A stretch of DNA of 64,000 bases from Chlorokybus atmophyticus (taxonomy: Eukaryota > Plantae > Mesostigma and Chlorokybus algae), in assembly GCA_009103225.1 (NCBI GenBank), contig RHPI01003169.1:1-64000 (forward strand), read 5' to 3'. The translations under genes were made by a program, and so were the position numbers. This document shows, in pieces, positions 1 to 64,000 of this stretch; positions within the stretch are counted from its first letter, which is position 1; each line of letters begins with the position of its first letter. The notes under the pieces are model-generated. The model saw only the letters and a program-made list of their open reading frames with translations. It searched no databases and had not been told where the DNA came from.

Positions 1-392
1 AGATAGCAAAGCGTAATAGTGTGCAGGGATTTTGTTAGTGGCGCTATGAAGCCAATGTGGCGTTTTTTTCCATCATTTATAGAATTTGTGGCAATGTTAG
101 TCATAATTGCCAATGCTCAATCGCCACGTTGTGGCGTTGAAGAAACTACCAATTGCAGGGTGGCGCCACAAAGAGGCGTAAAAATAAACAATGAATGTCG
201 CGTGAGGTGCCACTGTGGCTCCATATTTTTAATCAAGGCATGCGAAATGCCACACAGTGCTGGGGGTAAGGGTTAGGTCCCCTAACCCAGCACCCGCGTT
301 TTGGCCCTAGGTCTCTATTAGTGACCCAACTTTAAGCACTAACTTAGGGATCTAACTAACCGCTGCAGCAGCACGTCAGTAACGTGCCGCTA

Positions 393-435
393 CAGTGCCA
401 CATGCAGTAACGTGACGTTACTGCATGTGGCACTG
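393..435. repeat. Perfect palindrome, 21-bp arms and 1-nt spacer
   Basis: CAGTGCCACATGCAGTAACGT-g-ACGTTACTGCATGTGGCACTG, read directly. Confidence 0.9.
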
Positions 436-608
436 CAACATTGATGAAACTGCCACAATTGGCACTATGTATGTCATGACATGTGCATGTCCGACACCAC
501 ACCGTGGCACGGGTATTTTTGTGGGTCAGGGTGCGACATTGGCTACTTGACAAAAAGCTTAGTAAAAACCCCGGTATTGTGACCCGATGGGGTAATATGT
601 AAGCTGAG

Positions 609-1129
609 TGTTGGAGTATATGACCAAATTCTGCCGTCTCCACACTCCAATCAGCAGTAGTCTGGCTAAATACTCAGTAGTTTTGTACTTAGCAATATAT
701 TGGAGTATAGGACATGGCTCTGCCGTCAGACTCCAATCAGCTTAGTCTGGCTAAGTACTCAGTAGATTTGTACTTAGCAGACTCCAGACCTGTCGAGTTT
801 CCACAAACGTCGAGTTTCCACAAACGTCGAGTTCTGACAGTCCTGGCAGCTTCAACCGTTTGGCGCTGTATTAGGAATTGGTATTGACAAAACTTAACTT
901 GTATGACTACTCGGTAGTTGGAAAGGTTATTTGGGTATAAGGGGACGCCCATACACATTTCTAACTTCTGGTTCACTTTTACGTGTGCTTGAGTCTGATG
1001 GCGGCAAGGCCTGATTCTGGCGTGGCCTAGACTGGGTTTAATCTGGCGGTCTGACCGGTCGTTCTGCTTGCACAGAGTGTTAAGGGTGTTGTGTTGTGTA
1101 TTCACGCCTAGATAGCTCACATCTCAACA
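609..1129 (+). repeat. Copia 5' LTR (~521 bp)
   Basis: Starts TGTTG (609) and ends CAACA (1129) directly before the PBS. Contains a ~90-bp internal duplication (611-694 / 700-779) and a 17-bp tandem GTCGAGTTTCCACAAAC (792-833). Confidence 0.7.
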
Positions 1130-1140
1130 GGTTATGGGAC
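1130..1140 (+). promoter_or_regulatory. Primer-binding site GGTTATGGGAC (half-tRNA-iMet type)
   Basis: Immediately follows the LTR end and is one mismatch from the GGTTATGGGCC PBS known from Drosophila copia-type elements. Confidence 0.7.
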
Positions 1141-1301
1141 CACATACGTTGGGTATTGAGCTGGTATAGGCATTTTGGCGGAACATTTACTTTGATAGTA
1201 GCTTTTTCCGAGTCTGTGCCATTCTGGTGAGACTGTGGTGGTCTGGGCGCCTGAAACTGCTTTTTCTGGCCTTATTTGGGCTTGTTTTAAGCAGGGGGGT
1301 G

Positions 1302-4215
1302 GTTATAAGGACCAGCTACAACAAGGTGGTAATTAAGCCGCTTGGAGTTGACAACTACAACACCTGGAGCAGCCGCATGAGGTGGTTGTTCAAGCACAAG
1401 AGCTTATGAGAGTTCGTGGACCCAGAGGAGGCAGACCCTCTACCCATAGGCCGGAGCGCTATTTGGAAGCAGAACTCTAGGAAAGCACTTGCACTCATTG
1501 GTTTGAACGTAAGGGACTTTTACTTGGTCACTTTTCTTGCTTTATTGCTAGGGAGGCTTGGGAGAAGTTATCGGACTCTTTTAAGGCCAAAAACAATGCC
1601 AGGCGTGTCCAGCTCAGGCGCGACCTGAATGCCTTGAAAAAGCAGTCCAGTGAGCTAGTTACCAAGTACATTTCATGAGCAAGAGAGCTCTGGAAAGACC
1701 TACTAGGCGTTGGCAGCGAGCTGAAAGAGTCTGAGGTGGTTTGGGCTATTCTTTCAGGTCCGCCAGACGACTTTGACACCTCAATCATGGTGCTGGAAGG
1801 TCTTGACTCTGACCCCACGTTGGATGAGATTATGCCAAGGTTGCTACAAGTTGAGCAAAGGCTGAAGAAGAAGGACGAGGCTTCAAATGCGGTGGCTTTT
1901 GCAGTGTCCAGATCTGGTGGTTCAATGTACAGCTCCAAACCTAAGTCATAAGGAGCCAGTTTTCCAAACCACAGCAGTTCTTCCAAGAAGAAGAAAGAGG
2001 TCAAGAAGTGCAGCTACTGCAAGATGCTAGGTCATTTGGAGTTGAAGTGTTGGCAAAAGCATGGCAGGCCTGAGGGTGTTAGAAAACAGGAGAAACCCGT
2101 GGCTTTTACTGCTGGTGCTTCAGTTTTTGACCAGAGCTGGGTTTTGAACTCTGGTGCCAACCGCCATATGACCTTTGACAAGTCTGCATTTATCTCCTTC
2201 AAACCCTGGTCAGACCCTTCAGTGTTGGATGCGCTGAGAAGGGAAGCGTGATGGGCGCTACCGACCAAGGGGATGTCATCCTTGATTGCCAAGTTGAGGG
2301 TTCAACAAGGCAAGTGCAGCTCAAGGATGTTCTTTATGTTCCAGCGCTTGCTGCAAGTTTATTTTCTGTCAAGGCTGCTGCACTTGCTGGTGGTAAGATT
2401 GAGTTTAAGGGGCGAAAGGCCTGCATTGTATTTGGGGGCATTAAGAGGCTGAAGGTTTTAGGTCAGGGAGGAGAGTTGTACTTGATTCAGGGCCAGACTT
2501 CAGTTCAGCATGTCTAGAAAGTTTAGGCACTTGTTGCAGCACCTTTAGAGTCTACTCATCTTTGGCACAGGAGGTCTGGGCATTTGGGCTTTGACAATCT
2601 GACGCGTTTGGTGAAAAAAGGCATGGTGGATGGCATTACTTCTAGTCCTGAAGACTTCTAGGCTGCGAAGACCACTTTGTGCGACCCTTGTGTTCTGCGG
2701 AAGCAGACCCGGCTGCCATCTTACTCTATTCGTGTGATTACGCGTTGCTTAGAGCTTGTCCACATGGATGTGTGCGTTCCCATGCCGGTGACATCATTTG
2801 GTGGAAACTTCAAGTATTTTGTCACATTCTTGAATGATTTCAACAAATTGTCCGTGGTCGTGCCTTTGGTGTTGAAGTCAGATGTTACCAAGGCAGTCGC
2901 AGAGGTTTTCCAGCTGATTGAGACCCAGACTAGTCTGAAAGTTACTTCAGTCCGCTCAGATTGTGGTGGCGAGTTTGTCAACAACAACTCGAGGGACTAC
3001 TTCAAAGAAGGGCATTCGGCATGAGACTACAGCACCATATACTCCAAAACAAAACGGCAAGGCGGATAGGCTCAACCGCACGCTCTTGGAGAAGGTTAGG
3101 TCCATGCTCATTGATGCCAAGATGGAGGACTGCATGTGGCGTAAGGCTTTGCTTGCTGCAAACTTTGTTCGCAACCGCTCTCCCGTGCATTCTCAAGCCA
3201 AGACTCCGTGGGAGCTATTCACAGGTGTGAGGCCCGATGTTAGCATGCTAAGAGTCTTCGTTTCTGCTGCCTTTGTCCATGTACCCAAGCAGCAACGACA
3301 CAAGTTGGCTGAAGTCAGTAGGCGCGGAGTGTTTGTGGGTTATGAGACTGGTTCAAAGGCGTGGAGGGTTTTGCTGCATGAAACCCGCAAGGTTGTGGTG
3401 AGTCGTGATGTGACTTTTGCTGAGGGAGGAGTAGGAGCTGGAGTTTTGGGCGTTGACATCACTTTGGATGCCGTTGAGCCTTTACAACCAGCAGTTCCAG
3501 TTGTTTTAGAGCATGTTTCTGCAGTTCCAAAACAGGTCTTGAGTTTTTCAGGCCGTGTTACTCCAGATCCAGGCAGCAAAAGCCCTTCAACTCCTGACAC
3601 CATTCAAACCCAACACCAGCAACAGCCAGGGAGGCAGCACCCTTAGCGTGAGAGGCAGAAACCTGATTGGTTTCACAACAAAGCTTATGCGGTGTTTGAT
3701 GCACTGCAAGGTCTAAAGGTGCCCAGTACTTATGAGCAGGCTCTTCAAGGTCCAGATGCAAACCTTTGACAAAAGGCTATGGATGAGGAGATTGCGTCCT
3801 TGCTTGCCAACCAGACCTGGAGGCTGGAGACTGTTCCGGCCGACGTGAAACCCTTTCCGGTAAAATGGGTTTACAAGATCAAGAAAGACGGCCAAGGCAA
3901 CATTGAGCGCTACAAGGCGAGACTTGTCGCAAGGGCATTCGGCATAAGACTACAACTTTTCGGACTTTGCTGGCTTTGATGGTCGCCCAGGACTTTGAGC
4001 TGCATCATCTTGATGTGAAGACCGCGTTCCTCTACGGCGAGCTTGAAGAGGACATTTATGTGCAACAACCCAAGGGCTACCATAAGGGACGTCATGATGT
4101 GGCTTGTAAGCTTGTGAAGGCCTTGTATGGTCTGAAACAGGCGCCCAGGGTCTGGCACATCCGCTTGAGCACAAAGCTTGATATTCTGGGCTTTGTTCCC
4201 AGCACTGCAAGACCA
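1302..4215 (+). pseudogene. Copia gag-pol, disrupted
   Basis: Gag N-terminus LGVDNYNTWSSRMRWLFKHKSL*; UBN2-like WAILSGPPDDFD; zinc knuckle CSYCKMLGHLELKC; protease WVLNSGANRHMT (D>N); pre-integrase HLWHRRSGHLG; integrase LVHMDVC..VRSDCGGEF..QNGKADRLNRTL; RT KWVYKIKKD..YKARLVA..LDVKTAFLYG..LYGLKQAPR. Confidence 0.9.
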
Positions 4216-4887
4216 GGACTTTTAAAATCCGTTTCGAGCTTCATGCACGCGCTCGCTGGTATGTGGAGAGAAGTTTTGATACATGCCAATCACACTTTCC
4301 CATTTTGCTTGCGCTCTTATAGCGGACCCCGACCTCCTGTTGTTAACAATGAGTTTGCGATGTTTGAGCAAATATCACAACGGCGGTTGTACACACCTGC
4401 AAGTATTCATATTAGCACAAGTGTGTGTGCTTGATGTGCTTTGTAGTTATGCTAGCAAACGAACTCCAGCTTGAATGCGTCTGCCATGCAGCGCTCTGCG
4501 AGATCCCAAACAAGCGAATTTTTGGACATTGCTTTGCTGGTAATTGTACAACCGCACTCAACGCAAACAGCTGAACCATAGTCACCACCTGCAGTCAGTG
4601 CGACTGAACAACAATGGGATGATAGTGATGTTTGAGTGATCTGTGCACTCCATGCAGCTTGGGCAAGCTTTATATGCAATGACAATCAGCAAGGAGACTC
4701 TCATTGCATACCCACAATTGTGCATACTTCCACAAGCATCCCCTACGGTAAATGTTAATGTTACTTTGATCGAAATTCAACAACCCTCTACAGCCCTGTC
4801 AAGCACCTGTACCGTCTGTCACGAGCTTGATCGGCACGGGTACCCTGCACACAAAGGCAGTGGGTATCATGTGTAGTGCTAGTGAGT

Positions 4888-7800
4888 TTATATACGCGGA
4901 AAACATTAGTGTATGCATTCCATTGCTTTGTGAGTGTGCGTGCACGCCTCTGTGTGTACAAATGCATGCACGTGTGCCAGAGACCGTGTTGCTGACGCAG
5001 TAGGTACAACGGAATCCGTATGGTGTTGCAGACGAACAGAATACTGTCGCGGCGCCGTGCTATCCATAAGATTGACATATCCAATAGTGACCTGAGAATG
5101 CAGCTGGTAAGTAAGCAACTTATCACAACCGTGTGCACGCACACCCTCACTTATGCACCATGCACAAATACATGCATGCACTAGCCTGCTCTTCAGGTTC
5201 AATAGCTTGTACAGCGCGCATGGTGGCCAACAGCCCTTTATACGTCACAGCGGCAGATGGATCACAGCTGCACAGGCACAAGCGTGTCACCACTGGCAAC
5301 AAAGCAAGGGCACATGCACTTGGCCGTTCACAGCAAGTACTCCAGCCCTTGTGCTTGGACGCGCTTATAGTTGCATTTGGCAACTTGTATCCGTGCGTGT
5401 GCCTTTGCGTGGGGTGCATGCAACAGTTGGGGATTACATAGGCGTGTGCTCACCTGTGGTTGATGCGACCAGCTGCTGGGTAGATGCCAGTGCCATATTC
5501 TTCATCTAAAGGGTCTTTGATATCTTGAACGTCGCTCAACAGCAGATACAACAGGTTTCTGTCATTGACAAGGTGCGAGGGGACGGCAATTGGGAGCTGA
5601 CAGATTGCCATAAACTTTTGCACAGTGTTTGCCACTTGCTCCGTCCACTTCCATCGCTTGTCGTTTTCAAAGGTAACATGTCGATCTGCCGAAGCTTGTC
5701 AAAGGCCACACATAATGTTTGTGTTGGGGTGTGTGTGTGGTAGGGCGCGCTGGGGAAGGGTGAGGGTGGGGTTTTCACATGTGCGAGTGGATGCGCACGT
5801 GCCTGGAAGTGTGAGGGTCTGTGTAATGACATGTGCAGTGCGTTTGTGCACAAGCGTACGTGTGCATCTGAGTTATCGCATGAGCAAATTGATTGAGGAA
5901 ACAATAACGAAGCATGGCAATCCTGCTGTTCAAGACCGTTAAATGTTATGCCATGCAAGATACGGCTGTTGAGTGACTCCATCAAAGCCCAATTGCAATC
6001 TGGCTGAGCCATCATCACCTGCAATAATGTTGCTCAGTGCGTTCTCCCCACTTGCTGTACGTAGTGTGCACACGTGCACGCATACAAACACGCACCAGCA
6101 AAAGCGCGCACAAGCATACAACGCAGCTGTAGACATGTGCGTGGCACACTCGTCTCAGTAAATACTTGCCAGCAGTTGCAGCTGTGACTGAGAACATGTA
6201 CACGCAAAATGCAAGACGCTGTTATCCCCGTACCCCGTCTTGTTCAAAATGGCAAGTCAGCAACGCCCGTACAACAAGGCGTGCCCACGAGGTTCAACGC
6301 ATATTTGCGGCTGCAAAAATAGAATCACTCACTCAACAAGAGAAATTGTGCACGTTGTGTAGCGTACGTGACGTGCCAGCGGCAAAGCTGCCCAACATAT
6401 ACTGAAAAGCGCTGATGAACTCAAGCACTACCACCTGGAGCCAACGGACGTGTGCAGCCACTTGTGCAGCGCTTTGCACTTTAACTTGTGTAGTGGCAAA
6501 ACAGATGCCTGCAGCAGGTTGTTGTAAGGTGTGTGTCAACAGCAAAACCATTGATACTTGCAAACAATTACCTCACTCGCTCACTCGCACGCAAGCACGT
6601 GTGCACATGAATAAGACTTGCACGCCAAGCATGCGCATACATGCACACGCACACCTGGCACTCGAATGAGCAATAGTAGGTGATTCTGCACTTGCCGCAG
6701 CGCTGATGTTTCTCTCCAGTACCAGCATGTCCATTACGCGCAATATTGTGCAGAAGCAACTCAACCTTAATGCGTCCGCGCTTGCCGCAGCGGTTCTCAG
6801 GTTTATTTGACAATGCTTGCGAGCGCGCATGCGAGATGGTATCACCTGCGTGCATGTGAGTTTTGAGGGAGGGCAACTGGGGGGCAGGGGGGGCAGGGGG
6901 GGATGCACGCGTGTGTAAACAGCTCCTGTTGAAGCCGCACAGCTGAGTTAAGATTGGTTAGTCAATGGTCTGAGTTGCATGGGTTCAACAGTTGAGCATA
7001 CAGCCACAGTGTCCATCATGACGCTTGCAAGGACTTGTATACGCGCATTTGCCCCCCTCCCCCCGTTCTCCCGTCTTCATATACGCGCGGACATGCACAC
7101 GCGCCACGTAAGGGAGCGATTTGCAGCGGCGGGCTGCATGCTGCCTACCGTCAGCCTGCCTCTTGCTCTGGTCTTCATCACCAATCATGCCATGTGCGGT
7201 GTTGGCAAGTTTGCCGCAGCCGTCGCAGCGCACTCGCTGCTGGTGCAGCTGTATGAGGTCGGCGTATCCAAACTGAGTGAACAACGTCTCACCTGCGAAA
7301 GTGTTGCATGCAATTGTTTGAACACAAACAGTAAATGAAACTTGCGCTTTGCGAGAAGATTGTTGCAAACCGGTCTCGCAAGTCGCAACACTAGCAAACA
7401 TAGCAACCGCAGCCTCAACAAGCGCCGCAGCAGCATCCACGTAATTGTGAGGTAGCGTGCATGAGTGTTTGTTCTGTTTCCAGTTTGTACAAGCGGGATA
7501 GTGCTGCCGCTGCTGTTGGTACCGAACCAGCAGCAATTGCTGCTGTTGTTGCCAAACAGCTACGAACGTTCACGAGCAATGCAGCAGTAGCAGCAGCAGC
7601 AGCAGCGATGATAGCCTAGCATGTTTAGTAGCAACTCCAACAGCACCAGCAGCACAAGCACTCAGAGTTACCATACTACCTCACACAATAAAAGCTACAG
7701 CAGTAGCAGCAAACCGCCACCACAGCTGCTAGCTCATCCTGAGCTGCCTGTGCGAACAGATGACCGCAAACAGCACCAACTCTGCTTGGTATGCAGCGCT

Positions 7801-8606
7801 AGCCTGGTAGACTATATCGTGTACGGATTGCATCTGCTCTACAGTGCCACCATGCAACGGGGAGTGCTGCCTGTAGGGTGCCACACTGCAAGGCTTGCAC
7901 AGTGCCAGAGCAGCGGCTGCTGCATAGCGCAGCTGTACGGTTCAGCTGCGCTATGCAGCACCTGCTCTTCAGTGTCAGCACGCGAGGAGGAGTGCTGCCG
8001 GTAGGGTGTGCGAGAGCTATTGCATTCGTACAATTGTGCTATGCTGCAGAACTGCTGCATGTGTACACGCTACATACATCAGCAGTTCTGCAGTCAAGCT
8101 CAATGAGCACTGCCGGCAGCAGCTGTCGTGTCACGTAGCATTGCAATGAGAGGATGTGCAAATGCAGCAATTAACTATTGGCAGGATGCCCAAGCATGCT
8201 TGCTTCTGACGTAGGTTGTGACCATCTACTTTCTTCAAGGAGTTGAACAGCAAGGACCCTCATGCATGGGCCCATGCACCCTGCCTTCGCCAGGCAGCTA
8301 CAAAGCATTGACGAAACCAGCTAAAACCAGCTGAAACCAACATGTCATTCAAACAGCATTCGTTTATACTTTGGCTGGCTGGTGTTTGAGCTTGACCAAT
8401 ACAACAATCTCCCATTCCCCCCTCTCCTTCCGCCTGGGGAGTCTCGCCCATGCAACCCTCTGCAGAACCCACTTCTCACCAGCGGCAAAGCGCCTGCTCG
8501 CCAGCATTCCTCTCCTAGGCTTGTCCTCCGCCTCCTTCTCAGACAGCTGTAGTTCCTTGTCGCCCAGCCAGGCCTGAAGCTGTAGCTTCACCTCCGCCAC
8601 CGCCAT
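4888..8606 (-). CDS. SMYD-family SET+MYND lysine methyltransferase-like gene, multi-exon, possibly pseudogenised; 3' end approximate
   Basis: ATG at 8606. Spliced motifs: RRGMLASRRFAAG|ETL (SET-N), RCDGC, RCGKCRITYYCSFECQ|ASVLPLHKLKC (MYND), GTGIYPAAGRINHS|CDPS, MRAVQAIEPEEQ|VTIGY, and post-SET-like YGFRCTYC reached only through a frameshift near 5026. Confidence 0.7.
7918..7960. repeat. Intronic hairpin, 18-bp perfect arms and 7-nt loop
   Basis: TGCTGCATAGCGCAGCTG-tacggtt-CAGCTGCGCTATGCAGCA. The stem extends with AGAGCAG/CTGCTCT after a bulge. Confidence 0.85.
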
Positions 8607-8608
8607 GG

Positions 8609-8646
8609 TGTGGGTGTGGGTGTGGGTGTGGGTGTGGGTGTGGGTG
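8609..8646. repeat. (TGTGGG)n microsatellite directly upstream of the SMYD-like ATG
   Basis: About 6 tandem copies read directly. Confidence 0.9.
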
Positions 8647-10850
8647 GTGTTACAGCTGAATGGCGGGGGAAAGGGCTCTCAATATATACGGCTCTGTTAC
8701 AGAGCCTCTGTACACACAGGCGTCACGCGTGACACATCACGCTGACTCAGTTCCCACGAGGAATGCATGCGAGTAGTTTGTTTTGCGCGTGTTGCATCAT
8801 GCATGAAAATACCCTCCATCCATACATTGCCAACAATTACCACCAGGAAGGACGTGTTCTTCTAATGCGATGTAATGTTAACCTTTGTTAGCCACTATGC
8901 ACAGAAAGCTAATAACTTATTGACCACATAAAGTATGCTGTACACTAAAGTACTATTAAAAATTGCGACAGCATGTCGCAAGTTTTATTGCGACATGCTG
9001 ACACACCCTCTGTGTGCATTGCATTTGTAACATAAAAGGATGGGCCTACGTTGCCATATGTGTTGAAGAATTGGAGGATGTGTGGGCTTTAAGTAAGCAA
9101 TGTGTACCACATATATTATAATATTTTAATGGCAGCAAATTCCCTTTCATTAAGGGAAGTTGCTGTCATGCGAGTATTGCATCGGTAATTACCAGCTGGT
9201 TATGAAGTTGACAACACGCCACGTGTAGTTAAAGGGCGCTAAGTTAGATTACAATTTGAGAGAAGCAGACGATTTCAGCGCACTGTGAGTCAATCTCATT
9301 GCATTTTGTAGCAGTGCGGGGCTTCGAGTACAACCAAGCATGCATATATTGATGGCACATCATTACCATTTGCAGCATAAAATGTTACCTGTCGAACATA
9401 GCTAGCAGCCGCTCTCGCTGACTACTGTCGTTGTTGATAGTAATGACACCCATGCAGCCCAAGCCCACTTTGTTGCTACAAGTGAACTGTGGCTTCATGT
9501 GGGTGTATGAGCTAGCCAACACCGGAGCGCAATCCGCGTGGACTCGCTGTTGCCTGAATTACTGCAGAGCGGGCTCTACGTAATTGCATGTGACTGCATT
9601 TATCCAATAGGCTGTGCCACACATGCGCAACCATTCGGATGCACATGCACACCGAAAGCGGGCTCGCAAGTCAAGTATATAATCATGTACACATGAGGGC
9701 TGAACAAAGGCTTGCATGTGTGACTGCAGGTGCGTGTTAGCCAATTGGCCACAACGTAAACCGCGTCGACTTACATCTTGTTCCACAACCATGGCAGTCA
9801 CCACAGCGCTGATGCCAGCTGTCCGCCAAGACACCGACCAACCTGCACCGCAACACCACACTCGCACCAGCTTTCCCGCGCAACTGCTGCTTGCGTACCG
9901 TTACGAATCGCTACGTACCACATCGCTGCCCGGCCGCGCCAGACGCTAATCTGCAGCAGTGCGCAAGCCTGTTCTGCACCACGCTGGTCTGCTGTGCTGC
10001 CAAGCTTGCGCATGTGGTTGACGGCGGCGGCGGCGGCGGCAGGGGCGGGTGCCGGGGGAAGAATTACAAATTGGCTGAGCTGGATATACTAACTTGATGT
10101 GCTTGAGCTTGCGGACACTGCGCTGAGGACAGGCTTTGCTCCAATGGGCGCAGGCTGTAAGCTGTTTATTAGCATGAGATTTACTTCGTGCTCACAACAA
10201 TGGTTGCTTCGCACCACGTCCTTTGTGTGCATGGGTGGCTTCGTCTATGCATCTAGTATGGCGCAGTGTAAACAGCCTGCTGGTCAATCTACATGCTTGA
10301 CAAGCATGTGGGCTTGCAACTGCCGTGCAAGGCCGCTGGCAACTGTCATCTTGCATGTAAGCCGTGTTGTAAATCGTGCAGCGAGATTATGTCCCCTGAC
10401 CCAAGCTCTTGCTGCGGATACGCCACATTGCGCGAATTTGTCTCAGCACAGAAATCTGCGCCTTAAGGAGTATCTAGAGGGCATTTTTGGGCATTCACAA
10501 GTTCGCAAATTCTTGAGAACACCTTGGTAGCAACTAAGCTTGCGATCTCACCCTGCACCCTTCTTCTGTTTCAACCCGAGAGATCAGGGTGGTCAACGAT
10601 GTCTTGAATATGCACGTTTTCATGCAATGCCACCCTGATCATGCTTGCGCAACACATGCATGGCAGCAGCAGTGTTGTAGTTGGGCTGTCGCCTACCGTC
10701 ATTTCGCAATCCCCCCCCTCCCCGCCCCTGCTCCTACTCTCCCCTTGGAGCACCAGAAAGCATGCATGCTAGGAGCGTTTCAAGTCACCATAACCGCCAA
10801 GCTCATACATCGCATCAGTGTTGAGTAGATAGCTGTGAGTGCTCAGATTT

Positions 10851-13800
10851 ATGTTTGGATCGCCACTTGCAGGTTCTGCTCGAGCAACTCCATCTGTGGC
10901 AGAGCCACAAAAACCAGCTGGCGAGAAGCCTTCAGCAGAAGTGCCACCCGCAAAGCAACTGGCAACCAACGAGGAGGTGCATGCCGAGCCGACTAGGTCA
11001 AGCGCCATTGTACATCCTGCCGAGAGCACTACTGTTGGAGCTGATGCAGATGGACAAGCTGAAGACGAACGGGCAACCACAAGCGGTACAAGCGATGGGC
11101 CGCTTGCCTTGGCTGCAGGCGTGCTGTCCATTGTTGTGTTTGGTGCAAGTGGCGATTTGGCAAAGAAGAAGACTTACCCTGCATTGCTGGCGCTGTACAA
11201 AACAAGTCGCTTGCCTGCCAAGACTCAGATTATCGGTAAGCTTGAAACCGTATCCTTCAGGGCAGCAATGTTGTCAACACGGATGTAAGGGGCTGTGTCT
11301 GATAGCATTAACCACACGGCAGGGTATGCACGGACTACAATGACAGACACCGAACTTCGCCACAAGCTGCGTTCTTCACTGGTCCCCTCAAGTGCAACCG
11401 ATCACGGGGCGAAGCTTGGACCCAGCTTGGAGAGTTTTTTGAACTGTTGCTATTACATGTCAGGAGCATATGATAAGCCTGAAGGGTTTGCGGACTTGGC
11501 AGATATGCTGGTAAGCAATTAGCATCCTTGAATAGGCTTAGCGTGTTCTCTGTGCCCCCTTATCACTGTAGTGGTCGTTTGCAGGCTGAGTTTGAGAAGA
11601 AGCATGGTGCACAGTCCGCGCCCCGCCGCCTCTTCTACCTGGCTCTCCCTCCCTCTGCTTATCGTGAGGTGTCTTAAGTTACAGCTGCGAGTTGGCGTTG
11701 TGGCAGTAGCTGTTAACATTCTCTACGTGATAGGTCGCTGCTGGCATCAAGGAGCGTGCCATGGGTGACGGTATGTGCAAGCATGAGCTGGCTTGGCTTA
11801 TGCGACACTCACATATATATGGAACGTTCTTCTGCTTGCATGCTGCGACCACGCAGTGAATGCATGCTTAGCAACGTATACTGCTCACATCCTTGCCTTA
11901 CGCAGAGAGCTCCGGGGGCTGGAACCGCATTGTCCTTGAGAAGCCTTTTGGGCGCAACACGGAGTCGTCTGATGAGCTGTCACACGCTCTACAGCAGTTG
12001 TTCCTTGAAAAGCACCTGTACCGGATTGACCACTTCTTGGGCAAAGAGATTGTCCTGAATTTGGTAAGCTCACACACAGTTGATTGTGCTAGCTGACCGG
12101 CTTGCCAGGCTATATACTGACGGCGAGTTGTTGGCCCGCAGTTAGTGTTGCGCTTTGCAAACACAACTTTCGGCCCGCTGTTTCATCGACAACACGTCAG
12201 CACTGTGCAGGTTTGCCACTTGTTGTGTTGACATCTTGTGCATCACGCATATGACGTTGAGTGTACAGATCACCATGAAAGAAACGCTTAGCACGACAGG
12301 GCGCGCCGGTTACTTTGATAACTACGGGTACATAGCATGCTGTCCACTGCTTCTGTGATACCCTGGGCTAGTATGCAATCTAATGTTGGGTTTGTTGTGC
12401 AGGATCATACGGGACATCATGCAGAACCACCTAATGCAAGTTCTTTCTTTGCTGGCGATGGAAGTCCCAGCGACACTATCTGCTGATGACATACGGGACA
12501 ACAAACTCAAGGTGCTGTTTGTGTACCATGCCTGTTACACCACAGCAGCGTCGTGCAGTCATTTTTATTCTGTGGGATGATACCATATCTAGCTGTAGTC
12601 GTGTACTAGTTACACAGGTATGCGCATTCATGTTGACTACACCCATACACATGTGGTTGCAGCCGCAATCGCATTCGTCAAATGATGCATTTTATCAATG
12701 ATTGATTGTGTGGAGCCTCTTCGCAACTCTGTGCAATCGTGCAGCCTGGTGCATTCACGCTGTTGCCCACGATGGTGACAGACTACTATAGGCTAGCGTT
12801 TGTGGTGAGACAGACCATTTCGTGTAGTCCAGCTTATGGGATGGGAGGTTTTGCTGAACACGAGTGTCATGGGCATAACGACCAGGATGTAGTCCTTCAG
12901 GCCTAAGCTTGCACCGCCACTTCCAGTGGCTAGCAGATGCTTTTCCTGTTCTGTGCATTACACGTGCATACTCATCATCAGCGTGCATTGCGTCAGGTGT
13001 TGAGGCAGCTTGCACCCATCAGAGTTGAAGACACTGTTATAGGGCAGTACACCTCCAACCCTGAGGATCCGGAAAAGACGCCCGGCTACACGGATGAACC
13101 TGATGTGCCAGACGGATCATCAACTCCGACATTCGCAGTCTGTGTTATGTACATTAACAATGACCGCTGGTCTGGTAAGCAATGGTGTCGCAGCTACCGA
13201 TTGGTGATCCACCTGACCTTGACACCTGCGTATGTAAAGTTGCATGTGTGGGACTAAGTCAGTGCATATCAACGCACTTCTTGTCGTTGACTCCTCTTAC
13301 TCTGTGTCAGGCGTGCCATTCGTGATGAAGGCTGCCAAGGGTGTGGAAGATAACTTACAAGTGGTGCGCATACAGTTCAAGGACTGTGCAAACGTTCTCT
13401 TTCCGGAAGTCAAAGTGCATGCACGCAATGAGCTTGTGATGCGGTTGCAGCCAGATGAAGCCATCTACACGAAAGTCAACGTGAGTTGCCACCCAATAGC
13501 TTGCACACAGATACGACCAACCAGCACAAACACCTCCAGTGTTAATGCACCTGCCTTGCATTCATCTTGTCTGCAACGTATGGTTCAGTTAAACGGGTGT
13601 TTTGTATGAACATCTTCTGATGTGCTTAACTGCAGGTGCGCGAGCCTGGCGCACTGGGAGTCAAGATACTGCAAACAGAGTTGGACCTGACGTACCATGG
13701 ACGCTTTCAGACCCCCTACATACCTCAAGCGTATGAGAGGCTAATATATGACGTTATTCAGGGAGACCAGACCCATTTTGTGCGATCTGATGAGCTAAGA

Positions 13801-14250
13801 CGGGTATGCAAGCTGTTGGCTATCTGAATGATGAATGCAGCGCATAAAGTGGTTTAGGAAATTGTGCATTCTGCAGCCCATATGCCGCTTCGGCGGCTAG
13901 CAATGAACGCATGTGTGGTGATATCTTAGTGCCCAATATATGGTTGTATCAGAGCTCTTACTAACACTTGTCACTGGTGCATGGCTTGGCAGGCATGGGA
14001 GATCTTCATGCCGGTGCTGACCGCAATTGACAAGAGGGAAATGGCGATGCACAAGTATCCGTTTGGAACAAGAGGGCCCGCGGTGGCAGATGCGCTCATC
14101 CAAAGCACGGGCTATGCGCGATCTGCAAACTACAGCTGGCCTGGTCCAATCGGTATGTTCAGTTGCTGTTGTTTGTACTTGAAGAGTGCAACATGTGGTG
14201 TATGGTTCAGCAGACCGCAGTGCAAACTCACAAGGCAATGTCTGTCCTGA
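10851..14250 (+). CDS. G6PD: Glucose-6-phosphate dehydrogenase, cytosolic type, copy 1 (multi-exon; ends approximate)
   Basis: [60 protein letters not shown]|[50 protein letters not shown], with GT-AG introns. Confidence 0.93.
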
Positions 14251-15632
14251 TGCAGGCAAGCTGTGAAAATTACGCAAGAGGTAATCGTGCGTGCGCACCA
14301 TGGCAGCGTCCGTGCGTAAGCAGTGTCTTTTTGTAGAAACAGAGCAACCATCGCATTTGCATGTAAATACCTTACTGCGCTCGCTACGTAATACAAGCAA
14401 AGGGACCTGGGTTGTTGGACAGCGCTGGTCACTGTCAATTTATCGTCATAACTTGTATAGAACAATCGGCAGCAACCGCCTGTCCATTTTACCCCTTTAC
14501 CTAGAGCCTTTGTGCAAGACTGGATGTGTACAGAAAACCAACGACGCTATCGCATGCAATAGTGCGTCACACACGTTGGTACATGATACACAAAACACGC
14601 CAACAACACACATACTTATCTAAGTACTTTACACGTTCGACCACCAGGCTACCTACTGCACTAACTTCACAACTACCCCACCCTGTTAGACATGCAAGCG
14701 CAGTCATGGTTACCTGCACCATGGGTGGTCAGCGGCCAATCCTGACAACAGCAGCAGCAACCGACTCAACCGACTCCCCCCTCGCCTCCGCCCACATCAC
14801 CGCCTCCACGCCTTCTGTCGTGCACCCTGCCGAGTGTATGTGTGCTTGGCTGGCTTAATTCAGTTGGGCTACGTATAACAAGGCTCTGCATTCCGGCAGA
14901 CCCTGCCCCAGAATGTTATCTTTGTGATGTCAAACGCAAGCTTACAGAGTTGTCAACCCATGGTACGCATGACACGATTTGGACAAGCAAACAGACACTC
15001 TCGGTATAGTACATAGGCAAAGAACGTTCTAAGGCTCTAACAACGACATAGGCAAACACAATGTTCAACAACCCCAATCACAACATTCCACACACCACAC
15101 TATGGCACAGCTAGTATATATATGCGCAAGTGAGTGTTGGCCCACATGAGCGTTTCATGTCATTCGTACCATGGCGAGTACTGAGTGAAGCAGTTGTACA
15201 CAAGTACATGCCATACAACATACAACAGCAATGCCACTTCTTGGATGTGAGCACTTGGATGAGCGCTTATTTTGTGCTGCGGCCAATTGCAAGCAAAACA
15301 GCACATTGCGTCACAGCAACGAGGAGGGGTGAGGGGTACAAGGAGCACGGGCTATACAGATCTATTGACAAGCTTGTTTGAATGCAACCAATCGACAGTC
15401 TGCAATTGTACAAATTGACAAACAGGATCATCCCCGCTTATGCACAGCTGTCAGCATCCGCATAACGGCATGCCTCATCATCTTCCACCTCAAACAGGCA
15501 AATCTGCGACAACAACAAAATTGCATGAGCCTCACATGCCAGAGTGTCAAGACCAAACTCCGAGCAGATTATGAGCATTATAATAATGAAATAGTGTACC
15601 TAAGGCATATCAAATGCAGCCACGTTGAACCT

Positions 15633-18600
15633 TCAGCATTGCGGGCGCTGCCACTGGTAGTTCTTCGTTAGCATGTATCCAGTGGACTGAATGAGCTCAT
15701 CTCCCTCTTTCGGTCCCCGGCTGCCAAACTCATACTTGCGCACAGGCAGCTTGCCAGCTTCAATGTCTTTCAACAATGGGGTGAATATCTCCCATGCCTG
15801 CACGTATCAAAGCATGAAGTTATGGGCTCAGTTGTGCCTGAAAGAAGCAAGTGGCAACGGGGGTAAAGTAATGGATTGAATGGCTGATACTGAAAACACA
15901 TGCAATGACGTGCCCTTGACTGTTGTTAACCTATGTGCTGCTCGCAGCCTTTGTGACTGCTGCCCACGCCCTTGCATCCAAAAGGCAGCTTGGCATGACA
16001 TCCAGCTTGAACAAGTTGCACAAATGAGTTGCGTACCCGTTTGAGCTCATCGCTGCGCACAAAGTGGGTCTGATCACCCTGAATGACATCGAAAATGAGA
16101 CGCTCGTAAGCTTGTGGGATGTACGGTTTATGAAAGCGGCCCTTGTATGACAGATCCAACTCCGTCTGCAAGACCTCAACTCCCAAAGCACCAGGCTTCC
16201 GCACCTGTGTGGTACATTACACGCACACCGGTGAGTGTCAAACGTAGGACACAGATATCAACCCTGCCCTGTTGTTCTGCGTGCTCACATTCGTCTTGAT
16301 ATAAATAGCCTCATCTGGTTGCAACCTCATAACAAGCTCGTTGCGGGATGAGCCCTTAATATCAGGGAACAACCCGTTGCTGGGGTCCTTGAACTGGATG
16401 CGGACAACTTGCTTGTTTTCGTCAACTGCTTTGGCCGCCTTCATCACAAACGGCACACCTGCAAAGACAAAAAGAGATTGACCAACCATATGCACTACTT
16501 GCCCTATCAAAGAGGTAAAGGAGGAAATGTGTATATTCACACTCATAACTCACCTGCCCAGCGCTCATTGTTGATGTACATAACGCACACGGCATATGTT
16601 GGTGTTTTTGACCCTTCAGGGACATCCTTCTCCTCCGCGTAACCGGGAGTTGCTTTGGGATCCTTCGGATCCGCTGTGTACTGCCCGATGACCACGTCTT
16701 TGATATCAATTGGGGGAATGTGGCGCAAAACCTGTCAAACGTGTGTTCACACTTGTTGTGTCAAAAGTGAGCAACCATACTAATGCAGCACTAAACAAGG
16801 GTACAAGGTGCATGACTACCTTTGTCTTCTCATCACGAATGTCGTCCGCAGAGAGTGTAACTGGGGGCTCCATGGCGAGGAGCGCCAGAACTTGTATCAA
16901 GTGGTTCTGCATGATGTCGCGGATGATTCTGCCAATCATGCGGATGCATGAGCAATACACGTCTGTGCCACAACCACACAACATCAATACAGGTGTGTCT
17001 GGGAGTGTTAGTAGGTACTCACCCATAGCTGTCAAAGTAGCCCGCACGGCCCGCCGTGCTAAGGGTTTCCTTGAAGGTAATCTACGCAGGCATGTGTTAA
17101 GGGTCAGAGATTTGCCAAAGTGCTGGACATTTCCTATCACCCAACTCTTTTGCGGAATAACATCTTATTGGCTGCTGACTTGGCTGCATGCTAACAGCCA
17201 TCCAGAGCTGGACATGGACAAGCAACTGAATACGCGCAAGCCTACTTGCATATTGAGTGTTTCCTTATTGGGTTACAGCGGCTCAGTTCTAGCTGCACCT
17301 GTACCTAAAACCATACCTGAACATTGCTGACATTTTCCCTGTTGAATAGCGGGCTGAATATCACGTTCGCAAAGCGCAACACAAGCTGCACAACACAGTG
17401 GAGGCATAAGTAGTTTTTTTTTTTACAACACAGTGGAGGCATCAGTTGATCAGTCAAGACAACGCCACCTTACACAAATAAAGTTGTACCATGACACGTT
17501 ATATCTTTATGAGCTCCTTGCGCGCATGTGTGCATACACATATACACGCACACACGCGTACAGCACCACACTTGTTAACCCACCAGGTTGAGAACAATCT
17601 CTTTGCCGAGGAAGTGATCAATGCGGTACATCTGCTTCTCCTCAAACAGGTTCTGCAACGCTTGCGACAGCTCTTCCGAGGACTCCGTGTCGCGCCCAAA
17701 AGGCTTCTCCAGCACGACACGGTTCCACCCGCCACTGCTCTCTGCAAGTCCAACCGCAAGTAAAGACAGTTGTAGCCTCACTATGACTTGCGCTGAAACA
17801 CTTCAGCTATGCGAATGCTTACCGTCCACCATAGTGTGGTCATGCACTCCTTGAGCAACCTGCAGACAGGGAGGTTGCATTCCTGGTAAGGTGATGCCAT
17901 ACATGTGTGATGTTGTTGTTACCATCGCTATGCGGGTGTTGCTCCATCCTGTTACTGGTACAACGACAACCCTATTTGCTGTTGCGCAATGCCAACAAAC
18001 ATGTTACCTCAGGATAAGATGAAGGTGGAAGAGCAAAGTAGAACAGCCTCCTCGGTGGTGAGTCTTTCTGTTTCTGCTCAAACTCTCCCTGCGCATGCGC
18101 ACGCATTGGTACTTAACAACATACTTGCAAACCAGATGATTACTCGAGCTTGCCATCATCACCTTACCAGTTTTTCTGCGAGTTTTTGAAACCCTTCAGG
18201 CTTGTCATAGGGCCCGGCAATGTAGAAGCACGTCTCCAAGAAGCTTTCCACGCTCGGCCCTGAGGTAGCGCCTCGCTCATTCTGGTCGGCGCCTTTCGGC
18301 TCAAGCGCGGTCCTCATCTTCTTGCGAAGTTCTTCATCGGTGAGTTGTGACCGCGCATAACCTGGATACAAACGTACACATCAATCAAACCTGGCACTCC
18401 CATGCAGCATAGCTGTACATGATACGCCATGAATCGGTCTTCGACTGCTATATCCATTAGCTGCAGTGCACGGTTACGCATTGCAGTTTTGCGTGCCATA
18501 GCTACAGAGCACCGTAAGCTGCCAATGCACTGAATTCCTGATGTTATATTATTCATGCGCATGAACATCACATGTACCAACGCACACAATGCAAAGACTT

Positions 18601-18795
18601 CTTGATATGTATGTATGGCGTACCGACAATCTGGGTGTTGGAAGGCAGGCGGCCGGTTTTGTAGAGCGCGAAGAGTGCGGGATATGTTTTCTTCTTTGCT
18701 AGGTCGCCACTCGCCCCAAATACAACGATGGAGAGCAACCCGCCATCTTGCTGGACCTTTGGCGAGGACTCCTGGCTTGCTGAGCCGTCCGCCAT
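15633..18795 (-). CDS. G6PD: Glucose-6-phosphate dehydrogenase, cytosolic type, copy 2 (multi-exon; an upstream exon at ~19312-19445 is possible)
   Basis: Same motif series on the minus strand: [82 protein letters not shown] at 15633-15635. Confidence 0.93.
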
Positions 18796-20401
18796 GCCTG
18801 CCTCCTGCCAGGCAATGCAAGCTGTAATGGTTGAGCTTAACGTTCTACACGAACAAGCTTTATGCAGTGCCATGCGCCAGCTGCACTGTGCGGCTGGCGC
18901 ATAGCACTGCATGCAGTTATTGATGGCTTGTAGTAGTGGGGTTGTGCTTGGGTGTGCACATCTCAACTGCGTAAACATAGTTGAAGTGCTGTTGAGTGGT
19001 CTACAGCGACAAAGAAAACAGAACAGTCACATGCATAGAAAGCAGATCACAAGGCTCCGCGCGATGTTTGTTGTTCGACCATTAGCAGGACAAGCATGCC
19101 CGGTTGGTGGACAAGCATGCTAGCTTGAGTTTGCTGTTGATGACGCTGATAATGATAACGAACAGGGCAAATTAGGAAGCAAGAGGGCACGCATGAAAGT
19201 CATCCAAACCCTCGTGCAGTCAACAAAGCAGCTGAGCTCACAACTCCACCGACATGTTGGGCACAGCTTGTTCTGTCAACAGACAACAACCAGCAAGCGC
19301 CCTGACAGCTTACCTGCGCCCCTAGCGGCACTGGCCTTTCAGCAGAAGCTGGGGAGCACGCAACACAGCCACTGACACCGACACCGCCCACAACGACAAC
19401 CACAGCAAGCAGGGCGACGTCGCTGCTACTGGCACAGTGCCCCAAACTGGAGTTACTTAGAGATCGGTCAGATCTGACCTGGAAGTTGCCCAGGCGATTG
19501 CGGAGTCAAGCGGGCGGTTTTGCAGTTAACATTAGAGATGCAGCAAGTATTGCGGTTAAGTGCTGCCTCTGTGGATCTTGACCGTCGACGTCGACGCTTG
19601 ATGGCCCAGCAGCAGGGAACAGGGAGTTCATGTCGGTGAGGATCTCCTGTCGGCGTCATCTGACATGGTGCAACCAAACCTTTTTTTCGCTTGCGCTTGC
19701 TAACAGCCAACTTGTTGCTCACATGCAGGCAATGGTTGCCAACAGTGTGAGCAATTACTTACGACCAATCAGCTTTTGTTGAAAACAATCAACTAAATGG
19801 CAACGTTGTTACGTTATGTATTCTTGGATATTATGACGATGTTGACTAAATGACAAAACATTATTGCATGAAGATTGCAAGGGAATGTAAAAAGGAATGC
19901 TACGTCGCGCTTAGTAGACATTGTTCATTGTTGAGTTTGAATTGAGACATGTCCACCACGAGCTTGACATGCTTGCAAGTTTGACTTGAAAGTCGTGCAA
20001 AATGTGCATTTAGCCTGCAATGATACTGTATTTGCGGTTTTCATGCAAGTCTGTGTGCAGATGTGGTGCATGTGCATGCAATGCGCGTGGCATACGCTCA
20101 TGTGTGATTGTAAGTTACAACCGTACCATTAGCATAATAAGCAGCCCCTATGAGTCGCCCGCCACACTCATCAAAAGACATACAACCAGCAACAAGCCAT
20201 GCCATACCATTCTACTTTTATACTGCGCGACCTGCAATGCATAGGCCACCCGCAGTATGCTGTAGCTGAACAATGCCAGAGTGCCACTGTGGCACTGCCA
20301 CTGTAGCACAGCCCCAGTCAATGCATGTGAACCCAGTATTGACAGTACAACGCAAGGATTGTCTGTGTTAAAGTGTAAAATGGTTATCCAAAAAGGGTAT
20401 T

Positions 20402-23400
20402 CTAAGCGGTTTTCAGCTTGGTGTCCGCCAGGTCTGAAAGTGCCTTGTGACCAAAGATCGCAGTGATGACTCCCAACACGAGCAAAATTGGCAAGGTTTG
20501 CAGCAGGTTCAGCTGCGAGCATGGAGCAATAAGAGCTTGCACTCGAACACTTGATGAAGAGCCACAAGTAACATGTTCTGATGCAAAATTACACATGACA
20601 CGATTTGCCCACCTTCAACCAGAAAGCGACGTACAACAGCACAATGGAAACAATGCCCGCATGGAAACCCACAGCTCCCAAAAATGACAAGCCTGATGTT
20701 GGAAAGGCCTTGAAGTTGACACCAACGTTTGCCAGCTGCGAGATGAGTGGTAAGTGAGCAGACACTACAGCATCTGCTAAGCAGTCAACAAGCAGTTTGC
20801 ATGCCGCTAGACTCCGTCCAAGGTTTCATATGATACATCAACTTACCGCGGCTACCAGACCAAGGATGGGGATGGCCACTAGACCTGTGAACACGCTCGA
20901 GAGCCAAACGGGTGGTCGCTTTGATGGTTCCCTTTTCATATGCGCAATTCCTGGAAGCGGGCCAAGCCTGGCGGCAGCTGATTCACGATCTGGCAAGGGT
21001 GGCAAAACCGCCTCAGGTGGAGCAGCAGGAAGTGTCAAGTTCAACATTCCAAGGCGCCACCTGACAGGCCCATTGGCTGTTAATGGATAGACAATCAAGT
21101 CTATGACATAATCTTGCGCATGTGTTCCACTGGAGCTCACCGGAAAGCGTTGTCCATGTAAGTGTCACCAACCAGAAGGTCGACTGCATACGGTCCGGAG
21201 CGATATCTGAGCTTCTCAATGATCTCCATGAAGTCCAGATCCAACTGGTACACCTTCTTTTTGCCAGCTTTGTCTGTCTTAGCAATAAATATGTGAGGAT
21301 GGCCTGCTGCACTGGGTTCACCTTCAGGTGACAGAACCACGAATGCTTGCTGCGGGGCGTAGTGCGCGTTGGTGACAGCCGACTTCAGTGCAAACGCCAT
21401 CGCAAGTTTGCTTAAGTGTGAAGCCTTGAGAGGGGAATCCAGCGTACGTGGGAACTTGATTCTGGACATGACAAGTGAGAATACGTGCACACACATGCAT
21501 GCATGCACACACGCAGGTAGCACGCGTGACTAAGCACCCCGTACACACGGGTACACACATGCACACATGCACATCATGCATTGTCAATACTAACACAGCC
21601 TCCGCGCACCGATGAATGCCAGCAGGTGGTGAGCCATCTGCGTCCAGTGATGCAGCTGCCTGCTCAGCTGTCGCTCCAGATACGGAAAGCGCGACATCGG
21701 ATACGGCAACCGCGCCCGTAACCTTCAGTTTAATTGAACTGGGGCTTGCGGCAGAATACGCTTTGCTGGAGTCCAAAGGCTTAACCTGGGTATGTTACAC
21801 CGCAAGCATCAGGATGCGCATTGTAGATGCGCATGCGCATCTACAATCCATACGCTTATCATTAACACCGCAGAGGATATCGCATACCGCATCGCACTTA
21901 CATCAAGTGTTAACTGGTATGCTCCTAGCTCAAGCTTACGGTCCTTGATGTCAAGAGTGTAAACGCCATCTGCGTACGCAAGCTCCTGCAGTAATCAGGC
22001 ACACACAAAGTCATGTACCTGCACTTCTCAAAGAGAATGCTAAACTCGCCCCGATAAGCGTAGCAAGCTACCATGCCGGAGATGATAGCGTCCGCCTTCT
22101 TCTGACCGCTGCGTGCAAGTGACGTTGCGAGCAACTTGCTCTTCGGCCCTGGCTTGCCATCAACTGTAGTCAACGCCACCTGTCACATACCAGTGTATGA
22201 CATACGCAGAGCAACACGATGATTATGTAACAATGAAACAGCGATGCCTGCACAATGATATCCATGCGTGCAGAGCAACATGTACCTTGACAGTGTTGTC
22301 TTTTGTAGAAGCCAAAACGCTCTCTGTGACTTCAACGACCAATGGCACACTGATGCTGCAAAGCACACACGCACACAGCTTAGGCAAAACTGGCAGCATC
22401 CCGGCCAGACGGACCATGGCTGCAAGAGTACCTATTATCTGAAAGGATGGTGATGCCGTCGATGAGGTAGAAGGCTTCCTGCAGTGTGGCCACTGGACTG
22501 CTGTCAACCAGGAAGCCAGCAACCGCACGCAACCTTTCTTGCGGGGCCTGTGCGTGCGAAACAACTCAGCATGAGAACACACGATCTGCATTTGCAGCCT
22601 GCCAACAACAAGTACCCCAGAAGAAAGCCCATTTGGTAACGCAAGATACCTTAAAAGGAGTTTTCAATGCCCATGAGATGGCTTCTACACCCCTTACAAC
22701 TTGTGCAGTAGCAACCAGATCCGCAGCATCCCCAAGAGAAGTATCGCCGGGAAACCAGGCATCACCATCCTCTATAAAAGCAGTAAATCAGCATGCTAAT
22801 CAGGGTTGTCGGTTGCAGGAGTTGCACGATACTGAAACGCACCTTGCTTGACCAAATCAAACAGCTTGGGGTTCACCATCGCCTTGATCTGCTAGGAATG
22901 CCATGACCGTCAATTGATTGAGCAGCACAGCCCTAGTACTTCGCACCACCGTGCAACACATCACCTCATCCAATAAGCTGTTGTCAGGGTGCTCCTTGCT
23001 AAGTGCAACTACATCCGCGAGCAACTGGTATGCAAGACCTGCAACAAAGGCAATGTTGTTGCAGTGATCAAGTCACAGCAAAGCACAAACGCGCTGCACA
23101 ATGCAAACAAATAACAGATCTGTTGCGCCATTCTCAGGTTGCACTGCCTCAAGCAAGTCCACGCTTACCAGCTGTGCCAGCATTGCCTTTAACACCGGCC
23201 TTATTTCTGCAGCTCCCATCCCCAGCGAAGAGTCCCTAAGACGTTTACAGCGTTACAAGTTGAAGCGACCGGTCAGCAGTCACATATGCACTAAGAAAAG
23301 AAGCTCAATACATAATGCCATGAGTTGACACCTTCAGTTTCTTGACAACGCCAGAAAGGATATCGTTGCTCACCAACCCTTTCTTCAGATGGCCTTTTGC

Positions 23401-24343
23401 CTGATTATCATACCACGTGCAGCATCAGCACGACAATGCGTGCGGCATGGGACACAAAAATCGCACAACACCATCCAATGAGCACTTGACAACTCCCAAT
23501 TATCAAGAGCCTCCTACACAACGCGTAGTACGCTCACCCACAGTGCAAACATACAATGCGCATGCGAGACAAATGGGCTTAAGTCGTGCATCTAGATCCC
23601 ACCATACATAACATGTGCAGCGACCAGACAAAGCTCCTTCACATGCTTGCAACTACGGCACATGCAAGCAACTAGTGGGCGTAGCAGTGGTGCAATGCAA
23701 CCACAAGACATCAACGCAACCCGCATCAGACCTGCAAAAGCGCCAAGGCAGAGCCTGCTTCATGCAGCTCTATGACCGTGTTGGCTTGCTGAAGGGTGGA
23801 CGTCAATTTCGACACTGCCATCTGCATGTTTGAGCATTCAGTTTTGCACATGCCAGTGTGTTTCCTTGGGCTCACAGTGGAAAGCCGCAATTTGCATTAC
23901 ACACCTCTGGAACAGACACATCCTTGCAGTGGAAGCCCTCAATGGCGCACACTGCATGGAAGATTCCCGAAACACTTCCCGCTTCACTGGCATTGACCAG
24001 TTGGTGTTTCGCATAGGTGCAAGTGATGCTAATGTCAGCTGCGGGCTCCTTCAAGGCGTCACGAAGGCCAGCGGCGTAACACGTGTCTCGCAAACTGCAG
24101 GTGAGAAAGGGGTCCAAACTGTGCAATGGCGGAAGCAAGAACCCTTGTGACATGCAAGGAGGATATTATGCGTTCCCCTCACCTGCCGTATGATCCGTCA
24201 TCGGCGGTGACCAAAGTAGACTTGGCGGCGGAATAGTCGGAGGCACTCAGGCTTCTAGCCAGTGCAGCGGAAGCTGGCTGGATTGTGCAAGACGCAAGCA
24301 GCAGCAGCGAAAGGCAGCTAACTGCAGCACACCCGACGTTCAT
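20402..24343 (-). CDS. RPN2: Oligosaccharyltransferase subunit ribophorin II (RPN2/SWP1), multi-exon
   Basis: Signal peptide MNVGCAAVSCLSLLLLAS; PQQAFVVL; SGPYAVDLLVGD; IAHMKREPSKRPPVWLSSVFTGLVAIP followed by TM segments; C-terminal dilysine-like KLKTA*. Confidence 0.85.
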
Positions 24344-25249
24344 TTTCAAGTGGTTAAGCTGGCGTTGAGCTGGGACAAGCGCATGCATGTCATGTCCGAC
24401 TGCATGCTTTCCGTCAGTTTTCATCCAACCCCAACAACCAGCTCAGTAACTACTACTCTCGAGAATAGCTTGCCAAAATCGCAATGACATAGATCCCTGA
24501 CTCCCTTTTCAAGCCGTTTGTCACGCGAAGCAGTGCACACGCAACCGATACCAGTCTCGGTACTACCAGAGAACACATCAGGCTGAACATAGGCTGCTAC
24601 CGAAGCCTTACCGCAGCCGCAATGCATGCAGTCGTATGCAGTCCACTAGCGGAGCACAAGCCCTCATTACAGCAACGTCCACGCAAAAACACCGAAAACA
24701 CTGGCGCAACGGCATGCTCTAACCGGCGACCAGCCTTACCTAAGCTTGGCCTGCTGGGCCCCATACTTAGAGCCTCAACTCCAGGCACGCGCAGCGCCGG
24801 CGACCTTCACAGCTTACACCAGTGCAACCATGCAATGCACGCTGTCCCTCGCAACAGCAGCAGGCGGTCGCCCCGGCCGCCTCCACCAACGCAGGCGGGT
24901 CTGCTGCACTAACTTAGGGCTTTGCGGTCATGTATGATAAGGCTTCGGGAGTATTGCCTGCGCCGCTAAGTCCTAATTGTAACGTTTGAGGCGTCGCTGC
25001 ATGAATGGCCGTTACAAACCCTAGCTGCGTCGATGCCTATAGTCGGCGTGCCGTCTGCTTGTACTTTGTATAAGCATACTCTAAGTGCCAGTTGACTGTC
25101 ACTGGCAAAGATCAAGTTTCAGCAATTTGCCAGTAGCGCTTTGGCGGCCTCGGCGCTGGCGCTGGCACTGGTACAGGCAAGCAGGTGGCTGTGCAGTGTA
25201 CTGGCATGCAGAGGAGTCTGGTCCCACGCAGGCGCAGCTTGTAGAGGTC

Positions 25250-27891
25250 ATGGCTGGAGGCATGGGCGGGGACGATCATGCTGCCGCCCAGAACGGCACG
25301 ACTGCCATGGTGGACGACGGAGACGGAGACGGAGACGCTCACAAGCGGAAGCATGATTTTACCACAGCGTCGCGCGCAGGTGTGTTGACCATGCAGCCAC
25401 TGCATGCTCGCATGCATGTTAGCCTGTTTATGTACTGTCCATGCTACTGCATAATGAACCAGCTTCGAGCTGACTCAGTGCAGTTTCGAGTTTTAGTGGA
25501 GTTCATGACCCGTTGACAAGTCATGTACGAGCATAAGGAAATAGTAGCTTTATTAGTCATGAGACTTGTAGTCATGCCTCGCTGCATTCGTGCGCGGTTG
25601 CTAGCTTAGCCATACGCCTGCAAGCATCTAGACAAACATAACGCTACGCCCTTCCGACATTGACAGACCTTTCACAATGTATTTGGTTTGACAGGCTTAC
25701 ATGCACAGTTGCTGGCCGTAAACAGAATATGAACATGGCAGAGCAATCAGCCTAATATGAAAGCCCAGTCAGTCCATTCAGCATTATGCGAGACTCAAGC
25801 AGCTCACGTTATGTGCGCAGTGGAGCGCATTTTTCGCTGTGTTGTAGGTGGCTTTGTTTTTAGTTGCAACGTGAAGTTCTGAGTGTTGCTAGCCAGGCGG
25901 ATGGCAAACGGGTGAAATGGTGTGTGCATGCACGTGCTCACGCGACTGTATAAGTGCATTGTGTCAAACCTTGGTTGCGGTGAAACAGTGGACTTGAGGT
26001 CCGACACTGTGACGAAACCAACGGACGAGATGCGAGAAGCCATGGCAACAGCAGTCGTGGATGACGACGTTCTTGGTGAGGTATTATCAACAGCTGGTTG
26101 TGTTTAATTATTTTTACCTAACAGTAATGCTGACGCCGATGCATGCAGGATCCCACTGCCGTGGCCTTACAAGAGTATGCGGCTCAGCTGTTTGGCAAAG
26201 AAGCAGGGCTGTTTGTCCCTTCAGGCACGATGGGTAATCTCATCAGCTTGATGGTCCATTGTGAGGTAAATTTGCAAGTTGTCAAGCAACAAGCTTCAGT
26301 GGTTGCAACAGCTTGTGTTGAGACCAAACATGTGTGCAGCAACGGGGTAGTGAGGCCATCATGGGTTCAGAGAGCCACATACACTACTATGAGCAAGGGG
26401 GTTGCGCAACAATTGCCGGCATACACCCTCGTGTCATAGCCAACAATCTTGATGGCACCATGGACCTGTCCGCCATCCAAGCAGCAATCCGTGCCCTGGA
26501 TGACCATTTTCCCATTACTCGCGTCATTGCCATTGAAAATACGCACAACAGGTACTGAGGCATACAAACACTGAGCCATGTGCACGCACTCACAACCATA
26601 GTGTAGCTGTGCGTGCACATGGACGCGCATATGCGCGGGCATGGGCATGGAGCTGGTACCACCAACACTGCATGCATGCGGTGGCAGCCACACCGTAGCC
26701 GTGTAGATGTGCGCGTGTGTGCATCAGCGTGCTGTTGCAACAGCCTTGCAAGTGTGGCAGGTGTGGTGGTCGCTGCCTATCTGTGGAATACACCGATGCT
26801 GTTGGTGCTCTTGCCAAGCGGTATGGGCTTCCGCTGCACATTGATGGTGCTCGCATCATGAACGCTGCGCAGGCAAGTGACACTTCAGGTCATGCACACC
26901 TTATTGATCTCCTGTGTGCATGTGCCAACAACACCTTGTCGCTGTCGCTGCTTTGCAGTCAGCGTTCTCATGTTACAGGCTTTGGGAGTGACTCCGGCAC
27001 GGCTAACGGCTGCTGCGGACTCGGTGTCTGTGTGTTTGTCAAAAGGGCTCGCAGCACCTGTGGGCTCAATCATTGTAGGGAGCAGAGAGTTCATTAGGAA
27101 AGCCAGGCGTTGCCGCAAAGTGCTTGGAGGAGGCATGCGCCAGGTGAGTAAAAACCAAAGGTGTTCAGATAACAATGCATGTCGCACTCAACATGCACGC
27201 ACAAGCAATCACATACAAATGATGCTAAAGTATGCTGCACTGCCCATCAGGTTGGCGTCATTGCGGCTGCGGGTTTGGTGTCGTTGCAGCGAATGCCAGC
27301 ATTGCTGCAGTTGGACCACAGGCATGCAAAACTCTTGGCAGGTATGCAGGCGAGTCTTTGTACGTCTCGTGCACTTTTGTTGGTCGCGTATGTTGAGTTG
27401 CTGGCAGGCATCTATGTCACAATCTTGCCCATCCCTGTGGCATAAATGGAAACGTGAGCGACCCCATGGACCGTTGATAATTGCAGAGGGCATGGCGACG
27501 GTGCCTGGAATAGTTGTTGACCCCAACACTGTTGAGACCAACATCATATACGCGGCATTGACAGCTTCGCATGGGTTGGACTCCATTGCGCTGTGCGCGT
27601 ATCTGAAACAGAGAGGCGTGCTCATCTTGCCATTCGACAAGTACAGGTGGGCATGCCATATCATGCATACTTCGCAGACACAAGGCATGCACATGTGTGG
27701 ACTGACGCGCGCATCACAGGATACGACTCGTGACTCATTACCACATCACCAAGGACGATGTGCGTTACGCCGTCAACTGCTTTAGTGACGCGTACAACTC
27801 ATCTGAAGCCCGTGCAGCATTGGGCTCAAGCTCAGACCTCAACTTGTTCAGTACAGAGGAGGAACTTGAACCCAAACGACAAAAGCCATAG
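25250..27891 (+). CDS. Low-specificity L-threonine aldolase (PLP-dependent), multi-exon
   Basis: [18 protein letters not shown]|[54 protein letters not shown] (PLP lysine), GGGMRQ, IRLVTH. TAG at 27889-27891. Confidence 0.92.
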
Positions 27892-28369
27892 ACCATGAAG
27901 GAGTTGTTGACTTGAAGTTTTACATGTACTTACACGTGTTCGCATTGGCTCAGCCGCAAGAGAGCTGCAAATGTCGATTTGCCCGTTGCGGTGATAACTC
28001 CTGTATGTGAAACTAGATCCTCGTAGAGTGCATGTGTACATTAGTCTATGGTTGTGCATCAGCATTATTGAGTATGTGCCATCACGCCAACTACGTGGCT
28101 TGCACAGCTGATGTCATGCAGAAAATGTGATGCCACTAGTGGTACATGCGTGTATGGACGCGAGTGTGCATGTGCGCCTATGTGGGACTGCATGTGTGCA
28201 AAGACACTGATAGGACTCAAGCTGTATACGTCATATAAGCATCAGTGTACACATGCAGATAAACTCACAACAACAATCAGCTAGTTGGCGTGTTACTGAG
28301 TGCCATACCAGTATTGACCATGCGACCATGCCAACTGCAATGTAAGTATTGATAGTGTAGGCGCACAGA

Positions 28370-29340
28370 TTAGTGTAGGTAAGAGCGAATTATCTTCACG
28401 AGCGCCCACAGCGTCATCACCATGATGATCAAGTACGCTGGGGTTGTGAAGGCCACGATCCCGACGGGGATGCTCCCGCTCAACCCCGCACCTCGCGCAT
28501 ATTGGTATGCATATGCCCAACGCAGCGCAAGCCACAACAGGCCTGCGGCCCCGCCGATCGTCGGGTCTGTAATTACATGGTGTCAATTGACTACCACTCA
28601 GCACAATCATGAGAGGCGTGCGTGCTTGCATGCATGCGTGCCTGCGCATGCGTGTGCGCGTGTGTCTACTGGCTGCACCGATGCCTGCAAGTACAGACGC
28701 AAGAATTGGATGATACTTGCTGTTCATTGCCATGGTGTTGCCCTGTGTGCAGCATGTGTGCGAGCACATAGTAAACTCCACAGCTGACAAGGTGAGAGCG
28801 CAAAGGAACAACTTGTGTGAGCGACGTGCTCACCGACATAGTAGGAGAACACCCAGAGGGCGGAAAGGAACGGCACGCTCTGCTCCACCTGGTTCGCGTG
28901 TGCGCGGAAGGCTCGCTCGAACTCGACCGCTCCGCTTGTCGCGGGCGGCTTTACACCGTGTCTGCGACGGGCGAGACCCACCTCATATCCCTGCCAACAC
29001 GAACATCATTTTTAACATGCCCAACACCCGCATCCTAAGCTGCGTGCGGGATCAATGCAGAAGTTTGCTGAGTGTGGTACCACACGCATAGCTATTGTTG
29101 TGTCAGCACATGCGGTTATACAGCTTTGATGCAAGTTGACCAAACACATGCATATGCATGTACGAGACTAGGACGTGATATGTTAAAACAACTCAACCCT
29201 GTTATGACATGAGAACCATCTCACCAGTCTGTCCTCAACTAGATTTGTCGACTCACCAGTTTTGTGAGAAGAAAGATCTGAAGCAGCGTCGCAATTGCCG
29301 GCAAGCGCGCGTCAAAGGACTGTGCCAATGCGGGCGCCAT
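28370..29340 (-). CDS. MAPEG-family membrane protein (microsomal GST2/LTC4S-like), 3 exons
   Basis: ARRRHGVKPPATSGAVEFERAFRAHANQVEQSVPFLSALW matches the MAPEG signature, flanked by hydrophobic helices. ATG at 29340, TAA at 28370-28372. Confidence 0.85.
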
Positions 29341-30065
29341 AATGCCTCAAAGCAGACAACTTTCACGATGCAGAACTGATTGCAACTCCAGCCTGCTGGA
29401 CATGTATGTATAGTCCACATATGAAGATACTGTCAGCGCCATTCTAACCCACATTACAGACATGATTTGTACAAAACTTGTTTGAGAGAATCAGGTGAAA
29501 CATGCAGTATCCAAGCAACATGCAGTGAACTGTAATCAGCTTTCTGCTGCACTCAGATGCAACTGGTGTAGTGATAACCTGTTTCGGCTGGCATGCACCA
29601 TGCACGTGTATATCTATATAAGACTGCTGTGTCCGTGCAGACGGTCCCATTGCTGAAACTAATGACGTCAGTTGTACTCCTGGACACACCACAACATACA
29701 ACATAGAGATACAGCAGACAAAGCACTGCGTGGCTTCAATGTGTGCTTTGAAAGCAGGTGGTATGACAGGGTTGCAAGCAGAAGATTGTCACAGACAGAC
29801 ACACGCACGCACGCACGCACCGGAAACTTCTTCGAGGAGCCGCCGCCGCCGCCGCCCACGACAACACCAACGTTAACGACCCAGAACGTACCGGCCTACA
29901 AGCGGTACGGAAAAGATCCGAACCAATGCCGGTGTACTGAACTACAGTCTACCCCCGCCAAAAGAATTCGTTTCAAGAGAATAACCCCGTTAGTATTATA
30001 AAGAATGAGATTACCAAACGTTGTACAGGCAGATTATACGTCTCAAGAGAATATGACTAGCCGCG

Positions 30066-30388
30066 AAGAGCATAATATTTTTCCATGAAAAAGTCGTAAG
30101 TTTGAGTGTGCATATTCCTAACATCGCGTGACGGGTGTGGCATAAGGCGTGATAAGCGTGATAAATAAAGCTTGATGGGTAAAGTGTAACGCGTTATTAG
30201 CGTGATGAGCGTGATGGCATTATAGACGTGACGTGATGTGCGTGACGTGATGTGCGTGATGTGCGTGATGAAACCGCGCCTATAGCATATATATGCTCTT
30301 AACGTTCAAGAGCATATTATGCTCTTAGACGCCAAGAGCATAACCTCGCCGAGAGCATACGATCTTGGAGGATAAACAGTATGCTCTT
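30066..30388. repeat. Cluster of short motifs: CGTGA(T) array (30127-30269) flanked by AAGAGCAT/ATGCTCTT copies in both orientations
   Basis: About 10 CGTGA copies and about 7 (A)AGAGCAT/ATGCTCTT copies read directly. Non-coding; resembles transposon subterminal repeats. Confidence 0.6.
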
Positions 30389-32270
30389 AAAGGGGGTAGA
30401 TTGTATATCAGTCTGAATAGTCCGGCAGAGCATTGCAAACCACCCTTGCTAAGAGCTGCATGCTTTCGTGAGTCCATGTTCCTGTATCTTGTGTTAATTG
30501 GATGATCAAACCGCTGGTCCATCTGTTAGGCTTTCAAGAGCTTGCTGCTGTAACAAGACAATTTTCTGTATGTTGTGCATATAGTTGTGCATTGTACGAA
30601 TTATAAAATGCAACATGTTATGTACTAAGATGTGCAGGTTGAGACCACGTGCTGTTAGCGGTTTATTTGCTTGTCGCTGCAAGCCACGCTGCTTCGATCT
30701 ACATGAGGTGCGCAATATCTGTAGCACACATTGCAATCATACACGGACCCTACTTTGTGTAAATATGCTATTGTTAATTCCTATGAGTGGTTGGATCAAA
30801 AGTGTCCTGCATGTACCTATTTTATACCATACACGTATGTGGTTTAGAATCGTACATGTGTGTACATGCGCAATGGTGCCAAACAATTCCTGGGAAGCTA
30901 TGCTTTGTTTGACCAATGGTGCGAAATGCGACCCTACATTGATGCATTTGATTAGTTCACGTTGGATATGTGCAAGTCGAGGTGGGACATGGCAGGGACA
31001 ACAGCATGCAAGCATCATGTATGCACATAAAGTATAAGCAATGCTTTGCTGATACATATGTATAGGATATGCTCGAGGCAGTTTTGTGTCTACATAATGC
31101 TTGCATGCAATAAACGTGGTCTGTCACATGTATATTATGACAATATGATTTACACATGAGCTATGATATGGACATCTACAAAGCAGCGTATTGGCCTCTG
31201 AACTACGCATTTGAGTATATATAGTGATATAGTGATATAGTGACAAACAGGTACACACGTTGTTGCATCCGCCAATGAAACCAAAGTTTTCCTACATTGT
31301 ATATGTGGCCTCTATTTACTATTAGATGATCTGCTGAGTGCATGTTCACCACGTTCACACGTGTGTTCGCACAACAGCATACCTCTACTATGCACAAGCC
31401 TATGTCTGATATTGCTCGCGCTTTGATGTGTACAACAGAATGACGAGGGAATTGTGTACAGGATATGCTGGCAGTAGTTGGAGACATGCATGACCTCACA
31501 CACAGCATGCCAAACAGCAACATACAAGCACATTACAACACACACGGCCCTGTGGGCAGGTAACACCATGTCAACATGCATGCATGGCTAACGGGGACGG
31601 GCGGTAGTGTCATAGTGATAGTGGTTAGCCCGGTAGTGATGGTGTACAACTTGATAAACTGAATTGGTAGTGTGCATGTGAGTGTTGGTGTGCATGTGGC
31701 ATATGTATGCGTGTGTCTCACACAGCACTTCACATACCCTATACACTGTATCAATCTCTAAGGTGCTAGAGTGTATATGTTATAACAATGCTGCAAAAGT
31801 TTAAAATCCCTATGTGGTGACAATGCGTTCCATCATGGTCATCACCAGCATTATCGTCGCCGCTATTGACTAAGTATACACTTCCGCACTGCAACCTTTC
31901 CAATTTGGCCAGCTTGTTCACTTGGAGCCCAGACATAAACTCCAGGTCACGACAAGTAAATATCTTGATGACAGTTGGCGCCCTTCATGCTGAGGGCGTG
32001 AGCATGTGCATCTGGTTGGTCTGTGGTCCAGACATAGAAACTTGCGGCAGACAACACTCTCACCTGCTGCTTTTGTATACGTCAAGTAAAAAAGGGTCGG
32101 CAACATCACATTGACCGGGTTGGCAGAAATATAAATTAAGCACACGCAATGCACAACAAAGCTGACATGGTGAAGCAAATGCTCCCCAGAATATACAACA
32201 ACGTACAAAGCGGGTGCAGTCTGTGTCTCAGCTCAATTGCCAAACACACTGCCTGTGCAACAAGCAATAA

Positions 32271-35200
32271 TCAAAGGAAGTTCTGGTTATTGGAGGGGGG
32301 CGCATCTGCAAATGGGTTGCTGCCGAAAGGGTTCGAGTTCTGGTTGAGCTGCGGCGGAGGGTTGAAGCCGGCCGCGGCAAAGGGATTCGAGCCCGGAGCA
32401 GCCGAAGCAGCACCGAAGGGGTTCCCGGCCACACTTTGCATCTGAGGGCGTGGCGGGCTGGGCCCTCCAAAGGGGTTCGCCCCACCCGCGGGCGGGCCAC
32501 CGAATCCTTGAGGAGGAGGACCTCCAAAGCCCTGTTGCGGAACACCATAGCCCTGCTGCGGGCTGCCAAAGCCCTGTTGCGGACCACCATAGCCCTGTTG
32601 CGGGCCGCCAAAGCCCTGTTGTGGTCCACCAAAGCCTTGAGGAGGTGCACCATATCCGCCCTGAGGGCCGTATCTCCCGCCTGTGGGCATTTGTTGAGAG
32701 CCGAAAAGCCCGGCGGCTGGCTGAGGCTGCGGCGACGAGTACAGACTGTCCAACATGTTCTTATTCAAGCCGCTGGGCTGTGACGGCTGCTGCTGTGGCG
32801 GCTGCTGTGCTGGCGCAGTGCTAGGCAATGCAAGCTGTCCAAAGCTGTCTGTGCCATTGGCCTGCGATTGCCACGCATATACAGCCTGTCTCAGCCAGGA
32901 GCCAAGCACTGCCCATCACATGAAAGCAGCAGACAGTGAAGCGCAATGTCTGAGGTGTGCGTTGGGGGCACACCCATACTCACCGGAAAAGTTGAAGGCA
33001 CTGCAGCAAACGGGTCCACAGAAGAAGATGACGATGCAAATGGATCGCTGGGCACAGTGGAATCTGCCAGCATGACAGTCAGCTGGCTGAGCACAAGCAC
33101 TCCACCACACAATCTCGCAGACAACTTCATGAACAGCGAAATTTGAACTTGCAACAATACCAGCCAAGAGTAGCTCTCACCTCCAAAGCCACCTTGTGTC
33201 TGGGCTGGGGCAGCTTCAATACTCAAGTCAGCCTGCAATCACGCACTGTTGGTGACCCGACCACCGACCAACCATGGCCAACCAGCAGCAGTTTGCCCTC
33301 ACCAGCAGATCAAAAGCGGCAGGTGCGGGTGCAGCAGCAACCGCTGGAGCGGCCGCTGACGCGCCACCTGGAGGCGGTAGTGAAAGTCTTCCTGAGCTGG
33401 GTACCGCACCAACACCTTTTGTGAGGTTCTGATACTGAGGCCTGCTCGCGCCAGTTGCACGTGATGGCTGCACGCAGTCCAGGCACTCTCAGTACCATGG
33501 CAGTACAGCAGCATCAATAACAGCTTTGGCGAATACCTTTGCCGGAACAATCTCAGTTCCAGGGACCTCTCGCACGTACTCTTCCATTGTTGCCAGGAAT
33601 GAAGCTGGCGGCTGTGAAAGAAGACAACATGAAGAGCAAGATTTGGCAAGGACATCGCCACATCATGGCTTCCACCGTCGCGTACCTGCTCCAGCTCTGG
33701 AAACTGTATCCGCCCAGTGATGTCGATGTGCTTGGCATGGTCATAAAATGTTTGTAACCTTTCGGCCTGCAAGCAAGGCCTGGTTACAGCATGTCACAAC
33801 AGCACTGTAATCGGTGTTGCCGTTTGTGCAGCATGGTGCCAGATTGGACAAACAGCTCGCATTGCATGTGACAGCACAACAAACCTGCTTGCCAGCAAGC
33901 CGATAGATGTCCAGAGCTTTCAGCGCATCACTCCGTTGCATCTCAAAGAACTGCACAATCCGCATGAGCAAGGTATTTCCATATCAAGCAGCCACAACAC
34001 CGCCATGCACCTTATCCACAAGGTTGATAATGCCATCATTGATTGCGCGATACAGCTTGAAGCTTTCTTTGAGAACCTGAGTGGTAGCATTAGCAGAAGC
34101 AACTCTTAGCAATACCAATCAGCAATGCAGTCAATTCCATGACAGCTCAAACACACACTGCAGACAATATACAACACAAGTGTATCTGTTAAAATTATAT
34201 ACAAAAGATGCGTAACTGTTAGTACACACGCCAACAGACTCCTTCTCACCATGCCCATGGCGATGGCTACAACTCCATTCCTTGACGATGCTCCTTCCGG
34301 CTGTTCAGCAGTTTACATATCAGCGCCCGCCCCGCAAGTAGCAATACTGTAACAATCTGCTGAGAACAACATACCCTGCAATTGATGAGGCGAGACATCT
34401 GCGCTTGAAGGCGTGGCAACCACACCAGCAGACCCGCTGTATCTAGTGTCCGGGTCCTGCTGTGTTCCTGCGTATGACGAACAATGATGTGCTGTCCAAC
34501 AGATCGACTCCCTTAGCATGGCACGCACGCAGGAAGACTCTAGCTGCTTACAGTCGTTCCTTCACTTTCAACATCAAAGTTGAGAGCTCGTTCAGTCTCA
34601 ATCCTCTCCTCAAGGTACAGTGAATATGTGCGCACCCAGGCAGAATGATCCCAAGCTGTAAAAAGAGCAGTTAGCAGCAATGCATGTCGTCAAACAATCA
34701 GCTAGAGTGATATACCCACCATCAGGGTGCGACTCGTCCTTGAAGTTTGCAAGGTTAAGAAAGTGCGCATTCTGACTTTGATGAAGCAGCATTTCCCTAA
34801 ATGAGGGGTCAACTTCTCGCAAGGCTCTATGGAAAACCATCAAGCACTTGAGCACCACCTGCAGTTGCATGTCATGTCACATGCTTTACATCCACTGGCT
34901 GGCAGTGCATCTGTATCAAGCTCTGAAACTCCGCGACGTACGATCCAATCAGGAGAGCTTCGAAGTCGCTTCTGCAGTGTGGTGATGGTGTAGGAGACGT
35001 CTGCTCTAGGTCGGTGCGCGCCTAATGCTGCAAAGATGGCTGCACGCACGCACATAGTCAAACAGAACGAATGAGTTAGTACCCAGATGCAAACCACAAG
35101 ATAGTCCATGAAATTGCGGTCAGGTGCAGCCACTGTGAAACAAATAAAGACAAGACACTGCCACCATGCAATTCAGAAAAACTTATGTACAACTTATGAT

Positions 35201-36286
35201 GCTCATTGGCAAGTTCAGCGACCGCATGGCAAAGCTTGTAAGGATGCGCACGAGTGTATTTAATGCATGACTGCAGATATGCATGACTGCGAAGCACCCC
35301 TTGGCAATGGACACAGTCAAGCAAGTGCTCTTTCTTTGGGCAGATGCATTCCTCTGTCCACTTGCACACAGCTCACTCAGCAGGTTTCCTCCTTGTGTGT
35401 GACAGTCACACAGAGCATGTACAACAGTTATGCGTACCGCATAAGCACGAATTAATTAAGTTGGACACAACAACCCCACTTACTTCGAACATGCTTCTCC
35501 TTGGGCGGGACTTCATCATGGTTTGTGGCCTTTACAATAGCAATGTCCAAATCCTGCACAACATGCACCTCTTTCAGCACTTAAGCAAATGACTCAATTC
35601 ATCTCTACTGCTGACCATGTCAACTTGTATTGCTGCAACCACATGCAATGTCCGCGCACGAGCCCAACAGTACGGTAGCTCTTGAAATCCCATGCAAATG
35701 GGAGTTATAGGGCATGACAGGTCGCAGAACTGTCAAGCTTTGCTAGGTATGCTGAAGGAATCCTCAGTTGCGCTGACTGCAATGCCCGCTGACACACTCG
35801 GTGTAGTCACAAATGCGGTCAACACTACAATTGCACGCATGAAGCAAGAGGACTTTTTCTCTTCTAGTGCAATCTGAACAGGCATTGCGCAAGAAGGAGG
35901 CAGGAGTAGGCAACTGACGAGCTGGAATAGAGGCGTTGTTGTTGATACAGCGCACGGAATGCACGACCCACGCATGGCATGCGCATAACATTATGCATCC
36001 AGGCTGTAATGACGCATGCAAGAAGCCATATATATACGCTGCACATTGGACTCCACTCTATCATGCTGGTTGAAACTCCAACAACCAAGCAATTGCCGTC
36101 TGCTGGGACATGCACATGAACGACGGAACAACATACACGAACAGCGTTCAGAGGCAAACTCGCACACGTGTATGTGCCCCTCACCTTATACTCGCTTCCC
36201 ATGTTGGCGGCGGCGATCTTGGCCTTGTCGGACACCACGCCAATCATGGCACGGCTCCGCTGCCCGCCAAGGTACTTGGAGGCCAT
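32271..36286 (-). CDS. ANTH-domain clathrin assembly protein (AP180/CALM family), multi-exon
   Basis: MASKY..GSEYK|DLDIAIVKATNHDEVPPKEKHVR; RPRADVSYTI; LKCLMVFHRALRE; LNLANFKDES; ESFKLYRAINDGIINLVDK; FFEMQRSDALKALDIY. C-terminal Q/G/P-rich tail with five NPF motifs. Confidence 0.92.
32524..32640 (-). repeat. 21-nt coding tandem repeat (QQG[F/Y]G[G/S/V]P) in the ANTH tail
   Basis: About 5-6 units visible in ORF 32271..32909. Confidence 0.85.
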
Positions 36287-39200
36287 ATTGCTGCGCCTCC
36301 AAGATGGCGCGCACGAGGCGCAGTATTCAAATCCCTCCTACGCAAACCACGGTTCCCTGCGCTACCACTGGCACCTCCGGACGCCCCCGCCGCCGCCACC
36401 AGCACCACGGCCGCCAGCAACCTCACCAACGACCCGCACGCTAACGTCTATGGTGAGGTTGAAACCCTAGATGCAAGTTGCCCGCCTGCGACACGTGCTG
36501 CTAAACTGCAGCGTGCAACCTCTCATCATTTTACGGGCATGCGCGCCAACTGAAAAGCAAAAAACGGGCGTAATTGACATTGCGTCACTCGATGACAGTG
36601 GTTTTCGTCACTTGAGTGGCGGCAGCCAATCTGCGCTGCCAGCTGGCATTTTGATGCAAGCGGCACTAGTGGTATAGGGTAAAGGAATTCATAATGATGG
36701 TGTGCCAACACTTAATGGTCAAGCGCCGGTGACTACTACATGTATTAGGTACATGTAGTAATAACACACAAGAGTTGCATATAGCAAAACCCTGTAGAAG
36801 CAAATGTACCCGAGGCAACCATGCATACGCAGCAAGTGCACAGGCCAGCAAACAAGCAATTAAGTGGGGGCTAAGACAGTGTTATCTACTACACCTCACA
36901 CAACAGCAACCACAACTACCAGACGTTAGAGACCCTTGAAACAAGCCAACGGAGAGGCAGCAAGGCGTGGTATGTATTCATGGCAGAAGGTGTACCACCT
37001 GCGGTATGTACAGGAGCAGAGGTTGGATCCCGGGCCCAGCCACGAGCAGCATTTACGACCCAACGGACAGAACTTGACAGGACGCCTGAACAACAACTTG
37101 GCCCCCATATACATGAAACTTTGATCATGAACATCATAAAAAGGAGATGATGACCAGAGGCATGAAAGGACACAATAAATGGTTGATAAATTGCAAGGGC
37201 GAATTAGTAGGACATAGAAACTGTACTCAAAACTTTAAGCTGTGCATCACATTTAAATGTTCAATGGAATAAATGTAAGCATATACACATAGCGTACCCA
37301 ATGCTATAATCTAAAAGTGTTGTCATAATAGCAACAAAAGGTGGACATGTCAATCTCCACTGCGGTGATCAAGTCGTCTACTAGTGGCTCTCACCATGCA
37401 CATCATGCAAATACAACAGCAGGCAAGATACAACCAATGCATGCAACCTGCAAACGCTCATTCCCATGCTTAACTCCCTGCTTTGTAACACGAGGTTGTT
37501 TGGTGGAGCCATGGTTACATGCTGCCGCATGCCCCATTAACCATTGATATTGCATTGAACAGCGTATAACAGCACTTGGAGTAGTGAGTAAATGGCCAGA
37601 GTGTAGTTTACACTGCCTCTGCTTGTGATGCCCTGCTGTGCTTGTTCTGCTATGCATTTCTGCACGTGCACGCATATTTGTGCATGGCATACCATATTCT
37701 ATACTCTATACAATGTGATGCAAGGCGAGCAATTGGTGTGTCCTACCAACGTCTCTATAGGTTGATAGCTAAGAGGTGTTCATCATCAGCAATCAGGTAG
37801 ATGCAGGTAAGTGTAGTACCCCACATGTGGGGAACAGCTTGCTGCCCGCATACACAGTGTAGTGCGTGCTTGCTGTGAGCTACCTGTGAGCTACCATGCT
37901 TGCAAATGCACCAATTATAACTTGAGTAACTTGCACCTACAAACTGCAATGCTTTGACTAACTGCTATCTGCTTCCTGTTGCCTGAGCTATGTTGCATGG
38001 CTGCGGTTGATAGCCGTTGCTGAATCACCTGCAGCCGCTCACTACCTCATCAAACAAGTTTTACAACTCCAAAAGAGGCACTGCTTTTTGCAGCGCCAGC
38101 ACATTATCCATTTCAGCACTGCACAGCAAAACATCACCACTCCGCCCTGCGCCTGACCTTGCTGCTGCTGCTGCTTTCACTGCAATAAAGCTACTGCTGC
38201 TAGTCCCTGCTAATACCATTGCTAACAAGCGGATGTAACCACCAGGTTGGTTGCCGCTGTTGTTTGCTTGCTGCCCCGCCTCCTACACCGCCTCAACCCC
38301 TCCACACACACGCACTTGGCTAGCGCACATGATTGGAGCACTAATTTGCCCCTGCCTTATCTTTGTGCTGCTGCTGCTCTGCCTGGCTTGCTTGCTGTGT
38401 TACTAAGCAACGCCAACACGGTGTTGGCATGCTGTGCTTGCGCTACATTGCGTGCTTTTGCATTGGAAATACTGGACATCATATACAGGTTAACCATTAA
38501 CCATAAGCACATATAAGCCAAGCACGGGCAAACAACACATGAGGTTGGGGGCGCACTACACTAGCACTATGTGCACTAGCAAGATCAGAGGGAGGAAGGG
38601 GGCAAAGCGCATTGCTTGCCTGGCATGTAAGACAAGAGTGAGAGATTACCTGCCAGCGCCGCGCATCATGTGGTATTATTAACATATATAACAGCGTACA
38701 CTGGCGCCTTCAAGCCTGCTCTGCTGCGCGCCCCACTCACAAACGAGGTGCTATACCAATAACATTACACATTACAAACAAGTACACCACCTCCATGATC
38801 AGCAAATGTTGGCTTTATGTGCTGCCACTTTACCTACCTGTACACATCACACAATTATATAGCTCGCTATGTGGTGTGGCACGTGGTAACATGTTCACAC
38901 AGTACGCAATGCGAGTGCTGCGTCCGCTTCCCGTGGTCAGAGGTCCCAGAGCTACCGGACCCAACCCCGTATTGCTGCCTTCGTCGGCGCTCCAGAACCG
39001 CCATAGCTTGCACCCGGTGTACGGCGTCCGCTACGCGCTGATGGCAAAGGTGTTTGCGGATTTATGACATGTCTAATTGGGCAACATCGTCACACCAAGC
39101 CACGTACTGTCATCCCTGCCTATCACTGCACAAGCATACTCACACGCATGCCAGCGGCATGCAAGCACGCCTACACAACTACACTGCCGCAGCCGCCAGC

Positions 39201-40378
39201 ACAGCGTCCGCTTCCGCCGTTGGCGCCGCCGTCTGGACCGGACCCCAGGCGTGTTGCGGAACCCTAGGCGTCGTTGCTCTGCTCCTCACATTGCGACAAT
39301 GTGGTGACGCACAGGCGCAGCATGTGCTGCATGTCCTCGCCTGGTGTGCCATGCATCTCCATCACCAGCAGCTTGAACGTGTCTTTCGGCGGGTTCCGCG
39401 AACTTGCGCCGCTTGGCAACTTCCGCCACCTGTAGCGCCGCGCCGGCTTGGTCCCCAAATGCCATGACACGATAACGGTCAGCAACAGTTTTATTTCCAA
39501 GGGCTCGAACGTTACATGCCCATGCGCCTGCTCTGCACGTTCCCAACGCAAATGGGCATGAACCCAACTGCTGGCAGTTGATGACCAGTCTATCCTGTGT
39601 GACCATGGCGAATATCTTATCATGCGTTGTAACTTATAAGATGTTAATGGCGGTAAACACTCAGCCAATTAAGCAACGAAGCAAGGTCCAGCATGCACCA
39701 ACCGAGTGCGCACTGAATGCCAAAGCAACTTATCCGTCCCATGTCAACGATTCAATTTGTATGCCTTACAATAGCATGTCAATGTGTAAAGCATTGCGCT
39801 ATCTCTGATATCGCCACTGAAGCTGCTTCCATGTCAGCCTGGTGCACGGCATAATGGCTCGAGCATGCAAACAAGTTCAAAGAATACAGCTAAACAGCTC
39901 AAGTGCTAGCCTTCCCATACACCTACTTTTGCAACAATATGGCAAACAGCACACAATTTGAAAAGAATGTACTGCTATGATAGCAACATTCTAAGAAGCA
40001 CCAAGGTGTCAATGAACTGTCACCTAGAAGGCAAGCAATCTATGTAGCGCACAATCTGTCATACCTGCCGACAATCATGCCCGCACAAGTGCCTGGCAAC
40101 CTGGCTACTGTGTATAAGCTACACCGAGCAAAGCTCAGTAGCACTAACCTGCACAAAATTGTTCAGCATGATAGCATGCTTTCTGTGAACCCGCCGACGG
40201 TACGTGCAAGGCATCCAGGAGAGTGCTGCCATCGCAACAAGTGTGCGGTAGCAAAAGAATAAGGGGGAGGCACGTAGTAGCTGATAGGTATGTAGAACTG
40301 TACATAGCTAGGGTGGAAGCGTGATGTACAAGGGACTGGCTGGGATGCTGAGTGGTCACCAGTCCCAAAGACAGGTTT

Positions 40379-42515
40379 TCAGAACAGCGAAGCACCCTTC
40401 AGCTTTGGGGGAGGAGGTGACGCAGCGAGCCACGCAAAAGGCAAGGTCACAAGCTTTTGCCACTTGGGTACGAAAGCTCTCCTCGTAAAGCTATCGAAGT
40501 CATTTCGTTCAATAGCGTCGAGGATGCCTCGGTACAGTATCAGGGACGCCCACACCTGATGACGCAAGTTGATGTTCAACTGCACCTCAACACACTGTGC
40601 TCTGCAACCTCACATGACACTTACCGGCCACCGGCTTTTGCGTTCTAGTTGCGAAGCTCCAGCTTCAGCCTCATTGAAGTACTGTCGAGCACGCGCAATC
40701 TGGAACTTCATGAAGCTTTTCCATCTATCATCATTGACACCGGACAAAACATCCTCCTCAGTAATTCCGAATCGTGCCAAGTCTTCTAGGGGCAGGTAAA
40801 TTCTGTTGCGCCTAGCATCCTGGTCACATTCAAACATGTGGAGGTTTGTGGTTGCAGCGAGTGGGTGCCATGCAGCAGGCAAAGTTGAGACTGCGCATAA
40901 CAACATACCTCGCCTACGTCGCGCAAAATGTTGGTGAGCTGATTGGCAATGCCAAGTGAGAGGGCCGCTTGATAAATGTCAGGCAGCGAAGCTGTCGCGT
41001 GCGCATCCACTCCCATCACTGGCACGGTCATAACACCCACTGTGCCAGCCACTTTGTAGCAGTACTCGTAAAGCTCATCAAAGTTAGCATATCTGCGCTT
41101 TCTAAGGTCCATCCTCATGCCATCAACCATGTCGCGGAAGGGCTGCACAATGCATCACCATCAGACATAGGAGACTGTAGTATGTGACATCAAAGTGCAG
41201 CACTTGTACTGATGCACACCTGGATATCTACAGGGTACTTTTCCACCGTGTCTGAAAGCGCGGCATCCAGCAGGTCATAGGGTCGCCCATCATACAGATC
41301 CTCAAGGCGCTGCTCCCAGCGATCCAGGGCCTCAGGTGATATGTGTGGTGCATTGGGTCCATCAACCAGTTCATCTGTGCGCCGGCACCACACTGCGCAA
41401 ACAGTATGTCCACTTCAGGCTCAAGAACGCCGGTAAAAAACTAGTGTGCATATCAGTATGCATCAATGCATATGTCCTGGCAACATAGGAAGTGGTGCAC
41501 AACCAGTTGCAGACACAACTGAGCTGAAGGCTACTGCAACATTGACATACAACCCAGCTTGTTCACTCAGCGGCTGCGCACTATAGCTTACCATATATAG
41601 CCCATACTGCTCGGCGCCTCTCTGGGGTCATCAGTTGAGTTCCTACAGCAACGAGTGATCAGCTGACCTGCTTAACATCTTGGCAGTGTCACACCACCGT
41701 GTCTAAACGTGATTCACGGCATAAGTAGCAATGGATATATGCTTACCCAAATAGAAGGTCTTGGCATACTCTGCGCACACAGTGCCGCAGCGTTGGTAGG
41801 CGTTTTCCAGCAATGCGGATGCCTTCTCATCTGGCACGCGCTGATTCACCAGTGCTCCAGATGCTGCGATGCTTTCTGCGTGTTGGCGGACGTACTTGAT
41901 CGTCAGCTCCTGCGCGCTCTGGCTGGGTTCCCTAACCGTCGTTGCACGATCCGGTGCTCGCAAGCTCTCTGTCTCTGTAGCCACTGTCTGAACCGAAGCG
42001 GCCTTTCCTGAGGCTGATGTCGGTTTAGACTTGTTGTTTCTCCGCTGCCTGGAGCCAGACTTCACCGCGCGCACAGGCTGCAGCATAAGACTTGTTCATG
42101 CTAAGATAAGACTCAGCAAAGAGTCAGGCACCAATCATACAGTAACAACCAGCTGTACCAAAGGTACGTGATAACAGGACTGGTACAGCTGTCAAGCACA
42201 TGCTCGCTTTACAACGCACAAGCTGAGAATGTACACGAATGATTAGCATGCCAGCTATGAGTGCATTAACAGATGAGTTGCAGTCACCACAAAATCGTAC
42301 ACATATGCTGCGCTACCAAAGTGCTGCTGTGAGTTACAGAGAAAGCAGGACACGCTTGCAATGCACACCATGCCGGCACTAACCATCATGATAGGCTTAG
42401 CAACAGGGGAACGATGCCTGCAAGGCGAGGGTATCGCGGACTCCCCAAAGAAGGAGGACCCGCGCAGCGCCACTCCCCCATCCTGCACGCGCATGGGCAG
42501 CGCCGTAGCCGCCAT
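40379..42515 (-). CDS. PSY: Phytoene synthase, multi-exon, transit-peptide-like N-terminus
   Basis: [64 protein letters not shown]|[20 protein letters not shown]. Both Asp-rich motifs are intact. Confidence 0.96.
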
Positions 42516-43736
42516 CTGCGGAGAGCGGCACCGCGCAGGCAAGCAGGCAGAGACGGTCTATCAGGACGTTCAGCTTGGGCGCCTGTACCACACCCCACCC
42601 TCCGCGCCTTGCCCTGCCGCCGCCACGCACAACCCCGCCGCCAAAGCCGTCGCCGCCAATGACAGAGAAGATCCGGCCCCTCGTGCTTATCCACGAACGC
42701 CTTGAACTAAAAACTCCACTCCAGACCCTAAACTCTGGCCTGGCCTTTAATTCACCGCGAACAGTTCACGCGTGAACTAACGGGCAGTGAACAACCGACG
42801 TCGAGATGGTGGATCAGCGCAACTCCCTAACGGGTCCGTCATGCTGGCCTCCATTTCCTGTTATTCCTTTATTGCCGATGATAACCGGTTTGCATTGTGT
42901 GGGAACGATCAAGTCGTCTACATCAGGGATCTCTCGGCGGTCACAGTTCCACGAGGTTCGCACCATAACCGCAAACCTCCGAAATTCTTCGAGACTCTAT
43001 CTGGCGCTTGTTCGGAATAGTTGTTGTCAACTTGTTCATGACGAGTTGTTCGCCGCCGTTTTGCACCCTTTGAACTTTTCTCCAGCCTGGCATTAGAGTC
43101 GAACGTTATCTGCTCACTTGCCTTCTATAAGTCTATCTCGTCGGGTTAGGAATTTTGTGCACAGAACTTACGTGCGTGCCACGACGTTCCCGCGGGCGCA
43201 GCGCGAAACGAAAACTACCCAGATAAACAGTGCCCGCTGCGCAGGGGATGCCGCAAACTTTGGCACAGCGAAGCGTTTTTCCAGGCCACAAACTTTCAGG
43301 GGTTTTGCTGGCCACCACAGCGCAGAGGATAACGAAAGCCGTCTGATCGCCCACGCTGTCAGACCGGCAGAGTGCAGATGGACCAATCAAGACCCTGAGT
43401 TCAGCTGGAATCATTGAAACTGCTGGTGTGAGTCACGGTGTAGTGCACTGACACGCTGTAAAGCGCCCGCTACTGCCGCGGCGCTGTACAGCACACGTCG
43501 CAACGTGTCACACATGCCTTTCTAGTGTTTGCGGTAGCTACGTTGGCATTGCCGACGCCGCATCTACTTTTTTCGCTGCTTCTGATGATTGATGCCTCAT
43601 GACAATGGCACTAGGATGAGGCTGACAGATACCGTAGAGACACGTACATTACAACCCAAGAACATTATCAATTGCCTTGGGGTTTTATTTTTTAAAATAT
43701 TACAGGCTTAGTTAATCCCATAATAACAACATAACC

Positions 43737-44885
43737 TGTTGACATTTATGGTTACTATTGCAAAAGGTTAAATTAAAAATTGGTTCGCAAAAGTGAGTGT
43801 GGGTTGTAATGTACGTGTCTCTACGATAACTAGCACGTAATTACCATTAAGGCTAAAGTAGAAAACACAATGATATAAGTACTTAATTACTTTCAAGTCC
43901 TTAGTAAAGTACGCATAGACACCAATATATAAGACACCAATTTATATGGCGGACAAAATCCGCTGAAGCGGCGCTTTGCTTCCCTTCCAATTCATGCTGA
44001 AAGTTTACCGAACAATCAAGGGGATCTAGGCACCTTACGATGTCGTTGTTTGACCCGCTATTTCGTGGATCTAACAAAATAGCGTAACGACCACACAGCA
44101 ATGGCGATCACATGCAAATTGGGCAACTTGCGCCTTTTAACAACTTGTGGCAAGCCGCTCAACCTGGCAGCCCTCAATTAAGGGGTTTGTAAATGTGTTA
44201 TGTCTTTGATCTGCAGATGTTGCATGGTAGCTGCAATTGCATATTGTTCGATGATCGCTGCTGTAGGGTTTGATGCATTGATGTAATTTCATCGGATTTG
44301 CATTATGAGTTGCTTTGAACATGTCAATCATCAATTGTTCGGTGCGGTTTTTATATTGCATATTAAATGTTCTCGACATTTGCAAATTGTTTGCGCAGCA
44401 AGCTGCGGAGTGGTGAGAATTGATGCAACACGATTAGGATAAAGTGTTCAAAGAAATTCCTTAGGCATCTGCAGCACATGTATTGACTCAATCATAAGGC
44501 GGCGGCAAGTCAGAGAGCCGATCAAGTGAACTTAGATTTGAACGATTGCCTGCTATAAGCAAAAATGAAGACAATTACATATGAAAGAGAGATCTTATAG
44601 CTAAGAATTGTAAAAACAACACCTTTATGAAAGTGTTTCATAATAACATTTGTGTGGTCAATGTCATTTGTAATACCGCCACGCCGACTTGGGCACACTG
44701 CAGACGAGCGCCCATGCCGTGGGCATGCTGGTGCTACGCGCAGCATAAGAGCAACACAAACAAAGATAACCCCAGAAGTAGGCATAGGCTCAGGGATGAA
44801 CATATGTGAGGATCTGATCAGTAGTAGAGCTGGTGACGCTCTCCTCCTTATTGTACCTACTGTGATGTAGTACACACAGTCAACA
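43737..44885 (-). repeat. Putative 3' LTR of the Gypsy element (left boundary uncertain)
   Basis: On the minus strand TGTTGAC begins at 44885 right after the polypurine tract. A matching TGTTGAC on the plus strand at 43737 would give 7-bp inverted termini. No 5' LTR lies in the window to confirm. Confidence 0.4.
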
Positions 44886-44899
44886 AGCCCCTCCCCCTC
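44886..44899 (-). promoter_or_regulatory. Polypurine tract of the Gypsy element
   Basis: Minus strand GAGGGGGAGGGGCT, between the end of the integrase/PHD and TGTTG. Confidence 0.7.
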
Positions 44900-44939
44900 A
44901 GGTTCTGGGGTAGCCTCCTGCTCCAGGACTCAGCTTCTA

Positions 44940-46011
44940 CCAACTGTGTGGGGGACCGTTGATGCGGCAGTCATTGCACTAATACTCCCACATCGGCACC
45001 TTGTCCAATGGAGGGTCAAGGCAGTGATAGTGCATGCCTTGGCAGCCTTTGTATCACAGCATCACCGGGTCGTGGTCAACACTGCCACATCTCTCGCAGC
45101 GGGTGCTTCGCAGCGGTCGAGGTTGCTGGATTTTGCCGAAGTCAGCGATGTGGGGAAGATGACAGGGCGCGCAGTTCACCATGTTGTCCTTTATGCGCTC
45201 GCCTTGTTGTCCCAGAAGGTCCAGTACTCATGTGGGATACACCTTCGATACCTTATAGACAACGCGCCCAACGGAGGTGTCGAGGGTGTTGTGTGTGGTC
45301 GGCATGCGGTAGAAGAAGTCTCCTGGCTGGAAGCGGCGTTCTCGCTCCTTGTAGAAACCGCTGCGCACACGCTCGTATTGAAGCGTGTTGCGGTGCTGAG
45401 CGATGCGCAAGTTGTGAAAGGCCATGGGGACAGTGTGCTCGAACAGCGCGCTGTGCACTGTCAGATCATACAGCATCTTGTCGGGGTTGTCGAGATTGTC
45501 CACCACTCTGACGACCTCCTGCTGTGCGCGGAAAGGGAGCAATGGCTGTCTTCCAACTAGCAGATAGTACGGGCTGTACTCCCGCAGTGCTGCCTGCTTG
45601 GACAGCTGGTACCCCAGTGCTACCCATGGGAGGTGGTCATCCCATGTGCTCTTCTCATAGTCGGAGGACGTACTTGCGCAAAGCCTTCTTGATGGCCTGC
45701 ACGGTAAGCTCAGCGAGATGATCAGCTTGTGGATGGTCGCGTGAAGTATGGCGGTAGTCGATGAAGCATCTGTCCATGAGCTTGTCAAAGGGCTCCTCTG
45801 AACTCCGTACCTTGGTCGGTGATGACTTCAGCACAGCTGCCGAAGCATCCGAGTCAATGGGAGAGGAAAGCCTGGGCTACTCCCTCGCTGCTCTTGTCGG
45901 GCAGGGGCACCAGCTCCACCCACTTGGAGAAGTGCTCGATCATGACGAGAATGTAGCGGTTGCCTCGTGCTGAGGGCGATAAGTCCCCGAGGATGTCCCC
46001 AGCGGTAGAGT
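44940..46011 (-). pseudogene. Ty3/Gypsy integrase core and C-terminal PHD finger (3' half of the split pol)
   Basis: LYRWG..DILGDLSPSARGNRYILVMIEHFSKWVELVPLPDK; AERTVQAIK; WDDHLPWVALGY..SPYYLLVGRQP; then CERCGSVDHDPVML*YKGCQGMHYHCLDPPLDKVPMWEY*CNDC (PHD, 44967-45098). Stops and frameshifts are present. Confidence 0.88.
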
Positions 46012-46197
46012 CGTCGCAATATGTTTTCCCTGCCGGCCGACTAAATATTGGCAACGGCCGTGCACCTGAGGACATTAATTTAGACTGTCGTGGCTCAGGC
46101 CACCTGTAATCTTGATATAGGGACCTAACGCTAACTGCCGTTACTATAAGGCCCTTTTTGTTACAATTTAGTCTTTAACATTTAACTATGCCTAACC

Positions 46198-46490
46198 AAC
46201 AGGCGCCTGTTAGTTACCTATCAGGCCTTAACAGGTGACTATATATAATTAACAGGCACCTGTTAGTCACACATCAGGCCTTAACAAATGACTTTGTGTA
46301 ATTTACAGGCAACTGTTAGATACACATCAGGCCTTATTAGGTGACTACAACTAATCAACGGGCACCTGTAAGTTACACATCAGTCTTACTTAGGTGACTC
46401 AGCCTATGTGACAGGCACCTACAGGTTACACACCAGTCCAGCGCAGGCGTCTAAGCCTAATTCACAAGCACCAACTAGGTAATTATCGAC
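46198..46490. repeat. Subterminal tandem repeat, 53-bp period, 5 clear copies plus 1 degenerate
   Basis: Units start at 46198, 46251, 46304, 46357, 46410 and 46463. Approximate consensus AACAGGCACCTGTTAGTTACACATCAGGCCTTAACAGGTGACT plus an AT-rich spacer. Confidence 0.9.
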
Positions 46491-46832
46491 AAAATAAGGC
46501 ATTCTTTAACAACTGAAGGTGACTAATGCCTAACTGTCGTCATATGTATTTGCATAGCTTGACTACACGCGACTGTCACTGACTTCCAGCATTGTTATGT
46601 GCATGTGCTGTGTACATGTACCTGAAATGTGTACAGTGTCTCTCAGTCACTTGCCAAGGCTTGTAGTTCGATTATGTGACTCGAATGCAGTTCTGCTGTA
46701 TATCATAGGGATGCAAGTATTGATGTGCATGAGCATAATGACGATTGACTGAGCTGGTTTAAGATGCACAACACTCAGTCACAAGAGCCTTGTAGCTATG
46801 TACACTACCAGCTAAACGGACTACCAACTGCG

Positions 46833-48660
46833 CTACAGCTCCTCTCCATCATCGCTGGTCTCGTCATTACGGAACAAAGCACCACGCGCTGGGGCCTGTG
46901 GAGGAGACGCCGGAGCTTGCTCTTCCTCCTCAAACGGTTGTGCCAGCCAATCAAATGCCGCTTCTGCCTCAGCGAGCGGGTCACGAGCTGCTGTCTCTTG
47001 CGGCCGGCGCCGATTGGGATCTTTCATGTATTCGACACAAGATGCAGTGCGGTGTTTCACAAGGGTGAATGGCTGGAGGGCTGCGTACCGTTGCCTCATC
47101 TCCCGCTTCATTGACATGATCATGGTGTTGATTTCGCTGAGGTACTCTTCATGTGTGTCTATACTGGCAGCTAGGAGAGGGTCTCCATCCTTGCCCTTTA
47201 GGATGCGCTCCACTTGCGTAGTTTACAGGCATGTCTTAGTGGCATCGAAAGTCACTATTCACTGCAACGCGTCTGCAAGCCTGTAGTTTGGGGCTACAGC
47301 ATTCCTATATTGCTAATGATGGAGTTCAGAGTGCTCACCGTAAGCAACAGGTATGCGAGGTGGTTGACTGTCAGCTGCCGGCGACCAGGTGTAGTGACGG
47401 CGTAAGACCAGCATTGCACGATCATTTGCCAGATTATGGGATTGCCCCATTCATGGATGTATCTCTTCCGCTCCGGGTCTGCAGTGTCGGTCACCTCAAA
47501 TGTCCGCCATGACTTGTCTGCGACAGTCATACCGACAAGGCATTAGGCACGAAATACATAGTTCAAGTTGAGCCTGCACCAGGCTAGAATAGTGCCTGTG
47601 ACTTACTTTGGAGCGCGTTGCGCATCTGGGCTTTTTGGGTCTCGGGGTCCATTAGGGCGTCGATGTGCCTGATTGAATCGGTTACAATAGGCGAGATGAG
47701 TACGTGTGTATGGAGGCTGAGTAAGAAGGCAGTGTTGCATAGCAGACATGGTGGTGAGGGACCCAACTCACTTGCGCTTGTTGCTGTTAAACAGTGTCCA
47801 CTTGTACTCCTTCTCAAGGACATGCTTGATCTTGGTGACGTTCTCAGACCGGACCTGCGTAGCTTTCTTCAGGGCGACACTCCAGTGGAAGGGGCACTCC
47901 TTGGGAGTCCAGTACACCTCATAGAACTTGGCCGCATCGGCCTCGTCGTCATGGTCGAAGCCAACTACCTGTCACGGGCAGGTTGGTCAGTGTCACGGTG
48001 CAGTGCGGTCATGAAGCATTCACAGCACCTGACACATGACGTTACGAATAGTGTCCTCCTTGGGATAAACGTGGCTCTCTACCCAGTGGCCGTTTATGAT
48101 TTCAACGACGGCATCTCGCAAATGCTGTCCACAGAAGAACAATCCGTTACACACATACACACAGTGTCACAGTGTCACACAGTGCTTACCTCGTTGCCAA
48201 TCTTCCACTTGCTTGGGGAAGGGTTGCTGACGGCCGAGGTTGCCACGTCACGGCCAAATGCGTTTGGGTTGGGGGTTCCAATCGACCCTCTGCAAGCACA
48301 ACCACATGAGTCATGCTGCCAGCCATGAAAGATGCAACCCTCACAGTTGCAAAAGAAGAACAACGTGCACAGTGTATCCAGAACGCATGCAGTGAGTCAC
48401 TGTGCTAGTCATGATAGAAGCAAGCATCCAAGTTAGAAGTTGAGCAAGAAGCAACGTGCACAGTGCATCAAGAACGCATGCATTCTAGCTTGCCCTTGCG
48501 ACTGCGGTGTCAGGTGGAGTTGTTGTGATGTGCTGGGCGTTAGCGCGGGGTCCTGCTGCGATTGGTTGGCGACGGTTGCCTGGTTGAACACTGGGGGCAA
48601 TGTGGACAACTGGCGCCGACCTCCACGACGAGGTGCACTTACGGATGGACCACGAGGCAT
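46833..48660 (-). CDS. Transposon passenger ORF-L, multi-exon hypothetical protein
   Basis: ATG at 48660 (MPRGPSVSAPRRGGRR). GT-AG-bounded open exons: HLRDAVVEIINGHWVESHVYPKEDTIRNVMCQ | VVGFDHDDEADAAKFYEVYW..KYKWTLF-like | HIDALMDPETQKAQMRNALQ | DKSWRTFEV..NHLAYLLLT | acidic tail ending at 46833. No family recognised. Confidence 0.6.
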
Positions 48661-49079
48661 CTCTCCAACTGATAGTCGGGTGCCGCCTGTTTAGCTGTAA
48701 GTGGCGCTGCCGCCTCCAACGCTGCCGCCGCCGGTTGGCCCGCCCGAATGTATGAGGCGCGAAAACGAAAATGAGGCGGTTTTGAACGTCTAGAGTCCCG
48801 CACTATAGTCGCACTTGTAGTGCGTCCTTGCTCCTATGGTTGATGGTACGACTAATACTTGATGGTACGACTTATGCATTCGTGCCATCCATGCTTCATA
48901 CAACCATTGGTAACAATGGTTGTGTCGTAACATATATGATACGACAGAGGCATCTCTCGTCCAACCCCAGCAATTGACGTACAATGGCTCTGTCATACCA
49001 TCCATGGTACGACAGAGGCATTGCTCGATCAGCCCAAATGGGAGTTAGCGTGCACTCACCCAAACACGCTGCATTGATG

Positions 49080-52000
49080 GCCGGATGATGGCACGCAGGG
49101 GCACCAGGTCGATGACGGGTCGAATGTCAGGCTTGATGGGCCTGGGTTCGATTAGGAGGTTGAGGACCAGGAGTCGGAGGAGGCGGCGGCGGCGGCGGCG
49201 TGGCACATTATGCGAGAAGTTGTGGTCGTAAGAGTTCAAGCAGCGAAGCCAGCTACTACCGGTCGCCACGTCATGAATCATGGCAGGCGTCAACAATGGG
49301 GCTGTCAAACATGCATCACCAACATTGGACAAACCAGCAGGCAAGCCATTAAAGACCATCTTCACACAGAGAGCTGCTTGGTGGCTCGCTTTCTGCAACA
49401 AGGAGTGGATCAGGAGTTGCAGTCCTTGGAGCCCCTTGTCACAACCATGCGGGACTGATTGCGGCTGTGGGAACAAGCACAAAGGAATGCAGAGGTACGC
49501 TCAACAGTCACATGCATTCCTTGCAAGAGCAATTTGTTTTTTAGCGCACTCCATGTGATATATGTAGCGTGGCTGCAGGCCTCCACTATTCACCCATACC
49601 CACCCTACAGTCAAGCCGACATTGCGGAAGCAAGAGCAGAAAGACAGAGCTGGGCGGCGGTATGTTGTTGCCAATCTCGCTGTGCATGTTGACTGCAATG
49701 TCGGCTCCAATGCATGCCTGCCTTTGCATGCTAGGATGTGCGTGAGCGTGCGAAGTCGCGCGCGCGTGCCGAACGAAGTAGGCTGGGTTTGAGCACAGGA
49801 GCGCGTGGCCATTCGTCCGGCATTCAACCAATAGTGCATCAACCAGCAATGACGCAGTCCATGCAATCATTCGTGCATCAACCAGCAATGCCGCAGGTGA
49901 CTGTTCGAAGCAACCAACTGATGACGGTGTGACGCAGTTGACTATTGCAATTGCAGTGTCGCAAGCATGCAGCTAACCCACATGTGATTGGTTGACAGCA
50001 CCACAGTGCACTAGGTCCTGTTGGAGCTCCTATGCAAGCCTGGATTCAATCCCATCAACTGGTCCTTCAATCCCACTTGCTGATGGGCGCGGCGGCAATG
50101 CGGCATCAGTTTAACATGCATGTTGGCCTATTGAATCCCGACATGTCCATTGGGGCAGTGGCGCATGATGTGCCCATGGCTCACGAGCTCCGTGACGAGT
50201 CTGCCTACGAGGGTGGCGGGGAGAGTGCAGCCAATACCATCTTGTCAGCCCCCATGGCTTCCCCTGCTCCATGCAGCCCACGGGCCATTGTTGTAAGTCG
50301 CTGTCTTTTATGCTCGTGCCTTGGTAACAATGCGTCAGGCACTGCATAAGCTTATATTCGTCCTTTGCAACATTGTGAGCCATCTTATCCTGGGTCCTGT
50401 ATACAGCCCCCCTTGCTGCATGCACAAGTGGTCTCACCTGCAGCTCCTGCTCCCCTCTCAGCCAGAGCGCAACCACCTTCCGCGGCACCAGTCCTTCATA
50501 CACTGCCATCTCCTCCACGAGCAGCACCGGTGATTGCGGGGCAACAATCCTTCTCGCCGCCACCGGCGAGACAGCAGCACAATGCAACAACCAATGTGGC
50601 TTCTGCACCTAACTTACCCCACCCGCTGCAAGTTGAAGCCGGCAGTCTGCCCCAAACTCAAGTACTTTATCAGTCACTGTGACTCTTGCCGTTCACAGTT
50701 GAACACACCATGTGAGTGCTGTATGCGCATGCAGCAGGGGTCACCACCTGCCAGCGAGTCATCAGAGGAGCTGGCCGCAACCCGCATACGGCCATCAGTC
50801 ATGCTAGGTGGCCAGCTCGCCTCATGGGACCACTTCAATGCGCCAACGGATGGTAATTGCTTCTACCATTGTGTATTTCGCGCCAGGCCATCCATAGCGC
50901 AAAGTGTCCTGGATGATCACAAGTGCCCCAGCTCGAGCAGATTTTGGGCCATGCTGGACACCATGGACGACGACGGCAGGGGGCACACTCTCCGCAAAAT
51001 CACCGCCAAGGCTGTCGATGCAGGCGTGGCGAGCAGAATCCTAGACTTCTGCAGAGCCACTGGTGCCGCGGGAGAGATGGCGCAGTATTACGACAAACTG
51101 CCTGCGACCATGTTGGCTGATATCAACTGCAACATTGACCTAGCCATGGCCAAGGTGCGACAGATCGTGCGGAGAAAAGATGTGTACGTCGAGCACCTGC
51201 AGATGACCATGTTTGCCAACAAGCTGGGCTTGTTGATTGGCTGCGTGACCGTTCAGCGCGAGCATGGGGAGTGGGTGCCACGGCCCGGCAGCGCAGTTTG
51301 GGTTGGAAATAAAGAAGCCCCCAACTCAGTCCTGGTGGTGGGCAACACTGCTCCTGATGAGCCAGAAGCACACTTTTGGCTCCTCAAGCCTGCAAGCACC
51401 GAACAGTGGTCGTGGCCTATGCATGAAGTGCCACCGGAGGTAACACACCTGATCGGAGAGTGGCGGAATGGCGTTGCCAATTCCCCGCTACCACCGGCTG
51501 TGACCCAAAGTGCTGCGCCAACGCCTCAGGCCTCGCCTTCGTGTGCTAGGCAAGAAGTAGCCGAGTGTTCTGCACATCCTGCCTCCCCTCAACCACAGCC
51601 ACATGCTCGCAATCCCAATTCAGCACCCTCCCTTCCTGCCGCGGAGACTCACTTGCCACCGCACTCTGACCATCCGGAGGCATCTTCATCAAGAAGCAGC
51701 TGTAGCTCTCCCTCTCCCTCCAAGCTTGCCACATTGATCCCAGCCTGTCTTGTTGGTAAAGAGATTGATCGAGGTGTCCTGAAAGCTGCGCTGAAAGACA
51801 AAGGCTTCATGCTTGACCTCATGAAGCAACATGAGGTCGTGGAGAAACGGGAGGCAATCAACAAGCGCAAAGCTGTGGAGCAAGAAGATAACGCCTTACC
51901 TCCTCTGAGTGACAGTGCCACGGAGAGCGCCTGCCAGGATGTGCAGGGTGACAAAAAAAAAAAGAAGAAGGTTGTTGGAACAAAGGACGCTGACAGGACC

Positions 52001-53122
52001 AAAAAAGGAAAGGTGAGGCATCGTTACAACATTAGAAGAAGCACAGCACCTTGAAGCCTCACTGGGGCTGACTGTGTGTCCTGAGTAGACACAGGCGGGT
52101 TTACAGCGTCAAGTGGCTGCTCAGCATCGTCCAGAGAGACAGCCGGTGCGGCACGAGCTGCTTAAGCTCAAAGCACCGACACGCAGACGCTTTAAGGGGC
52201 TGACTCGTAGTGCAAAGGAGTTGATCACCCTACAGTACGCCCAAGACGCGCTGCATCACCGCATGCGGCATGCCTCGAGGTGGGTGACGAAAGTTTCCAA
52301 TAAGTGGGAGCAAACGCGGAGAATGCGGTCTAAACAGACCTTTAGGGATTGGCCGTGGTTGGAACCCATACACGATATGGCCATCCGTAGTACGTTGTTG
52401 CCCCTCGCCGTCCTCGATATGATGGTGTTGTTGCTGCCACAGTAACCGGCAATGTGCAAGAGCTATCTGCGGAGCAGAACTTCGACCTGCTGCAGCAGAT
52501 GTACCTGTCGATGTTGACCAATGCGGGTCGAGATGTGTGCCACTACCTGAGCAAACATACTGGGTGGCAAGTAAAACCATTCGAGCTGTACTTGGCATGC
52601 TTTGGCTGGCAGTGGCTGTATGTCATACGGCACGTCGAGCTGATTCTGTGGAAGCTCGAAGAAAATGACGATGCGGGGGAGTACACGAGTGACGACAGCC
52701 ATGTCGAGGGCCTGGATGAACGCATGCTGGACGAGACCACCAAGACCAGCAGGTGGTGTATGGCGGCAGATGGGCGTCAGGTGATCGAGCAGGCAGTGGA
52801 GCGTTATGCTGCGCCATTCAGATGGGAGTCGCTACGCCTGCGACGCGATAACAGAGTTTGGTGGCAGAGGCAGCTTGCACACCCGCGTGCACCATGTGTG
52901 CTGATTTGTCGCATTGAAGAGCCACCCCCCCCAGCGGATGGGGAGACGCCCTGTTGCAAGAAAGCGATGTGCCATGTCTGCATCATAGCACATCAGAAGA
53001 CTGTGGCAAATAAATCAAAGAATCTACAAGCGTGTCCATTCTGCAAGCAACCTCACCCGTTTTGGTCGCCACGCCTGATGCAAGACGCCAACGTGTCGGC
53101 GGTGATTTGGCCCCCGCCTTGA
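49080..53122 (+). CDS. Transposon passenger: OTU-like cysteine protease plus C-terminal RING finger (probably one spliced gene; 5' exons carry stops, start uncertain)
   Basis: OTU: APTDGNCFYHCVFRA (Cys codon 50858) and EAHFWLLKP (His codon 51371). RING-like: CVLIC..TPCCKKAMCHVCI..CPFC. Intron 52013-52094 is phase 0 and in frame; a short phase-1 intron 52387/52390-52442 would join the RING frame. Confidence 0.7.
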
Positions 53123-53604
53123 TGCCAATTGTGCATGTATTGTAGTTTTGTGTTGGCTTCCTGTGAACCATGTAGGTACATGTATAGTTGCAGCATAGTG
53201 CAAGGTGCACCAGAGATCTGCTGTTGTTAGAAGCATTGGCTGTACATGTGTATGATGACTGCCCGGCGCATGAGTCAGTGCATGGCTTGCATACCTCGCT
53301 GGTTTAGAGCGTGGTTGACAGCAACAAACTCGGACAGCGCTCTGGGTTCCATGGCATGACAGCACAGTATTACTCTACGATCGTGGTAGTATGCGAGTAT
53401 CCTTGTACTGTAGTACCATTAACAGATAGAGTACCATTCATGTTGATGTAGTACCATGCATGGTACTGCAATAGCGTATCAGGTACAGTCGTGCTTCACT
53501 TGAAGTTTGACCCATTTAGGTTCGTAAGCTGGCAACCCTAAATTGATGCCCATACCCTAAAGTCTCGCTCAGTTTGTGGGCAGTTGTGCCGATTCCTATT
53601 TTGC

Positions 53605-55331
53605 ATGATGTCGGCGGCAGCAGTTGAATCACCCTCACCTAGGAGACCATGCTTGGTGTGCCCACAATGCAATGCGTACGTATGTGCCAATGGCCGTAGG
53701 CTGCAAATGCGAGCACACTTGATCGATTGCTAGCGAGTGCAGACAGTGTGCCACGATTTTAGTGCTGCTTGCTGGCATCACACCACACACAATGTCGACG
53801 TGTTTGGCTGCCGCCTCGGCCAAGTGCTGTGCAAGGAACCCGAGTTTTTCCATTGCGTGCAGTGCGTGTGCGAATCGTGCTCGCGCTCATGCTTCGAGTG
53901 GCGAGGGGAACCCATGCGCTTCTTCACATGGACAACACCGGGACATGTGGTTAGTGGACAGGTGGTGGATGCTGTGGAGGTAATCCACAAGAGTGGACCG
54001 CGACGTATCACTGCATGTTATGTTGGGCGTATGCTTATTTCATGCATGTTGAAGCTGTTGTCGCATTCAGAGCAGTCTTGCACGGTGTGGGCGTGGGCAG
54101 TTCCACCTGGCCGCTGTAGAGGAGGCAGACCATCGACCGCTGGACAGCGCACTGCATCGGCTGCGAAACGCGGTTAAGTTGAGATGCGAGCAGCTGATCG
54201 GTGTGAGTGTCATGGTGCATTGGCCGCTGGATGGGGAATGGTATGCGGGCGTTGTGGAATCATTCAAGCAAGCATCAGGTCAGCATCGCTTCGTGGCGTG
54301 CGAGATTGAGGACGCATCATATATGCATGGTGCAATGGAAAATGTCTTTGCAGGGCAGCACCGTATAGTATTCGATGATGGTGATCGACCACAAACCATC
54401 AACTTCAAAGGGCACAACGTATTCGCGTACACATCAGTTGACGGGGCACGCCATGTTCTGCGCGCCGGAGGGGAGAACGTCAGTCGCAATGTAAGCCCGG
54501 ACGGCATCATTGTTAGTCCCTGGCCAGCACCACGGCCAGCCTTGACCACATACACGCCATTTGACAACAAGCTGGGACGCACACGCAGACCAAGGGCACT
54601 CGACCTATTCTGCGGCGGTGGCGGTGCCAGTGTCGGTCTATACCACGCAGGCTTTGACGTGACCGGGATGGACATAAGTCCCTCCTCTGAGTACCCGCTG
54701 CCCTTCATACATCGCAATGTATGCACCCTGAGTGCAGGAGAGCTGAGCGAGTACGAGCTCATCTGGGCCAGTCCACCATGCCAAGCCTATTCAGGTGCTA
54801 TCCCGGCACCTCAACGGGCGGCACATGGCACATGCTGGAGACACCAGGATATGATACCGCTCGTCCGACGTCTGCTGCTTGCAAGCCAGGTCAAGTTTGT
54901 GATTGAGAATGTGCCAGGAGCAGCTTTCCGCATTCAGACCCAATCTGTCCCTTTGTGGCACGATGTTTGGCCTATCAACTTTCCGACACCGTCTGTTTGA
55001 GACATAGCCAGTGGTAGCTACCCCACCAGCACGCTGCTCGCACGCGGGCAAGGCAGTTGGACTGCTATCGCCGCACCTATCCGCTAGCGCGAAGAAGACA
55101 ATCGTGACATCAAACACGCCACAGCAGATGTACCCGGTCTATGGCCTTCCAAGCACCAGGGGCGGCATTGCTGCGTGGCAATCAGCGCTGGGAGTGCCAT
55201 GGATGACCTCGGCCGTTTTCATAGCGAATGCAGTTCCTCCCGAAATGGCGGAGGGCATAAGGCGTCTCATGCTTGAAACAATGGATATGCGCTGTGACTA
55301 TCCTCCTGTGTCATGGAACCATCAGGCTTGA
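53605..55331 (+). pseudogene. Transposon passenger: Cys/His-rich region, Tudor domain and phage/bacterial-type DNA (cytosine-5) methyltransferase fusion; 2 in-frame TAG and 1 frameshift
   Basis: Exons 53605-53961, 54101-54278 and 54354-55331. Tudor LIGVSVMVHWPLDGEWYAGVVESFKQASG|QHRIVFDDGD. MTase motifs: I LDLFCGGGG, IV ASPPCQ, VI IENV, VIII LCGTMFGLSTFRHRLFE, X NAVPP. Lesions: TAG 53731, frameshift ~54938, TAG 55005. Confidence 0.85.
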
Positions 55332-55534
55332 GTGTGGTGCACTGTATTGATGCTTAATGCCACACGGCGGACTGATTGTTGAATGTTGCATGGCATATTC
55401 GATTGTGGTGACAGTTGTGTAGTGACAGCTGCCCGGTATTGTACACGTCCACATGCAAAAGTCTTAGCATACGATTAGCAATGCCTAACTGACTGATATG
55501 CTCCAAACTCAGAGTAGTGAGACAACTACATGTG

Positions 55535-58500
55535 TCACGTGGAAGTGCAGTGAACGTTCACCCAATACTTGCCCTCTTGTACACGGGCGCTGTCCTTGTC
55601 AAACATGGGGAGCAGCTGGACAATGCCTTTTACTTGCTCCAGAGTCACGACATCGAGATGTGGACCGCCTCGACGCTTTTCCCATTCCAAAGCGATGCAC
55701 TTTGTGTCGCTCGTCACATCCAGCTTCGTGTACCAGCGGACAAACACGACCTCCTTCCACACGCGCTCGCCGCTACCACCCCACACCACCACGCGCAGAA
55801 AAAGGAGTGCCTGAGCCCACCACGTCACGTTCACACCGTCCTCATAACCTTCCAACTCAAGTGTAGAGATTCAAGGCCGCCCATGGAACATCCCAGTTGC
55901 GCGCGCCATGCTGACTCCTGATGTCATGTACACCGCTGCGCCTCCGTTTACCACGCGAACAGCACGCCACCCGTCGGCCAACTCCAGTTGTTCCCTCCTC
56001 AACCAGCTGTCCAGGGTGGTAGGCAGCTTGTCGGCGAATGGAGTCTTCAAGGCGACTTGGCGGCTACGCGCAAATCCGCTCCAGTACGGGCTGGACTCCC
56101 TCCTTGCCAGCACATCCATCCGTAGCAACTTGTCCGTCTTCTCCATGACGTTACAGCACTGCTGCCGCGCCTGCGCCATGACGGATCGCATCTCGGGATC
56201 CATGACCATGCCATCCTCTCTCACATATTCCGCACAGCTCCATGCCTTCAGGATACGTGCCTGGTAGTCCCGGCTGTTGCCACCACGCGCCCACCGTTTG
56301 ATATTTTGGGCGTGCGTCTGCTCCATGCGGTTGGCGCTGAACCAATCTGGGTGTCCACTGCTGACAATTACCGGCCCAAAATGAGTGAGCTGATGCATCT
56401 TCTAGATCTTCCAACCTGACTTCTGTGCAGAATATGACGACAGTAGTGGATGCAACACTGCAGCTTTGAAGGCAGCCAGCTCGTTGTCGGCTGTGGTCAG
56501 GGTCTCTCTTGTGTGTTCGTGCGCCTTGAGCAACTTCTTATTCCACTGGGCAAGCGATGCGGCAGCAATGGTGAAGACATCGTTGCCCTCATTGTCGAGC
56601 AGAAAATCGTCTGCGAGGACCGGCAGCAGCTGCAGCACCGCCACTCTCTCCACCATCTGGAAGAAGTGGTCGGACAGGAAGAAATCTACTGTGCTTGTGG
56701 GTGCCTTGAAGTGCGAAACCCACAGATTCGCCTTGCATACATTCAGCTTGTGCACATGTGCTCGTGAGCACGTGTCATTGGCTTTTGTGTTCAACACAAA
56801 AGCAACACCAAAGACGTGCCTGGCCTGCGGGATCTGTCTCGTGGATGAACGCGTTCGTTCCTTCGCGGCGTCGTACACAGCAGCAAGCAGGTGGTCAATG
56901 ATGCCAGCACATGCATTGCGTCAGGGGCAAGACGAGAGTAGCAGTCAGCTCCCGGCACCCGCGAGTGTCGCCAACCCCACAGTGCATTCTGTTGCCAAAC
57001 CACATTGCCTGGTTTCACGGAAAGCCATTCATCCTCACGAATGCCGATAATTTGACCATTACCTCCTCGACATGCATGGAGTGCTGCTCTTTAAAAGCCT
57101 TTGCTGTCTGGCGTGCATTCTTAACACCGCTATGCAGGTCCGCCCGCAGCTGACGTATTGCTGGTGTGTAGAAGGCCTCGGTTCTCAATTCCCGGTCCTC
57201 ATCCATCTCCAATATATCTGATTTGGTGACGAGACAAACATCGCAAGGATGTCGTGTTTGGTTGCCCGACACAGTGCGTGCGAGTGTGGCAGCCTCCTAC
57301 AACACGACAAACTCAGATGTTCTACTGACAACATCCTCCATGCACTGTGTGCTAGCAGGCTGCATCCGGTTACAACCATTCATGCCCACTACCTGCCAAT
57401 CGCTGATGTAGTTGGCAAGCGCGGGAAACACACGACGCTCGATACCATTCGGGTTGATGAGCTGCAGACCTTCCCAACTTGCCCGCTTCACATCCCCTAA
57501 CACTACATTCAAAGCGTCATGACAAATCTCACGTTTCCGAATGGAGAACGATTCCTTGCCCTGCGCCCAGGTGCGATGCCCGGCCACTGCGTGAACCACC
57601 GGAGAAGCGCTATCATAACAACCCCCATGTTGCTAGCATACATGTCCCAACTGTAGTTGGCAAGCAATGCCATCAGAGGGTAGCCAGAGCGCTTGCCCGC
57701 GCTGTCCAGCGTGGTCTTGTCACTGTACAGAATGGCAGGCGCCAAGTAGGACGCTTCCCCCACCTCTCTCCTCAAATCCACCTCCACATCCTTCCACCAA
57801 TCGCCCGTGGAAGGATGGCCAAAGCTGTGCTCGTCACCAGTGTACTGGAGATTGAAGCCATTGGCGGCATGTGGATTGCCATACAACCGCGCGAGCCATA
57901 CCTGCTCCGACCAAGAGCATTGCTTACTATGCTGGCCTCAGAATAGATACTGCATCGATACTGCATTAGGTTCTGCATTTCACAGATCTTGGCCGGCATA
58001 TATGTGACGCAGATGTCCTGATCCTTTGGGTCTCCAGGCTTGCGCAGGTCAGCCGTCACGTAGTTTTGATACGGCAGCACACTCGCATGTGCATATGTGA
58101 CATGGCTCTGATGGTTGAAGCACATGCACCGCACACCGTGAACACACCTAAGACTGAAAAAGCAATCGTGGTTCGGAGGTAGCTGGCCACATGCACACCG
58201 GTCTCCCACTGGAGCTCTTCCGTCAGGAAGTGTGCATTTCGGATGCACTTGATGATCCGCCCCATGTCGGAGGCCGACAGGCCTTGGCCGTTGTTGCACT
58301 GCACGAATGCCACTGCAAGAGCATGCTCCGAGCCATACCACCTGGATTCCGACGCGTGCGAAGGGACGCCTCCACTTCCATGTTGGCGTGCCACAGGTTT
58401 CTCAGGCACACGCACACATCGAAAGCCCTCGTTCACTTCCTCCTCCTCCTGTTGCTGCTGTGCGTGTGTCTCCTGGAGGAATCCTTCAGCATCAAGCATG

Positions 58501-58670
58501 TGAGCATCCTGGATCGAACTCCCCGGTTCAACATGACCCGCATCGTACTGTAATGGACGCTGGCCGACATACAGCTTGATCTGCTTGCACACCCTGCTGC
58601 TAATAATGTGCATGTAGACCGAGCTGCGTGTGGCGAAGCGCATGTGGCAATACGGACAAAGGACTCCCAT
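55535..58670 (-). pseudogene. Plavaka-type transposase, multi-exon, with a frameshift (~57601) and an in-frame TAG (56402)
   Basis: N-terminal Zn finger CPYC..HIISSRVC; GDWW..PAILYSDKTTLDSAGKRSGYPLMALLAN; HDALNVVL..GIERRVFPALANYISDWQE; CDVCLV; PDAMH; WKI*KMHQLTHFG..DWFSANRMEQTHAQNIK; VFVRWY..IVQLLPMF..YWVN. The motif order matches the Plavaka family as recalled; no HMM was run. Confidence 0.8.
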
Positions 58671-58737
58671 ATCTCACTACTAACGTCGACACAGGTGTCG
58701 CCAATGTAACCTGCATCATATCCAGCAACACGCACAC

Positions 58738-58769
<32 letters not shown>

Positions 58770-58978
58770 GCCACCGCCACCGCTACCGCTACCCTTGCAT
58801 GCCAGAGGCGGGAAACTTGGCCGCCAGTCACTGGCTCCGTCGTACCATTATAATGGTACGATCGAGCCATTGCACGTCCAGGGTGAGTCTCTGGATATAT
58901 ATATATATATATATATACATATATATTCTGATTAAACCGTTTCAATGGTACGAAGATGCCTTTGCCAAAAGGTATAGG

Positions 58979-59020
58979 CATTGTACAAAGGTACCATTGA
59001 AATGGTACCTTTGTACAATG
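58979..59020. repeat. Perfect palindrome, 20-bp arms and 2-nt spacer, between the transposase and ORF-R starts
   Basis: CATTGTACAAAGGTACCATT-ga-AATGGTACCTTTGTACAATG. Confidence 0.9.
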
Positions 59021-59201
59021 GCAATGGCAGTTCGTACCATTGACAACTCTGGCAATGTCAGTCCCCCTGCGCATGAAAACACCATTGATAGCTCCGCCAA
59101 GCTATGCCCTTACAGGGGCGTGATGCCGAGGGTATGTGGCGTTTGGAAGATCGTTGGCGGCGCTGCCAGGGGCGTAGTGGGCATTGTGGTCGAGGTCCGG
59201 G

Positions 59202-60205
59202 ATGAATTCCATGTTCGCACAGGGCGGGCAGGGTGCCGGAGGGGTGTCCTCGGTGTCAAACCCCACCAAGACTACCAAGGGCACATCCAATGACAACAGT
59301 GACTCGGGCGATATCTTACAGGGCTCCCCCTCCGAGTGGGCAAAGGCACACCACAATACCGCCTCTAAGAATATCCGACCCACCAGCAGCTGCGACCACG
59401 GCGACATGATTGAAGGGACCAAACAAGGCTGGCATAACCAAGGTGGGTTACGATGCACTGTCAATGCCACATGCTAGGGTTCTTTTATCTTGCACATGCA
59501 CAGCCTCAGGTATCTTGCACTTGACATACATTGTCAATACCACATGCACACCCTCATGCACAACCTCCAGTGTCATGCACATGAACAGCATGACCAATCT
59601 CGCAAATGCACAGCCTATTTCTACTTGCGGGAGCTCACAAGTCGCAAAAGAGAAGCTGCGGAGTCAAACGAACGGGTAATCCATGACCTAGTTTAATGTT
59701 CCCAGCGGTAATTAAGCAGTATGCTTGCAGATTGCCATGTTGGTCAGAGTGAACCAAGAGCAGCGCGGCAGCCTGACTGTCTGCCTGGCGGAGTGCAACA
59801 AAGCGGAAGACGAGGTAAGCGTGTGTATGCTGATGGGCTAGTCCTCTGGCAGTACGCCACTCTTACAGCATTACCAAATGCAGGTGGTCACTCTCAAAGC
59901 GACCATCAAGCGCATGCGCGTGCACGGCGAGGCGCTGACATTCAAGCTGAANGGAAGACGAGGTAAGCGTGTGTATGCTGATGGGCTAGTCCTCTGGCAG
60001 CACGCCACTCTTACAGCATTACCAAATGCAGGTGGTCACTCTCAAAGCGACCATCAAGCGCATGCGCGTGCACGACGAGGTGCTGACATTCAAGCTGAAG
60101 GACGAAGTAGCCGCTGTACTGTCAGCGAGCGAGGCAGCGGATGAAGATGACTCCGGCGTTGAAGCAGAAGACTCGTCGGAGGAGGAACAGGAGGAGGGGG
60201 TTTGA
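59202..60205 (+). CDS. Transposon passenger ORF-R, small multi-exon hypothetical protein (coiled-coil-like, acidic tail; start uncertain)
   Basis: Spliceable exons AYFYLRELTSRKREAAESNER | RVNQEQRGSLTVCLAECNKAEDE | VVTLKATIKRMRVHDEVLTFKLKDE..EEEQEEGV*. Confidence 0.45.
59805..60099. other. 147-bp direct duplication separated by a single N, probably an assembly join artefact
   Basis: 59805-59951 and 59953-60099 differ at 3 positions, with n at 59952. Confidence 0.75.
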
Positions 60206-60767
60206 GGAGGAGTTCTGAGGCAGGCACCACGGGTTGACAAGCTGCGCATGAGTCCGACAGCTAGACTCAATGTTATAAGGTAGTTTCATGCGCAAGTCGG
60301 CTGCTCAGTTGTAAGTGGACATACTCTCACCACTGCCCGTACATTGTATATATTGTGGGCTTTTAGGTGCAAGACCAAACAATCAGTCCAAGGTTTGTAC
60401 AAGCTGCATGGCATGTTAGTGTTGGCTTACGGCAAGAATTGCCAACTTTTGTCAAACGGCAAGGGTCACATATTAACAGCAGTGTAACGGCATCGAAACT
60501 GCCGGCTATTGCTGTCAGCTGTCCGTAACTACCGGCTAACGGCCGTCTATGCACATCGACCAAAGGGGTAACTGGTTGACAATTCTCGGCCGGTTAGTGC
60601 CACTGACAACCACTTTCGGCCCGCGGCCGTCTGCGTCAGTCCACTTAAGCCAACGGCACCCAATAGTCCAAAAGTAATATTTCGGGCAGCGACAGGCAGG
60701 CTCAGGCAGGCTCAAGCACCAGTCAGTCCCTCAGTCCTTAGCCAGTATCCGTGTAAAATTTGCGACG

Positions 60768-61230
60768 GTAGTCCCGAGACGGGGAGGGGATGCAAGCTGG
60801 TGTTGCGCGTGTTGAGGCTCGCGCAGACCATGTCACACTGCTGGCAGTCGCTGACGAACTCGCGCACCTGTTTGTGCACCCCATGCCACTATTATTGAGT
60901 CCTGACCAGAATAGCCGTGCGCTTGACATCGAAGTGTCCGAGCTCGGTGTAAAGGGCATCGATAATGCCTTCTCGTGCAGCTGGTGTTGGGACCTCCTTG
61001 TTCTCATTCTGTATCTGTTGATACGGTTTGTCGTCGACCCAGCGATAGCGCTAAGTGCGTTGACTGACGCGGTCCTTCTCGCGCGCGCTTATGCCTGTTG
61101 GAAATTTTCTAGTCCGGAGCAGTCGAAGGGATGGCTTGTTAAGCCAGATGTCCGATCGTGTGTTGGTGGGTGCCAACTCCTCATCGTCCACCTCAGGGTC
61201 GGTGCGAGCGCACCGGTAGAAATGGGTTTC
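60768..61230 (-). pseudogene. Ty3/Gypsy integrase N-terminal zinc-binding region (5' half of the split pol)
   Basis: Minus-strand translation DIWLNKPSL..EKDRVSQRT*RYRW..IIDALYTELGHFDVKRTAILVRTQ**WHGVHKQVREFVSDCQQCD..SLHPLPVSGL. Confidence 0.85.
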
Positions 61231-61736
61231 GGCAAATCAGGTTGAATCCGCAACTTTCCAATAGACAAAGCCGAACTTGAATTGCGGATTTTGCAAGAAT
61301 TATGACGGATCTGCATATATGTTGTAGCTGCAGCCGGAATTGTACTACCACCTGTCACAAACGGCAATCCGCCGGCGACGATCGTAAGTATCGGATCCCC
61401 AACAATGTTAAGAATTCGGTGTTTATGTGATCAAGGGTTCAGGCCGTGAGAAAAACGTGTGTAAGTCGCAATTACAGTTGTGACCAATTCGCTAACAATG
61501 CGTCTTTACTCCCTAACGCAATTGAGGACTCGACGATAACATCAAAATGCATTCAGGTTGCATGCTAAAGCTGTACACATCATCATTGAAATTGTGGCCG
61601 GTTCTATCGACGATACGCGACTTTATACTTAACAACCTTGGAACGCTATGATTGATCCTTCCATTCTTACAAACCATAATAATGTTACGACCTCATTATT
61701 GCCAAATTGCCGGTTCAACCCCGCAGCCTATTCAAG

Positions 61737-61777
61737 GCTTGCCCCGCGGCCTGCTAGTAGCAGGCCACGGGGCAAGC
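61737..61777. repeat. GC-rich hairpin, 20-bp arms with 1 mismatch
   Basis: GCTTGCCCCGCGGCCTGCTA-g-TAGCAGGCCACGGGGCAAGC. Confidence 0.85.
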
Positions 61778-62019
61778 TAGTAGAAGGCTGCGACATGCAT
61801 GTATAATCATTGGTAAACCGTAGTAGCACATGAGGTAAACATGTAAGGACTTGACCAGAACTCCGCAACCTTGCGCCAGCAGGTGACGCAGAGCGCATAA
61901 TGTAAACATTTGCCGGTAATCTCGCGCTGTGATTGGACAAAACGGCAAGTCGAACAAAGTCTCCCTCCCCAAGTTATTTTTATAGTAGAAGTAAAATCCA
62001 CCTTCACTTTTATCTTGTT

Positions 62020-62100
62020 GATACAAGTGGTATATATATATAAATACCGCGGTATATATATGTATATATAAAAATATATCTATATCTATATGTATGACCA

Positions 62101-62135
<35 letters not shown>

Positions 62136-62156
62136 ATTTGTATATATACATATACC
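62020..62156. repeat. AT-rich (TA/TATATG) microsatellite
   Basis: Read directly. A roughly complementary (TA/CATA) tract lies at 63421-63541. Confidence 0.85.
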
Positions 62157-62339
62157 GATAGTGCCGTTGTATGCAGCTGTTGGTGCATGCGTGATGCATG
62201 CATTGCGGCACGTGAGACAATATAAGGTAGGCGTGTTAGGTTATATGCTTTACAAACGCGTTGCAGGGTGTATCGTGTCGTCGTAGTCTAGCTGGTCCAT
62301 TGTTAGGTCATATAATGTTGCTTGCTAACCCAACAGGTC

Positions 62340-63250
62340 CTGCCGCGCAGATTCGAAACTCGGCAATGGAGAGACGAAAACCCGTGTGCACCTGTGGCTA
62401 TTTTGGTTTGATCATGCATTAAGTTTAATCCCCTTAATACATGATCCAACCCAATAATAGTACATGTGGATATTATTAAGTTCAAGAAAAGACGGATACC
62501 GAACTTAATGCACACCAGCTAATTGACCTTAATGACAGCTCGATATCAAACAAAGTTGTGGCTGCAGCCGCAAAGAGTGCAAAAATGGATATGTTGCTTG
62601 CATATGAATCCCTAATTAAGTTATAGCTGGATTTCCAATTCATTTATGGGCAAGGCCGAACTGTTGGGGGGCCATTTCTATCGGTGGCGCTTCCTCTGTT
62701 AAGGGGTCTGTGACGGTGACGGTAGGCCTGAGAAGGCATGTCCTCGTCTGCTGCTGCCTCAATGGCCTGGGTCTTGCGTCTTTAATGTAATGCAGCGACA
62801 GCGAACATGGCCGCTACACATGGAAGTGCGGCTGCGCAGCCGCACTTCCATGTGTATGCATGCAGCACCGGAAGAAATGGCCCCCCCAACAGTTCGGCCT
62901 TGCCCTCAATTTAAATGGAGATTTAGCTATAAAATCTATTAGAGAACCGCATGTAAGCAACGTATCGGATTTTGCATTTCACCTGCTGCAGCCACAACTT
63001 AGTTTGGTATCTGACTGCCATGAAGGTCAAGTAGTTCGTGTGCATTAAGTTCGATATGCGTCTTTTTTTGAACTTGGAAAAAGTCCACATCATGTACTAT
63101 TATTGGGTTGGATCATGTATTAAGGGGATTAAACTTAATGCGTGATCAAACCCCAAAATGTTAGGGCCACAGTTCGCGGCAAAAACCCAAACAGTCACAA
63201 CGCAACGGGATTTGCGCCTATGTTGCCGGGTTGCGAACCTGTGCGGATGT
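62340..63250. mobile_element. Non-coding foldback/MITE-like element with long inverted arms
   Basis: 62405-62515 is near-identical to the reverse complement of 63038-63152. Degenerate similarity extends out to ~62343/63247. A perfect 42-bp palindrome lies at 62815-62856 between the arms. Confidence 0.65.
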
Positions 63251-63420
63251 GCCTGCCGGGTTTGCAAGCAACGACCTATGACTTAAACCCTGACCGACAA
63301 GACTAACCACAAAATACATAGGATATCGAGCGTAACAGCTATTACTTTTTTAACTGCCTCAATTGTCTAACGTGCCGCAAGAATTGTTGCATGGATTGCA
63401 TGCATGGATATTGTAGTTAA

Positions 63421-63541
63421 ACGTACATATGTATATGTACGTATAACTACTATACATATATATATGCACATATACTTATGCATATACACAATATATACAT
63501 ATATAAATATATATACATAAATACATACATATACATACATA
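63421..63541. repeat. AT-rich (TA/CATA) microsatellite
   Basis: Read directly; followed by an 11-bp-arm hairpin at 63544-63575. Confidence 0.85.
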
Positions 63542-64000
63542 AGCTGGTAGCCGTTTATGTATATACGGCTACCAGTACCTGTGTTTTTATTTCTGATACA
63601 TAATCGTGAAGGAAATTACGGAGATGTAGGTGACTTGGGGATGAAGAATGTATTAGACCTGCCGTCCCGTCAAATCGCTTTATAACTAACAGATGTCGGC
63701 ATTAAGTTTCCTACATCACCTGTTGGCCAGATTGTTTGCGTTGAGTTGGGGAAGTCTTTAACTCATGTGCTAGTTGTCGTGCCTGCCATGGTCGAGGGCA
63801 ACTTTGTCTCGGACAGGCTGCGGAGGAGTGCTAGTGCTGCACGCATGCTAGTGCCGTGCATTGCATTGGAGTCATATAAGCAAAAGACAACCCCCCAATC
63901 GTGGGCATAGGCTTGAAGATGAGCCTACGCGGTGTTGAGTGCAGTGGATGAGCCGATGCCGCTCGCCACCTTTGTGTACAGACTGTGTCGTAGTGCACAC

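Follow-up and report, generated by a model that had tools for sequence, protein, structure and literature searches.

A giant, decayed DNA transposon of probable Plavaka lineage with a Tudor-methyltransferase gene and further candidate cargo in Chlorokybus atmophyticus

Results

The window analysed here is the whole stretch of 64,000 nucleotides from contig RHPI01003169.1 of Chlorokybus atmophyticus. The domain order of the flanks and an empty-site comparison show that positions 46012-60767 are one insertion, splitting a Ty3/gypsy integrase. The downstream half of the split gene (45057-46011, minus strand) holds a decayed integrase core that matches rve at profile positions 10-55 (E 9e-4), with a PHD-like finger at the C terminus, while the upstream half (60768-61050, minus strand) holds the HHCC zinc finger (Integrase_H2C2, positions 36-55 of the 59 in the profile, E 0.011). 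Integrase_H2C2 on the right and rve, entered at profile position 10, on the left make the flanks neighbouring stretches of a single gypsy integrase.

A perfect 8-bp inverted repeat, CGTCGCAA..TTGCGACG, bounds the element. The left copy, CGTCGCAA (46012-46019, plus strand), begins exactly at the integrase homology break, and the right one (60760-60767, minus strand; TTGCGACG on the plus strand) is the reverse complement of the left end. In three public contigs of uninterrupted gypsy paralogues the spacing from CAGCGGTA to GGGGAGGGG is 15 nt, against 17 nt in the joined flanks of the insertion in the window; the target duplication is therefore 2 bp, GT, at 46010-46011 and 60768-60769. This is the size that had been anticipated, and it agrees with published Plavaka families (PMC12730594). 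Loose contig ends with unlike flanks fall exactly after 60767 in three contigs of set X1 and one of set X5, so that in the public contigs at least four copies with different flanks terminate precisely there. The defined ends proposed by the initial annotation thus hold, although its length of 14.76 kb probably needs correction. A 148-bp tandem duplication (59805-60102), whose junction contains an N (59952), is probably an assembly artefact, as a depth-103 contig of X1 has a single unit of this repeat (joint 59933>60082), and the element measures about 14.6-14.7 kb.

Close to the left end we found an array of 53-bp tandem units (46192-46438, about 4.7 copies), each with a AACAGGCGCCTGTTA-type palindrome that is a candidate protein-binding site. 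Across the 64 kb the octamer ACGGCCGT has two occurrences only (46054 and 60539), each of them subterminal. A low-complexity spacer of (CCG)n and (AT)16 (58738-58926), at which the public contigs break, separates the ORF-R region from the divergently oriented start of the transposase. Neither a second CGTCGCAA end pair nor any other internal TIR or LTR pair was found within the element, and hence there is no sign of a nested element.

The transposase (55538-58673, minus strand) has about 1,040 codons and looks essentially intronless. Two of its fragments match PF18759, the Pfam Plavaka family, with 35.8 and 27.1 bits (cut-off 26.3), which bears out the family assignment made beforehand. Plavaka elements are among the DDE transposons related to CACTA/EnSpm-Mirage-Chapaev. 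The catalytic motifs are kept (D at 57733-57710, D at 56928-56911 and E at 56656-56636) and are collinear with those of the PF18759 proteins P0142, P0148 and P0128; the N-terminal region contains a C2H2/C2HC finger (58658-58587). Frameshifts and stops have disrupted the gene itself.

Tail to tail with the transposase stands a methyltransferase gene on the plus strand. Its putative N-terminal part is a Cys-rich frame (53605-54177) with a C2HC-type finger (53659-53730), interrupted by a TAG at 53731 and lacking any family match in Pfam or in further profile searches. It is followed by a Tudor domain of RDM15/PDS5C type (54179-54440), split by a 75-nt GT..AG intron (54279-54353), whose removal improves the match to PDB 7DE9 from E 4.4e-4 to 1.6e-9. 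The cage residues W, Y and F and both Asp are conserved (compared with PMC8184781). The last part is a minimal phage-type C5 cytosine methyltransferase (54590-55331; PF00145 22.0 bits, phrog_363 76.9 bits), with about 50% identity to phage and bacterial methyltransferases of 210-250 aa and with motif I at 54599, PCQ at 54770, ENV at 54902, RHR at 54981 and the last motif at 55227. Both the C5 methyltransferase and the Tudor domain of the initial annotation are in this way corroborated. In the window copy an additional base at 54925 and a TAG at 55005-55007 interrupt the methyltransferase frame.

Co-amplification was measured over 54900-60899. Contig depth does not differ between the methyltransferase gene and the transposase and stays even all the way from the 3' half of the former, across the latter, to the terminus; a diverged contig spanning 55206-55425 bridges the two sides. 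These data support co-amplification of the Tudor-C5 methyltransferase and the transposase.

Many copies of the element are present in contigs of two organisms, with identities from more than 99% to less than 90% (157 contig pieces in set X1 and 425 in X2). The frameshifts at 54925, 56903, 57602 and 58157/8 and the stops at 55005 and 55871 are private to the window copy. Majority copies are free of these frameshifts and of the stop at 55871; in the transposase region they read +CCTC at 56903, +C at 57602, +GG at 58157/8 and T>C at 55871. The copy is decayed, as had been claimed.

The remaining candidate frames all lie inside this single window insertion, and from it the left 8.9 kb counts as cargo. 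An open frame of 506 codons (50534-52054, plus strand), with a possible first exon at 49156-49455 on the same strand that bears a C2HC-type zinc-finger motif (49303-49377), probably encodes an OTU cysteine-protease domain. The assignment stems from the catalytic motifs, namely the Cys loop TDGNCFYHC (50846-50872), which weakly matches nairovirus OTU, and the His motif EAHF (51365), and from language-model neighbours (atlas feature score of 0.94 with OTU clusters). An adjacent open frame (52454-53122, plus strand) ends in a Cys/His cluster (52895-53044; TRIM30 RING, E 0.079) spaced C-x3-C ... C-x-K-x2-C-x2-C-x17-C-x2-C, where 2 of the 8 ligand positions deviate; RING families reach feature scores of 0.87-0.90 to it, and its product can be called only RING-like. 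For neither frame did we obtain a Pfam match or find sequence homologues, so that the OTU and RING of the initial annotation stand in part, on motifs, cluster and neighbours.

ORF-L (46836-47971, minus strand) consists of candidate exons at 47971-47771, 47542-47297 and 47222-46836, stop-free and with coding-like GC1/GC2/GC3, but has no homologues and no Pfam, PHROG or NCBIfam match. ORF-R (59178-60202, plus strand) comprises candidate pieces that are short open frames only, with coding-like composition confined to 59990-60202, and gave no homologues, domains or family matches. The description of five spliced genes was therefore overstated, since splicing is supported for a single intron only, the 75-nt one of the Tudor domain.

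Discussion

We regard it as likely that 46012-60767 is a decayed cut-and-paste transposon of the Plavaka lineage carrying a Tudor-methyltransferase and other cargo, the window copy being dead and the family a multi-copy, autonomous giant DNA transposon. The element entered the Ty3/gypsy integrase by cut and paste, duplicating the 2 bp GT. Its transposase would bind the termini and the subterminal repeats, excise the whole 14.6 kb and reinsert it. As for the cargo, every functional step proposed here is read from sequence. A Tudor domain with a monomethyl-lysine cage might bring the methyltransferase to chromatin with low-methyl H3 lysine, as on transcribed gene bodies, and the element may in this way write its own 5mC; its copies would perhaps be dressed like host gene bodies, or its own activity dampened. 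The OTU-like and RING-like proteins could edit ubiquitin marks or remove host factors. Self-regulation or evasion of host silencing, as suggested by the initial annotation, would be a candidate role of this cargo.

Several observations count against this explanation. The element termini are CG..CG, unlike the TGT..ACA and CATCA..TGATG of fungal Plavaka, and the OTU-like and RING-like frames fail Pfam and are without sequence homologues. The usual termini are CA..TG, from which the CG..CG found here also differ. Among the sequencing runs that contain the stretch, none is registered as RNA. The co-amplification measured over 54900-60899 leaves the left 8.9 kb as putative cargo from a single insertion. 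The more distant Plavaka loci, at 33-40% identity, carry none of the element's cargo genes, so that the cargo is lineage-specific.

An unlikely alternative, although the stronger of the two considered, is that a Plavaka transposon captured inert fragments of host or foreign genes (Pack-type transduplication), whose methyltransferase, OTU-like and RING-like frames drift as pseudogenes. The broken cargo of the window copy would fit such drift, as would the same failure of the OTU-like and RING-like frames to find homologues or Pfam families. So would the distant Plavaka loci free of cargo and the finding that no run with the stretch is RNA. However, the methyltransferase frame is open at the family level, given that majority copies are without the 54925 frameshift, and all its motifs are kept, as are the Tudor cage residues and the canonical Tudor intron. 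The 506-codon OTU-like frame also remains open though the copy is about 2-4% away from the majority contigs.

Less probable still is a composite, in which a smaller Plavaka (transposase, perhaps methyltransferase) lies in or beside a second element, either mobile or an endogenised piece of virus, from which OTU, RING, ORF-L and the outer ends would derive: in feature space, clusters from Nucleocytoviricota (giant viruses) are among the nearest neighbours of the OTU-like and RING-like parts, the methyltransferase is phage-like, Amoebidium is reported with Plavaka-flanked giant repeats of foreign genes and the left 8.9 kb falls outside the co-amplification measurement, but the lack of internal end pairs, the restriction of ACGGCCGT to both subterminal regions, the same 8-mer at the right end by the transposase as at the left and a 2-bp duplication as in Plavaka all speak for one element.

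Comparison with known systems

Plavaka has been reported across Archaeplastida (PMC13519894). The fungal Plavaka A and B families, some of them with TET/JBP dioxygenase genes (Iyer et al. 2014; PMC12730594), share with the Chlorokybus element the PF18759 transposase, short terminal repeats and a DNA-modification enzyme as passenger. Their target duplications are 2 bp (A) or 2-3 bp (B), against 2 bp here, and their termini contrast with CGTCGCAA..TTGCGACG. They carry one accessory gene instead of several, and whereas the fungal passenger removes 5mC, the one predicted here would write it. The literature cited beforehand was correct on this association with Plavaka/KDZ (PMC12730594), and likewise on DNMTs in retrotransposons of Symbiodinium and Klebsormidium (PMC5890265). 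The latter, KnitGypsy-Dnmt3 of Klebsormidium nitens and SymbioLINE/SymbioDIRS of Symbiodinium (PMC5890265), also are mobile elements that encode a C5 cytosine methyltransferase of their own, and the genomes concerned are probably of the same kind. They are RNA-mediated, with a eukaryotic Dnmt3-type domain inside a polyprotein, while ours is a DNA transposon whose phage-type methyltransferase, joined to a Tudor reader, has a separate gene that contains an intron. The integrase of the interrupted gypsy element is PHD-bearing.

Among plant Tudor domains, those of RDM15/PDS5C and MSH6 (PDB 7DE9; PMC8184781) resemble the one described here at the sequence level (E 1.6e-9). It retains Trp616, Tyr623, Asp643 and Asp645 of RDM15/PDS5C, with Phe in place of Tyr641 and Pro in place of Glu647, the residue holding H3R2; Asp643 and Asp645 select monomethyl-lysine (PMC8184781). 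The partner is a methyltransferase here, in contrast to a cohesin regulator (RDM15/PDS5C) or a mismatch-repair protein (MSH6). In concept only, VANDAL Mutator-like elements of Arabidopsis are also similar, being DNA transposons with an accessory protein that acts on the epigenetic state of their own copies: the anti-silencing protein VANC, which causes methylation loss (as cited in 10.1101/2025.02.11.637652). VANC is not an enzyme of the type found here, and the VANDAL transposase superfamily differs from that of our element.

Also among the closest known systems are the giant red-algal Plavaka with DNA- and histone-modifying accessory genes, PAG1-3, of Bostrychia moritziana and Chondrus crispus (bioRxiv 10.1101/2025.02.11.637652). 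Both have a transposase of the Plavaka/EnSpm lineage, several accessory genes that are predicted DNA or chromatin modifiers, a very large size (17-19 kb in the red algae and about 14.6 kb in Chlorokybus), internal tandem arrays of inverted repeats and mostly degenerate copies. In the red-algal cargo a SET domain accompanies an N6-adenine methylase and a 2OG oxygenase accompanies a ParB-like protein, and no SET, N6-methylase, ParB or 2OG domain appeared in the element frames scanned. Here, in a streptophyte green alga, the cargo is instead a Tudor fused to a phage-type C5 methyltransferase with OTU-like and RING-like frames. Our literature search found no description of this particular combination, so the novelty first suggested is narrowed: giant Plavaka with chromatin cargo are already published from red algae and fungi, and what is new here is the cargo set.

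Insertion site, ends and target duplication

The sequences flanking the element (46012-60767) are the two halves of one minus-strand gene. Translation of the right flank, WHGVHKQVREFVSDCQQCD...LHPLPVSGL, corresponds to the end of the HHCC finger of an integrase (Integrase_H2C2, profile positions 36-55 of 59), and translation of the left flank, ...GDILGDLSPSARGNRYILVMIEHFSKWVELVPL, to the rve core starting at profile position 10. Since these are consecutive domains of a single gene, the 14.76-kb element has been inserted into a decayed Ty3/gypsy integrase. On the plus strand, the left junction reads ...GGTAGAGT followed by CGTCGCAA beginning at 46012, and at the right junction TTGCGACG ends at 60767 and is followed by GTAGTCCC. 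The 64 kb contain four occurrences of the terminal octamer, including those at the two element ends, which are in inverted orientation.

Contigs from four public sequencing runs were aligned to 54900-60899 at 80% likeness. Three contigs of run X1 stop matching exactly after 60767 and then carry flanking letters that disagree (agreement 0.57), and one contig of run X5 likewise loses the match exactly after this position. Therefore, copies at other sites have the same right terminus. In run X5 (organism D), a 166-nt contig includes no more of the element than its final 66 bp (60702-60767), with telomere-like GTTAGGGTTAGG before it and unrelated sequence after the element end; this may be a terminal fragment beside telomere-type repeats, or a chimeric contig.

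Contigs of gypsy paralogues run from the right flank straight into a homologue of the left flank (...GTCCCCAGCGGTA...) with the element absent. The spacing between CAGCGGTA and GGGGAGGGG is 15 nt in these paralogues, three in number, and 17 nt when the window flanks are joined, and it follows that 2 bp were duplicated at insertion, namely GT at 46010-11 and 60768-69. When 2 bp are taken out, the upstream integrase frame continues into LLYRWG, the usual xxWGxD motif. Target duplications of 0, 3 or 5 bp, including a GGTAG direct repeat, misfit the empty-site length, and only the 2-bp model also preserves the integrase frame into the YRWG motif. The GT duplication, read from three paralogous empty sites, has the length described for Plavaka, which is 2 bp in PlavakaA and 2-3 bp in PlavakaB (Kojima 2025, PMC12730594). 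In this sense, the inverted octamer CGTCGCAA..TTGCGACG, the split integrase and the paralogous empty sites bear out the defined ends and the 2-bp target duplication proposed in the initial annotation.

Neither a second copy of the element nor one of the host gypsy was found elsewhere in the 64-kb window. A PHD-like finger at 45057-45227 on the minus strand (CERCGSVDHDPVML*YKGCQGMHYHCLDPPLDKVPMWEY*CNDC) closes the interrupted gypsy integrase; the broken piece yields no Pfam call for it. To the right of the insertion, the gypsy remnant includes an AT-rich (TATA/TGTA)n microsatellite palindrome and an inverted repeat pair (62030-62160 and 62621-62932); the pair, of 51 nt and 210 nt apart, is a small hairpin or MITE-like element.

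Transposase

Two minus-strand fragments match the Plavaka HMM (PF18759), with 35.8 bits at 57512-57886 and 27.1 bits at 57300-57599. Both pass the gathering cut-off of 26.3 bits, which supports the family assignment made from the sequence at the outset, and no other transposase family gave a match. For alignment to PF18759 proteins the transposase pieces of the window were joined, with X placed at the breaks. The joined protein is collinear with them and contains D, D(xxH) and E in family order (SD.T, PD.MH, E.R..LQ); its catalytic motifs ILYSDKTT, APDAMH and MVERVAV align with SD.T, PD.MH and.EHR..MQ of three family members (P0142, P0148 and P0128). DDE cut-and-paste transposition is well supported.

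Among 1.84 billion representative proteins the transposase core had 38 matches, one at 65% identity and the others at 47% or less, so the transposase lineage is distinct. The 65% relative sits on a 552-bp metagenome contig without context, and a metagenome scan with the transposase core returned no relative. Regarding the termini, 5'-TGT..ACA-3' has been reported for PlavakaA, 5'-CATCA..TGATG-3' for PlavakaB, and CA..TG for most CMCT lineages; the CGTCGCAA..TTGCGACG ends found here depart from all of these motifs, which have been published for fungal families only.

Subterminal repeats and length

Near the left end, at a distance of 180-430 bp from it (46192-46438), 53-bp units that include palindromes (AACAGGCGCCTGTTA) form a tandem array. 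The palindromic octamer ACGGCCGT has just two sites in the 64 kb, at 46054 and 60539, one in each subterminal region. Both the array and the octamer sites are candidate binding sites.

The region 59805-60102 is a 148-bp tandem duplication whose units are 97-98% identical, with an N (59952) exactly at the junction. An X1 contig of depth 103 has a single unit. The duplication is therefore probably an assembly artefact that lengthens the element by 148 bp, and the true length would be about 14.6 kb. No internal LTR or TIR pair pointing to a nested element was found.

Copy number and decay

Over the 6 kb from 54900 to 60899, run X1 contributed 157 contig pieces and X2, another public run, contributed 425, in identity classes from more than 99% to less than 90%. 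Contigs with word depths of about 100-135 occur alongside contigs of depth 3-6. We interpret this spread of depth and identity as a young subfamily, whose members are nearly identical, together with older copies that have diverged. Between the 3' half of the methyltransferase gene (54900-55331) and the terminus, including the intergenic region and the transposase, depth stays even.

The window copy was described initially as decayed, and comparison with the majority contigs proves this right. It has an extra base at 54925, lacks CCTC at 56903, C at 57602 and GG at 58157/8, and carries two stops: TGA at 55871-73, private to this copy (TGG in the majority), and TAG within the methyltransferase at 55005-07. 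After correction of four indels, most of the transposase gene falls in one frame and gives no sign of introns. The frame continues beyond the private stop to about 55538, so that the transposase and methyltransferase genes end approximately 200 bp apart.

Tudor-methyltransferase gene

Both ends of the element were set by one insertion event into a gene, and therefore every frame considered here and below is inside it. The methyltransferase is moreover co-amplified with the transposase, as judged by contig depth. At the more distant Plavaka loci (L003-L005) no homologues of the cargo were found.

The frame at 54053-54997 carries motif I, PCQ and ENV of C5 methyltransferases. After the shift at 54925 the next frame reads LCGTMFGLSTFRHRLFET ... 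NAVPPE ... DYPPVSW, so that homologues are matched end to end and the motif set is complete: LDLFCGGGG (I), SPPCQ (IV), IENV (VI), FRHRLFE (VIII) and the C-terminal NAVPPE. The N-terminal piece scores 22.0 bits with PF00145 (cut-off 22). The phage profile phrog_363 gives 76.9 bits, far more than Pfam DNA_methylase (22) or TIGR dcm (17.6). The C5 methyltransferase of the first reading is confirmed by these motifs and by both profiles. Its nearest relatives are phage and bacterial enzymes of 210-250 aa with about 50% identity, and relatives at 45-52% identity were found on IMG/VR viral contigs. By profile scores and nearest relatives, the enzyme departs from the eukaryotic DNMT1/DNMT3 families, whose closest relatives are eukaryotic and whose long catalytic domain is accompanied by a target-recognition domain.

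Upstream in the gene, VMVHWPLDGEWYAGVVESFKQASGQHR and IVFDDGD lie in the same frame, separated by 75 nt that start with GT and end with AG. The match to the Tudor domain of RDM15/PDS5C (PDB 7DE9) improves from E 4.4e-4 unspliced to E 1.6e-9 with the 75 nt removed, which supports both a 75-nt intron and a Tudor domain. Trp616, Tyr623, Tyr641 (Phe here), Asp643 and Asp645, the residues of the H3K4me1 pocket of RDM15/PDS5C (PMC8184781), are conserved in the alignment; Glu647 is not. The domain therefore combines the 7DE9 match with an aromatic cage and the two Asp residues for monomethyl-lysine, and is a predicted reader. Pfam Tudor models fell short of their cut-offs (22.5 against 27.2), so that the Tudor claim holds by the sequence match to the solved domain and by the cage residues but not by Pfam. 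No homologues of the Tudor and linker region were found among proteins of 173-551 aa.

A relative of the methyltransferase with the same C-terminal DYPP(L/V)S motif (P0002; L002:2-541, 606-1568; Logan contig SRR24908243) has an inserted MBD (methyl-CpG-binding) domain in place of the Tudor domain, and a 2OG-Fe(II) oxygenase frame (E 3.6e-4) lies immediately upstream of it. The locus may represent another reader-writer pairing on a mobile element.

OTU-like, RING-like and flanking frames

In the OTU-like frame (50534-52054, 506 codons), a TDGNCFYHC loop is followed by EAHF at a distance of about 170 residues. Its Atlas language-model features scored 0.94, with OTU clusters in 56 of 100 matches. 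A search against PDB matched the Cys loop alone, to a nairovirus OTU (E 0.6), and single-sequence AlphaFold of the region gave a pLDDT of 38. Pfam OTU (PF02338) had no match at E ≤0.1 in this frame, no homologues of the region were found among proteins of 278-885 aa, and a viral scan with the frame returned no relative. The OTU domain first proposed is thus likely, judging by motifs and language-model features, although Pfam does not recover it.

In RING domains of the C3HC4 or RING-H2 type the spacing is C-x2-C ... C-x-H-x2-C-x2-C ... C-x2-C. The cluster at 52895-53044 agrees with this pattern at six of eight ligand positions; the first Cys pair is one residue too far apart (C1-x3-C2), and Lys replaces the His. 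The match to the TRIM30 RING has an E of 0.079, the language-model neighbours are RING families with scores of 0.90 or less, and Pfam gave no RING match for this cluster. Ligand positions and the TRIM30 match lead us to lean slightly towards the RING identity suggested at first, with Pfam on the other side.

ORF-L consists of three stop-free pieces with coding-like codon-position composition and is weak as a gene; ORF-R is not convincing. Of the five spliced genes initially proposed, the 75-nt intron of the Tudor gene stands, but splicing is mostly unsupported elsewhere and the two flanking genes are doubtful.

Similar C-x2-C-x12-15-H-x3-6-C fingers occur at 49303-49377 (+), 53659-53730 (+) and 58658-58587 (-), each in what is presumed to be the first exon of its gene (OTU, methyltransferase and transposase, respectively). 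They could constitute a shared DNA-binding module that would bring all three proteins to the element.

Discussion

The initial annotation interpreted the element as a Plavaka transposon with a chromatin and ubiquitin toolkit. This is partly supported: the transposase, the ends, the Tudor domain and the methyltransferase hold, the OTU is probable and the RING weak. A chromatin role of the cargo would follow from its domain content. It is possible, although we consider it rather doubtful, that the element belongs to a still-active giant Plavaka family in a streptophyte alga with a complete reader-writer module, in which an H3K4me1-type Tudor domain fused to a phage-derived C5 methyltransferase, plus ubiquitin-editing enzymes, would allow the element to determine its own DNA methylation and chromatin state, for example by imitating host gene-body methylation and thereby escaping silencing. 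On this reading it would be the DNA-transposon counterpart of the DNMT-bearing retrotransposons, built from viral parts. Transposons that encode chromatin enzymes themselves offer a rare opportunity to examine the manipulation of host silencing by mobile DNA.

Plavaka elements occur throughout Archaeplastida, including streptophyte algae (PMC13519894), and giant repeats flanked by Plavaka have been described in Amoebidium (bioRxiv 10.1101/2024.01.08.574619). The literature searched yielded no description of a DNA transposon that combines a Tudor-C5 methyltransferase with OTU and RING. Fungal Plavaka carry TET/JBP genes (PMC12730594); in contrast, the frames scanned here gave no TET/JBP or 2OG match. 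In red algae, giant Plavaka elements bear inverted repeats in tandem arrays and, as accessory genes, N6-methylase/SET and ParB/2OG (bioRxiv 10.1101/2025.02.11.637652). None of the Pfam domains of PAG2 (N6-adenine methylase and SET) and PAG3 (ParB-like and 2OG oxygenase) appeared in the 20 frames scanned here, a search that short or very divergent exons can escape. The 53-bp palindrome array, on the other hand, recalls the inverted-repeat arrays of those red-algal elements.

Before this study, C5 methyltransferases were known in retrotransposons of Symbiodinium and Klebsormidium (PMC5890265), and demethylases, N6 or SET enzymes in Plavaka-type DNA transposons. The present element is possibly the first case in which a DNA transposon carries a C5 methyltransferase that descends from phage and would be guided by a Tudor domain.
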